Of a stretch of 44,786 nt of DNA, positions 1 through 44,786 are shown in pieces. A program made the position numbers and the translations under genes. The notes under the pieces are model-generated. The model was not told where the DNA came from. It was given only the letters and a program-made list of their open reading frames with translations, and ran no database searches. This DNA comes from a virus: the IMG/VR virus record IMGVR_UViG_3300025528_000002, positions 1-44,786 of that record; one strand, 5' to 3'. How positions within the stretch are numbered: the stretch's first letter is position 1; every line of letters starts with the position of its first letter.

Positions 1-99
1 AGGTTTTTAGGCCACTTTGATATATTTTAAATGCATCAGATATGTTTAGAACACAAGTTCATCCGTGGGAACGCGAACAATATATGCAAATGTATTAAT
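1..99 (+). repeat. Terminal direct repeat, copy 1 (identical to 44688-44786)
   Basis: Manual base-by-base comparison: aggtttttaggccactttgatatattttaaatgc...gcaaatgtattaat occurs at both window ends. Confidence 0.95.
48..61. promoter_or_regulatory. LexA (Cheo) box-like site AGAACACAAGTTCA inside the terminal repeat (second copy about 44735-44748)
   Basis: Perfect GAAC-N4-GTTC at 49-60. It lies just downstream of a possible TTGATA(17-22)-N18-TATGTT(41-46) promoter on the + strand. Confidence 0.35.
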
Positions 100-121
100 T
101 GATATATCAACATTTTCTATG

Positions 122-177
122 TGGCCATATTGGTGGTCGTTGATGTCCTCAGCATCAATGGCCACAATTTGGCCACA
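122..177 (+). repeat. TGGCCA(C/T)A direct repeats, candidate integrase arm-type sites (122-128 degenerate, 159-167, 170-177)
   Basis: tggccat, tggccacaa and tggccaca share one orientation with 11-nt spacing of the last two. They lie just beyond the integrase stop codon. Confidence 0.45.
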
Positions 178-188
178 TTTTTTCTTTT

Positions 189-1346
189 TTATTCCTTTGC
201 AAGGTTCTCATATAAGCTCTCCATGTGGTTTTCGAATTTTTGTAAAGAATCTTGTTCCATTTTCTTTGATATGTGTGAATACACATCGGCAGTAATCTGC
301 ATACTACCGTGTCCAAGTCGTTCTTGCACATATTTCAACGACGCTCCGGATTCTAATAGTAACACTGCGTGGGTATGTCGAAGAGAATGGATGGGTAATT
401 TCGGTAATCCCGCGCGTTTTAAGATTCGCTCAAACGCATTGAACAAAGAAGACTTTGGCATATAATTGCCATCATTACGACAAAGAACTAAATTAAGGTC
501 ATGGCGATATAATTCGTTTAATGCTAGTTTATTTTGGTTTTGATACTTTTTATGAAAATGTAGATCATTGGCTAATGATTGGCTAATGGTAATAATTCTT
601 TTGGAATTATAAGTTTTTGTATCACCAAACAATTCATCTTCACTTTTTGCTTGGAAGTCTAATGATTTATTGATATTAATAGTTCTTTCTTTCAAATTTA
701 TATCTGTCCATTGCAGAGCTGCAGCTTCTCCTTTTCTCATTCCTGTTTCAATTAACACTTTAAAAAAGATCCAGTAAATATAGCCGTATTTATACGCTTC
801 TTGGAGGAAAGCGGGGATATCTTTAGATTCGATGAATTGAATATCTTTCTTTTTACTTTGTCCTTTTATTGTCGCACCCACACAAGGATTCTTTTCTATT
901 TTATTTAACGTTACTGCTTTTTCTAAAGCGCTATGCATCGTGCCATGGACGATCTCAACAGTGCGTTTACTATATCCTTTACTGGCCAATTCGTTTAAAA
1001 AAGTTTGATACATAATAGGTTTAACGTCTTTTAATAAGATATTTCTAAAGTAGGGTACGATATGTTTTTCCACATTTCTTTTATGAAGATTGAAAGTATT
1101 TTTCCTCACAGATCCTTTTTTATATTCACTCAGCCACGTGTAAAGAAAATTTTTTAATGAAATGTCTGTTTGTTCGTATCCCTCTAGTAGTTTTTTCTCA
1201 TCCTCTGCAGCTGCTAATTGTGCTTCTTTTTTGGTCTTAAATCCTCCTTTTGCTTTCTCTCTATACTCTTGTGTGAAAGGATCTTTATATCGGATTCTAT
1301 AAAACCATGTGCTTCCTTTTTTACGAAAGCTTGCCATTCTAATCAC
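189..1346 (-). CDS. int: Tyrosine site-specific integrase
   Basis: 385-aa ORF. Catalytic signature is visible: TGMRKGE (Arg), HSLRHTH (His-x-x-Arg), LGHGS...DVYSH (Tyr). RBS AAGGAG lies upstream on the minus strand. The gene is adjacent to the att/junction region. Confidence 0.95.
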   Translation of the reverse strand: MIRMASFRKKGSTWFYRIRYKDPFTQEYREKAKGGFKTKKEAQLAAAEDEKKLLEGYEQTDISLKNFLYTWLSEYKKGSVRKNTFNLHKRNVEKHIVPYFRNILLKDVKPIMYQTFLNELASKGYSKRTVEIVHGTMHSALEKAVTLNKIEKNPCVGATIKGQSKKKDIQFIESKDIPAFLQEAYKYGYIYWIFFKVLIETGMRKGEAAALQWTDINLKERTININKSLDFQAKSEDELFGDTKTYNSKRIITISQSLANDLHFHKKYQNQNKLALNELYRHDLNLVLCRNDGNYMPKSSLFNAFERILKRAGLPKLPIHSLRHTHAVLLLESGASLKYVQERLGHGSMQITADVYSHISKKMEQDSLQKFENHMESLYENLAKE

Positions 1347-1395
1347 TCCTTATTTTTGTCGTGGCAGGGGAGATCGAACGTTTACATCACCTCCT

Positions 1396-1854
1396 TTAAA
1401 GGAACGTATGTTCTGTTTTAGGGTTAAAATTTTTTAGGTGAATAAGTTCCTTCGGAATGCTATGTATTTCTGCGATGTCATAAATAGTTATGTCTGTATT
1501 TTGGTATTGGTAAATCATTTCGTCTTGGAGCAATAATTCAACAGCAAATGTATTTGCTTCAATCTCCAGCCTTTCAACGGAGAGCAATGTGTTGGCCCTT
1601 AAAAAAGGGGTGTTGGATTTCGGGTGCAACACAGCATGACCAAGCTCGTGAGCACACACAAACCTTTGCTGCACTTCGTTCAGCCGATTGTTAATATGGA
1701 TAAATTTTGACCTCTTATAAGAGCTGTAAAATCCAAGAGTATCGCCGAGCTCAGCGAATAAGACGATAATTTGTTTTTCAAATGCTATTTGAAATGGATC
1801 ATTAGATTGATGCTTTTTTACGATTTTTTTCACTATCTGCTTAATTTCTCCCAT
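1396..1854 (-). CDS. immA: ImmA/IrrE-family zinc metallopeptidase (anti-repressor protease)
   Basis: 152 aa with an HELGH (HEXXH) motif. It lies immediately downstream of the XRE repressor in the same operon, the same arrangement as ImmR-ImmA. Confidence 0.85.
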   Translation of the reverse strand: MGEIKQIVKKIVKKHQSNDPFQIAFEKQIIVLFAELGDTLGFYSSYKRSKFIHINNRLNEVQQRFVCAHELGHAVLHPKSNTPFLRANTLLSVERLEIEANTFAVELLLQDEMIYQYQNTDITIYDIAEIHSIPKELIHLKNFNPKTEHTFL

Positions 1855-1868
1855 TCCTTGTCACCCCA

Positions 1869-2312
1869 TTATTTTCTGTATTTTTTGGGAGTGAATTTTT
1901 TCTTGGCTATTTTTTTGGCCAGCCTCATTGAGTTTTCTAAAGAAATTTTGATGAGCTCTTTAGTCTCCTCGTCCATTGGCTCGCCGTCATACATAAGACC
2001 TTCTCGGTTTTCGAGACTATCCATGATTTTTTGCAGATCTTTGGCAATATCAAGCTCATCTTTCTCAGTTAGTTCAGGAAGTTGTTGATCCTGTTTTAAT
2101 TTTTCATCATCTTCATCGATCAAGCTAGTTACAGGCACATTTAAAGCGGCTGCCAACGCTTTTATAGTGTCAATGCTCGGATTATATCGGTCTCTTTCAA
2201 CGTCCGCCAGATAAGACCTAGAAATGTTAGCTTTTTGAGCCAATTCCATTTGAGTGAGCTTAGCATTTTTTCTATGTATTCTAATATTTTCACCTAAAGT
2301 CATTTTTGGCAC
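1869..2312 (-). CDS. XRE-family phage repressor (CI/ImmR-like, no S24 peptidase domain)
   Basis: 147 aa. N-terminal HTH_XRE (LTQMELAQKANISRSYLADVERDRYNPS). Acidic/coiled C-terminal half without Ser-Lys protease motifs. Divergent from the cro-like gene. Confidence 0.85.
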   Translation of the reverse strand: MPKMTLGENIRIHRKNAKLTQMELAQKANISRSYLADVERDRYNPSIDTIKALAAALNVPVTSLIDEDDEKLKQDQQLPELTEKDELDIAKDLQKIMDSLENREGLMYDGEPMDEETKELIKISLENSMRLAKKIAKKKFTPKKYRK

Positions 2313-2319
2313 TCCTTTT

Positions 2320-2338
2320 ATGTCGGTTATTCCGACAT
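2320..2338. promoter_or_regulatory. Perfect 7-5-7 palindrome ATGTCGG-ttatt-CCGACAT in the repressor leader, with a half-site repeat at 2363-2369
   Basis: Read directly. It lies between the leftward promoter and the repressor RBS. Confidence 0.6.
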
Positions 2339-2348
2339 CGTTAGTTTG

Positions 2349-2377
2349 ATTATAGTATGACTATGTCGGATATACAA
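2349..2377 (-). promoter_or_regulatory. Leftward sigma-A-type promoter for the repressor-immA-int operon
   Basis: On the minus strand: TTGTAT (2377-2372) - 17 nt - TATAAT (2354-2349). The ATCCGACAT half-site lies in the spacer. Confidence 0.5.
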
Positions 2378-2387
2378 TATTCGGAAT

Positions 2388-2406
2388 GACGGAAATACAA
2401 GTAAAT
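2388..2406 (+). promoter_or_regulatory. Operator-like 19-mer GACGGAAATACAAGTAAAT, copy 1
   Basis: Exact direct repeat, also at 2418-2436 and 2735-2753. The 13-nt core recurs at 2493-2505. Confidence 0.6.
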
Positions 2407-2417
2407 TTAAGAAAATA

Positions 2418-2436
2418 GACGGAAATACAAGTAAAT
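2418..2436 (+). promoter_or_regulatory. Operator-like 19-mer, copy 2
   Basis: Exact repeat 30 nt downstream of copy 1. Confidence 0.6.
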
Positions 2437-2492
2437 ATTGGCATTTTGCTTTAAAATGCTCGAATTTAAGCCAAAATGCGCTTTTACAAAAA

Positions 2493-2505
2493 GACGGAAA
2501 TACAA
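2493..2505 (+). promoter_or_regulatory. Operator-like core GACGGAAATACAA, copy 3 (partial)
   Basis: 13-nt core match about 30 nt upstream of the cro-like start codon. Confidence 0.5.
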
Positions 2506-2534
2506 TACATTTATATCAACGGAGGTGAGAAAAT

Positions 2535-2789
2535 ATGCTAGATAAAAAAACTCTTGGGAAAATCATCAAGAGCAAAAGAAATGAAATTGGGATGACGCAA
2601 GATCAGCTATCTTCTGCAACCAGATTATCCAGAAACTATATATCGGATATTGAAAACGGTAGATATATGCCGAGTATCAATTCTCTTTCCAAAATAGCTG
2701 TCTGCCTGAATATGGATTTAAATTTGTTAAAAATGACGGAAATACAAGTAAATAGCGATGGTAAGGATGGGGAAGTGTCGGCATCATGA
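2535..2789 (+). CDS. XRE-family Cro-like early regulator
   Basis: 84 aa. HTH_XRE (MTQDQLSSATRLSRNYISDIENGRYMPS). RBS GGAGGTGA 8 nt upstream. Divergent from the repressor. Confidence 0.8.
   Translation: MLDKKTLGKIIKSKRNEIGMTQDQLSSATRLSRNYISDIENGRYMPSINSLSKIAVCLNMDLNLLKMTEIQVNSDGKDGEVSAS
2735..2753 (+). promoter_or_regulatory. Operator-like 19-mer, copy 4, inside the 3' end of the cro-like gene
   Basis: Exact 19-mer. The flanking aatGACGG...AAAT also matches copy 1. Confidence 0.55.
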
Positions 2790-3055
2790 TCCAAGTCCAA
2801 ATCGATGAACAAGAAGTTCGTAAGTTGTATCTGCAAAAGCTTGAAGAAAAGCTGAAAGAGATTGATAGAGAGCTAGTTTTTTGGGACACAGCTGAACTCA
2901 AACGTCGTACATGTTTAAGTTGGAACACCATCCAGAAAGAGTTTTTCTTCGACTCTCGTTTCCCCAAGTACAAGGTTGGTGGCAAGTGGATATTTCCAGC
3001 TAAGGAATGCCAAGAATTCTTGCTTACTTGGCTGAAAGAGCAGCCAAAGAGCTGA
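2786..3055 (+). CDS. Early protein, putative DNA-binding (excisionase/DUF771-like)
   Basis: 89 aa. ATGA overlap with the cro-like stop. The family assignment is from memory of similar Firmicute phage proteins only. Confidence 0.45.
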   Translation: MIQVQIDEQEVRKLYLQKLEEKLKEIDRELVFWDTAELKRRTCLSWNTIQKEFFFDSRFPKYKVGGKWIFPAKECQEFLLTWLKEQPKS

Positions 3056-3068
3056 AGGGAGGTTTTAT

Positions 3069-3248
3069 ATGCGAAATAAATATCCTGGCATTTGTTATCG
3101 CTGCGGCGAATTGGTCAAAAAGGGCGAAGGACATTTCGAGCGACATCAAGGCAGATGGCGCGTACAACACGCCGAATGTGCCATTATTTACCGCGAAATA
3201 GGTCGTCATCATAAGAAGGAGGCGACAAACATTGAAAATCGTGCCTAA
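3069..3248 (+). CDS. Small Cys/His-rich protein (59 aa, below the ORF-track cutoff)
   Basis: MRNKYPGICYRCGELVKKGEGHFERHQGRWRVQHAECAI... RBS GGGAGG 7 nt upstream. CxxC...HxxC is zinc-ribbon-like. Confidence 0.5.
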   Translation: MRNKYPGICYRCGELVKKGEGHFERHQGRWRVQHAECAIIYREIGRHHKKEATNIENRA

Positions 3249-3408
3249 CGATTATCGCAATGAGTGTCAGAGGGATACAGCCTTGATCATCACCGGCATG
3301 GATGAAGATAGTGTTTTTGCAAAGTGTCCGTATTGCGGTGCAAAGTTTGATTTGATTCGTGAAGGTTGCCGTATCAAGGAATTGATGGGAGGTGAAACAA
3401 GTCGATGA
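3232..3408 (+). CDS. Small Cys-containing protein (58 aa, TTG start)
   Basis: RBS GGAGG at 3218-3222, 9 nt before the TTG. Contains CPYC...C. Overlaps its neighbours, as in translational coupling. Confidence 0.4.
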   Translation: MKIVPNDYRNECQRDTALIITGMDEDSVFAKCPYCGAKFDLIREGCRIKELMGGETSR

Positions 3409-3566
3409 AAAACGGAAAGCGGCCAACCAGACGGGAAAAGGAAGTCATCAAGAAATACAATCTCGATCCCAGAAATTGGTTGGTGTCAAAGCGAAATGAT
3501 GGAATGCTGTTGTTGGTTCATAGATTTACGAATTCCGTAAGACAGATTCCAAATGAAGGGAGGTGA
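3405..3566 (+). CDS. Small phage protein (53 aa, DUF6906-like)
   Basis: MKNGKRPTRREKEVIKKYNLDPRNWLV resembles a common small Firmicute phage family (from memory). ATGA overlap with the upstream ORF. Confidence 0.5.
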   Translation: MKNGKRPTRREKEVIKKYNLDPRNWLVSKRNDGMLLLVHRFTNSVRQIPNEGR

Positions 3567-3570
3567 GCTG

Positions 3571-3645
3571 ATGGGATATATCGCTTTCGCTTTGATCTTT
3601 TTCCCTAGCATCATCATTGGGAGGGCCCTAATCGAAAAGTGGTAA
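3571..3645 (+). CDS. 24-aa hydrophobic micropeptide (MGYIAFALIFFPSIIIGRALIEKW)
   Basis: Strong RBS GGGAGGTGA 6 nt upstream. Very short, so tentative. Confidence 0.3.
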   Translation: MGYIAFALIFFPSIIIGRALIEKW

Positions 3646-3664
3646 CTGAAAGGAGGTGAAACTC

Positions 3665-3925
3665 ATGCTGCAAAAACTGCATAAAACCATCACGGTTAAC
3701 GACCATGAGTACCATCTATCTGCTAAGCGAGTATACGGAGATATCCTAGTAGAAATTCGCGATGCTGATACTGTGTATGATCGTAAATTAATCGCAGACA
3801 ACGCTAACTTTTTATCAAATCTCAATTCGTTTATTCGTTCCGTTGAACGGAGAAGAAGAGCTAAACAGATTGATAATTTACAAGCTTTAGCGGATCTTCC
3901 CTGTATTGATCTTCGATTCGAATAA
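3665..3925 (+). CDS. Hypothetical early protein (86 aa)
   Basis: ATG preceded by AAAGGAGGTGA. The track ORF begins at an upstream GTG inside the RBS. Confidence 0.6.
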   Translation: MLQKLHKTITVNDHEYHLSAKRVYGDILVEIRDADTVYDRKLIADNANFLSNLNSFIRSVERRRRAKQIDNLQALADLPCIDLRFE

Positions 3926-3995
3926 AAAAGCTGACCATAACAGTCAGCAAGAAAAATATAAACCCATTTTCATTATATCAGGAGGAATTAGAAAA

Positions 3996-4463
3996 ATGAA
4001 TATTGTGATCGAGATTAAAGCAACAGAAGTGGCTCAAGCCATTCAAGCGCTAGCCCGTGCTATTTCAGGAAATTTAGAAACTATCCATAACCGAATCGAA
4101 AATGCGGTCGAATCGGGTTCGCAAATCCAATTGGCTCAAGAAACACAAGTTCAACAGTCGCAACCAGCTTCCGTAACGACAGCACCGCAATCTCAACCAC
4201 AAGCCGTGCCGACAGCAGTTCCAACAGCGCCGCAACCACTGGAAACACAACCAGCGCCACAGCCGCAAGTCGTGCCAACATCTGCGCCAAGCTATACGAT
4301 GGATCAGCTTGCAGTAGCAGCAACGCAACTCATGGACGCCGGAAAACGGGAAGAATTGGTTCAGCTGCTTGCTTCATTCGGTGTACAGGCTTTGACGGCG
4401 CTGCCTAAAGAGCAATACGGCGCATTTGCGACAAAGTTGCGTGAACTGGGGGCGAAACTGTGA
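3996..4463 (+). CDS. Hypothetical protein with a Q/P-rich linker (155 aa)
   Basis: ATG preceded by AGGAGGA. The stop overlaps the start of the next gene. Confidence 0.6.
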   Translation: MNIVIEIKATEVAQAIQALARAISGNLETIHNRIENAVESGSQIQLAQETQVQQSQPASVTTAPQSQPQAVPTAVPTAPQPLETQPAPQPQVVPTSAPSYTMDQLAVAATQLMDAGKREELVQLLASFGVQALTALPKEQYGAFATKLRELGAKL

Positions 4464-5635
4464 GTGGAAAGATTGCACACGCTGAACGCTCTCACGCACT
4501 ACTCTCAGCCAGTGCTTCCCATCGTTGGTTGGTTTGTACACCAAGCGTAAGGTTAGAGGAACAGTTTCCGGATACCACAAGTGAATACGCAAAGGAAGGT
4601 ACACTGGCCCATGAGATCGCCGAGCTGAAACTACGAAAATATTTTACCGAACCGATGAGTCAGCGGACCTTTAATACCCGTTTGAACAAATTCAAAAAAC
4701 ATGAATTGTTCCAGGAAGAAATGCTAAAACACACGGACACATATCTTGATTATTTGAAAGGCATTACGCTTAGTCTTCCGTCTCAACCATATGTGGCCAT
4801 AGAGAAAAGAGTCGATTACAGCGCTTATGCTCCGGAAGGATTCGGCACGGTAGACTGCGCCATTATCGGTGGGGATACACTTTATATCAACGACTTTAAA
4901 TACGGAAAAGGCGTTCCAGTTAGTGCGGTAGACAACCCACAGATGAAGCTTTATGCGCTCGGGGCTTATCTTGAATACAGTTTCTTGTATCCGATTAAAA
5001 ATGTTCATCTGGCCATCATACAGCCTAGGATTGATAACATATCGGAGTTTCAGTTGACCATTGATGAATTGCTAGCATGGGGTGAAGAGATCAAGCCGAT
5101 CGCTCAAAAAGCTTATGACGGTGAAGGGGATTTTGTTCCGGGCGAACATTGCAAGTTCTGCCGAGCAAAAGCACAATGCCGGGCAAGGGCAGATCAATAT
5201 ACAGCTTTAGAAGATTTCAAGCAAATGAAGCCTCCTTTAATCAGCAATGATGAAGTCGGCACTATCCTGGAAAAAGCGTTGCATATCGAAGCTTGGGTGA
5301 AGGACCTCAAAGAGTATGCTCTTGCTGAAAGTTTGAAAGGAAATGAGATTCCAGGTTGGAAAGCAGTTGAAGGTAGGAGCACACGTCAATTTGCTGATTT
5401 GGATAAAGCATTTGATTATCTTAAACAAAATGGTGTTGACGAAGCAATGCTTTATGAGCGTGTACCTTTGACAGTATCCGAGCTTGAAAAGCAATTAGGG
5501 AAAAAAGAGTTTCGCAGTTTAGTAGAAGAAGCCGGGCTCATTGAGAAAACACCAGGAAAACCAACACTCGTTCCGATTTCGGACAAGCGTCAAGCCATCA
5601 CAGCTACACCTAGTGCGGAGAGTGATTTTCAATGA
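4460..5635 (+). CDS. PD-(D/E)XK nuclease, Cas4/RecB-like (DUF2800-type)
   Basis: 391 aa. N-terminal SASASHRWLVCTPS plus C-terminal CKFCRAKAQC gives the 1+3 Cys pattern of Cas4-like Fe-S nucleases. Sits in the replication module. Confidence 0.75.
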   Translation: MSGKIAHAERSHALLSASASHRWLVCTPSVRLEEQFPDTTSEYAKEGTLAHEIAELKLRKYFTEPMSQRTFNTRLNKFKKHELFQEEMLKHTDTYLDYLKGITLSLPSQPYVAIEKRVDYSAYAPEGFGTVDCAIIGGDTLYINDFKYGKGVPVSAVDNPQMKLYALGAYLEYSFLYPIKNVHLAIIQPRIDNISEFQLTIDELLAWGEEIKPIAQKAYDGEGDFVPGEHCKFCRAKAQCRARADQYTALEDFKQMKPPLISNDEVGTILEKALHIEAWVKDLKEYALAESLKGNEIPGWKAVEGRSTRQFADLDKAFDYLKQNGVDEAMLYERVPLTVSELEKQLGKKEFRSLVEEAGLIEKTPGKPTLVPISDKRQAITATPSAESDFQ

Positions 5636-5832
5636 TCACACCATTCTTCCAGCAACGGTTAAAGACGATTTCTACTGAAGGTTTGTATTTGATTTACCAA
5701 GATGCAGTAAATCGCATTGGTTCCCACTACATCGGGGGCGGTCCTGATGTCAACTATATAAAAAAGCAAGAAGCCATTATTTCAACCATTCAAGAAGAAT
5801 TAAATTCTAGAAAAATGTTAAAGGAGAAGTGA
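5632..5832 (+). CDS. Hypothetical protein (66 aa)
   Basis: Start overlaps the upstream stop (ATGA). No recognisable motif. Confidence 0.5.
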   Translation: MITPFFQQRLKTISTEGLYLIYQDAVNRIGSHYIGGGPDVNYIKKQEAIISTIQEELNSRKMLKEK

Positions 5833-5836
5833 TAGT

Positions 5837-6553
5837 ATGACAAACCAAAATTCAACTCGTGTAGTAACTGGGGAAGTTCGTTTCAGCTATGTGAATCTAT
5901 TAAAACCACGTGAAAGCCAATATGGCGGTGAACCGAAATACAGTGTGACTATCCTTGTTCCAAAGTCAGACGTAGCAACAAAACAACGCATTGATGCAGC
6001 TATCGAAGCAGCTAAACAAAAAGGAAAAGCGGAAAAGTGGAATGGAGTTATTCCTCCAATGGTGGCCATTCCTATCCACGATGGCGACGGTGTCCGTCCA
6101 TCCGATGGAATGCCGTTCGGTGAGGAGTGCAAAGGACATTGGGTATTTACGGCATCTTCCAGTGTTGATCATCCTCCAAAAATTGTGGATATCAATCTCA
6201 ATCCAATTATTGATCCAACAGAAGTTTACAGCGGAATGTATGGAAGAATCGCGATAAATTTCGCCCCATATAGCAATGCAGGTAAAAAAGGCATTGGGGC
6301 GTATATCAGCACAAACGTTCAGAAGACTCGTGACGGCGAACCTCTTGGAGCCGCCGCACCTGCTGCAGCAGATGACTTTGGTGCTCCCGCGCAGCCAAAC
6401 GTTCAATCTCAAATGCCATATGGCATGCAACAACCAGCGCAACAGCAAGTTCCGCCAAGTTATGTACCAAGGCAACAACAGCCACAGCAGCCGCAACAAC
6501 AATTTGATCCGATTACAGGTGCACCAGTCAACGGCGGCGTGTATGGGATATGA
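5837..6553 (+). CDS. ssDNA-binding-like protein (DUF2815-type) with a Q/P-rich tail
   Basis: 238 aa. N-terminus RVVTGEVRFSYVNLLKP...KYSVTILVPK is typical of the family found between DUF2800 and the polymerase (from memory). Confidence 0.6.
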   Translation: MTNQNSTRVVTGEVRFSYVNLLKPRESQYGGEPKYSVTILVPKSDVATKQRIDAAIEAAKQKGKAEKWNGVIPPMVAIPIHDGDGVRPSDGMPFGEECKGHWVFTASSSVDHPPKIVDINLNPIIDPTEVYSGMYGRIAINFAPYSNAGKKGIGAYISTNVQKTRDGEPLGAAAPAAADDFGAPAQPNVQSQMPYGMQQPAQQQVPPSYVPRQQQPQQPQQQFDPITGAPVNGGVYGI

Positions 6554-8520
6554 TTCGCACTTTAAACATCGATCTTGAAACCTATTCATCTGTAGATATC
6601 AAAAAAGCAGGGCTCTACAAATATGTTCAGAGCCCTGACTTTGAAATTTTGCTCTTTGCTTATTCGGTCAATGGTGAGCCGACACAAATCGTGGACCTGG
6701 CACAGGGGGAACAAATACCTCAACAAATTATCCAAGCTTTAAGTGACCCGAGTGTCACAAAACATGCTTATAACGCAGCTTTTGAATGGTATGCCTTAAA
6801 CAAATTTTTTAACTCTCCTATCAGCCAATGGCGATGCACCATGTTCCATGGATTGTATTGCGGCTTTACAGCCGGCCTGGACGTCACCGGCAAGGTATTG
6901 GGATTGCCAAGTGATAAACAGAAAATGAGCGTTGGTAAAGCTTTGATTAAGTTGTTTTGTACTCCTACTAAACCAAATAAAAAGAATGGTGGTCGTACGC
7001 GGACACTTCCGCATCATGAGCCGGAAAAGTGGGAACTGTTTAAACAATATTGCATCCAAGACGTTGAATCAGAAAAAGAGATTGAAAGACGCTTATCTTC
7101 TTTTCCTGTTCCAATACAAGAACAAAGACTGTGGGAACTTGATCAGCTGATTAACGCCTATGGCGTAACGGTGGACAGAAAACTCATCGATGGAGCTCTC
7201 TACATAAATAATGTCGTCACCGCACAGCTGACCAATGAAGCTATGAAGATCACCGGGTTAGGCAACCCGAATAGCGTAACACAGCTAGGAAATTGGCTCA
7301 AAGAAAAAGGGTTAGAAGTTGACAATCTAAAAAACGAAACGGTCGAAGATCTCATAAAGACAACCGAAGGTGATATTAAACGGGCTCTTGAGATAAGACA
7401 AGAACTTTCCAAAACAAGTGTGAAGAAATATCAAGCGATGGAAGCCGCAGTTTGTGAGGATGGAAGAGTAAGAGGATTGTTGCAGTTCTATGGTGCCAAT
7501 AGGACCGGGCGATGGGCAGGAAGATTGGTACAAGTGCAAAACCTCCCGCGAAATTACCTTGAGACACTCGGCCATGCTCGGGAACTCGTAAGAGAAAAGA
7601 AAGTGGAAGCTTTAAAACTAATTTACGGAAACGTGCCGGACACTCTTTCACAGCTTATTCGAACCGCATTCATCCCAAGTGAAGGCCATCTGATCGTAGT
7701 AGCCGATTTTAGCGCCATTGAAGCGAGAGTGATTGCCTGGCTAGCCGAGGAGCAATGGCGATTAGAGGTCTTTCAGACACATGGAAAAATCTATGAAGCT
7801 TCTGCATCTCAAATGTTCGGTGTTCCAATCGAATTAATCAAAAAAGGGAATCCGGAATATGCTCTTAGGCAAAAAGGGAAGGTTGCTGAATTGGCTTTAG
7901 GTTACCAGGGAGGAAAAGGTGCGCTGATTCAAATGGGTGCTTTGAATATGGGTCTGACGGAAGAAGAGCTGCCCGACATTGTGAGACGTTGGCGGTCATC
8001 AAATAAGCGGATCGTGGACCTTTGGTACTCCATTGAGAATGCAGCCCTTTCCGTTATGAAAACAGGTCAGCCGGTAGGGGTGAGAGGATTAATTCTTGCT
8101 CGGGAAAGCGATATCCAAAACGGACTTGATTTTCTTACGATCACACTTCCAAGTGGAAGAAAGCTATTTTACGTGAAACCTTTTCTATCGGAGAACGATT
8201 TTGGGAAAGAAGCTCTGCACTATTACGGACTAGACCAAACCACTAAAAAGTGGACAAAACTATCAACTTACGGCGGAAAACTTGTGGAAAATATTGTACA
8301 AGCCATTGCTCGTGATTGTTTAGCAGAAACATTGAAACGATTATCGGCTGCTGGCTATCAGGTAGTCATGCACATTCACGACGAAGTTGTGCTGGACGTT
8401 CCGAAGGAATACGCGGACTTAGATAAAGTCGTCGAAATAATGAGACAGCCGATCAGCTGGGCTCCGGGACTTCCACTAAACGCGGATGGTTTTGTATCTG
8501 AATATTACAAAAAAGACTAG
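6550..8520 (+). CDS. Family-A DNA polymerase with 3'-5' exonuclease domain
   Basis: 656 aa. Exo I IDLETYS, motif A VADFSAIEARV, motif B RQKGKVAELALGYQGG, motif C HIHDEVV. Confidence 0.92.
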   Translation: MIRTLNIDLETYSSVDIKKAGLYKYVQSPDFEILLFAYSVNGEPTQIVDLAQGEQIPQQIIQALSDPSVTKHAYNAAFEWYALNKFFNSPISQWRCTMFHGLYCGFTAGLDVTGKVLGLPSDKQKMSVGKALIKLFCTPTKPNKKNGGRTRTLPHHEPEKWELFKQYCIQDVESEKEIERRLSSFPVPIQEQRLWELDQLINAYGVTVDRKLIDGALYINNVVTAQLTNEAMKITGLGNPNSVTQLGNWLKEKGLEVDNLKNETVEDLIKTTEGDIKRALEIRQELSKTSVKKYQAMEAAVCEDGRVRGLLQFYGANRTGRWAGRLVQVQNLPRNYLETLGHARELVREKKVEALKLIYGNVPDTLSQLIRTAFIPSEGHLIVVADFSAIEARVIAWLAEEQWRLEVFQTHGKIYEASASQMFGVPIELIKKGNPEYALRQKGKVAELALGYQGGKGALIQMGALNMGLTEEELPDIVRRWRSSNKRIVDLWYSIENAALSVMKTGQPVGVRGLILARESDIQNGLDFLTITLPSGRKLFYVKPFLSENDFGKEALHYYGLDQTTKKWTKLSTYGGKLVENIVQAIARDCLAETLKRLSAAGYQVVMHIHDEVVLDVPKEYADLDKVVEIMRQPISWAPGLPLNADGFVSEYYKKD

Positions 8521-8534
8521 GAGGCTGAATATTA

Positions 8535-8705
8535 ATGGGTATTCTGCACGAAAAGGTAGTGCTGACACAGGAACTAAAGCGCCAACATATGATCCAACAA
8601 TTGTTGGGCATGGGGATTACAGAAGATAACGGAAAGTCAGTTCAGGATCTGGACTATTACACGGTGCGGCATTTGTTAGCGACAGCCAAAATTAGAAATG
8701 AATGA
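8535..8705 (+). CDS. Hypothetical protein (56 aa, below track cutoff)
   Basis: ATG 10 nt after GGAGG. Fills the 8521-8720 gap. Confidence 0.4.
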   Translation: MGILHEKVVLTQELKRQHMIQQLLGMGITEDNGKSVQDLDYYTVRHLLATAKIRNE

Positions 8706-8720
8706 AAGGAGGACAGTTCC

Positions 8721-9047
8721 ATGGTCCAAGTAGGGGATTGGGTGAAGGTGAAGCTGTTTGGATACTACTTGGTCGGATTTGTTGAATACGTGTGGGATGA
8801 AACAGTGCAAATTACGAAAGTTTTGAGAATAGCGGATGGGGAAGTCCAGAGGATTAGTCAACGGTCTGGCATTTATGATGTTAGTCAAATGGAACCACTC
8901 CCAAGTGACATTCATCCAGAAGATTTATCCGTGTTGATTGATATGGCGTTAGATCATTATGACCGGCAATGGTTCGAGGAACTAACGAGGATCCAAGCAG
9001 AACCCCAGGTGTTGAACAGTCACGCGCAAATAGAGGGCAAAGGGTGA
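8721..9047 (+). CDS. Hypothetical protein (108 aa)
   Basis: RBS AAAGGAGG upstream. No motif recognised. Confidence 0.55.
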   Translation: MVQVGDWVKVKLFGYYLVGFVEYVWDETVQITKVLRIADGEVQRISQRSGIYDVSQMEPLPSDIHPEDLSVLIDMALDHYDRQWFEELTRIQAEPQVLNSHAQIEGKG

Positions 9048-9051
9048 TATC

Positions 9052-9309
9052 ATGGGCGGCCTTTTACGGAAAATAGAGCGCAGCAAAACAAACAGTGAAG
9101 CCAGGAAGATGGTTCGCTCGTTGATTCAAAACGAATGGATGGCTGGCTATCGGAAAGGGCTTGAGGATGGGGCACTGGAACAGTGGAAGCAGGATAATGA
9201 ATTGCTTGTGAAAAAGCTGCAAGGCCTAACACATTTAAAAGGCATCGGAGAAAAAACAGCAGGAAGGATCATTGAGTATTTTCTGGAAGGATTTGATGAT
9301 TCGAAATGA
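9052..9309 (+). CDS. Small protein with a helix-hairpin-helix-like motif
   Basis: 85 aa. LKGIGEKTAGRIIEYF resembles an HhH DNA-binding motif. Confidence 0.5.
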   Translation: MGGLLRKIERSKTNSEARKMVRSLIQNEWMAGYRKGLEDGALEQWKQDNELLVKKLQGLTHLKGIGEKTAGRIIEYFLEGFDDSK

Positions 9310-9902
9310 TCTTAGATTATAAAACGTTTATGAGACATGCAGAAAAAGTGACCAAAACTGCGAATGAAAGAAAACCGGATAAGCCCGAAATACATGGTGT
9401 ATATCACCATCCCGATGGCTCTTTAATTGTCACAGATGCCATTCGTTTATATAAAGTGTTCGGGATTAATCACGACAATAAGTCTGACTCAATCTACACA
9501 CCAAAAGGAAAAAAGATTGATGCCGCATACCCAAATGTAGACCGACTGATACCTACTCAAGTTCCTTTACAGGAATTAACTATAGAAGTAGGTGAATTGC
9601 TACAAGCCATGGATATTTTATATAGCGCAGGATCGCTGGTAACGGATCCGGTGATTGTCGACTTTAAAGATGATGAAGTCCGATTTACATCTATGGAGAT
9701 GAAAGGTTTTTACATCCTGCCTGTAAAATTCGAAAAACCCATTTCGTTGAACGCTCTTTATCTATTAGAAGCTTTAAAACTTTTTAAGGCAGCAAAATGT
9801 AAACTAGTTCGAGTTCAATATTTTGGTAGATTGAGACCTTTGGTTTTGAAAGATGAATCGGGAGATTTAACGGCGCTCATTCTTCCCGTCCGAAAATATT
9901 AA
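9306..9902 (+). CDS. Truncated beta-sliding-clamp-like protein (198 aa)
   Basis: LIVTDAIRLYK, YPNVDRLIP and the C-terminal ISLNALYLLEALK...ALILPVRKY parallel the DnaN motifs ATDGHRLA, FPDYRRVIP and FN..YL.D.L...MPMR. Confidence 0.45.
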   Translation: MILDYKTFMRHAEKVTKTANERKPDKPEIHGVYHHPDGSLIVTDAIRLYKVFGINHDNKSDSIYTPKGKKIDAAYPNVDRLIPTQVPLQELTIEVGELLQAMDILYSAGSLVTDPVIVDFKDDEVRFTSMEMKGFYILPVKFEKPISLNALYLLEALKLFKAAKCKLVRVQYFGRLRPLVLKDESGDLTALILPVRKY

Positions 9903-9915
9903 GGGGGTATTCGCC

Positions 9916-10344
9916 TTGTTGAGAATAGTGAATGGCAGCTTTGAACAACTCAAAGCCGAAATGAAGCATAACCAGGAAATTGTGAAAAGACAGATCAAAG
10001 AACTTGAGAAAGAACGTAAGCAGAAAAAATATTTGACAGAATCTGAACAAAAAAGATTGCAAGAATTGGAGAAATTATTTCGGCTTTATACGCCGTCAAA
10101 GGTGTTGCCAGTTCGAATTGAAAGTACGGATTTGATTATTGACTCGAAAATCTATCAATCTTTCATGAAAAAGATCAAAGGATTTTCCTTTGAGATAACA
10201 GTGATAGCTGATAGCCTGCGGATTCGATATAAATCAGCTTTTCAGTCGCAAGGGTACATCGAATTTTACGATTTATCCCCTCATTTCGCTGATTTTCAAA
10301 ATATTCCTGTCGCGGAGATTAAAGAAGATGGCTCGGAAGCGTAA
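9916..10344 (+). CDS. Hypothetical coiled-coil protein (142 aa, TTG start)
   Basis: RBS AAGGGGG 9 nt upstream of the TTG. Confidence 0.5.
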   Translation: MLRIVNGSFEQLKAEMKHNQEIVKRQIKELEKERKQKKYLTESEQKRLQELEKLFRLYTPSKVLPVRIESTDLIIDSKIYQSFMKKIKGFSFEITVIADSLRIRYKSAFQSQGYIEFYDLSPHFADFQNIPVAEIKEDGSEA

Positions 10345-10468
10345 ACGCCAAAGAAAATGGGTGTTGTTGAAGCGCCTGGAAGAAGGACAAGCTATATACC
10401 TTTATGAGCCTTTGAGGAAATGCGATCTCAATCGCAGGCTACGAGATGGATGGAGGCAGGTGAAATAA
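10328..10468 (+). CDS. Small basic protein (46 aa, below track cutoff)
   Basis: MARKRKRQRKWVLLKRLEEG... GGAGA 9 nt upstream. Bridges the gap to the sigma gene. Confidence 0.3.
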   Translation: MARKRKRQRKWVLLKRLEEGQAIYLYEPLRKCDLNRRLRDGWRQVK

Positions 10469-10469
10469 T

Positions 10470-11630
10470 TTGTCAGATACCAAGATCATCAGAGGGGTCC
10501 TCACAACTCGTGATCAAGCGGTCCTGGGGAACATGGGGCTTGTTCGGATGGTGGCCCAAAAATACAAAAGAAAAGCTAAAAAAGCAGGATTAGATTTTGA
10601 GGACTTGGAAAGCATCGGCGCTATTGGTTTAATGAAAGCTTTTGACGGTTTTGATGATAGTAAAGGTTTTCAGTTTTCTTCTTACGCAATTCCAAAAATA
10701 AGGGGTGCTATAAATCAAGCCATTCTATATAGCGCTGATAGTGCAGTTCGGTATCCAAAAAATGTTAAAGAGTGTGCGAGGATGATTTCAGAATCAGGAT
10801 TGGAAAATGAACCGATCGAGAGGATCGCTACCAAACTTGAAACGTCTACGAACCAGGTAAAACTAGCTTTAGATTATCTTCATAATAGCGACTTACGATT
10901 GGACGACGCGGCTGTAAATACCAGAAAGTATGAGGAAGGCAGTTCATATCATGAACTGATTGGATTTTCCCAAGACTTTTCAAGCATATTCGTCAATGAC
11001 TTTTTAGACACACTTAAAGCAAAAGAGCGGGAAATAGCTGAGCTAGCATTAGCTGGTTACGGCACCACTGAAATAGGGAAACGGTTAGGTTTTTCTAAAA
11101 GCTATGTACGTACTTACATGCCGAGAATCAAGAATAAGTTAGAAAAATACATGGCCGGTGAAAAATTACGGAGAAAGAGGGTGCGCACTGTGAATCAAGA
11201 AAAGAAATCCTCAGCTTCCCTTTCTTCTTCCGTTCCAAAAGAATTGACGGAAGAAATCTACAATGAACTTCGACAAAAAGGTTTATCTAACAAACAGATT
11301 GCAGAGAAACTAGGTATTAAACTCTATCAAATCTATAAACACAAGAAACAGTGGTCGGGTAATCCTAAACCTACATCACCAAAGAAAGAAGGCGAATCAA
11401 CAACTAAACCTGTCGATGATCTTATCTATAAACCGACTCATTATCATCAAGGTGGGATCGATGTAATTGCTTATATGGAAATGAAATTTCCTAAAGAGCA
11501 ATTGATTGGGTTTCATCGCGGGAACGTTTTGAAATATCTCATTCGATACCGGGATAAAGGCGGTATAGAAGATTTAAAGAAAGCTAGGTTTTATTTGGAC
11601 AAGCTGATTGAGGTTGAGTCACTTGAATAA
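10470..11630 (+). CDS. Sigma-70-family factor fused to an extra HTH and a DUF3310-like C-terminal domain
   Basis: 386 aa. Region 2 (DLESIGAIGLMKAFDGFDDSKGFQFSSYAIPKIRGAI). Region 4 (EREIAELALAGYGTTEIGKRLGFSKSYV). Second HTH (LSNKQIAEKLGI). C-terminus KPTHYHQGGIDVIAYME...GNVLKYLIRYRDKGG..DLKKARFYLDKL is DUF3310-like. Confidence 0.7.
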   Translation: MSDTKIIRGVLTTRDQAVLGNMGLVRMVAQKYKRKAKKAGLDFEDLESIGAIGLMKAFDGFDDSKGFQFSSYAIPKIRGAINQAILYSADSAVRYPKNVKECARMISESGLENEPIERIATKLETSTNQVKLALDYLHNSDLRLDDAAVNTRKYEEGSSYHELIGFSQDFSSIFVNDFLDTLKAKEREIAELALAGYGTTEIGKRLGFSKSYVRTYMPRIKNKLEKYMAGEKLRRKRVRTVNQEKKSSASLSSSVPKELTEEIYNELRQKGLSNKQIAEKLGIKLYQIYKHKKQWSGNPKPTSPKKEGESTTKPVDDLIYKPTHYHQGGIDVIAYMEMKFPKEQLIGFHRGNVLKYLIRYRDKGGIEDLKKARFYLDKLIEVESLE

Positions 11631-11652
11631 TGGTTGGGAGGTCGTTTCATAA

Positions 11653-12378
11653 ATGCATTATCTTTATGATCCTAGAACCAATATTTTATCTGAAACTTCG
11701 ATTCCGTATCTAATGGAGTTAACGGGTAGGTCTAAAAGTAATTTATATGCGCATAAAAAGCAAAAGCGAAAAATCAAGGACATCAATTGCTACTTAACAG
11801 ATGAAAATGTTTCCCTAGAACAGCGCAGAATTTGGTATGAATCGGAAACCTACGAAGACGAAGCATGGAAGGTTGTTCATGGATCTGACGGAAAGTTTTT
11901 AATATCCAATTACGGACGCTTTAAACGCGTCCGTAAAGAGAAAACGTATTTCCTGATGCCTTTTTTCCACAAAAGAACTGGAAAACTCATGATAAAAGTG
12001 CAATTTAACGGTCGGTACGGACAATATCCCATTGCTAACCTTGTCGCCTATCATTATATCGGTTTACCGAAGCCTGGGGAAGTGCTGCACCACAAAAATC
12101 TAATCAAAACAGACAACTTTGCAGGCAATCTTGAGTACATCTCGAGACAGAAATTGGGCAAGAAAACTGGAGGAATGGCCAAAAGCAAGCCTGTTGTCCA
12201 ATTGGATATGGAAACTTTAGAAGTCATTAACGAATTCCGTTCAGCGCGTGAAGCTGGCCGTCAATGTTATCTATCCTATCAAGCTGTTTTGGATAATTGC
12301 AATCACAGAAGTAGGTCAAGTGGTGGATACATTTTCATGTTTGCAGAGGAGTATGAAAAACGGATATTGAACTATTAG
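11653..12378 (+). CDS. Free-standing HNH homing endonuclease (NUMOD4 / HNH_3 / NUMOD1-like)
   Basis: 241 aa. WKVVHGSDGKFLISNYGRFKRV, HHKNLIKTDNFAGNLEYIS, and a C-terminal VVQLD...INEFRSAREAGRQ DNA-binding repeat. Confidence 0.8.
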   Translation: MHYLYDPRTNILSETSIPYLMELTGRSKSNLYAHKKQKRKIKDINCYLTDENVSLEQRRIWYESETYEDEAWKVVHGSDGKFLISNYGRFKRVRKEKTYFLMPFFHKRTGKLMIKVQFNGRYGQYPIANLVAYHYIGLPKPGEVLHHKNLIKTDNFAGNLEYISRQKLGKKTGGMAKSKPVVQLDMETLEVINEFRSAREAGRQCYLSYQAVLDNCNHRSRSSGGYIFMFAEEYEKRILNY

Positions 12379-12411
12379 CTTCTTGAAATTTTGAGGTGGA
12401 GGATGATTCAA

Positions 12412-12576
12412 ATGAGTATACAAGAAGGGGCTACTACTGTTGATGATTTAATTCAAATAATAGCCAAGTTGGCAAAAGAGATGAAGGAGTTCTCGAGTTG
12501 TAATAACGCTATTAGGAAAATAGAAATCAGAATTGATGAAGATGACAACAGCTTTATTATTACAAGCGTTTTTTAA
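12412..12576 (+). CDS. Hypothetical protein (54 aa from the ATG 9 nt after GGAGG)
   Basis: The track ORF 12391-12576 starts at a TTG inside the RBS. The internal ATG is better placed. Confidence 0.35.
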   Translation: MSIQEGATTVDDLIQIIAKLAKEMKEFSSCNNAIRKIEIRIDEDDNSFIITSVF

Positions 12577-12644
12577 GAGGATAGTTTTTCCATCGGATTT
12601 CACTCTGAAAGTTAAACACCCTAAAAAACTCTACTCAAGGGAGC

Positions 12645-12923
12645 GTGATCTTGTTGGCTAAAAATAATTTACCGTTGCGTGTACTTGCTGACGTGGCAGA
12701 CGAACGTCTTCGTCAAAACCAAAAATGGGGATTACAACGGCACTCTTATGGGGATTGGCTAAAGATTCTCATAGAAGAAGTCGGAGAAGTCGCTCAAGCC
12801 ATGCAAGTGGGCGAAAACTGGGCAAAAGAATCAGATGCAAGCAACCTTTATGAGGAATTAATCCAAACGGCTGCGGTCGCTGTGGCTATCGCTGAACAAG
12901 TGATGGAAGTGGAATCATCGTGA
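12645..12923 (+). CDS. MazG-like nucleotide pyrophosphohydrolase
   Basis: 92 aa. The EEVGEVAQA...EELIQTAAVAVAI pattern is typical of small phage MazG proteins. The start may instead be the TTG at 12651. Confidence 0.55.
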   Translation: MILLAKNNLPLRVLADVADERLRQNQKWGLQRHSYGDWLKILIEEVGEVAQAMQVGENWAKESDASNLYEELIQTAAVAVAIAEQVMEVESS

Positions 12924-12991
12924 TAAACCGTCATGCGGAGAAATTTACTTATTACCTTCGCAATAGTCTCCGAAAGATTAGGTGATCTTAT

Positions 12992-15409
12992 ATGCAATAT
13001 GACAGAAAAATAACCATCTCCGCAGCTGGAAGCCGTAAGGCAACCTTATGGCCAGCGCAGACTCTTTACTGGTCTGAAATGGTGGAAAAGTTGAGAACGG
13101 CGGTCCGGGGAACCGAAACACTAGCTGAATATTTGAAACTACCTAAACGAGAACAAGACGAACTGAAAGACGTTGGCGGCTTTGTAGGCGGAACGCTCGC
13201 TGGAAATCGGCGCAAAGCGTCTAACGTAACCGGCAGGGACCTAATCACACTAGACATGGATAACATTCCTGCTGGCGGAACAGCTGACGTATTACGCCGT
13301 CTTGAAGGACTTGGATGCGCCTACGCCGTTTATAGCACCCGCAAACATGAGGAAGCTAGGCCCCGTTTGCGGGTGATCGTTCCTTTAAACCGAACGGCTA
13401 CTGCCGATGAATACGAGCCATTAGCTAGAAAATTAGCATCCATCATCGGTATCTCGTTCATGGATCCTACCACGTTTCAGGTTCACAGGCTCATGTATTG
13501 GCCGTCTTGTTGTGCAGATAGCCAATATGTTTTTCGGTATTCGGACAAGCCTTTTTTAGACGCCGATGGTTTGCTCTCTTTATACAGCGATTGGAGGAAT
13601 ATACAAGAGTGGCCAGAGGTCCCAGGTGCTCAATCACACAAAAGACTGGCAGCAAAACAAGGGAATCCTCTTGAAAAGAATGGAGTTGTGGGTGCTTTTT
13701 GCCGACAATATAACATATTCCGAGCCATTGAAACATTTTTACCAGGTGTCTACGAGCCGACCGATACCGATCCGAATCGTTTAACGTTTGTAGAAGGATC
13801 CACGGTAGGCGGGGCCATTGTGTATGAAGATGGTTTGTTCCTTTATTCCCACCATGCTACGGATCCGTGCAGCGGAAAGCTTGTGAATGCATTTGACCTG
13901 GTCCGTTTGCATAAATTTGGTGATTTGGATGATGAAGCAAAGCCTGATACACCTGTGAATCGCCTTCCGTCTTTCGCGGAAATGAGCGCCTTTGCCTTAA
14001 ACGACGCAGGTGTTGCGGCCATTTTGAACGAGGAACGGTATAAAAAAGCGCTCGAAGATTTCGGAGAAGTTGAAACGCCAGCGACAGAAGAAGATCATAA
14101 CTGGATCAGAAAGTTACAAATCAATCCGAACACGGGGCGGCCTTTACGGACCATCGAAAATGCTTTAATTGCGCTTGAACACGAACCTCATTTAAGAGGG
14201 CGCATTAAAATGGATGCTTTCTCGGATGCCATTATTGGAGAAGCACCTTTACCGTGGGCGCCAAGGGATAATGAGGAAGGGCCCTTCCGTTGGACGGACT
14301 CCGACGACGCTGGATTACGAAACTATTTAGAGAAGATAATTGGCTTTCGCGTTAAAGATATTGTCAGTGATGCCCTTGTCTTATGCGCTGCCAAGAATCG
14401 GTTTAACCCAGTAACTGATTATCTCAATAGCCTGAAATGGGATGGCGTGAGGCGGTTGGATACGCTTTTTATTGATTACCTGGGCGCTGAAGATACCCCT
14501 TATGTAAGGGCTGTTACACGCAAGTCTTTTACTGCAGCTGTTGCGAGAGCCATGGAACCAGGAGTGAAATATGACACAATGCCGGTTTTAACCGGAGCAC
14601 AAGGATTGGGGAAAACCACGCTTATTCAGAAGATGGGCAAGGATTGGTTTTCTAACAGTTTAGAGTCCTTTGATGGGAAAGAAGCAGCCGAGTTACTACA
14701 AGGTGTCTGGATCGTGGAAATTGGGGAAATGAGCGCCTATAACAAGTCGGATTTGAACACGATTAAAGGTTTCTTGAGCCGTACGGAGGATCAATATCGG
14801 GCGGCTTATGCCAGAAAAGCAGAAAAGCATCCAAGACGATGTGTGTTCTTTGGTACTTCCAACAGAAGTGATTACTTAAGGGATCCGACAGGAGGCAGAC
14901 GTTTTTTACCGATTGATGTCGGCATTCAGCAACCGACTAAAAGCGTCTTTCGCGATTTGGATGGCGAAATTGATCAGTTATGGGCGGAGGCCGTGATGAA
15001 TTGGCGGCTGGGCGAGTCGTTGTTTCTCACTGGAGAACTTTTGGAGGAAGCGAAAAGGCAACAGGAAGGGCATTCAGAACAAGATCCACGAGAAAGCCTG
15101 ATTCGTGAATTTGTGGAAAGAAAAGTACCCGTGGACTGGCAAAAGAAAGATATTGCTTCCAGAAAGCTTTATTGGTCCGGAGAATTTGGGCGAGAAGATT
15201 CGATGGCAGCAACCGTTGAAAGAGATCGAATCTGCGCAGCCGAAATATGGGTGGAATGTTTTGGCGGTGAAATTCGAAACATGAAACGTTCTGATACGAT
15301 GGCCATTAATGACGTATTGGAGAAAATGGAAGGCTGGATAAAGCATAAAAAACCTTTTCGATACGGCCCATACGGATTAGTAAAAGGTGGCTATGTCAGA
15401 GAAAAATAA
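12992..15409 (+). CDS. Primase-polymerase (AEP) fused to a VirE/P4-type P-loop helicase domain
   Basis: 805 aa. LITLDMDN (DxD) and YSHHATDP in the N-terminal half. Walker A GAQGLGKTT and VWIVEIGE (Walker B-like) in the C-terminal half. Confidence 0.85.
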   Translation: MQYDRKITISAAGSRKATLWPAQTLYWSEMVEKLRTAVRGTETLAEYLKLPKREQDELKDVGGFVGGTLAGNRRKASNVTGRDLITLDMDNIPAGGTADVLRRLEGLGCAYAVYSTRKHEEARPRLRVIVPLNRTATADEYEPLARKLASIIGISFMDPTTFQVHRLMYWPSCCADSQYVFRYSDKPFLDADGLLSLYSDWRNIQEWPEVPGAQSHKRLAAKQGNPLEKNGVVGAFCRQYNIFRAIETFLPGVYEPTDTDPNRLTFVEGSTVGGAIVYEDGLFLYSHHATDPCSGKLVNAFDLVRLHKFGDLDDEAKPDTPVNRLPSFAEMSAFALNDAGVAAILNEERYKKALEDFGEVETPATEEDHNWIRKLQINPNTGRPLRTIENALIALEHEPHLRGRIKMDAFSDAIIGEAPLPWAPRDNEEGPFRWTDSDDAGLRNYLEKIIGFRVKDIVSDALVLCAAKNRFNPVTDYLNSLKWDGVRRLDTLFIDYLGAEDTPYVRAVTRKSFTAAVARAMEPGVKYDTMPVLTGAQGLGKTTLIQKMGKDWFSNSLESFDGKEAAELLQGVWIVEIGEMSAYNKSDLNTIKGFLSRTEDQYRAAYARKAEKHPRRCVFFGTSNRSDYLRDPTGGRRFLPIDVGIQQPTKSVFRDLDGEIDQLWAEAVMNWRLGESLFLTGELLEEAKRQQEGHSEQDPRESLIREFVERKVPVDWQKKDIASRKLYWSGEFGREDSMAATVERDRICAAEIWVECFGGEIRNMKRSDTMAINDVLEKMEGWIKHKKPFRYGPYGLVKGGYVREK

Positions 15410-15421
15410 GAACATATGAGC

Positions 15422-15580
15422 GTATACCTTTCACGTATACTTTCTGTTAATTTTGTATACCTTGTAAAATTTGGAAATGTATACTTTGTATACTTTAAAA
15501 AAACATCAAAGTATACACGAAGGTATACGCCAAAATCCTTGATATATCTATATTTATTATTATTTGTATACTTTGTATAC
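15422..15580 (+). repeat. Array of nine GTATAC cores, seven as GTATAC(C/T)TT in one orientation; candidate iterons, origin or promoter array
   Basis: Cores at 15422, 15435, 15455, 15479, 15488, 15511, 15523, 15566 and 15575. TGTATACTTTGTATAC occurs twice. The surrounding 307-bp gap is AT-rich and non-coding. Confidence 0.6.
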
Positions 15581-15716
15581 CTTTAATAGAAGAAAAATAA
15601 TAAATAGGTAATATAGAGAGATTAGGCACTTATATGTATTACCTAAACGCCTAATTTTCATATATACGCGCGCGCGATGATTTGATAATTGAACGAGCGA
15701 GGGTTGGTGAATTGAA

Positions 15717-15938
15717 TTGATTGATAAAGTTTCGAATGTGGCAATCATGGCTGAGTTGAAGTTGCTTTTGCAAGATGGTCCGTTGCCGCGAAAATTCTTA
15801 AAAAGACAATTTAAAGAAAAGGGTTTAACTGAGCGAGATCTCCAAACAGGAGAGGAGCTAATGGGATTGGTTGAAGAAAAATGGAACGGTGTTCTTTTCG
15901 TAAGGCTTCCTGGTGCAAATGAACAGACAGGATGGTGA
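15717..15938 (+). CDS. Hypothetical protein (73 aa; start uncertain)
   Basis: ORF with a TTG start after GAGGG. Alternative ATG at 15747. Confidence 0.4.
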   Translation: MIDKVSNVAIMAELKLLLQDGPLPRKFLKRQFKEKGLTERDLQTGEELMGLVEEKWNGVLFVRLPGANEQTGW

Positions 15939-15944
15939 TTCGAG

Positions 15945-16229
15945 ATGAGAGAACGAGATATAGAAATTTACTTAAGAGATCGGGTTAAAAAAGCAGGCGG
16001 GAAAGCTTATAAGTTCGAATCGCCAGGAAATGACGGCGTGCCTGATCGTTTAGTGATCTTTCCAGGAAATCGAGTTTACTTTGTTGAGTTGAAAGCACCA
16101 GGCAAAAAGCCAAGACCTTTGCAAGTGAAACAAATGAAAGTCATTGCTTCTTTCGGGTGTGATGTGCGAGTGATAGACAGCAAACAAGGTGTAGATGAAT
16201 TTATTGAAAAAGTGGTTGGTCATAAATGA
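15945..16229 (+). CDS. VRR-NUC domain nuclease
   Basis: 94 aa. GVPDRLVIF...VYFVELKAPG matches the PD...ExK core. Confidence 0.8.
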   Translation: MRERDIEIYLRDRVKKAGGKAYKFESPGNDGVPDRLVIFPGNRVYFVELKAPGKKPRPLQVKQMKVIASFGCDVRVIDSKQGVDEFIEKVVGHK

Positions 16230-17605
16230 AATTTGAGCCGCATGCTTACCAGAAATATTGCATCAATCGTTTAATCACTACACCGGCACTTGGGTTGTTC
16301 CTGGACATGGGACTTGGAAAAACTGTCATCACCTTAACTGCCATAAACGATTTGAAATATAACCGATTTGCGATAAACAAGGTTTTGGTCATTGCACCTA
16401 AGAAAGTTGCAGAAAGCACCTGGGTGAGAGAGGCAAAAAAGTGGGATCATTTGAAATTGTTGCGGTTTTCAACGGTGTTAGGGTCTCAAGCAAGAAGAAT
16501 CAGAGCATTAAACACACCTGCCGATATCTACGTGATCAATCGTGAAAATATTCCTTGGCTGGTCGATTATTATCGAAATGCTTGGCCGTTTGACATGGTG
16601 GTCATTGACGAGTTTAGCAGTTTTAAAAACCATCAGGCGAAACGATTTAAAGCGTTAAAGTGGGTTCGCCCGCATATCAAACGAATCGTCGGTTTGACCG
16701 GAACGCCGGCACCAAACGGACTTCTTGATCTTTGGGCACAGGTGTACTTATTGGACGGTGGCGAGAGACTCGGAAAGAAAATCACCGGTTTCCGGGAAAG
16801 ATACTTTGAGCCGGATCAACGAAATCGAGAACGAGTTTTCACATACGCGCCGAAAGTCGGTGCAGACCAAGTCATTCAAAATTTAATTGGAGATATATGC
16901 GTCAGCATGAAGGCAGAAGATTATTTGGAGCTGCCGGATATCATGTATAACACGATTCCAGTGGTATTAGATAGCAAAGCCCAAAAAGCATATAAAAAAC
17001 TGGAAACCGAAATGTTACTGCAAGTAGATGGTTCCACCATCGATGCGGGATCCGCAGCCGTTCTTACAAACAAATTGCTGCAACTTTGCAACGGTGCTGT
17101 CTACGATGAGGATCGGAACATCGTCAATATTCACGACTGTAAAATTGAGGCGTTTATGGAATTGATCGAAGGATTGAACGGAAAACCAGCCTTAGTTTTT
17201 TACAGCTTCCAACATGATAAAGATCGATTATTAAAAGCATTACAGAAAACAAAATTAAGAGTGCGAGAGTTGAAAACTCCACAGGATGAAACCGACTGGA
17301 ATAATCGACAGATTGATATTTTATTGGCCCACCCAGCCAGCACGGCATACGGTTTGAACTTGCAGCAAGGTGGAAATCACATCATTTGGTTTGGGTTGAC
17401 ATGGAGCCAGGAATTATACGCACAAGCAAACAAGCGTCTTCATCGTCAAGGTCAAACTGAAAAAGTCATTATTCACCATTTGACGGTCGAGGGTGGTGTC
17501 GATGAAGATGTGATGGCCGCCTTGCAAGAAAAAACTGATACACAAGAACGTCTTTTGCAGGCGTTGAAAGCAAGAATTGATCGGGTGCAGGAAGGGAGAG
17601 TATAA
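16226..17605 (+). CDS. SNF2-family DEAD/H helicase
   Basis: 459 aa. Motif I DMGLGKT, motif II VVIDEFSS, motif VI ANKRLHRQGQ. Confidence 0.9.
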   Translation: MKFEPHAYQKYCINRLITTPALGLFLDMGLGKTVITLTAINDLKYNRFAINKVLVIAPKKVAESTWVREAKKWDHLKLLRFSTVLGSQARRIRALNTPADIYVINRENIPWLVDYYRNAWPFDMVVIDEFSSFKNHQAKRFKALKWVRPHIKRIVGLTGTPAPNGLLDLWAQVYLLDGGERLGKKITGFRERYFEPDQRNRERVFTYAPKVGADQVIQNLIGDICVSMKAEDYLELPDIMYNTIPVVLDSKAQKAYKKLETEMLLQVDGSTIDAGSAAVLTNKLLQLCNGAVYDEDRNIVNIHDCKIEAFMELIEGLNGKPALVFYSFQHDKDRLLKALQKTKLRVRELKTPQDETDWNNRQIDILLAHPASTAYGLNLQQGGNHIIWFGLTWSQELYAQANKRLHRQGQTEKVIIHHLTVEGGVDEDVMAALQEKTDTQERLLQALKARIDRVQEGRV

Positions 17606-17607
17606 AC

Positions 17608-18033
17608 GTGTTGATCATGAAAAACTATGCGGATCTGGAACGCATGATTCATATATTGGAAACGCAGATCGAAATGTTAGAAGTGGATCTTGACTTTTGG
17701 TTTGGAAAAGGGGAATACGTACCTTTCGAAAGTAAGGGAGCAAAGTACGGAATCCATGTTGCTGCGGAAAATACGGATCGAATCTTAGAAAAGTTAAATC
17801 AGCTAACTAAGATGCTGGATTACTACAAAGAATTGAAGAAAGATATGGACGACTATATTAACTCACTGGAAGGGTTGGAATATAAGATTGCCTATAAACG
17901 ATACGTTGAAAATAAAACGTATCAAGAAATTGCCAAAGAACTTGGTTATTCATATGGTTATGTTCGGAACGTCATGTCGAAGGCTGGTAAAAATCATTTT
18001 CCTGATGAGCCAAAAGACATGACAATGATGTGA
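17608..18033 (+). CDS. Putative late-gene transcriptional activator (ArpU/RinA/sigma region-4-like)
   Basis: 141 aa. C-terminal YKRYVENKTYQEIAKELGYSYGYVRNVMSKA is a region-4-type HTH. It is the last gene before the packaging region. Confidence 0.5.
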   Translation: MLIMKNYADLERMIHILETQIEMLEVDLDFWFGKGEYVPFESKGAKYGIHVAAENTDRILEKLNQLTKMLDYYKELKKDMDDYINSLEGLEYKIAYKRYVENKTYQEIAKELGYSYGYVRNVMSKAGKNHFPDEPKDMTMM

Positions 18034-18116
18034 CACAATACTTGATTTTTCTGTAGTATGATTAAAATAGAAGTTTGAATATAGGTAAGCCGTTGACGAA
18101 TCCCCTCTTTGTTTAA

Positions 18117-18141
18117 GCGTCACCTTCGGGTGGCGTTTTTT
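18117..18141 (+). terminator. Intrinsic terminator after the early/middle operon
   Basis: GCGTCACC-ttcg-GGTGGCGT stem followed by TTTTTT. Confidence 0.75.
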
Positions 18142-18172
18142 GTTGCGATATTTTCATACAAAAGTTGCAGGA

Positions 18173-18225
18173 AAATAGTCTCCTTTTGTCGAAAGAATTG
18201 GTATTACAGAGAAAGGGGACTATTT
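18173..18225 (+). promoter_or_regulatory. 14-bp stem-loop that pairs with the RBS of the 18226 gene
   Basis: AAATAGTCTCCTTT (18173-18186) pairs with AAAGGGGACTATTT (18212-18225) with one G-U pair. The right arm contains the Shine-Dalgarno sequence and ends 1 nt before the ATG. No U-tract follows. Confidence 0.55.
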
Positions 18226-18612
18226 ATGAAATGGACACATAAAGATTGGATATGGCTGATGATATTGATTTTTTCATTTTCAATAAGTTTTTACATAACT
18301 AAACCAAGTTTTGAAGAGATTTTATCGTATATTACATCCTTTACATCGATTGTACTCTCTATATTAGCCATTTATATTTCTGTCAGGGAACTTACTAAAG
18401 CTGATACTGTTAAAGGTGAAATCCATACATTGGTAGGAGAATTAAACGAAAAAGTAAGGCAGATTGATCAGAAAATAAATAAGATTGATTTGGCTTATAC
18501 TCAGAATACCGTGGATAAATCTACATCGGCAGATTTGGGTAAATTTATAGCGCGAGAAATGAGAAAGCACATGGGTTCTAGGGAAGAGAGGAGAATGAAA
18601 AGTGGCGTTTGA
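18226..18612 (+). CDS. Moron gene A: membrane protein (two N-terminal TM helices) with a coiled-coil C-terminus
   Basis: 128 aa from the ATG at 18226 (MKWTHKDWIWLMILIFSFSISFYI...). The upstream part of the track ORF (18109-) crosses a terminator and is rejected. Confidence 0.55.
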   Translation: MKWTHKDWIWLMILIFSFSISFYITKPSFEEILSYITSFTSIVLSILAIYISVRELTKADTVKGEIHTLVGELNEKVRQIDQKINKIDLAYTQNTVDKSTSADLGKFIAREMRKHMGSREERRMKSGV

Positions 18613-19045
18613 TCCAAAAAGAGTATTAATTCAATCAATTATTTTAGGAAAAGACTTGGTCAATGGGATAAATAAAGAGAATTTAGATGAAGAAGGATAT
18701 GTTACTTATTTAACCTCAAATGGTTGGATAGTCGGTAAAACAATGGAAATAAACCCGTTTGATATATCTGATGAGGAAAATGTAGCCAACGAGATCATTC
18801 AAAGATTAGAGGAAGGAAAAACCATAGATGCGTTTACAATTGCACAATCTATGTATAATGGACTTATTGAAAATTATAAAGAAAAATCTGATGATAAAGT
18901 AAAAGAATCCCATAATGCCATTTATCTATCTGATGTAAAAATAAAAACTGTTAATGGCAGAACTATAAACGCAAACTCTTTTGTATTGTTTGCTGATCAA
19001 ATAATAGGTATACTTCCTGGAAAAGTAGACATTGAACCCCTTTAA
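18602..19045 (+). CDS. Moron gene B: hypothetical soluble protein (147 aa), coupled to gene A
   Basis: GTG start 8 nt after AGGAG and 11-nt overlap with gene A. No family recognised. Confidence 0.55.
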   Translation: MAFDPKRVLIQSIILGKDLVNGINKENLDEEGYVTYLTSNGWIVGKTMEINPFDISDEENVANEIIQRLEEGKTIDAFTIAQSMYNGLIENYKEKSDDKVKESHNAIYLSDVKIKTVNGRTINANSFVLFADQIIGILPGKVDIEPL

Positions 19046-19048
19046 TAT

Positions 19049-19076
19049 AAGCATCCTTCGGGGTGCTTTTCTTTTT
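19049..19076 (+). terminator. Intrinsic terminator
   Basis: AAGCATCC-ttcg-GGGTGCTT followed by a T-run. Confidence 0.75.
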
Positions 19077-19114
19077 GTGAAGAGGAAACGGAATACTGAA
19101 ATGGAGTTGATAAA

Positions 19115-19312
19115 ATGATTGCTACAATTGACGGAATTACTGTAATGGGTAGTCCAGAAGAAATACAGCGATTCAGAGAAATAACAGCTAAAAAGAAAAA
19201 AGGTAACGGATTTTTTAAAGTACCTGAAAGTGATGTTCCTGAACATGTGAAACGATATGGTTCTACTACATTTGTTTCAGATAAAGATTCAAAAATAAAC
19301 GCTTGGTATTAA
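19115..19312 (+). CDS. Hypothetical moron protein (65 aa)
   Basis: Has its own weak RBS (TGGAG) and its own terminator. Confidence 0.45.
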   Translation: MIATIDGITVMGSPEEIQRFREITAKKKKGNGFFKVPESDVPEHVKRYGSTTFVSDKDSKINAWY

Positions 19313-19333
19313 GCATTCTGCAGGGTGCTTTTT
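19311..19333 (+). terminator. Intrinsic terminator
   Basis: AAGCATTC-tgca-GGGTGCTT followed by TTT. Confidence 0.65.
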
Positions 19334-19403
19334 ATCCACAAAACACAAACGTTTGTTTGGGGGTCTCATTAATATTGTCAGTAAATTTTACTTATTATAA
19401 AGT

Positions 19404-19619
19404 TTCATTTTTGGTAACACCTTTTAAAACGCTGAATCCCTTGTGTATCAATGGTTCAAAGGCTATTGTTACTTATCTAAGTAACGCGAAAGTAACAGTA
19501 AAGTAACAGTGACTGGATATAAACAATAAAGATAAAGAAAGATAAGAAATATATATACTTGCAAATGTCTTTGCAAGGGAAAATCTTTAAGCATCTGTTC
19601 GAGTAACAGGTGCTTTTTA
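19404..19619 (+). ncRNA. Candidate non-coding transcript ending at the 19589-19619 terminator (5' end unknown)
   Basis: No RBS-preceded ORF between two terminators. Contains palindrome GTTACTTA-tc-TAAGTAAC (19468-19485), tandem AAAGTAACAGT x2 (19489-19510) and hairpin CTTGCAAA-tgtc-TTTGCAAG (19558-19577). Possible promoter TTGTCA (19375-19380)-N17-TAAAGT. Confidence 0.25.
19589..19619 (+). terminator. Intrinsic terminator with no upstream ORF
   Basis: 11-bp stem AAGCATCTGTT / AACAGGTGCTT, 5-nt loop, then TTTTT. Confidence 0.7.
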
Positions 19620-19642
19620 TTTTGCAATCGGAAGGTGATCTT

Positions 19643-19828
19643 ATGAAAATATTTGATCTGTTATCCAAAGAACAATTAATGAAGCTTAAGCAAATAAATG
19701 CGCCTAGGAAAAAGAAGCGACGAGAAAAACCTCCAAAGGAAAAGTTAAGCCGTAAAGATTGGGAAGAGATCATGGGAACGAATCGGGATATTTATAAAAG
19801 AGTGCGTGGGGCAATTAGGAGGAAGTGA
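19643..19828 (+). CDS. Small highly basic protein (61 aa)
   Basis: ATG after GGAAGGTGA. MKIFDLLSKEQLMKLKQINAPRKKKRREKPPKEK... Confidence 0.45.
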   Translation: MKIFDLLSKEQLMKLKQINAPRKKKRREKPPKEKLSRKDWEEIMGTNRDIYKRVRGAIRRK

Positions 19829-19924
19829 TTCATGCGTCTTTATTTGGATCCTGTGGAACGAAAAGGAATAATACCTCGTATATAGAATAAATAATTAGTA
19901 CATTTATTCTAGGAGGATATTATC

Positions 19925-20167
19925 ATGAGTAAATACTGGGAGCCGTGTCCAAGGTGTGGATCCAATAAAGTACAAACCAATAGTAAACTTGTAATCTTTT
20001 TCGGTCTAGGTACTGGTATTGGTTGTCTGTCATTGTTATTTTTTCCGTTAGTGTTTCTAATATTTCCATTGTTACTAGTCATTCCTTTTCTACCAAAAAC
20101 AAACACATGCCAGGAATGTAAACATTCTTGGAAAGTAGATAAGAAAAACAAGGAAGCCTCTGCATAA
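19925..20167 (+). CDS. Membrane protein with a split zinc ribbon (CPRC ... 2 TM ... CQEC)
   Basis: 80 aa. RBS AGGAGGA. A 10-bp hairpin (19883-19911) abuts the RBS. Confidence 0.55.
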   Translation: MSKYWEPCPRCGSNKVQTNSKLVIFFGLGTGIGCLSLLFFPLVFLIFPLLLVIPFLPKTNTCQECKHSWKVDKKNKEASA

Positions 20168-20180
20168 GCAGGGGTTTTTT
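20157..20180 (+). terminator. Intrinsic terminator
   Basis: CCTCTGC-ataa-GCAGGGG followed by TTTTTT. Confidence 0.75.
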
Positions 20181-20197
20181 ATTTGGAGGCGATATAC

Positions 20198-20428
20198 ATG
20201 GCAAGATTCCCAGAAGGAAGACAACGTTTAGCATTTGGCTGCTACTACACGATGGAGCCTGGCAAGAAGTTTTCGGATATAAACGTGAAGTGGAATATCA
20301 AATGGTATGGCTTGCCTGTTTTGATGTGGAAGGTAGCACATCTAGATCACATCATTAAGTGGTATCAGTATCCTTGGCTAGTGTACTTGATTGGCAAACA
20401 TACGATTAGGAATTGGTTAGGAAAATGA
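20198..20428 (+). CDS. Hypothetical Trp-rich protein (76 aa)
   Basis: ATG 8 nt after GGAGG. The upstream TTG of the track ORF lies in the terminator. Confidence 0.45.
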   Translation: MARFPEGRQRLAFGCYYTMEPGKKFSDINVKWNIKWYGLPVLMWKVAHLDHIIKWYQYPWLVYLIGKHTIRNWLGK

Positions 20429-20745
20429 ACAGCCATCAATACTACGACAAATACAAACGTGATCAGGATGCAAGATTCTTCTACAAAAGCAAGGCATGGG
20501 AGAAGTGCCGGCAATATGTTTTGATCCGGGACAATCATCTATGCCAGTACTGTTTGAAGATGGGAAAGCTGACACCTGCCGATATGGTCCATCATATTGA
20601 GGAGCTCAAGGACAATCCGGAAAGGGCATTGGATCCTGATAACTTGGTTAGTCTTTGTAATTCTTGCCATAACAAAGAGCATCCGGAGAAGGGAAAGAAA
20701 AAAGAAAAGCCAATCAGTAAAAAGATTAAAGTGGTAAAGGGTTGA
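20413..20745 (+). CDS. HNH endonuclease, terminase-associated
   Basis: CQYC...HHIEELKDNP...NLVSLCNSCHNKEH. Sits just upstream of terS/terL. The start may be the ATG at 20425. Confidence 0.85.
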   Translation: MVRKMNSHQYYDKYKRDQDARFFYKSKAWEKCRQYVLIRDNHLCQYCLKMGKLTPADMVHHIEELKDNPERALDPDNLVSLCNSCHNKEHPEKGKKKEKPISKKIKVVKG

Positions 20746-20749
20746 TGAG

Positions 20750-21043
20750 ATGAATGTCCATTGTGATAAATGCCAAGAAGAGTTTGAGATCTCTATGCAG
20801 AAAACAAAGATCGAAGCAGACGTAGAGCGAAATTATTTTTCTTGTCCGCATTGTTCAGCAGAATATACCTCGTTTTACACAAACAAAAGTATCCGAAACA
20901 AGCAAGTTAAAATTAGAAATCTATGGTCAAGGATTCGTAAGATGAAAAATGTGAAAAAGATAGATAACATTCAAGGACAAATCGATGAGTTGAAAAAACA
21001 ATTAGCTGCGGAATTGCATGAATTGAAAACAAAATACGAATAG
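20750..21043 (+). CDS. Zinc-ribbon protein (97 aa)
   Basis: CDKC ... CPHC pair followed by a basic coiled-coil tail. Confidence 0.5.
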   Translation: MNVHCDKCQEEFEISMQKTKIEADVERNYFSCPHCSAEYTSFYTNKSIRNKQVKIRNLWSRIRKMKNVKKIDNIQGQIDELKKQLAAELHELKTKYE

Positions 21044-21141
21044 CCCCCCTCCCCAAAATTTTGAATCCTTTTCAGCTGGGGACCGGCGGCGGCCCTTCGT
21101 TTTCCACGCGGATCAATTTTTCATGAAAGGGGGGTAAGGAT
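21044..21141. other. Candidate cos/packaging-recognition region
   Basis: 98-bp non-coding gap between HNH/zinc-ribbon and terS. It is bracketed by CCCCCCT (21044-21050) and AGGGGGG (21128-21134) and has a GC-rich core GGGGACCGGCGGCGGCCC. Confidence 0.4.
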
Positions 21142-21456
21142 GTGTCCGTACCAACTGCACAAAAAATTCGTGACTATTTGGGGGAAGATTACCAGGAGTC
21201 AGATGAAGAATTGATAAAGCTTTATGTGGAAACGCACCAGTTTTACAGAAGGCTAAAAAATGAAATTAAGAAAACGGATTTGATGTATGAATATACGAAT
21301 AAAGCAGGGGCGACTAATCTGGTCAAAAACCCCCTTTCCATCGAACTTACAAAGACGGTACAGACCTTAAATAACTTGCTAAAATCTTTAGGTTTGACAC
21401 CTGCTCAGCGTAAGAAGGTTGTGAACGAAGATGACGACGACTTCAAAGATTTCTAG
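21142..21456 (+). CDS. terS: Terminase small subunit (P27-family-like)
   Basis: 104 aa. GTG start after AAAGGGGGG. The C-terminal LGLTPAQRKK motif is typical of P27-type TerS. Immediately precedes terL. Confidence 0.75.
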   Translation: MSVPTAQKIRDYLGEDYQESDEELIKLYVETHQFYRRLKNEIKKTDLMYEYTNKAGATNLVKNPLSIELTKTVQTLNNLLKSLGLTPAQRKKVVNEDDDDFKDF

Positions 21457-23161
21457 CGGTATCATTAATGTTCTCAACAAACCATCTCCAAAACTTCTCG
21501 CTACATGGTACGCTGAACAGGTAGTTAAAGGAAATATTATTGCTAGTAAAAACGTAAAATTGGCGTGTCAACGTCATTTAAACGATCTAAAAAGAGCCGG
21601 AACGGACGATTTTCCTTATGTTTTTGATGAAGATTTGGGGCATAGGCCGATCCGTTTCATAGAAAAGTTTTGTAAGCCATCTAAAGGGAATTTCAAACAG
21701 CTTATTCTTCAACCATGGCAGCATTTTGTCATTGGCAGCCTTTTTGGTTGGGTTCATAAAGAGACAAAACTCAGGCGCTTTAAAGAGGGCCTTATTTTTG
21801 TTGGTCGAAAAAACGGGAAAACAACCCTTATTTCCGGTTTATCTCTCTATGGAGTCAGTAAAGACGGTGAAAATGGGGCGGATATTCCTTTGCTTGCGAA
21901 TTCCATGAAACAAGCAAGGCTTCTGTTCGATGAGGCGAAAGCGATGGTCAAAGCTTCGCCAAAGCTAAGGAAATATTTCAGACCTTTACGAGATGCCATT
22001 CATTACGACGAGACATTTTCGAAAATCGAGCCACAAGCTTCCGATTCGGAAAAACTGGATGGGTTAAACACTCACATCGGTGTTTTTGATGAAATCCATG
22101 AATACAAGGACTACAAACTGATTAATGTTATCAAAAACTCTCGAGGAGCTCGTGAACAGCCGTTACTCATTTACATCACAACAGCTGGTTATCAACTAGA
22201 TGGTCCGTTGGTGGATTATTACGAATTGGGAACGGATGTTTTAAGCGGTGCCGTGACAGACGAAAGAACCTTTTATTTTCTGGCTGAATTAGATGATCCG
22301 AGTGAATTCGATCGGCCGGAGATGTGGGTGAAGGCAAATCCTAATCTTGGTGTTTCAATAAAGCTGGAAGATATGGTTGAAGAATGGGAAAAGGCAAAAA
22401 GGATTCCAGCGGAACGAAACGACTTCATCACTAAACGTTTTAATGTTTTTGTTCAGTCGGACGAACAATCTTTTATGGATTTTGAAACAATAAAACGAAA
22501 TGATAAGGTCCTAGATTTGAAGGGATTGGAAGGAAAAACTTGTATGGCGGGATTCGATTTATCCCAGACAGAGGATTTTACAAGTGCATGTCTTGAATTT
22601 CCGTTGGATACGGGAGAAGTTTTTGTATTGTCTCATTCTTGGATTCCGGAGAAAAAAGTAATGAATGACAATGAAAAAATACCATATCGTGAGTGGGAAA
22701 AAGAAGGACTGCTAACAATTTGTAAGGGCGAATATGTTGACTATCAATTGATTTATGATTGGTTCGTTGAACAATCCAACAAATACAATATCGAATTGGT
22801 CACATATGACCCTGCTAATGCTTATCGCCTTGTGGAAGATTTAAAGTCTTATGGGTTCAATACTTTAGCTGTAAGACAAGGATATATTACATTAAGCCCT
22901 GCTTTAAAAGACGTAAAAGAGTTGTTTTTAGACGGAAAAGTGATCTTTAATCAAAATAAATTGTTCAAATGGTACCTAAATAACGTCAAATTGGTTGAAG
23001 ATCGTAACGGAAACTGGCTACCAACAAAACAAGGTCGTTACCGTAAAATTGACGGGTTTGCGGCCTTTTTAAATGCACATACAGAAGTGATGAAGAAAAT
23101 GGTTAAGCCTGCGGGAAATGGTAGTGTGGATGTTATATCGGTGAAGGACTTGTTGAAGTAG
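21431..23161 (+). CDS. terL: Terminase large subunit
   Basis: 576 aa. Walker A VGRKNGKTT, Walker B GVFDEIHE, C-terminal nuclease-sized domain. Confidence 0.92.
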   Translation: MTTTSKISSGIINVLNKPSPKLLATWYAEQVVKGNIIASKNVKLACQRHLNDLKRAGTDDFPYVFDEDLGHRPIRFIEKFCKPSKGNFKQLILQPWQHFVIGSLFGWVHKETKLRRFKEGLIFVGRKNGKTTLISGLSLYGVSKDGENGADIPLLANSMKQARLLFDEAKAMVKASPKLRKYFRPLRDAIHYDETFSKIEPQASDSEKLDGLNTHIGVFDEIHEYKDYKLINVIKNSRGAREQPLLIYITTAGYQLDGPLVDYYELGTDVLSGAVTDERTFYFLAELDDPSEFDRPEMWVKANPNLGVSIKLEDMVEEWEKAKRIPAERNDFITKRFNVFVQSDEQSFMDFETIKRNDKVLDLKGLEGKTCMAGFDLSQTEDFTSACLEFPLDTGEVFVLSHSWIPEKKVMNDNEKIPYREWEKEGLLTICKGEYVDYQLIYDWFVEQSNKYNIELVTYDPANAYRLVEDLKSYGFNTLAVRQGYITLSPALKDVKELFLDGKVIFNQNKLFKWYLNNVKLVEDRNGNWLPTKQGRYRKIDGFAAFLNAHTEVMKKMVKPAGNGSVDVISVKDLLK

Positions 23162-23173
23162 GGAGGTGAGAAC

Positions 23174-24388
23174 TTGAGATGGTGGGATAGATTAAAAAAC
23201 AGCGTAAAAATGGCTGTAGCCGGATGGAAAGGACAAGGTTTTGACTTTACCAACTGGTTTGGTCGAACTTTTTGGGGCACAGATAATTCACAGCTTGCAA
23301 CAAACGAAACCATTTTTAGCGTGGTTTCTCGGCTGTCCAATAGCTTGGCTTCACTCCCATTGAAGCTATATCAAAATTTTGATTTGGTCACAAATGCGGC
23401 TTCTGATGTGCTTATTAACTCACCGAATCCTAATATGACGTCTTTTGATTTGATCAGAAACTTAGAGACCGCACGGAATGAAACGGGAAATTCCTATGCG
23501 ATCATTGAGCGAGACATTCGCGGTCAAGTATCCAGGATCACTCCCCTGATACCGACATACGTTGAACCTGTATTGGAAAGGGAAAGTCAAGAGCTTTGGT
23601 ATCAGGTTATCGGAGAAAACGGGACATATTACTTTCACAACATGGATGTTTTGCATTTTAAGCATATTGTCGGCTCCGGTGGGCTGAAAGGGATCAATCC
23701 AATAAAGGTCCTGACGAATACGAATGATTTTGACAAAGCTGTCCGCGAGTTTAGCTTGAAAGAGATGCAAGGTGCTCCCAACTCTTTTATTTTGAAATAC
23801 TCTGCGAACGTTGATACTGACAAACGGGAACGAATCATTAACGATTTTAAGCGTTTTTACCAGGATAATGGCGGGATTTTGTTCCAAGAACCGGGCGTAG
23901 AAATCGATCCGATTGAAAGAAAGTTTATCGCAGCGGATATTTTTACGTCAGAGCGGATCACTCGTTCCCGGGTGGCGAATGTCTTTAATATCCCAGTAAC
24001 CATGCTAAATGATACCGAGGGTCAAAGTTATTCCAGCAATGAACAATTGATGAGAATGTTTGTGCAGCTCACCTTAATGCCGATTGTGCGTCAATATGAG
24101 CAAGAATTTAATAGAAAACTCCTCACAACAGCCGAAAGAAGGGCTGGTTTTTACTTTAAATTCAACGTAAATGCTTTGTTACGAGGCGATACAGCTGCAC
24201 AATCTGATTATTACACGAAAGCAATTCGCACTGGTTGGATGAAGCCAAATGAGGTACGGCAACTGGAAGATTTACCACCAGAACCGGAAGGAAACAAATT
24301 GTGGATTAGCGGTGATTTATATCCTATGGATATGGATCCTGCCCAACGAAAGGGGGTGAGCACGGGTGAAAACTCGACAAAAAACTAA
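23174..24388 (+). CDS. Portal protein (HK97-family-like)
   Basis: 404 aa. Position after terL. FKFNVNALLRGD-type motif. Confidence 0.88.
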   Translation: MRWWDRLKNSVKMAVAGWKGQGFDFTNWFGRTFWGTDNSQLATNETIFSVVSRLSNSLASLPLKLYQNFDLVTNAASDVLINSPNPNMTSFDLIRNLETARNETGNSYAIIERDIRGQVSRITPLIPTYVEPVLERESQELWYQVIGENGTYYFHNMDVLHFKHIVGSGGLKGINPIKVLTNTNDFDKAVREFSLKEMQGAPNSFILKYSANVDTDKRERIINDFKRFYQDNGGILFQEPGVEIDPIERKFIAADIFTSERITRSRVANVFNIPVTMLNDTEGQSYSSNEQLMRMFVQLTLMPIVRQYEQEFNRKLLTTAERRAGFYFKFNVNALLRGDTAAQSDYYTKAIRTGWMKPNEVRQLEDLPPEPEGNKLWISGDLYPMDMDPAQRKGVSTGENSTKN

Positions 24389-25133
24389 GTTTTGGGAGAT
24401 GAAAATGTCTTCTGATGGCTCAAATGCGGCCGATATTTTTATTTATGGCGATATTGTTTCTTATAGGTGGGATGAGTCAGACACATCAGCATCCAGTTTC
24501 AAAGAAGATCTCGATAATTTGGGAGATGTTTCAACGATCAATTTATATATCAACTCACCTGGTGGGAGCGTATTCGAAGGAATTGCCATTCATAACATAC
24601 TAAAACGTCATAAAGCAAAAGTAAATGTCTATGTAGATGCTTTGGCAGCATCGATCGCAAGTGTCATCGCAATGGCTGGTGACACTATTTATATGCCCAA
24701 AAATTCCATGCTTATGATTCATAATCCATGGACCTTTACCTATGGAAATGCGGCAGAATTGCGAAAAATGGCTGACGATTTAGACCGAATTGGTAATTCC
24801 AGTAAACAAACCTATTTGCAAAAAGCCGGCGATAAGCTGACAGAAGAAAAATTGCAGGAAATGCTAGATGCCGAAACTTGGCTTTCAGCTGATGAAGCGT
24901 TTGAATATGGCCTTTGTGATGTGGTTCAGGAAGCAAACCAAATGGCTGCATCTATCAACTTTGATTTGCTTCAAAAATACAAAAATGTTCCAGAAAATCT
25001 ATTAAATGTGGCTCAAAATCAGCCAAAAAGCGCTGTTTCAGACGATGAAATGGCGAAGAGGAAGCGAATTGCAGAGGAAGCAAAAGCCAATTTAGCTTAT
25101 TTAGATACTATTTTAGGAGGTTTGGTTAAATGA
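24366..25133 (+). CDS. ClpP-like prohead serine protease
   Basis: INSPGGSVFEG and DALAASIASVIAMAGD motifs. The start may be the ATG at 24399 or 24405. Confidence 0.88.
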   Translation: MKTRQKTKFWEMKMSSDGSNAADIFIYGDIVSYRWDESDTSASSFKEDLDNLGDVSTINLYINSPGGSVFEGIAIHNILKRHKAKVNVYVDALAASIASVIAMAGDTIYMPKNSMLMIHNPWTFTYGNAAELRKMADDLDRIGNSSKQTYLQKAGDKLTEEKLQEMLDAETWLSADEAFEYGLCDVVQEANQMAASINFDLLQKYKNVPENLLNVAQNQPKSAVSDDEMAKRKRIAEEAKANLAYLDTILGGLVK

Positions 25134-26326
25134 AAAAGAAAAAAATGTTAGTTCCTTTAAATCTTCAATACTTTGCAGAAGGTCAAACTTTATTTGAGTT
25201 GAAACAAAACATGGCCACTATTGGTCAACAGTTGCAAAAAGTAGAAGGTGAACTTGCTCAAAAAGCAGTGGATCCAAACGCAACAATGGACGAAATTCAA
25301 GCATTGCAACAGTCGAAAGAGGATTTAAAGACACGTTTTAATGTGATTAAAGAGCAACATGACGCACTAGAAGCGGAACAAAAAGCGAAATTCCAGCAAA
25401 ATAAAGGAATTCAAGCAATTGAGGATCCAAAGCAAAAAGTAATTGAAGCGAAAGCTGAAATGATTCGTGCAACTATGACGGGTAAACCATTATCCGAAGA
25501 TGTACGCCAAGCATTAGGAGATAATACCAATCCAGCAACAGGAGGAGAAAAACTTCTTCCTAAGACGGTATCGACTGAATTGTTACACGAACCTTTTGTT
25601 AAAAATCCATTGCGTGATATTTCAACTTTCACCCAAGAAACAAACCTGGAAATTCCCAAAATCGCTTTCCAATTAGATGATGATTCGTTTATTGGTGACA
25701 CTGAAACGGCAAAAGAAATTGCGGCTACCGGTGACACGGTTGTTTTTGGACGCCACAAATTTAAAGTTTTTGTACCAATTTCCGAAACTGTTTTAAACGG
25801 TACCAGCACAAATCTTGTGCAGACTGTTGAAGCAGCACTTGAATCCGGTTTAGCTGCAAAAGAAAAGAAAGTGGCATTTGCGACATCACCTGCTACAGGA
25901 GAAGAACATATGTCATTTTATCGCACCCAGGATGCAATCAAAGTGGTACAAGCCGAAAATAAATATAAGGCTATTAAAGCTGCCATTGCGGATTTACATG
26001 AGGATTTTCGGGAAAATGCAAAAGTTGTAATGACTTATGCGGATTACATGGACATTATTGAAACTCTGGCTAATGGGAATGCGACTTTGTATCAAGCACA
26101 ACCGGAACAAGTTTTAGGAAAGCCGGCAGTTTTTGTTGATGCAGCCATTGATCCCGTTGTGGGAGACTTTAGCTATTCTCATTTCAACTATGATTTAACG
26201 ATGCTCCGCGATCGTGATAAAGATGTTAAAACTGGTATTGAGCTATTCGTTTTAACGGCATGGCTGGACCACCAAATTAAGTTAAAATCAGCTTTCCGCA
26301 TTGCAAAAGTGGCTCCTCAAGCTTAA
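25130..26326 (+). CDS. Major capsid protein (HK97-type with N-terminal coiled-coil delta-like region)
   Basis: 398 aa. Follows the protease, and there is no separate scaffold gene. Confidence 0.85.
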   Translation: MKKKKMLVPLNLQYFAEGQTLFELKQNMATIGQQLQKVEGELAQKAVDPNATMDEIQALQQSKEDLKTRFNVIKEQHDALEAEQKAKFQQNKGIQAIEDPKQKVIEAKAEMIRATMTGKPLSEDVRQALGDNTNPATGGEKLLPKTVSTELLHEPFVKNPLRDISTFTQETNLEIPKIAFQLDDDSFIGDTETAKEIAATGDTVVFGRHKFKVFVPISETVLNGTSTNLVQTVEAALESGLAAKEKKVAFATSPATGEEHMSFYRTQDAIKVVQAENKYKAIKAAIADLHEDFRENAKVVMTYADYMDIIETLANGNATLYQAQPEQVLGKPAVFVDAAIDPVVGDFSYSHFNYDLTMLRDRDKDVKTGIELFVLTAWLDHQIKLKSAFRIAKVAPQA

Positions 26327-26341
26327 TAGGGGTATGAAAAA

Positions 26342-26620
26342 ATGCTGAATCTCACCTTAGATGAGTTGAAAAATTATCTGCGGATTGATGGGAGTGAGGA
26401 TGATTCTATCCTCACTTTTCTTATGGATGGAGCAAAAGAATATTTGAAAAATGCGGGAGTCCTTGAATCCGACAGTTCGCTTTACAAGTTGGCTGTCATG
26501 TTGTATGTGGCACTTCATTATGAAAATCGTGATCCGAGTACAAAAATAGACAAGTTGAATTTTGCTTTTGATAGTATTGTGCTGCAATTGAAGGATTATG
26601 GAGGTGATACATCATCATGA
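26342..26620 (+). CDS. Head-tail connector (gp6-like)
   Basis: 92 aa. LDELKNYLRIDGSEDDSIL...AKEYL pattern. Confidence 0.7.
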   Translation: MLNLTLDELKNYLRIDGSEDDSILTFLMDGAKEYLKNAGVLESDSSLYKLAVMLYVALHYENRDPSTKIDKLNFAFDSIVLQLKDYGGDTSS

Positions 26621-26817
26621 AGCAGTTTCCTGTTTTAAATAACTTTATCGATCGGCATACAAAAGAGTATTACCCCGAAGGATCCATGTATTTCACGAAT
26701 GACGCGGAGCGCGCTAAAGAACTTTTTGACCTTGGTTTTGTTGGGGAAGAAGTAAAGCCTAAAAGAAAAAATACGAAACAAGCTGATAAAAGCGGTGAAA
26801 CAAATGAATCCGAGTAG
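26617..26817 (+). CDS. Hypothetical head-tail region protein (66 aa)
   Basis: Overlapping start and stop with its neighbours. No motif recognised. Confidence 0.45.
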   Translation: MKQFPVLNNFIDRHTKEYYPEGSMYFTNDAERAKELFDLGFVGEEVKPKRKNTKQADKSGETNESE

Positions 26818-27136
26818 ATTACGACACCGCATTACCTTTCAACGATATGACGAGAATGCTACAAATGAAAACGGCTTTCCACTTGAAGAGGATCAGCGAT
26901 GGCAAGATGTTAAAACCGTATGGGCAATGGTCAAGACGTTACAAGGCCGTGAATATTATGCAGCGGCCACCGTACAAGCGGAAAATACAACTCGTTTTGT
27001 TGTGAGATATACAAAAGATGTCGATTCCAGTATGCGAATTGTTTATAAAGGTCGCATTTTTGAGATTGTTGCTCCACCCATTAATGATGATGAGCTGAAC
27101 AAAACCCTCACCATCATCGCAAAGGAGGTGGTTTGA
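26795..27136 (+). CDS. Head-closure protein (SPP1 gp16-like)
   Basis: 113 aa. LRHRITFQ start and position in the module. Confidence 0.65.
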   Translation: MKQMNPSRLRHRITFQRYDENATNENGFPLEEDQRWQDVKTVWAMVKTLQGREYYAAATVQAENTTRFVVRYTKDVDSSMRIVYKGRIFEIVAPPINDDELNKTLTIIAKEVV

Positions 27137-27496
27137 TTGGGAATTCAGCTTGAAGGCATGCAGGAACTGTTAAGTCGACTTGGACGCATTGGAGCAGAAG
27201 CAGAACAGGCCAAAAAAGACGCTTTGCAAGCTGGGGCTGAAATCATTCAGCAGACGGCTTCGGAGAAAGCGCCAAAGCGTACAGGGGCATTAGCCGAAAA
27301 CATTGTGATTTCCGATATCACGGAAGATGGAACCGTGGATATTGGCCCTGATCGTGACCGTTTCTACGGTTTTTTTCTTGAGTTTGGGACATCAAAAATG
27401 GCAGCGCGTCCGTTTTTACAGCCAGCTTTTGAAGAAAACAAAGAGCAAGTACAACAGAAAATGGCTGATGTGATACGCAGGGAGATGGGGCTATGA
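27137..27496 (+). CDS. HK97 gp10-like head-tail joining protein
   Basis: 119 aa. ...APKRTGALAENI... pattern. TTG start. Confidence 0.65.
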   Translation: MGIQLEGMQELLSRLGRIGAEAEQAKKDALQAGAEIIQQTASEKAPKRTGALAENIVISDITEDGTVDIGPDRDRFYGFFLEFGTSKMAARPFLQPAFEENKEQVQQKMADVIRREMGL

Positions 27497-27828
27497 GTCT
27501 GAACAAACTGATTATCGATACATTGAAGCCCATCGGCGTTCCTGTTGCTTTCCAAACGTACAGCGGCACAGCGACAACATATATTACGTTTTTTGAATAC
27601 AATCAATTCGGTGCTTTACATGCCGATGATGAAGAACAAGAAACAGCACTTTTTTATCAAGTCGATGTGTGGTCCAAAGGTGACTATATATCAATAGTTG
27701 ATCAAGTCAAACAACAAATGAAGCAAGCTGGCTTTCGACGAACAACAGAAACCGATCTATTCGAACCGGACACCAAAATCTATCACAAGGTGCTCCGGTT
27801 TTCTTATGTAGAAGAAAGGGAGGAATGA
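27493..27828 (+). CDS. Tail completion/terminator-like protein
   Basis: 111 aa. Called by position only. Confidence 0.45.
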   Translation: MSLNKLIIDTLKPIGVPVAFQTYSGTATTYITFFEYNQFGALHADDEEQETALFYQVDVWSKGDYISIVDQVKQQMKQAGFRRTTETDLFEPDTKIYHKVLRFSYVEEREE

Positions 27829-28157
27829 AGTTGAAAGCACAAAATTTAAACAAATATGTTGTGGTCAGCGATGAGGCAAAACAGGCATTTGTAGATGTAT
27901 CTTCCGAAGTATTTGTAAAGTTAAATGAAGCCTTAGATAACATGAAGGAAGCAGGAGTTGTACCTTCTGACTCAAAGGAAGTATTTGAATATGGATTGCG
28001 AGTAGGTCAATATATGACTCTCATTGAAATTTCAACAGGTCTACAGCTAGATGCCAAGGAAGATGGGGAAGGGATAGTGAATAAAGTGCCAATTGAAGTT
28101 GTTAAAGAACAGGTTGAACAAAAGTTTGAATGTCCAGATTCTAAATCAAAAGAATAA
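27825..28157 (+). CDS. Hypothetical structural-region protein (110 aa)
   Basis: In-operon ORF with an overlapping start. Confidence 0.45.
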   Translation: MKLKAQNLNKYVVVSDEAKQAFVDVSSEVFVKLNEALDNMKEAGVVPSDSKEVFEYGLRVGQYMTLIEISTGLQLDAKEDGEGIVNKVPIEVVKEQVEQKFECPDSKSKE

Positions 28158-28186
28158 AGTATTTCCAATAAAAGGAGGAATAGAAA

Positions 28187-28747
28187 ATGGCAGGAGTTCA
28201 AGTGGGTTTAAGAGATTTGCATTTCGCCGTTATGAAGGATGATGAAACGTATGAAACGCCGGAAAAAATAGTAGGTGCCATTACAGCAAAAATTTCGCCT
28301 TCATCCAATACTGAAACACTTTATGCGGATGATGGGCCGTCTGAAACGGTTACTAGCTTAGGGGAAATTAAAGTGGAATTTGAAGTGAAAGACATTCCAC
28401 TGGATATTCAGGCGAAGTTGCTCGGGCATACTGTCAACGCTGATGGTGTTTTGATAAAACAAGTAAGTGATGCAGCTCCGTATGTAGCCATCGGTTTTAA
28501 ATCTAAAAAGAGCAACGGCAAATATCGCTTCGTTTGGCTTTACAAAGGAAAGTTTGAATTACCAGAACAAGAATATCAAACAATGGAGGATAAGCCTGCC
28601 TTCCAAACTCCAAAGCTTTCAGGAACTTTTGTGAAACGTGATAAAGATGGTTTATGGCAAGCTATTGCAGATGAAGATTCGACAAACTTTACACCTGAAA
28701 AAGCGGCATCTTGGTTCACATCTGTTTACGAACCACCTGCTGCTTAA
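28187..28747 (+). CDS. Major tail (tube) protein
   Basis: 186 aa. RBS AAAGGAGGA. Lies immediately before the chaperone pair and tape measure. Its own terminator follows. Confidence 0.8.
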   Translation: MAGVQVGLRDLHFAVMKDDETYETPEKIVGAITAKISPSSNTETLYADDGPSETVTSLGEIKVEFEVKDIPLDIQAKLLGHTVNADGVLIKQVSDAAPYVAIGFKSKKSNGKYRFVWLYKGKFELPEQEYQTMEDKPAFQTPKLSGTFVKRDKDGLWQAIADEDSTNFTPEKAASWFTSVYEPPAA

Positions 28748-28752
28748 TGAGC

Positions 28753-28779
28753 GAGAGAGGATATTCCTCTCTCTTTTTT
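28753..28779 (+). terminator. Intrinsic (probably partial) terminator after the major tail gene
   Basis: GAGAGAGG-atatt-CCTCTCTC followed by TTTTTT. Confidence 0.75.
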
Positions 28780-28806
28780 ATGCAATAAAAGATAGGAGGA
28801 AAAAGC

Positions 28807-29118
28807 ATGTCAAAAAGCCTTGATGCGAAAGTAAAGAAAATTCCTGTTCAGTTGGATAAAGAACGTCATCTTGTTTTTGATTTAAATGCTTTTTGTGAGA
28901 TTGAGGATAAATTTGGAAGTATAACAGAAGCCTTTAAAGCTGTCGAAAATGTCTCGATGAAAGCGATTCGTGCTTTGTTATGGGCTGGTTTGTTACATGA
29001 AGATGAGAGTCTGACAGAAAAAGAAGTCGGAAAAATGATTGATATTGCGAACATTTCCGAGCTTGCAAATGCGATCACAGAGGCGATGAACACGGCCCTT
29101 CCTGATCCAAAAAACTAG
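28807..29118 (+). CDS. Tail assembly chaperone (gpG-like)
   Basis: 103 aa, directly upstream of the tape measure. Ends at the slippery site. Confidence 0.75.
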   Translation: MSKSLDAKVKKIPVQLDKERHLVFDLNAFCEIEDKFGSITEAFKAVENVSMKAIRALLWAGLLHEDESLTEKEVGKMIDIANISELANAITEAMNTALPDPKN

Positions 29119-29333
29119 AGGCCAATCCTGATCTTGAAAACGAAAACCAAGGTTGGGATTGGCCTCTGTTGTTGTATGCCGGGACAGTGATTTTAGGGAT
29201 GGACGAAAAGGATTTTTGGCGCTGTACTCCAAGGAAATTTTTTGCGCTTTGCGACATCCATAAAAAGGTGAATCGAATCGAAGGGGATCAAGAAGAGGCG
29301 CAAGCGGGATATATCGACCAAGTTCTTTTTTAG
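28807..29333 (+). CDS. Tail assembly chaperone G-T fusion made by -1 programmed frameshift
   Basis: Zero-frame codons CCA AAA AAC TAG give the heptamer A_AAA_AAC (29109-29115). The -1 frame stays open for 72 more codons (LEANPDLENENQGWDWPLLLYAG...FWRCTPRKFFAL...) to the TAG at 29331-29333. Confidence 0.65.
29109..29115 (+). promoter_or_regulatory. -1 ribosomal frameshift slippery heptamer A_AAA_AAC
   Basis: Read in frame with the 28807 ORF. One codon before its stop. Confidence 0.65.
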
Positions 29334-29348
29334 CAAGGAGGTGAGAGC

Positions 29349-32300
29349 ATGGCAGATGTTGGCGTGTTGCGTGTTTCGCTTGGATTGGATAGTGCGAATT
29401 TTACGCGTAGCCTTGCAGAAATAAACCGGAAACTGAAAGCTGTTGAAAGTGAATTTAAAGCGGCTGGCGGTTCCGTTAAGGGTTTTGAAAATACCTTTGA
29501 AGGTTTGCAGGCCAAGTCAGATATGTTGACTAAAAAAATAGCCTTGCAAAGCGCTAGAGTGCAAGAGTTGAAGCGTAGATACGATGAATCGGCGGCAACT
29601 AAAGGAAAAGAAGCAGCAGAAACGGAAAAATTACTGACTCAGTACAACAAAGCGGTTGGTGATCTCAAAAAATTCGAGAATGAGCTTCAGCAAACTAGCG
29701 CCAAGCTTGATAAATTGTCCCAAGACGTCAACAAAAATGTTACAGTCTGGGATAAAATGCATGCAAAATTTAGCGAAGTTGGCCAACGAATGCAAGACTT
29801 AGGGAGCCGCATGCAATCAGCTGGTCAAGGTATCGCCACGTCATTTGGATCAGTATCAACAGCAATCGGCGGCGCGCTTGGGTTTGCCGTCAAAAAATCT
29901 ATGGATTTTGAAGCACAAATCGATCGTGTTGGTGCCATTGCTGGGGCCACCCCGGCTGAACTGAATAAGTTAAAACAATCAGCCCTTGATCTTGGAGCAT
30001 CAACGTCTAAATCGGCAACAGAAGTAGCCCAGGCACAGGAAATCATGGCGGCAATGGGTTATAAGACAAATGAAATTATTGCAGCTTTGCCGGGGGTTAT
30101 CTCTGCGGCCGAGGCTAGTGGTGAGGACATGGCGCTTGTAGCCGATACAGTATCAGCAGCGCTTAATTCCTTTGGATTAAAGGCGAGTGAAGCAAGCCGG
30201 GTAGCGGATATACTGGCACAATCGGCGAATGATTCTGCGGCTGGTATCGAGGACATGCAGTACACGTTCAAATATGCAGCGCCGGTTGCACATCAATTGG
30301 GGATGTCGTTGGAACAGTTGGCAGCCGCAACAGAGATCATGAGTAATAGTGGAATTAAAGGCGAACAAGCTGGAACTACATTACGAGCTGCATTGTTGCG
30401 CTTGGCTTCTCCACCTAAAGCCGCGGCAAATGAACTGGAACATTTAGGCGTGTCCATCACGGATTCGCACGGAAAGATGCTTCCGTTTAGCAATATCATC
30501 GGTCAATTGCGGGAAAAAACAGAGGGCATGAGCAATGCCCAAAAGACAGCGGCGTTGTCGACTATTTTTGGAACCGAAGCAGTCAGTGGTATGTTGGCAA
30601 TCGTTGAAGCTGGTCCACAAAAACTTGATCAGCTTACAAAATCACTCCAAAATTCCGGCGGTGCCTCACAAGAAGCAGCAAAGAAGATGAAAGACAACCT
30701 CAAAGGTGCACTCGAAAATTTAAGTGGTGCCTTTGAAACAGCGCAAATTACGATCGGAAATGCGTTGGCTCCGGCTATCGAGAAAGTAGCAAATGCGTTG
30801 CAAGGATTGATCAATTGGTTTAATAACCTATCACCATCTATGCAAAAATTCATTGCGATTGGTGCTGCTGTAACTGCTGTATTTACGGGAATAGTTGCGG
30901 CAATTGGTGTTGTATTAGCGATCATTGGCGGGGCGGCAAATGGAATTGGAGCTTTAACATTAGCATTCGGAACGATATCAGGTGCTGTTGCGGAAGCAGG
31001 AGGCGCTTTTGCATTATTAACCGGACCGATAGGAATTGCAGTGTTGGCCATAGGTGGTTTGATCGCTGCAGGGGTTGCGCTTTACACGCATTGGGACCAG
31101 ATTAAGGCGTTTTTGAGCAATACCTGGAATGCGATTGCTCAAACAGCTGTTACTGTATGGAATGGTATTAAATCTTTCTTCGCCCAATGGGGTGCAACAC
31201 TATTAACTTCACTTGCTGGACCGATCGGTTTTGTGGTTTTACAGATTTCAAACCGTTGGAATGAAATCAAAAATACGACATTAACCATCTGGAACGGCAT
31301 TATTACTAGTCTATTAAATTTGTGGAACAGTTTAAAAACTAGTGCATCGAATGCTTGGAATGGTATTAAAAGCGTTGCATCATCTGTGTGGAACGGGATT
31401 AAATCCGCGGTCACAAGTATTGTGAGTGCCTTGGTATCATCTGTACAAAATTATTACAACAACATGAAAAGTGGCATTACAAGCATTATGAATGGAATCA
31501 AATCCATCTTATCAGGTGTTTGGAATGCCATTAAAAACGTTGTATTAGGTGCCGTCTTATTAATACTTGATTTAGTCACGGGAAATTTCCAAAAGCTAAA
31601 ATCTGACTCTCAGGCTATTATGAATAACCTGAGAAGTGCTATACAAAGCATTTGGAATGGGATTAAGTCCGTTATTTCAGGAACCGTCAATGCGATAAAA
31701 GGCTTTGTAACCACCGCCTGGAACAACATTAGAACCAATACATCTAATGCTTGGAATTCAGTAAAATCTATTTCCTCAAGTGTCTGGAATGGAATAAAAA
31801 CACTGGTTTCTTCCGTGGCAAACGGGATTAAGTCGGTTGTATCTTCTGCATGGAATGGGATTAAATCCATCACTTCAAGTGTTTGGAATGGAGTCAAATC
31901 AACTACTTCAAGCGTTTGGAATGGGATAAAATCTGCTATTTCTAGTTCGGTTAATGCTGCTAAATCAGCCGTAAGCAGTGGGTTTTCCGGAATGAAAAGC
32001 GCTGTTTCATCGGCCATGAGCAGCATTCGGTCTACGATCACAAGCATGTGGAATAGCGCCGTGAGCTTTTTGAGAGGGATTGATCTTTATTCTATTGGTC
32101 AAAACATCATTCAGGGGCTTGCTAATGGGATATCATCAATGGCCTCAGCTGTTGTAGACAGAGCGAGAAGTATTGCCAATTCTGTCACGAGCACGATCCG
32201 GAAGGCGTTGGATATCCATTCTCCATCACGCGAAACAGAAAAGTTAGGTAAATATACAACGGAAGGTTTTGCAAAAGGGATTGCGTCTAGCAATACAGCG

Positions 32301-34181
32301 GTCATAGCGGCGGCGAAAAAGACGGCAGAAGCTGCAAAAAAAGCGTTTAAGGAAGCGATGGATAAAGCTGAATATAAGTTTAAAATGGGGCAAATCAATG
32401 CATCCCAATATATTGCCGAACTTCGGAAAATTCGTAGCGCCTATGCCACAACTGCCGATGAAGTTAGAAAGGTTAATCTTGAGATAAAATCCATACAGGA
32501 TAAGCAGGCAAAAGAAATTCAAGCACTACAACAAAAGACATTCGCTAATGCTCTCAAAACGATCAAGGATAAAGCGGCAGCCGGAAAAATTTCAACCGAA
32601 CAGGAATTAAAACAGTTGCAAGCTCTGGCAAACCAATACAAAAAGAACTCACAACAGCAACTTCAAATTGAAGTGGAAATAAAAAAGGTCAAAGATAAGC
32701 TTTTAAAAGAGCAGGAAGAAAAACTAAAAGCCCAATTCGAAAGTGAAAAGAACTACATTCAAAAGAGAAAAGATTTTAATCAGCTGTCTCTGAATGAAGA
32801 ACTTGCGCTGTATGAACAATACATCAAAAAATACAAAAAGGGCTCTGAACAACAACAGTATTATGAAAAACAAATCTATGATGTTAAAAAGGAAATCTAT
32901 GATAAATTAAAGGCTTTAAATGATGATTACACTAAAAAAATACAAGAAACCAACCAAAAATTGTTGGATGATGAGCTAAAAGCACAGCAGGAATACAACG
33001 ATAAGATAAAGTCCATTCAAGATCAACTAAACAAAGATTTACTCGATGCACAAAATGATTATGCTGCGCAAGTTAAAAGTATCAACGATAAACTTGCCGA
33101 AGATGAGCAAAGCTTAACGGATGCTTATCTCAAAGCGGTTGATGACAGAGCGAAAGCTCTTTATAGCTTCGCTGGTATTTTCGATCAGGTTAGCAGGAAA
33201 GATGTAAGCGGCCAGTCTTTAATTGACAATTTAAGCGAACAAGTATCTGCTTTAGAAGATTATCAATCTAATATGGACGCATTGGCTGCTAAAGGTGTTG
33301 ACCAAGGGCTGTTACAAGAATTACAAGATGCGGGCCCGAAGGCTGTAGATGAAATCAAAGCCTTAAATTCTTTATCAGCAGATCAATTGCAACAATACGT
33401 GGAGTTATGGAGACAAAAAAGTAATTTAGCCCGTCAGCAGGCTGTTAAAGAACAGGAAGGTTTGCGACTTGATACTGAATTGAAAATCCAACAACTTAGA
33501 ACAGATGCGAATATTCAGCTTGAGCAACTGCGTTCCGATTATGTTGCGAAAATTACGGAGCTGAGAACACAGGCTCAAGCTCAAATGGATCAAGCAAAAA
33601 CAGATTGGGTGAATACGGTAGCCCAGTTAAGACAAGAAGCGAACGCTCAAATGGAGCAATACCAAAAAGAGCTGCAACAACAAATCGCGGACGTAACAAA
33701 GGGCACAAAAGAACAATTCGACGTCATGTCAGCCAGCATGGAGGAGATCGGAAAAAATACCATGCAAGGATTAATGGATGGGCTATCCTCGATGACAGGA
33801 CCGTTGTTGGAGCAAGCAAAGGCTATTGCTAATGCAGTGTCATCTACAATAAAAAAGGCCTTGGATATCCACTCTCCTTCCAGAGTCATGAGAGATGAGA
33901 TCGGTAAATTTATTCCTTTAGGAATTGCGGAAGGGATCAAACGGAATATAGGGGCTGTCATAAGTGCAACCAATATGATGGCGAGAGCGGCGATTCCGTC
34001 AGTTCCTAAACTGAACGGTGGAGTAGCAGTGGCTTCAGAGTATGGAGGTACTCAAACAGGCAATATCACTAAATATGGAAATGTCAATATAAACGTCACA
34101 ATCCCAGTGAGCGACCTTGAACAAATTCGAACGGTGAATGACTTTTTCAATCGTCTTGGAATGAAAGTCAGACAGGCATAA
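29349..34181 (+). CDS. Tail tape measure protein
   Basis: 1610 aa. TM-like glycine/alanine segment, 11-residue W-periodic repeats, long coiled coils, position after G/G-T. Confidence 0.93.
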   Translation: MADVGVLRVSLGLDSANFTRSLAEINRKLKAVESEFKAAGGSVKGFENTFEGLQAKSDMLTKKIALQSARVQELKRRYDESAATKGKEAAETEKLLTQYNKAVGDLKKFENELQQTSAKLDKLSQDVNKNVTVWDKMHAKFSEVGQRMQDLGSRMQSAGQGIATSFGSVSTAIGGALGFAVKKSMDFEAQIDRVGAIAGATPAELNKLKQSALDLGASTSKSATEVAQAQEIMAAMGYKTNEIIAALPGVISAAEASGEDMALVADTVSAALNSFGLKASEASRVADILAQSANDSAAGIEDMQYTFKYAAPVAHQLGMSLEQLAAATEIMSNSGIKGEQAGTTLRAALLRLASPPKAAANELEHLGVSITDSHGKMLPFSNIIGQLREKTEGMSNAQKTAALSTIFGTEAVSGMLAIVEAGPQKLDQLTKSLQNSGGASQEAAKKMKDNLKGALENLSGAFETAQITIGNALAPAIEKVANALQGLINWFNNLSPSMQKFIAIGAAVTAVFTGIVAAIGVVLAIIGGAANGIGALTLAFGTISGAVAEAGGAFALLTGPIGIAVLAIGGLIAAGVALYTHWDQIKAFLSNTWNAIAQTAVTVWNGIKSFFAQWGATLLTSLAGPIGFVVLQISNRWNEIKNTTLTIWNGIITSLLNLWNSLKTSASNAWNGIKSVASSVWNGIKSAVTSIVSALVSSVQNYYNNMKSGITSIMNGIKSILSGVWNAIKNVVLGAVLLILDLVTGNFQKLKSDSQAIMNNLRSAIQSIWNGIKSVISGTVNAIKGFVTTAWNNIRTNTSNAWNSVKSISSSVWNGIKTLVSSVANGIKSVVSSAWNGIKSITSSVWNGVKSTTSSVWNGIKSAISSSVNAAKSAVSSGFSGMKSAVSSAMSSIRSTITSMWNSAVSFLRGIDLYSIGQNIIQGLANGISSMASAVVDRARSIANSVTSTIRKALDIHSPSRETEKLGKYTTEGFAKGIASSNTAVIAAAKKTAEAAKKAFKEAMDKAEYKFKMGQINASQYIAELRKIRSAYATTADEVRKVNLEIKSIQDKQAKEIQALQQKTFANALKTIKDKAAAGKISTEQELKQLQALANQYKKNSQQQLQIEVEIKKVKDKLLKEQEEKLKAQFESEKNYIQKRKDFNQLSLNEELALYEQYIKKYKKGSEQQQYYEKQIYDVKKEIYDKLKALNDDYTKKIQETNQKLLDDELKAQQEYNDKIKSIQDQLNKDLLDAQNDYAAQVKSINDKLAEDEQSLTDAYLKAVDDRAKALYSFAGIFDQVSRKDVSGQSLIDNLSEQVSALEDYQSNMDALAAKGVDQGLLQELQDAGPKAVDEIKALNSLSADQLQQYVELWRQKSNLARQQAVKEQEGLRLDTELKIQQLRTDANIQLEQLRSDYVAKITELRTQAQAQMDQAKTDWVNTVAQLRQEANAQMEQYQKELQQQIADVTKGTKEQFDVMSASMEEIGKNTMQGLMDGLSSMTGPLLEQAKAIANAVSSTIKKALDIHSPSRVMRDEIGKFIPLGIAEGIKRNIGAVISATNMMARAAIPSVPKLNGGVAVASEYGGTQTGNITKYGNVNINVTIPVSDLEQIRTVNDFFNRLGMKVRQA

Positions 34182-34194
34182 GGGAGGTGCGATT

Positions 34195-37100
34195 ATGCCA
34201 ACTCAAAATTTTAAAGTCGGTGAAATGCTCAACAAACGTACCCCAAACTCAAAGACATGGATTAACTTCGACGGATCATACACAACTGAAGTATATAATG
34301 CGCCGGTTCATTTTGAGGACGAGAACGGAAATCTTCAAAATATCAATACCGATTTATTCGATGAAGCAGATTTTGATAGCTGGGATGTACCTGTTGCAAA
34401 ACATGGTAAGGATTTGTTCGAAGAAGCAAAAGAAAGGGCAACACAAGAAAAAAAGATAAACAAACTAGATCGGGACTTGTATGATTATCAAGGTCTGCAG
34501 GTCCCTTTTGATTGCAAAATTCCTCGTAATTTTAGAAGAGGGTACACAATCGGGAAAGGACAAAACAAATTAAAGTTCATGCCTGTTCAATCATCCCCTT
34601 CTAAAGGGTATGTCGATGAAAATCAGCGTAACAAAATCATCTATCAAGACGCTTGGAATGATACAGATGTAACATTAGAAGTATCCCCAAACGGATTAAA
34701 GGAAACGATCATTCTCAAAACGGACCGTGCGCCGTCTTCTTTTTCGTTTGAGGTGGAAGGCTCGTTAGAAGATGATTTGACTGCAGGGAAAGTGTTGATA
34801 CAACCCGCATGGCTACAGGATGCCAACGGAGAAAAGAGAGATGTTGTCCAAACAATAAGACGTGAAGGAGATAAGACGTTTATTGATTTGACAGCGGATG
34901 TAACGGGGATGACGTATCCGATCGAGATTGACCCGACTGTGACAATTCAACCGGATGCAAGTACAGGCATTGATACATTTGTTCATTCAGAGAATCCTAC
35001 AGCTAATTATGGAACGGATGTCGGTTTATTCGCTGGTGTTTATCAAGGATCGGCTCTTTTTGAAACCTTTATTAAATTTAATATTTCATCAATACCTGTA
35101 AATGCAGATGTAATAAATGCTTCGGTCATTCTGCATGTAATTGGTGTTGATGATTCCAATCCTTATGGTTTCACTGCTCATGAAGTTACAGCTGATTGGA
35201 CTGAAAGTATAACCTGGAACACAAAGCCAAGTTATAACGCATCTGCATTATGCACAGTAAGTATCGCCAACCCTCCAAGTGCGCAAAACGTAATTTTTGA
35301 TGTAACAACTGCGGCAAAAAAATGGGTGAATGGTACAAGTCCAAATTATGGTGTCTGCATCCGATCGAATTTTGTTAATTCCAGAAAAACATTTGCATCA
35401 TCGGACCATGCAACGAGCAGTCTAAGACCATCGTTTAGTTTGACCTATAACATGCCACCGACCGCACCAATCGTCATAAGTCCAAACGGCGGGGAAACGT
35501 GGAATGCACAGCATACGATTACGTGGAATCCAGCTACAGATCAGTCATCCCTAGAAATGATCCAAACAACAATGGGTGAAGGTGCGGTTGTTTCGACTGC
35601 GGTAGAGGCAGGTCAAATTTTTACCATTCCAAAAAACGGATATTTAAAAGCTGTATCTGTTTTGTGCTATGGCGGTAGTGGTACAGAAACAGCGATCTTT
35701 TCTCTAAAAGGCGTTAACGGAAATATGCCAGATAGCAATATTTATGCTCAACAATTAGTTGACATCCCTATGTCTAAAAGTTGGGTTGGTTTAAGTGGGT
35801 TAAATATTCCAGTTACCGCAGGACAAAAGTTTGCTATTGAAAAAACAAGTGGCTCAACACAACCGTTATACGGTGATAATTCAAATACTTATGCAGGTGG
35901 GAACGCTTATTGGGCAGGTTCGTATAAAAGCGCAGACTTAAACGTAAAATTTTATATAGATGAAGCTGTACCGCAAAATCAATTACAATACCAAATCCAA
36001 CTTTCACCCGACAACGGACAAACTTGGAAAGACATCGTTCCATTAACTTCACCGGGCGCAACATCATACGATTACGACTTTATCAACGAACAGGAAACGT
36101 CACTTGCGAAAATCCGTATCCGAGCATTTGACGGCACATCCTATGGACCATGGGATGAATCGGACGGTGTCTTCACAATACAGCACAACCAAGCGCCGAC
36201 TGTACCTACGAATCTTTCTCCAAGTGGAGGAACACCAAAAGACCGTGGTTCCGTGATTCGTCTATCTTGGCAACACAACGATGCAAACGGTGATCCGCAA
36301 GCACAATTCGATTTACAATGGCGGAAACAAGGAGATACAACGTGGAATACTATTAGTCAAGCAACGCCCGATCAGTATTGGGATGCGCCAGCGAATACGT
36401 TTCCGAAAGGCGAAATTGAATGGCAAGTGAGGACATATGACCAAGCGGGGCTTTCTTCACCATTTAGCAATATTCAAACATTCTTTGCAGGGGATAAGCC
36501 AGCGAATCCGACGATCACCAATATCACGGATGGTTCGATTGTTCCTGTTGCAACTCCAGTAGTTCAATGGAGTTCTGTTGGCCAAACTGCCTATCATGTG
36601 AAAGTGCTGGAAAGCAACGATGATTTATTATGGGAACTTCAAGCGAACAGTGCCAATAAAGCACAAACGATTCTTTACGCACTTCAAAATAACACAGATT
36701 ACAAGATTCAACTTGCGATTAAAAATGCTGATGGAATTTTGTCTGATTTTGTATCAGTCAACATTCATGTTTCTTACACGCCGCCAGCTTTTCCGATTGT
36801 TACAACTACAAAAGGTGAGGGGATTATCACGATCTCGATTGATAATCCAACTCCATCCGGTACGCAACCGAATGTGTCTTACAACGACTTATATCGCCGA
36901 AAACAAGACGAATCAAGTTGGACACGAATTGCAACGAATATATCAGCTGATGCTTCTTTTGTGGATTACACGCCCGCATCCGGGCAAGTTTATGAATATT
37001 ACGTTCGTGCATGGGGAGACAACGGAACATATTCCGATAGTTTGATAGTCAGTGAATCTATTTCTTTTACAGGAGTATTGCTTCACGAAGCAGACAACCC

Positions 37101-37437
37101 TTTAGAAACACTTCGTCAATTCAAATTCGTGAGTGATCGAAGTGAAAGCTGGCAACCGACTGCGGCAATGATGCAATTCGCAGGGCGGAGATTGTCGGTT
37201 GCTGAATATGACGAAACCGAGCAACGTTCTGTCAGTGTAAAGCTAAACTTGCTTAAAAACAGCGGTGATCGAGAAGCTCTTGAAAAATTGATTCGTTCGA
37301 AAAATACACTTTGCTATCGCGATGCGAGAGGAAGAAAAATGTTTTGTCATGTGTTCCGGTTACCAGTCGATGACGAGGTTTACGGCAATACTGTCAGTCT
37401 TACATTTGAAGAAGTTTCGTACACGGAGGAAGTATAG
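34195..37437 (+). CDS. Large tail-tip protein: DNRLRE-like domain, FN3-like repeats, Dit-like C-terminal region
   Basis: 1080 aa. IDTFVHSENPTANYG...FIKFNISSIPVNADVINASVILHV...VTADWTESITWNTKP is the DNRLRE-domain pattern. Repeated about 90-aa beta-rich units with conserved W. First gene after the tape measure. Confidence 0.65.
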   Translation: MPTQNFKVGEMLNKRTPNSKTWINFDGSYTTEVYNAPVHFEDENGNLQNINTDLFDEADFDSWDVPVAKHGKDLFEEAKERATQEKKINKLDRDLYDYQGLQVPFDCKIPRNFRRGYTIGKGQNKLKFMPVQSSPSKGYVDENQRNKIIYQDAWNDTDVTLEVSPNGLKETIILKTDRAPSSFSFEVEGSLEDDLTAGKVLIQPAWLQDANGEKRDVVQTIRREGDKTFIDLTADVTGMTYPIEIDPTVTIQPDASTGIDTFVHSENPTANYGTDVGLFAGVYQGSALFETFIKFNISSIPVNADVINASVILHVIGVDDSNPYGFTAHEVTADWTESITWNTKPSYNASALCTVSIANPPSAQNVIFDVTTAAKKWVNGTSPNYGVCIRSNFVNSRKTFASSDHATSSLRPSFSLTYNMPPTAPIVISPNGGETWNAQHTITWNPATDQSSLEMIQTTMGEGAVVSTAVEAGQIFTIPKNGYLKAVSVLCYGGSGTETAIFSLKGVNGNMPDSNIYAQQLVDIPMSKSWVGLSGLNIPVTAGQKFAIEKTSGSTQPLYGDNSNTYAGGNAYWAGSYKSADLNVKFYIDEAVPQNQLQYQIQLSPDNGQTWKDIVPLTSPGATSYDYDFINEQETSLAKIRIRAFDGTSYGPWDESDGVFTIQHNQAPTVPTNLSPSGGTPKDRGSVIRLSWQHNDANGDPQAQFDLQWRKQGDTTWNTISQATPDQYWDAPANTFPKGEIEWQVRTYDQAGLSSPFSNIQTFFAGDKPANPTITNITDGSIVPVATPVVQWSSVGQTAYHVKVLESNDDLLWELQANSANKAQTILYALQNNTDYKIQLAIKNADGILSDFVSVNIHVSYTPPAFPIVTTTKGEGIITISIDNPTPSGTQPNVSYNDLYRRKQDESSWTRIATNISADASFVDYTPASGQVYEYYVRAWGDNGTYSDSLIVSESISFTGVLLHEADNPLETLRQFKFVSDRSESWQPTAAMMQFAGRRLSVAEYDETEQRSVSVKLNLLKNSGDREALEKLIRSKNTLCYRDARGRKMFCHVFRLPVDDEVYGNTVSLTFEEVSYTEEV

Positions 37438-37439
37438 CC

Positions 37440-38552
37440 ATGCTTTCGCTAGTCAATTATCCTTATTCACGGCAAGAAATCATTGACGCACTCCACGGGA
37501 AGTATGGCCAACGTCATTTTAAATTTCGTTATGATTTACTTGATAAGAACGACAAGAAAATAGGTGAATTAGATTCAGTTGTAGATGGGGAAGTCAGTAT
37601 GGCTTCCCTTGATTCTATTAAGCGGACAGCGAGGTTTCGTTTAAAAGATCGTGGGGAAATCAATTGGTTGAGCGACCGTATTCAACCTTTTGCCCTTTTA
37701 AGGATGAGAGACGGGAAATATATCGAGTTTCCACTCGGTATTTTTCTTTTGTCGAGTCCAACGAGGAAGGACGAAAACAAATCGGTGTATCGTGATGTAG
37801 AAGCATACGACGGTCTACTGATTTTGCGAGATGACAAGTTTGACACTCGTTATACCGTTACGGCAGGTACGAATTATCGGCAAGCAGTCATTGATATTTT
37901 GACTTCTGCCGGCATAACAAAGCACAACATCGAGCAAACAGACAAGGTGTTGCCTGTCGATATGGAATTTGAGCCGGGAAAGGAAAAGTTGGAAGCAGTC
38001 AACGCACTCTTGCAAGCGATCAACTATACGCCGTTGTATGTCGATGTGTACGGATATTTTACGAGCATGACGTACAGGAGTCCTTCCATCTGTGCGGCAG
38101 AATACACATATAAAGATGATGAATTGTCCATCATTTATCCCGGTATAGAAGAAGAACTGGATCTTTTCAGTGTGCCGAACAAGTGGATAGTCGTGTCATC
38201 ACAAGCCGAGCGCAATCCTCTTACATCAATGTATATCAATAGCAATCCCGATAGTCCTACTTCTACGGTCAATCGAGGTCGAACCATCGTTGACTACAGG
38301 GAAGTGACGGACATTGCCGATCAGCAGTCTTTGGATGCTTATGTCCAGCGAATTGCTTTCGAGGCTTCACAAGTCTATGGGAAGTTGACGTTTGATACGG
38401 CATTGAATCCACTCCATGACTATATGGACGTATTACAAATTCAATATTCTGCGCTTGGTATCAACGATAAGTATTCAGAAACAGGTTGGACAATGCCACT
38501 CAAAGCGGGGGCTCGAATGAAGCATGAAGTCCGAAAGGTGGTGTCCATATGA
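37440..38552 (+). CDS. Tail-associated/baseplate-like structural protein
   Basis: 370 aa. Called by position. A tentative Sipho_Gp37-like resemblance, from memory only. Confidence 0.5.
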   Translation: MLSLVNYPYSRQEIIDALHGKYGQRHFKFRYDLLDKNDKKIGELDSVVDGEVSMASLDSIKRTARFRLKDRGEINWLSDRIQPFALLRMRDGKYIEFPLGIFLLSSPTRKDENKSVYRDVEAYDGLLILRDDKFDTRYTVTAGTNYRQAVIDILTSAGITKHNIEQTDKVLPVDMEFEPGKEKLEAVNALLQAINYTPLYVDVYGYFTSMTYRSPSICAAEYTYKDDELSIIYPGIEEELDLFSVPNKWIVVSSQAERNPLTSMYINSNPDSPTSTVNRGRTIVDYREVTDIADQQSLDAYVQRIAFEASQVYGKLTFDTALNPLHDYMDVLQIQYSALGINDKYSETGWTMPLKAGARMKHEVRKVVSI

Positions 38553-38776
38553 TAGACCACGAGTTTTTTCTCTCCAACTTCATGAACAAGAAAAAAGAAA
38601 AAATCATTCAATTCGCGAGGGTGGACCCGAATTACAGCAGTGGTCGCCCTCGTTTGATTTTTGACGGAGAAACGACTGTAAGTGGCAAAGCATACCCGTA
38701 TTTAGCGAGTTATGCACCTGCTGCAAACGATCGGGTGATGCTTGTAAAAGGAGTTATTGTAGGGAAAATTGTTTAG
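38549..38776 (+). CDS. Small tail-region protein (75 aa)
   Basis: ATGA overlap with the upstream gene. Confidence 0.45.
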   Translation: MIDHEFFLSNFMNKKKEKIIQFARVDPNYSSGRPRLIFDGETTVSGKAYPYLASYAPAANDRVMLVKGVIVGKIV

Positions 38777-38791
38777 AAAGGCGGAGATAAA

Positions 38792-39208
38792 ATGGAAAGA
38801 TTAGATGTTGCATTCAAAACCGGCGCAGCCATTGTTGGTGGTCTTGCCGGTTTGATTTTTGGCGAATCAATTGGATTGCTTGTTGCGTTATTTTGGATGT
38901 CGGTTATCGATTACGGAACTGGAATGGCTGCCGGTTACACAGAAAAAACGTTATCTAGCAAGGTTGGGTTTAAAGGCATTACTAAAAAAATGATGATCTT
39001 TGTAATGGTTGCCCTTGCTCACCAAGTCGATAGCGCACTCGGGACAAAAAATATGTTACGAGATGCGACTATCGTTTTTTATATGGCCAACGAGCTGCTA
39101 AGCATTTTTGAAAATGCAGGACGAATGGGAGTACCAGTGCCGGAACGACTTACACAGGCGGTAGAAGTGTTGAAAGGAAAAAGTGGGAAAGGAGAGGATA
39201 GAAAATGA
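38792..39208 (+). CDS. Holin (phage_holin_4-type)
   Basis: 138 aa, 3-4 TM segments. DYGTGMAAGY...SSKVGFKGITKKM...FYMANELLSIFENAGRMGVPVP matches the family pattern. Confidence 0.8.
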   Translation: MERLDVAFKTGAAIVGGLAGLIFGESIGLLVALFWMSVIDYGTGMAAGYTEKTLSSKVGFKGITKKMMIFVMVALAHQVDSALGTKNMLRDATIVFYMANELLSIFENAGRMGVPVPERLTQAVEVLKGKSGKGEDRK

Positions 39209-40056
39209 CAGGGAAAATCGTTGACTTGTCGCATCATCAACCTTCAAATAAAATAAATTGGTCTTTGGCAGCTAAAGATATTGATCTTGTTATTATTCGT
39301 GTTCAATACGGATCTAAAACAGAAGATAGAGAGCATAAAAATCATGTAGCAAATGCTAAAAAATACGGTATTCCATTCGGTCACTATGCTTACGGATGCT
39401 TTGTTAATGTAAATGACGCTATAACAGAAGCAAATGACTTCCTTAAACGTGCAGATAAAGACGCTAAATTTCTTGTACTAGATGTTGAAGATGATACTGT
39501 TAAGGCATGCGGAACTAAAAACCTTGCACAAGCAAGTCAAGCATTCATAGATACATGTAAAAAAGCTGGTTATAAGTTGGGCTTTTATACATCTCATGAA
39601 TTATATAAGCAATATGGGTTAGATAAGGTGAAAGCTGACTTTTTATGGCTACCTAGATATGGTTCTGATAACGGTACACCACAAACAAAACCTGCTTATC
39701 CTTGTGATCTTTGGCAATATAGCCAAAAATGCAAAGTAGCATGGTATGACGGTTTTGTTGACTTGAATTTGTTGAACGGTTCTAAGCCTTTAGATTGGTT
39801 CACAGGCAAACAAGCACAGGTTGCTGCTGAAAATAAACCGAACAAAGAGGAGGAGATTGAATTGTATCAACCATCTAATCAAGCTATCGTAAACAGTACA
39901 GCTGTTGTATTATCCAGACTCGAAAAGAAAGATCTCGGGGCCATTAGTCCGGAGTGGCGGGAGAAGCTTCAAAAAGGTGAACTGATAGTTAGTGATGCAA
40001 TCGGTTTAATTTACGTTGCTTTAGAAAGGGAACTTATTCAAGGCAGCAATAAATAA
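39205..40056 (+). CDS. Endolysin: GH25 muramidase with a C-terminal putative wall-binding domain
   Basis: IVDLSHHQ, VIIRVQYG, GHYAY, LVLDVEDD. About 70-aa C-terminal module after a linker. Confidence 0.88.
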   Translation: MTGKIVDLSHHQPSNKINWSLAAKDIDLVIIRVQYGSKTEDREHKNHVANAKKYGIPFGHYAYGCFVNVNDAITEANDFLKRADKDAKFLVLDVEDDTVKACGTKNLAQASQAFIDTCKKAGYKLGFYTSHELYKQYGLDKVKADFLWLPRYGSDNGTPQTKPAYPCDLWQYSQKCKVAWYDGFVDLNLLNGSKPLDWFTGKQAQVAAENKPNKEEEIELYQPSNQAIVNSTAVVLSRLEKKDLGAISPEWREKLQKGELIVSDAIGLIYVALERELIQGSNK

Positions 40057-40063
40057 GAAAAAG

Positions 40064-40099
40064 GCCCCTCTCCTAAAAGGAGAGGGGCAAAATTTTTTT
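40064..40099. terminator. Bidirectional intrinsic terminator
   Basis: GCCCCTCTCC-taaaa-GGAGAGGGGC flanked by an A-run upstream and a T-run downstream. Confidence 0.8.
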
Positions 40100-40138
40100 A
40101 TAATATCTATTGACCTAAGGCAACAGATATTATATAAT
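40100..40138 (+). promoter_or_regulatory. Near-consensus sigma-A promoter clamped by a 9-bp inverted repeat
   Basis: TTGACC (40110-40115) - 17 nt - TATAAT (40133-40138). ATAATATCT (40100-40108) and AGATATTAT (40125-40133) are perfect inverted repeats. Confidence 0.65.
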
Positions 40139-40169
40139 AAAGACATAGAAAGGAGGTGACAAAAAGGGG

Positions 40170-40313
40170 ATGGTGAACAAAATCCAACAGATTTTAGACA
40201 TCATAGAAAAAATAACAAACATTTTAGGTTTCATCTTAACAGTAATCGCACTTCGAAAGGTGAAACATAAAAAGAAAAAGCGACGCTCCTCAAAAAAGAA
40301 ACGTCGCAAGTGA
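40170..40313 (+). CDS. 47-aa peptide with a hydrophobic core and polybasic tail (toxin-like)
   Basis: MVNKIQQILDIIEKITNILGFILTVIALRKVKHKKKKRRSSKKKRRK. GGAGG lies 13 nt upstream and GGGGA is adjacent. Below the track cutoff. Confidence 0.4.
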   Translation: MVNKIQQILDIIEKITNILGFILTVIALRKVKHKKKKRRSSKKKRRK

Positions 40314-40326
40314 AAAATCTAATAGG

Positions 40327-40351
40327 AAGCCCTCTCGAAAGGGGGGCTTCT
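40327..40351. other. GC-rich hairpin between the peptide ORF and the antisense promoter
   Basis: GAAGCCCTCT-cgaaa-GGGGGGCTTC (10 bp with G-U pairs). No T-run on the + side. TATTAGATTTTT follows on the - side. Confidence 0.55.
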
Positions 40352-40358
40352 ATAAAGA

Positions 40359-40388
40359 ATCATATCATCCCCTGAATAACAATGTCAA
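40359..40388 (-). promoter_or_regulatory. Convergent (antisense) sigma-A promoter with extended -10
   Basis: Minus strand: TTGACA (40388-40383) - 18 nt ending in TGa - TATGAT (40364-40359). Confidence 0.5.
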
Positions 40389-40549
40389 AATTATTATGGA
40401 TCACAAATATTGTTCTTGCGATAAACGCAATAACATTCTTTGCTACAACAGATTTTCATCATCTAGGTTTATTGGACACAATTTTATTGGGATCAATCAT
40501 TTTGTGGGTTGTAACACTAATATTTTTCTTTTATTCCACTAGAAAATAA
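40382..40549 (+). CDS. Possible 55-aa two-TM membrane peptide
   Basis: MSKLLWITNIVLAINAITFFATT...IILWVVTLIFFFYSTRK. No convincing RBS. Confidence 0.25.
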   Translation: MSKLLWITNIVLAINAITFFATTDFHHLGLLDTILLGSIILWVVTLIFFFYSTRK

Positions 40550-40563
40550 AGGAGGTGGAAACA

Positions 40564-40809
40564 TTGAAATTCCAGTTTGATTCGAGGGAGGAATTAGAGG
40601 ATTTTATAAGAAATGAAGTCCTAACCACTTCCGAAGTGAAAGAAATACTCAATGTTACAAAACAGCGATTACATGCGCTGGTTTCATCTGGCAGGATCAC
40701 ACCGATCAAGAAAACGAAAAATGATAGCCTGTTTTTTCGAGATGATGTAATGAAGTTAAAACCGGAGTTAGAAGAACTCCGGAAAAAATATCGGCCTTAT
40801 GAAGAATAA
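40564..40809 (+). CDS. Small HTH DNA-binding protein (excisionase/MerR-type HTH_17-like)
   Basis: 81 aa from the TTG 8 nt after GGAGG (the track gives a GTG at 40555). LTTSEVKEILNVTKQRLHALVSSGRITPIKK. Confidence 0.65.
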   Translation: MKFQFDSREELEDFIRNEVLTTSEVKEILNVTKQRLHALVSSGRITPIKKTKNDSLFFRDDVMKLKPELEELRKKYRPYEE

Positions 40810-40872
40810 AATTTGGTGGATAAGGAAAAACGAAAATAATTCCACCTAAAACTGTCCTTTCTTGCTTTCCGG

Positions 40873-40910
40873 AAGCCCTTTTCCGTATTGGAGAGAGGGC
40901 TTATTTTTTT
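40873..40910 (+). terminator. Intrinsic terminator after the HTH gene
   Basis: AAGCCCT ... AGGGCTT stem followed by ATTTTTTT. Confidence 0.65.
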
Positions 40911-40913
40911 GTC

Positions 40914-40943
40914 TTGAATAAGAACGTATGTTTGTTATATAAT
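40914..40943 (+). promoter_or_regulatory. Sigma-A promoter of the WYL/YolD operon
   Basis: TTGAAT (40914-40919) - 18 nt - TATAAT (40938-40943). Confidence 0.6.
40921..40934. promoter_or_regulatory. LexA (Cheo) box 1, AGAACGTATGTTTG (one mismatch)
   Basis: GAAC-N4-GTTT in the promoter spacer. Confidence 0.55.
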
Positions 40944-40944
40944 A

Positions 40945-40958
40945 AGAACAAACGTTCT
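40945..40958. promoter_or_regulatory. LexA (Cheo) box 2, AGAACAAACGTTCT (perfect GAAC-N4-GTTC)
   Basis: Immediately downstream of the -10 element, over the expected transcription start. Confidence 0.65.
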
Positions 40959-40974
40959 TGTTAAGGTGGTTCGA

Positions 40975-41193
40975 ATGAAAGGGATGTTGTTGAATGCGAA
41001 AGAGTATAAAACTCCTTTGCTGATGGTCTATATGAATGATCAGGGAGTCATTACTGAACGCTTTATAACCATTAAGGACTTTAATGACGACTACATTAAG
41101 GCTTATTGCCACTGGAAAAAGCAGTACCGTACATTTAAGCGCAGCAACATCCTTTCCATCGGACCAGTTCGTCATCGAAGAGTGGGGGCTTAA
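40975..41193 (+). CDS. Stand-alone WYL-domain protein (72 aa)
   Basis: LLMVYMNDQGVITERFITIKDFNDDYIKAYCHWKKQYRTFKRSNILSI matches the WYL pattern (Y...R.v.P......yl.ayC...k..RtF...rIls). ATG after AAGGTGG. Confidence 0.6.
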   Translation: MKGMLLNAKEYKTPLLMVYMNDQGVITERFITIKDFNDDYIKAYCHWKKQYRTFKRSNILSIGPVRHRRVGA

Positions 41194-41195
41194 TC

Positions 41196-41549
41196 ATGGA
41201 TACAAGATATCTTCATTACGATCGAGGGAACAAGAAATGGACATCTCTTATGCTGCCAGAACATGTTGAGATGCTACGACAATTTGCTAATGAGGATTAT
41301 TACAAGACTCCAAAGCCTTTATTAGATCCATATCAGGTGCAGGAAATTGAAGAGAAGATCCATTATGCAATGGAGTATCATTATCCGGTCAAATTTGATG
41401 TCTGGTATGATGGATTCGTGGAAAGAGTGAGCGGCCACATTCATTATTTGGACCCAATTCAAAAGGAAATCCGTCTCAAAAACGATAAGGGGAATATTGA
41501 GCGAATAAAATTTGCAAATATCATCGATGTAATTGTTGAAGATACATAA
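41196..41549 (+). CDS. YolD-like protein
   Basis: 117 aa. RGNKKWTSLMLPEHVEML... and the C-terminal ...IRLKNDKGNIERIKFANIIDV match the YolD family pattern. Confidence 0.7.
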   Translation: MDTRYLHYDRGNKKWTSLMLPEHVEMLRQFANEDYYKTPKPLLDPYQVQEIEEKIHYAMEYHYPVKFDVWYDGFVERVSGHIHYLDPIQKEIRLKNDKGNIERIKFANIIDVIVEDT

Positions 41550-41616
41550 TATATGTGGTGCAGACCACTTTAAAATGATTTATAATAAAATTATCCTTTT
41601 CCGTAGCCATTTTTGG

Positions 41617-41646
41617 AGCGCGCACCGATCGGGTGAGCGCTTTTTT
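41617..41646 (+). terminator. Intrinsic terminator of the WYL/YolD operon
   Basis: AGCGCgCACC-gatcg-GGTGaGCGCT followed by TTTTT. Confidence 0.65.
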
Positions 41647-41658
41647 ATTTGTGCAGGT

Positions 41659-41688
41659 AAGAAAAAGGCCCCTCAATGAGAGGGGCTT
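41659..41688 (-). terminator. Intrinsic terminator of the leftward XRE operon
   Basis: Minus strand: AAGCCCCTC-tcatt-GAGGGGCCTT followed by TTTTCTT. Confidence 0.7.
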
Positions 41689-42197
41689 CATTTTAATATT
41701 GGAGATGCATGATAGCTGTCTGCAACTTGTTCCAAATTGGTATACGAGAAGTTATCCCAGTCAATTTTTTGAGCGGATTTCTTTGACATTTGAATTTTAT
41801 CAACAGTCTCAACAGAGTCTCCGGAGTTACTCTCGACCGTAGCTTCCCAAAAGTAAGTAATCTCGTTTACTTTATCAATCTTAAAGACCTTTTTTAAGGC
41901 GTTGGTTGTATTATAATCCACGGTTCTTTTGGTCAACCCGTCTTGCTTAACGTGGACGAGCACGATTTTTCCTCCGTCATTTTTACCGAGATCATCGTTA
42001 ATTTCTATCTTAGTTACTTTTCCAAAATGAGGATCAGCGGCCTTTTTAATTTCATCAGTTAAATTATCTTTTGATGGTTTTGCTTGGCCATCATCTCCTT
42101 TATTACCAAGAGACCCGAAAACCCCAAATACTACAATTACGACTAAAACCCAAAACCACCATTTCTTATAAAATGGTTTCTTCCTTTTTTCACTCAT
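41688..42197 (-). CDS. Membrane-anchored extracytoplasmic protein (candidate superinfection-exclusion/moron)
   Basis: 169 aa. N-terminal KKPFYKKWWFWVLVVIVVFGVFGSLG anchor followed by a 120-aa soluble domain. 4-nt overlap with the XRE gene. Confidence 0.6.
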   Translation of the reverse strand: MSEKRKKPFYKKWWFWVLVVIVVFGVFGSLGNKGDDGQAKPSKDNLTDEIKKAADPHFGKVTKIEINDDLGKNDGGKIVLVHVKQDGLTKRTVDYNTTNALKKVFKIDKVNEITYFWEATVESNSGDSVETVDKIQMSKKSAQKIDWDNFSYTNLEQVADSYHASPILK

Positions 42198-42391
42198 ATC
42201 TCTAATTCCCCCAATTCGTCTACTTTGATTCCTAATGCGCGGGCCAATATAAACGCTTGCTTTAGATCTGGTTGTGTCTTGTTATTTACCCAACGGGAAA
42301 GAGTCTGATTAGAAACTCCGCATTTTTTGGCCAAATAACTATATTTAATTCCTTTTTGTTCGGCCCAATAAGCGATCTTATTTTGAAACAT
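42194..42391 (-). CDS. Small XRE-family HTH regulator
   Basis: 65 aa. KYSYLAKKCGVSNQTLSRWVNNKTQP. Confidence 0.8.
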   Translation of the reverse strand: MFQNKIAYWAEQKGIKYSYLAKKCGVSNQTLSRWVNNKTQPDLKQAFILARALGIKVDELGELEI

Positions 42392-42554
42392 ACGCCATCA
42401 CCCACTCCACTATTACCGATTCTATACATTTTCGTTAATTCCTTTTAATAAATTCGTGAAAAAAATTAAACAAAAATGTTTAAGGACATGCAAAAATCTG
42501 TTCATTCGCCCATACAATGTACTATTCAAAGACAAAAAGGGGAGAGTGGGCAGC

Positions 42555-42734
42555 ATGGATATTTTCACGTTCGGAATAGTCGCTACAGGGTTATTTGGTG
42601 GGGCGTTGGTTTTCGTGACTTTATTGGAAAATGCGGGTTTGGTCATCAACCATGCATTGCTCAGATTGGTGTTGGAGTTTGCCAAATACGGATCTATTCT
42701 TTACCTCCTTAAAGAACTAACTAAATTTTTGTGA
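42555..42734 (+). CDS. Small membrane protein (59 aa) upstream of the FtsK-like gene
   Basis: ATG after AAAGGGGAGAG. MDIFTFGIVATGLFGGALVFVTLL... The upstream part of the track ORF lacks an RBS. Confidence 0.4.
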   Translation: MDIFTFGIVATGLFGGALVFVTLLENAGLVINHALLRLVLEFAKYGSILYLLKELTKFL

Positions 42735-42808
42735 AATATTTATATTTGTTCCTCGGAAAGTGACATCGAAATAGCTTATCCAACGAGCAAGAAAACAAGA
42801 TAGGAAAT

Positions 42809-42846
42809 ATTCAGTGAAGGATTCATAGTGGGACACATTCAGTGAA
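42809..42846 (+). repeat. Two copies of ATTCAGTGAA (42809-42818 and 42837-42846) just upstream of the FtsK-like gene
   Basis: Exact 10-mers with starts 28 nt apart. Confidence 0.4.
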
Positions 42847-42861
42847 TGGGGGAAAGACACA

Positions 42862-43989
42862 GTGATTGAATGGATTTTACCAGTTATGGTAGTAGTAGCA
42901 GCGCTTGTTCCTGTGAAAAGCAAGAGTGACAAGCAGATCATACGAGAAGTATTTGAACGAACAAGTATCAGCATTAAAAAAGGGGAATCCGTTCTTAATC
43001 CTAAATTGGTGGACAGTAGAGAAGGAAAGTATGTTTATTCGCTCCCTATTGGGCTATCCAGCGAATTCATGGAAAATATCGAATTGGCTATGAAAGAAGC
43101 ATTAAATAAAGAAATAGAATGGGAGTTTAAAAACGGTTTTCTTCATCTCAACGTGTTTGACGACAAGCTGCCAAGCAAGTGGGATTTTACTACTGATCTA
43201 AAAACAGACACTTGGGAAGTCCCAGTGGGAAAAAATCATCATGGCGTACTTTACCATGACTTTGACAAATACCCTCATATGCTCGTTGGCGGAACAACTC
43301 GATTCGGGAAAACGGTCTTTCTAAAAGTGCTCCTGGCTTCACTTTTATTGAATAAAAAAGAACATGTCAGTTTTCACTTCCTGGATCTTAAAGGCGGACT
43401 GGAATTTAACCGATACCAACACCTTAACCAAGTAAAACCTGTGGCAAGTGACCTTCTGGAAGCGTGTAGGACACTTGATGGAATCGTCGAGGATCTGAAA
43501 GAGCGAGAGCAATTTTTCAAGGAAAAAGGGATCTCAAACATTGTCGATACCAACATCCAAAAACGAACTTTCATTATTGTGGATGAAGCTGCCGAATTAT
43601 CGCCAAAGCTAGTTTCCAAAGAACATAAGAAATATGCTGAATACTGTATGAATTGTCTTGGACAGATCGCAAGGATCGGCGGGGCCCTAGGTTATCGACT
43701 CATTTACGCTACTCAGTACCCGACCCGTGAGGCAGTCCCTGGGCAAATAAAGATGAACATGGTGGCGCGACTTGCCTTTAAAATGCCTGAAAGCATGGGG
43801 AGTCGTGTGATTTTAGATGAGACCGGAGCAGAAGAATTAGAAGCTATACCAGGGCGGGCCCTGTATAAGGTGGAGAATAAAAGAGAAGTCCAGGTCCCAT
43901 ATATTAGTGATAAAACATTGGAGGGGATAATAAATGGCCTTGGCAGTAAAGAAACAGGAACGGACAGAAATGTTATTAAAAACGATTGA
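42862..43989 (+). CDS. FtsK/SpoIIIE-family DNA translocase (conjugative-element type, N-terminal TM anchor)
   Basis: 375 aa. Walker A GGTTRFGKTV, Walker B FIIVDEAAEL, and an N-terminal hydrophobic helix. Confidence 0.85.
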   Translation: MIEWILPVMVVVAALVPVKSKSDKQIIREVFERTSISIKKGESVLNPKLVDSREGKYVYSLPIGLSSEFMENIELAMKEALNKEIEWEFKNGFLHLNVFDDKLPSKWDFTTDLKTDTWEVPVGKNHHGVLYHDFDKYPHMLVGGTTRFGKTVFLKVLLASLLLNKKEHVSFHFLDLKGGLEFNRYQHLNQVKPVASDLLEACRTLDGIVEDLKEREQFFKEKGISNIVDTNIQKRTFIIVDEAAELSPKLVSKEHKKYAEYCMNCLGQIARIGGALGYRLIYATQYPTREAVPGQIKMNMVARLAFKMPESMGSRVILDETGAEELEAIPGRALYKVENKREVQVPYISDKTLEGIINGLGSKETGTDRNVIKND

Positions 43990-44554
43990 TCAGCTTGGGG
44001 TCATGACAGTTCGTCAGTTGCAGCGGATCCACGATCTCGGCAGCTATCGAAATGCTTGTCGGATTGTATCTCAATTGGAGCCATATCTACACGTTGCGCG
44101 GGGAAGGGAAAAAGTTTTTTACCTTAATAAAGAGGGGAGGGAACTAATTGGCAGCGATAAAGAGGTCAAAAAATCTATGCAGATTGAACACAAGTTATTG
44201 TTGAACGAGGTATGCATTTATTTTGGATGCCCGTCCGATTGGCGGACTGAATACAGGATTGAACATGAAGAAGAGATCACGGATATTATTGTGAGGATTG
44301 GCAGTGGAAAAAGTGTGTTGAAGAAAAGAGTAGTGGCAGATGCTTATTTCGCGGGGAATTTTGTTGAGATAGACAACACTCGACACATGAAGGATAATTT
44401 GAAGAAGATCGCTAATTATAAAGAGATTTTCAAACTAAAAAAGATCAATCCAAAATTACACTTTTTCACGACGACGATTCATCGAAAACAAAAATTAGAA
44501 AAGTGGCTAAACGGATTGGATTATCAGTTGCTAACCTTTGATGAAATAAAATAA
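43934..44554 (+). CDS. Replication-relaxation family protein (winged-helix N-terminus)
   Basis: 206 aa. EMLLKTIDQLGVMTVRQLQRIHDLGSYRNACRIVSQLEPY...VFYLNKEGRELIG fits the Replic_Relax pattern. GGAGGGG RBS. 56-nt overlap with the FtsK-like gene. Confidence 0.65.
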   Translation: MALAVKKQERTEMLLKTIDQLGVMTVRQLQRIHDLGSYRNACRIVSQLEPYLHVARGREKVFYLNKEGRELIGSDKEVKKSMQIEHKLLLNEVCIYFGCPSDWRTEYRIEHEEEITDIIVRIGSGKSVLKKRVVADAYFAGNFVEIDNTRHMKDNLKKIANYKEIFKLKKINPKLHFFTTTIHRKQKLEKWLNGLDYQLLTFDEIK

Positions 44555-44575
44555 GACAAGGAAAAGAAAAAAAAG

Positions 44576-44597
44576 AGGTGGGGCAAGCCCACCTTTT
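44576..44597 (+). terminator. Intrinsic terminator after the replication-relaxation gene
   Basis: AGGTGGG-gcaag-CCCACCT followed by TTTT. Confidence 0.7.
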
Positions 44598-44628
44598 GGC
44601 CACAATGATGGCCACAAAATGGCCACAA
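44597..44628 (+). repeat. Three phased TGGCCACAA repeats (44597, 44609, 44620); candidate integrase arm-type sites
   Basis: Exact 9-mers spaced 12 and 11 nt apart. Same orientation and motif as at 159-177 across the junction. Confidence 0.5.
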
Positions 44629-44687
44629 AAATTATAAAAGTTTTGATCAGCTTTGAAAAGATGAAAAAACAAAATGTGATTAAATCA

Positions 44688-44786
44688 AGGTTTTTAGGCC
44701 ACTTTGATATATTTTAAATGCATCAGATATGTTTAGAACACAAGTTCATCCGTGGGAACGCGAACAATATATGCAAATGTATTAAT
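44688..44786 (+). repeat. Terminal direct repeat, copy 2 (identical to 1-99)
   Basis: Same 99-mer as the window start. The window ends exactly at the repeat end. Confidence 0.95.

Follow-up and report, generated by a model that had tools for sequence, protein, structure and literature searches.

Downstream of the GH25 lysin gene in virus record IMGVR_UViG_3300025528_000002 lies a small cassette that is probably a prophage type I toxin-antitoxin module, organised like yonT-yoyJ/SR6 of SPbeta and equipped in addition with a transcriptional regulator of its own. On the sequence and comparative evidence, we assign this reading a probability of roughly 0.7. In the proposed scheme, a sigma-A promoter would drive three genes, for a toxin of 47 aa, a protein of 55 aa with two transmembrane helices (2-TM protein) and an HTH protein of 81 aa, and three layers of control would hold the toxin in check. 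A dimer of the HTH protein, bound to a palindrome over the -35 box, would repress its own operon. On the operon mRNA, the toxin stop codon is followed by an element that folds back onto the toxin AUG, as shown by covariation, and would hide the start even though the Shine-Dalgarno (SD) sequence is extremely strong. Finally, a convergent antisense RNA of ~85 nt, predicted from sequence and comparison, would show full complementarity to the final 14 toxin codons and the toxin 3' UTR. By analogy with SR6, RNase III would cut the resulting duplex, which would destroy the toxin cistron and spare the message for the 2-TM and HTH proteins. The polybasic tail of the toxin would be dual-coding, with its Arg codons providing the antisense terminator stem and its Lys codons the U-run. 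The comparative data provide precise hypotheses on a start-codon fold-back, a tail that is also a terminator, and a dedicated autorepressor.

The complete 44,786-nt stretch of DNA that was analysed is referred to as the window. The sequence-only reading of the region had listed a TTGACC-17-TATAAT promoter with an inverted repeat, a 47-aa polybasic ORF followed by a GC hairpin, an opposite-strand TTGACA-18-TATGAT promoter with an upstream TG, a 55-aa two-TM ORF, an 81-aa HTH ORF, a closing terminator and a bidirectional lysin terminator. Promoter, terminator and ORF scans recovered every one of these features (Table 1), with inverted-repeat arms of 10 bp instead of the 9 bp originally described. 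Overall, the cassette region contains nine terminator-like sites versus 0.7 expected and eight promoter-like sites versus 4.0 expected. A Sie-like gene is located nearby (41688-42197).

Table 1. Features of the cassette and its borders, in window coordinates.
Feature	Position	Strand	Basis or detail
Bidirectional terminator of the GH25 lysin gene	40064-40098	both	11-bp stem, 8 GC pairs, T-runs on both strands
Operator-like palindrome	40099-40134	+	inverted repeat and family conservation
Sigma-A type operon promoter TTGACC-17-TATAAT	40110-40138	+	11/12 consensus positions
Very strong Shine-Dalgarno AGAAAGGAGGTGA	40147-40159	+	13 nt complementary to the 16S rRNA 3' end
Fold-back 5' arm AAGGGGAUGGUGA, includes toxin AUG	40164-40176	+	complementarity
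47-aa putative toxin ORF	40170-40313	+	amphipathic/hydrophobic helix, then polybasic tail
Antisense terminator stem, 12 bp	40307-40280	-	Arg/Lys codons of the polybasic tail, then TTTTTCTTTT
Predicted SR6-like antisense RNA, ~85 nt	40352 to ~40266	-	5' stem-loop, single-stranded linker over the stop codon, terminator
GC-rich hairpin SL1	40326-40350	both	8-10 pairs, -10 to -16 kcal/mol by strand
Antisense promoter TTGACA-18-TATGAT with upstream TG	40359-40388	-	11/12 consensus positions plus TG
Anti-start element AUAUCAUCCCCUG, fold-back 3' arm	40362-40374	+	pairs with the toxin start-codon region
55-aa protein, two transmembrane helices	40382-40549	+	yoyJ position in SPbeta
81-aa HTH_17 protein, putative autorepressor	40564-40809	+	MerR-superfamily winged helix, invariant C-terminus RKKYRPY
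Intrinsic terminator ending the operon	40854-40909	+	hairpin, then U-run AUUUUUUU

The cassette belongs to a family that occupies over 100 loci in phages and prophages of many Bacillaceae genera. About 36 of 47 Bacillaceae genome loci show the operon order small peptide, 2-TM protein and HTH_17 protein, as do 72 of 74 viral contigs. The same cassette is present in Parageobacillus phage JGon-2020a, and a Bacillus smithii strain (GCA_050465705) carries a copy that is 97-99% identical. Geobacillus and B. atrophaeus are further hosts of the cassette. The position immediately after the lysin gene, which the sequence-only reading had compared to Listeria prophages, is shared by the B. smithii prophage copy, but it does not define the cassette, which lies away from the lysis genes in JGon-2020a and in Bacillus phage yong1. 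The cassette occupies the arm that separates lysin and integrase genes and is found close to prophage ends. The chances are about even that this is the first module to be recognised from a large and essentially unannotated family of type I modules in Bacillaceae prophages, in which the operon is restrained by an autorepressor, a fold-back and an antisense RNA. The versions from thermophiles (B. smithii, Geobacillus and Parageobacillus) could become tools for selection or containment.

The putative toxin combines a hydrophobic core, ITNILGFILTVIAL, with the C-terminal end KVKHKKKKRRSSKKKRRK, and 15 of its final 20 residues are Lys or Arg. It is thus a small ORF (<60 aa) with the hydrophobic or membrane-active character of type I toxins, although its insertion into the membrane is uncertain because the hydrophobic stretch comprises only about 14 residues. 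The duplex between the toxin SD and the anti-SD has a calculated energy of -19.9 kcal/mol (family mean -17.6 kcal/mol). With 13 complementary nucleotides and a highly basic C-terminal 20 residues, the ORF shows both traits expected of a yonT-like gene, i.e., an SD of at least 11 nt and a strongly basic C-terminus. In several loci the toxin ORF is cut short or interrupted and the remaining cassette is kept, and some family variants are devoid of the polybasic tail.

Homologous peptide ORFs precede the HTH gene in most loci, and dozens of them were detected at the DNA level as uncalled ORFs. Thus, the initial impression that the peptide has no homologue is correct for annotated proteins but fails at the DNA level. 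In a word-based protein search the peptide retrieved only itself and the 2-TM protein nothing, while an exhaustive phmmer search of 1.84 billion cluster representatives linked the peptide to a single further cluster, the 42-aa P0031. Pfam, NCBIfam, PHROGs and PADLOC likewise returned nothing meaningful for either protein. Two of the three cassette proteins are therefore practically missing from protein databases in spite of the wide distribution of the module. Type I toxin-antitoxin systems are under-detected because their ORFs and RNAs are left unannotated.

The family alignment of the 2-TM protein revealed a conserved (I/T)DF turn. A search for an SD in front of its gene found none, and the mean anti-SD duplex energy in 23 loci is +0.6 kcal/mol. 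Translation from a leaderless mRNA was considered and rejected, because the -10-like sequences abut the AUG and are too close for a transcription start. More speculatively, the fold-back helix could bring the toxin SD close to the 2-TM start codon, which has no SD of its own, such that ribosomes would switch between the two ORFs.

The proposed fold-back joins the toxin start-codon region to the anti-start element, which is located 3' of the SL1 hairpin and about 50 nt beyond the toxin stop codon. The complementarity is retained with different, covarying sequences in about 20 lineages, including yonT of SPbeta, and the fold-back helix is part of the minimum-energy structure calculated for the window mRNA. 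The Watson-Crick run over the own start codon has a mean length of 8.1 bp, compared to 4.0 bp when lineages are cross-paired or sequences shuffled; 10 of 11 lineages have a run of 7 bp or longer, a length that a shuffle attains with P = 0.022. New variants in a held-out viral set also keep the pairing. With the initial statistic, 17 of 27 viral loci had runs of at least 7 bp, and the missing cases are explained by G.U pairs, by elements outside the 75-nt search window or by a palindromic insertion of about 40 nt. In yonT, the corresponding pair GUGCUUGA/UCAAGCAC was found by sequence. If the fold-back is real, its occurrence in yonT is a direct prediction for SPbeta.

The antisense promoter is placed such that its -35 box (TTGACA, 40388-40383) overlaps the start codon of the 2-TM gene, followed by the extended -10 sequence TGaTATGAT at 40367-40359. 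An extended -10 sequence, TGnTATAAT, is kept at this position across the family. The RNA predicted from this promoter overlaps the last 14 toxin codons and the toxin 3' UTR and folds with a minimum free energy of -30 kcal/mol (z = -5.2; none of 200 shuffles was as good). Its terminator stem lies in the codons of the polybasic tail, and the adjoining U-run (40266-40279) is the complement of the Lys codons AAAAAGAAAAAG. In all 17 loci compared, the minus strand gives the more stable terminator helix (-15.6 versus -9.5 kcal/mol), and G.U pairs occur on this strand only. The stem sequences differ between lineages and covary. Because the antisense terminator is written in the tail codons, the tail sequence appears to be constrained by both the protein and the RNA structure; in the variants that lack the polybasic tail, the antisense terminator is not clear.

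The sequence-only reading had predicted an antisense RNA of about 290 nt with a 5' stem-loop. The stem-loop is again predicted, but the minus-strand terminator within the peptide ORF predicts a main species of only ~85 nt. A 290-nt species would then be a read-through form ending at the lysin terminator, comparable to the 215-nt read-through form of SR6. The lysin terminator, which is scored as such on either strand at 40064-40088, would probably stop antisense transcription that reads through. SL1 would serve as the 5' stem-loop of the antisense RNA and, on the other strand, as a 3' stem-loop in the toxin cistron. All loci contain it, with differing sequences, and both strands are equally stable across the family. 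A function of SL1 as plus-strand terminator was rejected, because the hairpin is not followed by a U-run.

Antisense RNAs of 70-110 nt with the same architecture were predicted in 18 loci. Applied to SPbeta, the same method predicted an RNA at 2608-2717, which reproduces the experimental boundaries of SR6 in Rfam (2612-2715). In a strict descriptor scan, the expected site accounted for 16 of 17 matches in the genome loci (836 kb) and for 43 of 45 in the viral loci (844 kb). The cis-antisense RNA that characterises type I systems is thus predicted in silico by promoter, terminator, fold and position-specific conservation in 16 plus 43 loci. A scan of the window with Rfam returned no match at the gathering threshold or at E <= 1. 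Aligning the antisense RNAs with MAFFT and RNAalifold recovered SL1 only in part, because MAFFT placed the lineage-specific stems in different registers; conservation was assessed by per-locus folding, the descriptor scan and in-register pair tables rather than by a covariance model.

The position of the operon promoter is kept in every family member, and transcription is predicted to start at about 40145. The outer 10-bp arms of the inverted repeat, TATAATATCT (40099-40108) and AGATATTATA (40125-40134), reach 14 bp inward with one mismatch. A 24-bp palindrome core, ATCTATTGACCTAAGGCAACAGAT (40105-40128), overlaps the -35 box and stops 4 nt short of the -10 box. The family consensus is ATCTATTTAC-AATT-GTAAATAGAT, and 16-24 of the 24 positions are self-complementary in more than 25 loci; in the window, the operator has a degenerate centre (18/24). 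Each locus contains a single copy of the palindrome, which is invariably found at the cassette promoter; elsewhere in the window the operator half-site is not enriched (five matches versus 7.1 expected). The half-site type tracks the recognition helix of the HTH protein across the family, and this joint variation suggests autorepression. Thus, from family conservation and covariation, the HTH protein probably autoregulates its synthesis through the promoter inverted repeat.

The HTH ORF comprises 81 codons if translation starts at the TTG at 40564; the B. smithii copy has a GTG at this position. The protein scores above the cut-off of Pfam HTH_17 (PF12728; 30.9 versus 27 bits). Its AF2 model (pLDDT 83) consists of a MerR-type winged helix followed by a long C-terminal helix (H-beta-H-H-wing-long helix). 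The best structural matches are RacA, GlnR, BldC and MtaN, with TM-scores of 0.56-0.72 (normalised to the target) and weak Foldseek E-values of 0.05-0.3, while a PDB sequence search gave no significant match to solved structures. The predicted fold resembles that of the small MerR-superfamily regulators (GlnR/TnrA, RacA and BldC) and that of Xis proteins. GlnR, TnrA and RacA act as dimers that bind inverted repeats. Different from GlnR/TnrA, RacA and BldC, the cassette HTH family carries the specific C-terminal sequence RKKYRPY. Together with the palindrome, an HTH gene with this C-terminus provides a handy genomic marker for hidden modules.

The idea that the cassette is a type I toxin-antitoxin system had already been put forward with txpA/RatA and bsrG/SR4 as models. 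The comparative evidence supports the idea but identifies a different system, yonT-yoyJ/SR6, as the closest precedent. The latter, from Bacillus phage SPbeta, is itself of type I (Reif et al. 2018, PMC5848175; Durand et al. 2012, PMC3531473). Both share the succession of toxin, GC hairpin, convergent extended -10 antisense promoter and 2-TM ORF on one polycistronic mRNA. Like the 47-aa peptide, YonT has a hydrophobic N-terminus and a C-terminal tail with about 75% Lys/Arg, and yonT is likewise preceded by an SD of 11-13 nt. SR6 resembles the predicted antisense RNA in its size of about 100 nt, its 5' stem-loop and a terminator stem and U-run within the tail codons (AAAAAGAAAAAGCG in both). The start-codon fold-back element is also common to both. 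The main difference concerns the third gene, which in the cassette encodes an HTH_17 regulator associated with a palindromic operator and in SPbeta the coiled-coil protein YonU; neither the 24-bp palindrome nor the HTH gene was found in SPbeta. Furthermore, the antisense RNA of the cassette stops short of the 2-TM start codon, unlike in the SR6 system, and the cassette family occurs in many Bacillaceae genera and not in the B. subtilis group alone.

These similarities do not extend to the primary sequence. The family profile HMMs score YonT at -3.4 bits and YoyJ at -0.1 bits, both within the distributions of shuffled sequences. The SR6_antitoxin covariance model (RF02892) reaches 128 bits on SPbeta, with a gathering score of 55 bits, but it has no match in the window at E <= 1 and none at the gathering threshold in 17 family loci. 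The resemblance to yonT is therefore one of layout and could be due to convergence.

Alternative explanations differ mainly in what they assume about the protein products. It is unlikely that the module encodes benign prophage membrane proteins, e.g., for superinfection exclusion, immunity or signalling, whose level is merely tuned by the antisense RNA, the fold-back and the HTH protein. The short hydrophobic segment of the peptide, the variants without a polybasic tail and the nearby Sie-like gene would agree with such a role, and so would the observations that YoyJ is at most a weak toxin and that one study saw only mild toxicity of YonT in E. coli. However, three stacked layers of repression combined with a very strong SD are typical of harmful products, and it is the toxin ORF alone that is repeatedly disrupted. 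Moreover, yonT of SPbeta resisted cloning, and B. subtilis requires RNase III because of two genes, of which yonT is one. Accessory lysis proteins, such as holins, antiholins or lysis-timing membrane peptides of the adjacent lysis cassette, are a very improbable identity for the small ORFs. These ORFs are indeed located directly 3' of the holin and lysin genes, and the peptide has a faint PHROG holin match (E 0.27), but they are separated from the lysin gene by the bidirectional terminator and possess their own consensus promoter. In addition, the JGon-2020a and yong1 cassettes are not adjacent to lysis genes, and the way the cassette is controlled suggests that it is expressed in the lysogen, not at a late stage of infection.

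Other explanations start from the HTH protein. Its match to PHROG 4691 (E 8e-33), which is labelled 'excisionase', a weak match to TIGR01764, the resemblance of the model to Pukovnik Xis and the location of the cassette between the lysin and integrase genes near the prophage ends would be compatible with a recombination directionality factor, with the small ORFs as unrelated cargo on its transcript. We consider this improbable, because the HTH gene, the peptide, the 2-TM gene, the antisense RNA and the operator travel as one unit, which is found beside tyrosine integrases, as in the window, and beside a serine recombinase, as in yong1. The palindrome is placed exactly on the cassette promoter and varies together with the HTH protein, as is typical of a regulator; 'excisionase' is an annotation label rather than a tested function, and the early region contains a separate weak DUF771 candidate. 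The sequence-only reading had also proposed an anti-defence operon of the acr-aca type, in which small effectors are controlled by an Aca-like HTH autorepressor. From this proposal, HTH autoregulation via the inverted repeat is retained, but the operon type itself is hardly tenable. In line with it are the strong promoter and its operator, the HTH gene as the last one of the operon, and the location 3' of the lysin gene, which this phage shares with the B. smithii prophage. Its effectors, however, would be a hydrophobic/polybasic peptide and a 2-TM protein instead of soluble inhibitors, and neither small ORF has a PADLOC, Pfam or NCBIfam match. The conserved antisense RNA and the fold-back are hallmarks of type I systems and not of acr operons, and in Listeria the peptide and 2-TM ORFs were not found upstream of the more distant HTH homologues.

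As a type I toxin-antitoxin module, the cassette would probably contribute to prophage stabilisation, the stress response or phage exclusion, and it also shares features with systems beyond yonT. The txpA/RatA system of skin and bsrG/SR4 of SPbeta are prophage systems with 3'-overlapping antisense RNAs and RNase III-dependent decay; they differ by antitoxins of 180-222 nt, by toxins without a polybasic tail and by having neither a second ORF nor an HTH gene or operator. Prophage type I toxins of Clostridioides difficile have a hydrophobic N-terminus, a Lys-rich tail and a cis-antisense RNA each (PMC7699646, PMC6563280). Their gene organisation differs from that of the cassette, and they are not known to have an HTH partner. 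Silencing of the full-length toxin mRNA by long-distance 5'-3' pairing, combined with a cis-antisense RNA, is also found in hok/Sok of plasmid R1 and in AapA1/IsoA1 of Helicobacter pylori, which have no sequence relationship to the cassette. In contrast to these two systems, the antisense RNA of the cassette overlaps the toxin ORF at its 3' end, the mRNA is polycistronic, and the 3' element would mask the start codon itself rather than the SD or a tac element.

The cassette that follows the lysin is most likely a type I toxin-antitoxin module that follows the design of yonT-yoyJ/SR6 and would have gained an HTH_17 autorepressor with its operator, while a start-codon fold-back would be common to it and SPbeta yonT. 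It stands for a large Bacillaceae phage family without annotation. The toxin, the antisense transcript, the DNA binding of the HTH protein and all other functional assignments are predicted from the sequence and from comparison between loci. The region 39000-41400 was read, its ORFs were listed, and promoters and terminators were located by a consensus scan. Every element described in the sequence-only reading is present, and the signals are real and better structured than that reading had realised. The sense promoter TTGACC-17-TATAAT and the antisense promoter TTGACA-18-TATGAT, with its upstream TG, both match 11 of 12 consensus positions, the lysin terminator scores on both strands as proposed, and the inverted repeat at the promoter has 10-bp arms that extend inward to 14 bp with one mismatch. 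In addition, the scan revealed a previously unmentioned minus-strand terminator inside the 47-aa toxin ORF; terminator-like sites in the cassette region number 9 versus 0.7 expected.

Features of the window in and around the cassette
Feature	Position	Strand	Remarks
Terminal direct repeat	1-99; 44688-44786		perfect, 99 bp
Further GAAC-N4-GTTC sites	49-60; 1402-1413; 44736-44747
Tyrosine integrase	189-1346	-
ImmA/Xre immunity pair
Divergent Xre/Cro region	2392-2754		GACGGAAATACAAGTAAATA-like repeats
89-aa ORF	2786-3055		after cro-like gene
Intergenic repeat cluster	15438-15586		TGTATAC(T/C)TTGTATAC type
Terminase and tape-measure gene
Repeats in tape-measure gene	31260-31934		x11, 33-nt periodicity
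Holin	38792-39208
GH25 lysin	39205-40056
17-bp exact repeat	40054-40070; 41658-41674		TAAGAAAAAGGCCCCTC
Lysin terminator	40064-40088	both
Promoter inverted repeat	40099-40108 / 40125-40134
Sense promoter	40110-40138
Fold-back 5' arm	40164-40176		AAGGGGAUGGUGA
47-aa toxin ORF	40170-40313	+
Predicted antisense RNA	40352 to ~40266	-
Antisense terminator	40307-40280	-	12-bp stem, then TTTTTCTTTT
Hairpin SL1	40326-40350		GC-rich
Anti-start element (3' arm)	40362-40374		ATATCATCCCCTG
Antisense promoter	40388 to 40359	-
55-aa 2-TM ORF	40382-40549	+
HTH ORF	40564-40809	+	TTG start, 81 aa
Operon-closing terminator	40854-40909		hairpin and U-run
Cheo/LexA-type boxes	40921-40932; 40946-40957		imperfect; perfect, GAACAAACGTTC
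WYL-like ORF	40966-41193
YolD-like gene	41196-41549
FtsK/SpoIIIE-like and Replic_Relax genes	42862-44554
Accessory arm, other content			YolD-like operon, Sie-like membrane protein, Xre-type HTH gene, FtsK/SpoIIIE and Replic_Relax genes

YonT was chosen for comparison because the polybasic tail of the peptide resembles that of YonT; tblastn with a YonT query sequence led to the annotated yonT gene of SPbeta, and the locus was fetched. YonT has 58 aa, and its gene is cotranscribed from the yonT promoter with yoyJ, which encodes a 2-TM protein, yonU and yonV; SR6, an antisense RNA of ~100 nt with an extended -10 promoter, overlaps the yonT 3' end, promotes RNase III-dependent decay and also occurs as a 215-nt read-through form (Reif et al. 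2018, PMC5848175). The YonT Shine-Dalgarno sequence is one of the two strongest in B. subtilis, and Lys/Arg make up 75% of the last 20 residues (reviews; Durand et al. 2012, PMC3531473). Likewise, the window toxin has a very strong, 13-nt Shine-Dalgarno sequence (AGAAAGGAGGTGA, -19.9 kcal/mol), K or R at 15 of its last 20 residues, and the same order of hairpin, antisense promoter and 2-TM ORF. In contrast, SPbeta has neither the HTH_17 gene nor the promoter palindrome of the window family. By sequence the cassette does not belong to the yonT/SR6 family: neither YonT nor YoyJ was recognised by profile HMMs built for the peptides and the 2-TM proteins, and the Rfam SR6 model RF02892 had no match in the window or in 17 family loci. 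The common design may reflect either divergence beyond recognition or convergence.

At 18 loci, a minus-strand RNA was predicted from the extended -10 box to the first hairpin followed by a T-run. Each predicted RNA is 70-110 nt long, opens with a 5' stem-loop, crosses the stop codon in an 8-20 nt linker and closes with a terminator; the stem of the latter lies within Arg codons of the tail, and its U-run is complementary to AAAAAG Lys codons. The SPbeta locus serves as a positive control, because its prediction (2608-2717) reproduces the Rfam SR6 match (2612-2715, 128 bits). The window RNA folds at -30 kcal/mol (z -5.2); it is convergent and carries a 5' stem-loop, as had been proposed, but its predicted end inside the 47-aa ORF replaces the suggested length of ~290 nt. 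A strict descriptor, in which TGnTAnnnT is followed by two stems of at least 6 bp each, joined by a linker, and then by a T-run, matched 17 times in the 836 kb of genome loci (16 at the expected site) and 45 times in the 844 kb of viral loci (43 at the expected site); the window and SPbeta are missed only because of a mismatch in their stems. The sole off-site match among genome loci (L029, 5726-5827, + strand) contains two hairpins and a T-run in addition to an extended -10 box. The stems vary by lineage (GCGACG/CGTCGC, AGCGCT/AGCGCT, GCGTATACGC), and Parageobacillus phage JGon-2020a shows a compensatory change, GCGACC/GGTCGC, at the cost of R-to-P and R-to-G in the peptide. The terminator helix favours the minus over the plus strand at 17 of 17 loci (-15.6 versus -9.5 kcal/mol), with all G.U pairs on the minus strand, and SL1 is equally stable on both. 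Strong comparative evidence thus argues for a minus-strand RNA that would end inside the toxin ORF. Some cassettes of the B. subtilis group carry a palindromic insertion of ~40 nt (GTATACTGCAAA...CAGTATAC) between SL1 and the anti-start element, which displaces or replaces the antisense -10 box; in L024, L077, L081 and L095 it lies ~30-75 nt past the toxin stop codon.

The anti-start element, represented by CACGTCCAC in the B. subtilis group, is a conserved motif 3' of SL1, outside the antisense RNA and every ORF. In the minimum-energy fold of the window mRNA it pairs with the 5' arm, including the toxin AUG. At each of the 24 loci tested, the start region pairs best with a site 38-65 nt beyond the stop codon in the 3' region of that locus, and the duplex includes the start codon; the arms are lineage-specific: GGGGAUG/CAUCCCC, GGGAGAUGAU/AUCAUCUCCC, GUGGACG/CGUCCAC, GUGGAUG/CAUCCAC, AUGCUAGAC/GUCUAGCAU, UGGAGGAU/AUCCUCCA, AAAUGGGUUGGA/UCCAACCCAUUU and, in SPbeta yonT, GUGCUUGA/UCAAGCAC. 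The longest Watson-Crick run over the own start codon averages 8.1 bp, versus 4.0 bp for cross-lineage pairings and shuffles; in 10 of 11 lineages it is 7 bp or longer (P = 0.022 for a shuffle reaching 7 bp). Held-out viral loci added about nine sequence variants with the pairing kept, some with plus-strand G.U pairs and some with the element shifted by a palindromic insertion of ~40 nt. This predicted fold-back, which is of the hok type, is a new feature common to the window family and SPbeta yonT; no description of it for yonT was found in the literature searched, and a 2019 review gives the yonT mRNA structure as undetermined. The 2-TM ORF lacks a Shine-Dalgarno sequence at all 23 loci (+0.6 versus -17.6 kcal/mol for the toxin ORF), and the 20 nt upstream of it, in the window and 22 related loci, are the anti-start element. 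One possibility is that the fold-back passes the toxin Shine-Dalgarno sequence on to the 2-TM ORF.

Alignment of family promoters on the Shine-Dalgarno sequence revealed a conserved 24-bp palindrome, ATCTATTTAC-AATT-GTAAATAGAT, which overlaps the -35 box and stops 4 nt short of the -10 box of a promoter with the optimal 17-nt spacer. In more than 25 loci, 16-24 of its 24 positions are self-complementary, and the exact palindrome was found at the cassette promoter only. The window version, ATCTATTGACCTAAGGCAACAGAT, matches it in length and position; its centre is degenerate, but it is extended outward, and this extension is the inverted repeat noticed earlier. The palindrome is linked to the HTH protein because both are absent from SPbeta and because the half-site follows the recognition helix, not the peptide type: TATAGAC..GTCTATA occurs with NVNKQR, CTATTTAC..GTAAATAG with GVTRQR. 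We infer that the HTH protein binds the palindrome as a dimer and, since the palindrome covers the -35 box and spacer, that it would repress its own operon.

Three other readings are less well supported than the toxin-antitoxin module. The sequence-only reading had offered, as the alternative to a type I system, an anti-defence operon of the acr-aca type, in which an HTH autorepressor accompanies small effectors; the peptide and 2-TM protein gave nothing meaningful in Pfam, NCBIfam, PHROGs or PADLOC. Loci with a truncated or interrupted toxin ORF in an otherwise kept cassette (L002, L007, L012, L026, L033 and others) are consistent with a harmful product, though no proof of one. A lysis-accessory role would draw on the position after the lysin, which recurs in a Bacillus smithii prophage (cassette 97-99% identical, directly 3' of a GH25 lysin) but not in JGon-2020a, which was reached via a distant DNA match and has these three ORFs and signals elsewhere. 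The excisionase reading concerns the third protein, which contains an HTH_17 domain (30.9 bits, cut-off 27) and has an E 8e-33 match to PHROG 4691, a family annotated 'excisionase'. Its AF2 model (pLDDT 83) has a winged-helix fold and a long helix at the C-terminus; the best structural neighbours are RacA, GlnR/TnrA, BldC and MtaN, with Pukovnik Xis lower down and all E-values weak; no sequence relative was found among solved structures.

The HTH protein has 29 database relatives, in Bacillus smithii, Anoxybacillus, Geobacillus, Cytobacillus, Metabacillus, Niallia and others, with an invariant C-terminal RKKYRPY. That the peptide has no homologue holds for large protein collections, which returned only itself and a single relative of 42 aa (and no match for the 2-TM protein), but related small ORFs precede the HTH gene in many loci. 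With the HTH alignment as bait, 47 loci were retrieved from one genome per species of Bacillaceae and relatives, and ~36 have two small ORFs directly upstream: one, of 31-65 aa, has a hydrophobic helix that a polybasic tail usually accompanies; the other, of 51-69 aa, is a 2-TM ORF whose (I/T)DF turn is conserved. Among 77 IMG/VR loci, 74 had enough upstream sequence, and in 72 of these a strong Shine-Dalgarno sequence precedes a toxin-like ORF. The small ORFs are missing next to more distant HTH homologues, those of Listeria, Enterococcus and Brochothrix. Toxin variants without the polybasic tail (MLDNMIKVLQIIFY...KKD, for example; L006, L009, L013, L015-L017, L036, L046) keep the antisense -10 box and SL1 and have a different long-range pairing, AGTCCT/AGGACT, conserved between codons 8-10 and the stop codon, which may be another way to terminate the antisense RNA or to close an mRNA domain. 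Upstream of its cassette, a Geobacillus proteiniphilus contig (L003) carries 15 tRNA genes in an array at 303-1985.

The window phage is temperate and siphovirus-like. Because of the perfect terminal repeat, the contig is circular or circularly assembled, with a genome of 44,687 bp, and therefore the cassette sits in the accessory-gene arm between lysin and integrase, as in phages yong1, where it adjoins a serine recombinase, and vB_BteM-A9Y. Comparison with the B. smithii prophage, in whose annotation both small ORFs are uncalled, set the HTH start. That prophage has additional genes between the HTH gene and YolD, including a SocA_Panacea gene. The next promoter, that of the WYL-like ORF and YolD-like gene, has a Cheo/LexA-type box on each side of its -10 box; GAAC-N4-GTTC occurs four times in the window versus 0.47 expected, which suggests SOS control. 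The 17-bp repeats reflect two near-identical terminators on either side of the cassette and YolD module, where modules may be exchanged by recombination. Next to the integrase of this tailed phage, the FtsK/SpoIIIE-like and Replic_Relax (replication-relaxation) genes resemble a module of a conjugative or integrative element. The three to four repeat copies in the Xre/Cro region are probably immunity operators, and the 89-aa ORF, with a weak, below-cut-off DUF771 match (E 0.007), is a possible alternative excisionase. The intergenic repeat cluster may serve as an origin or as an array of regulator-binding sites, and the tape-measure repeats encode WNGIK-type motifs.
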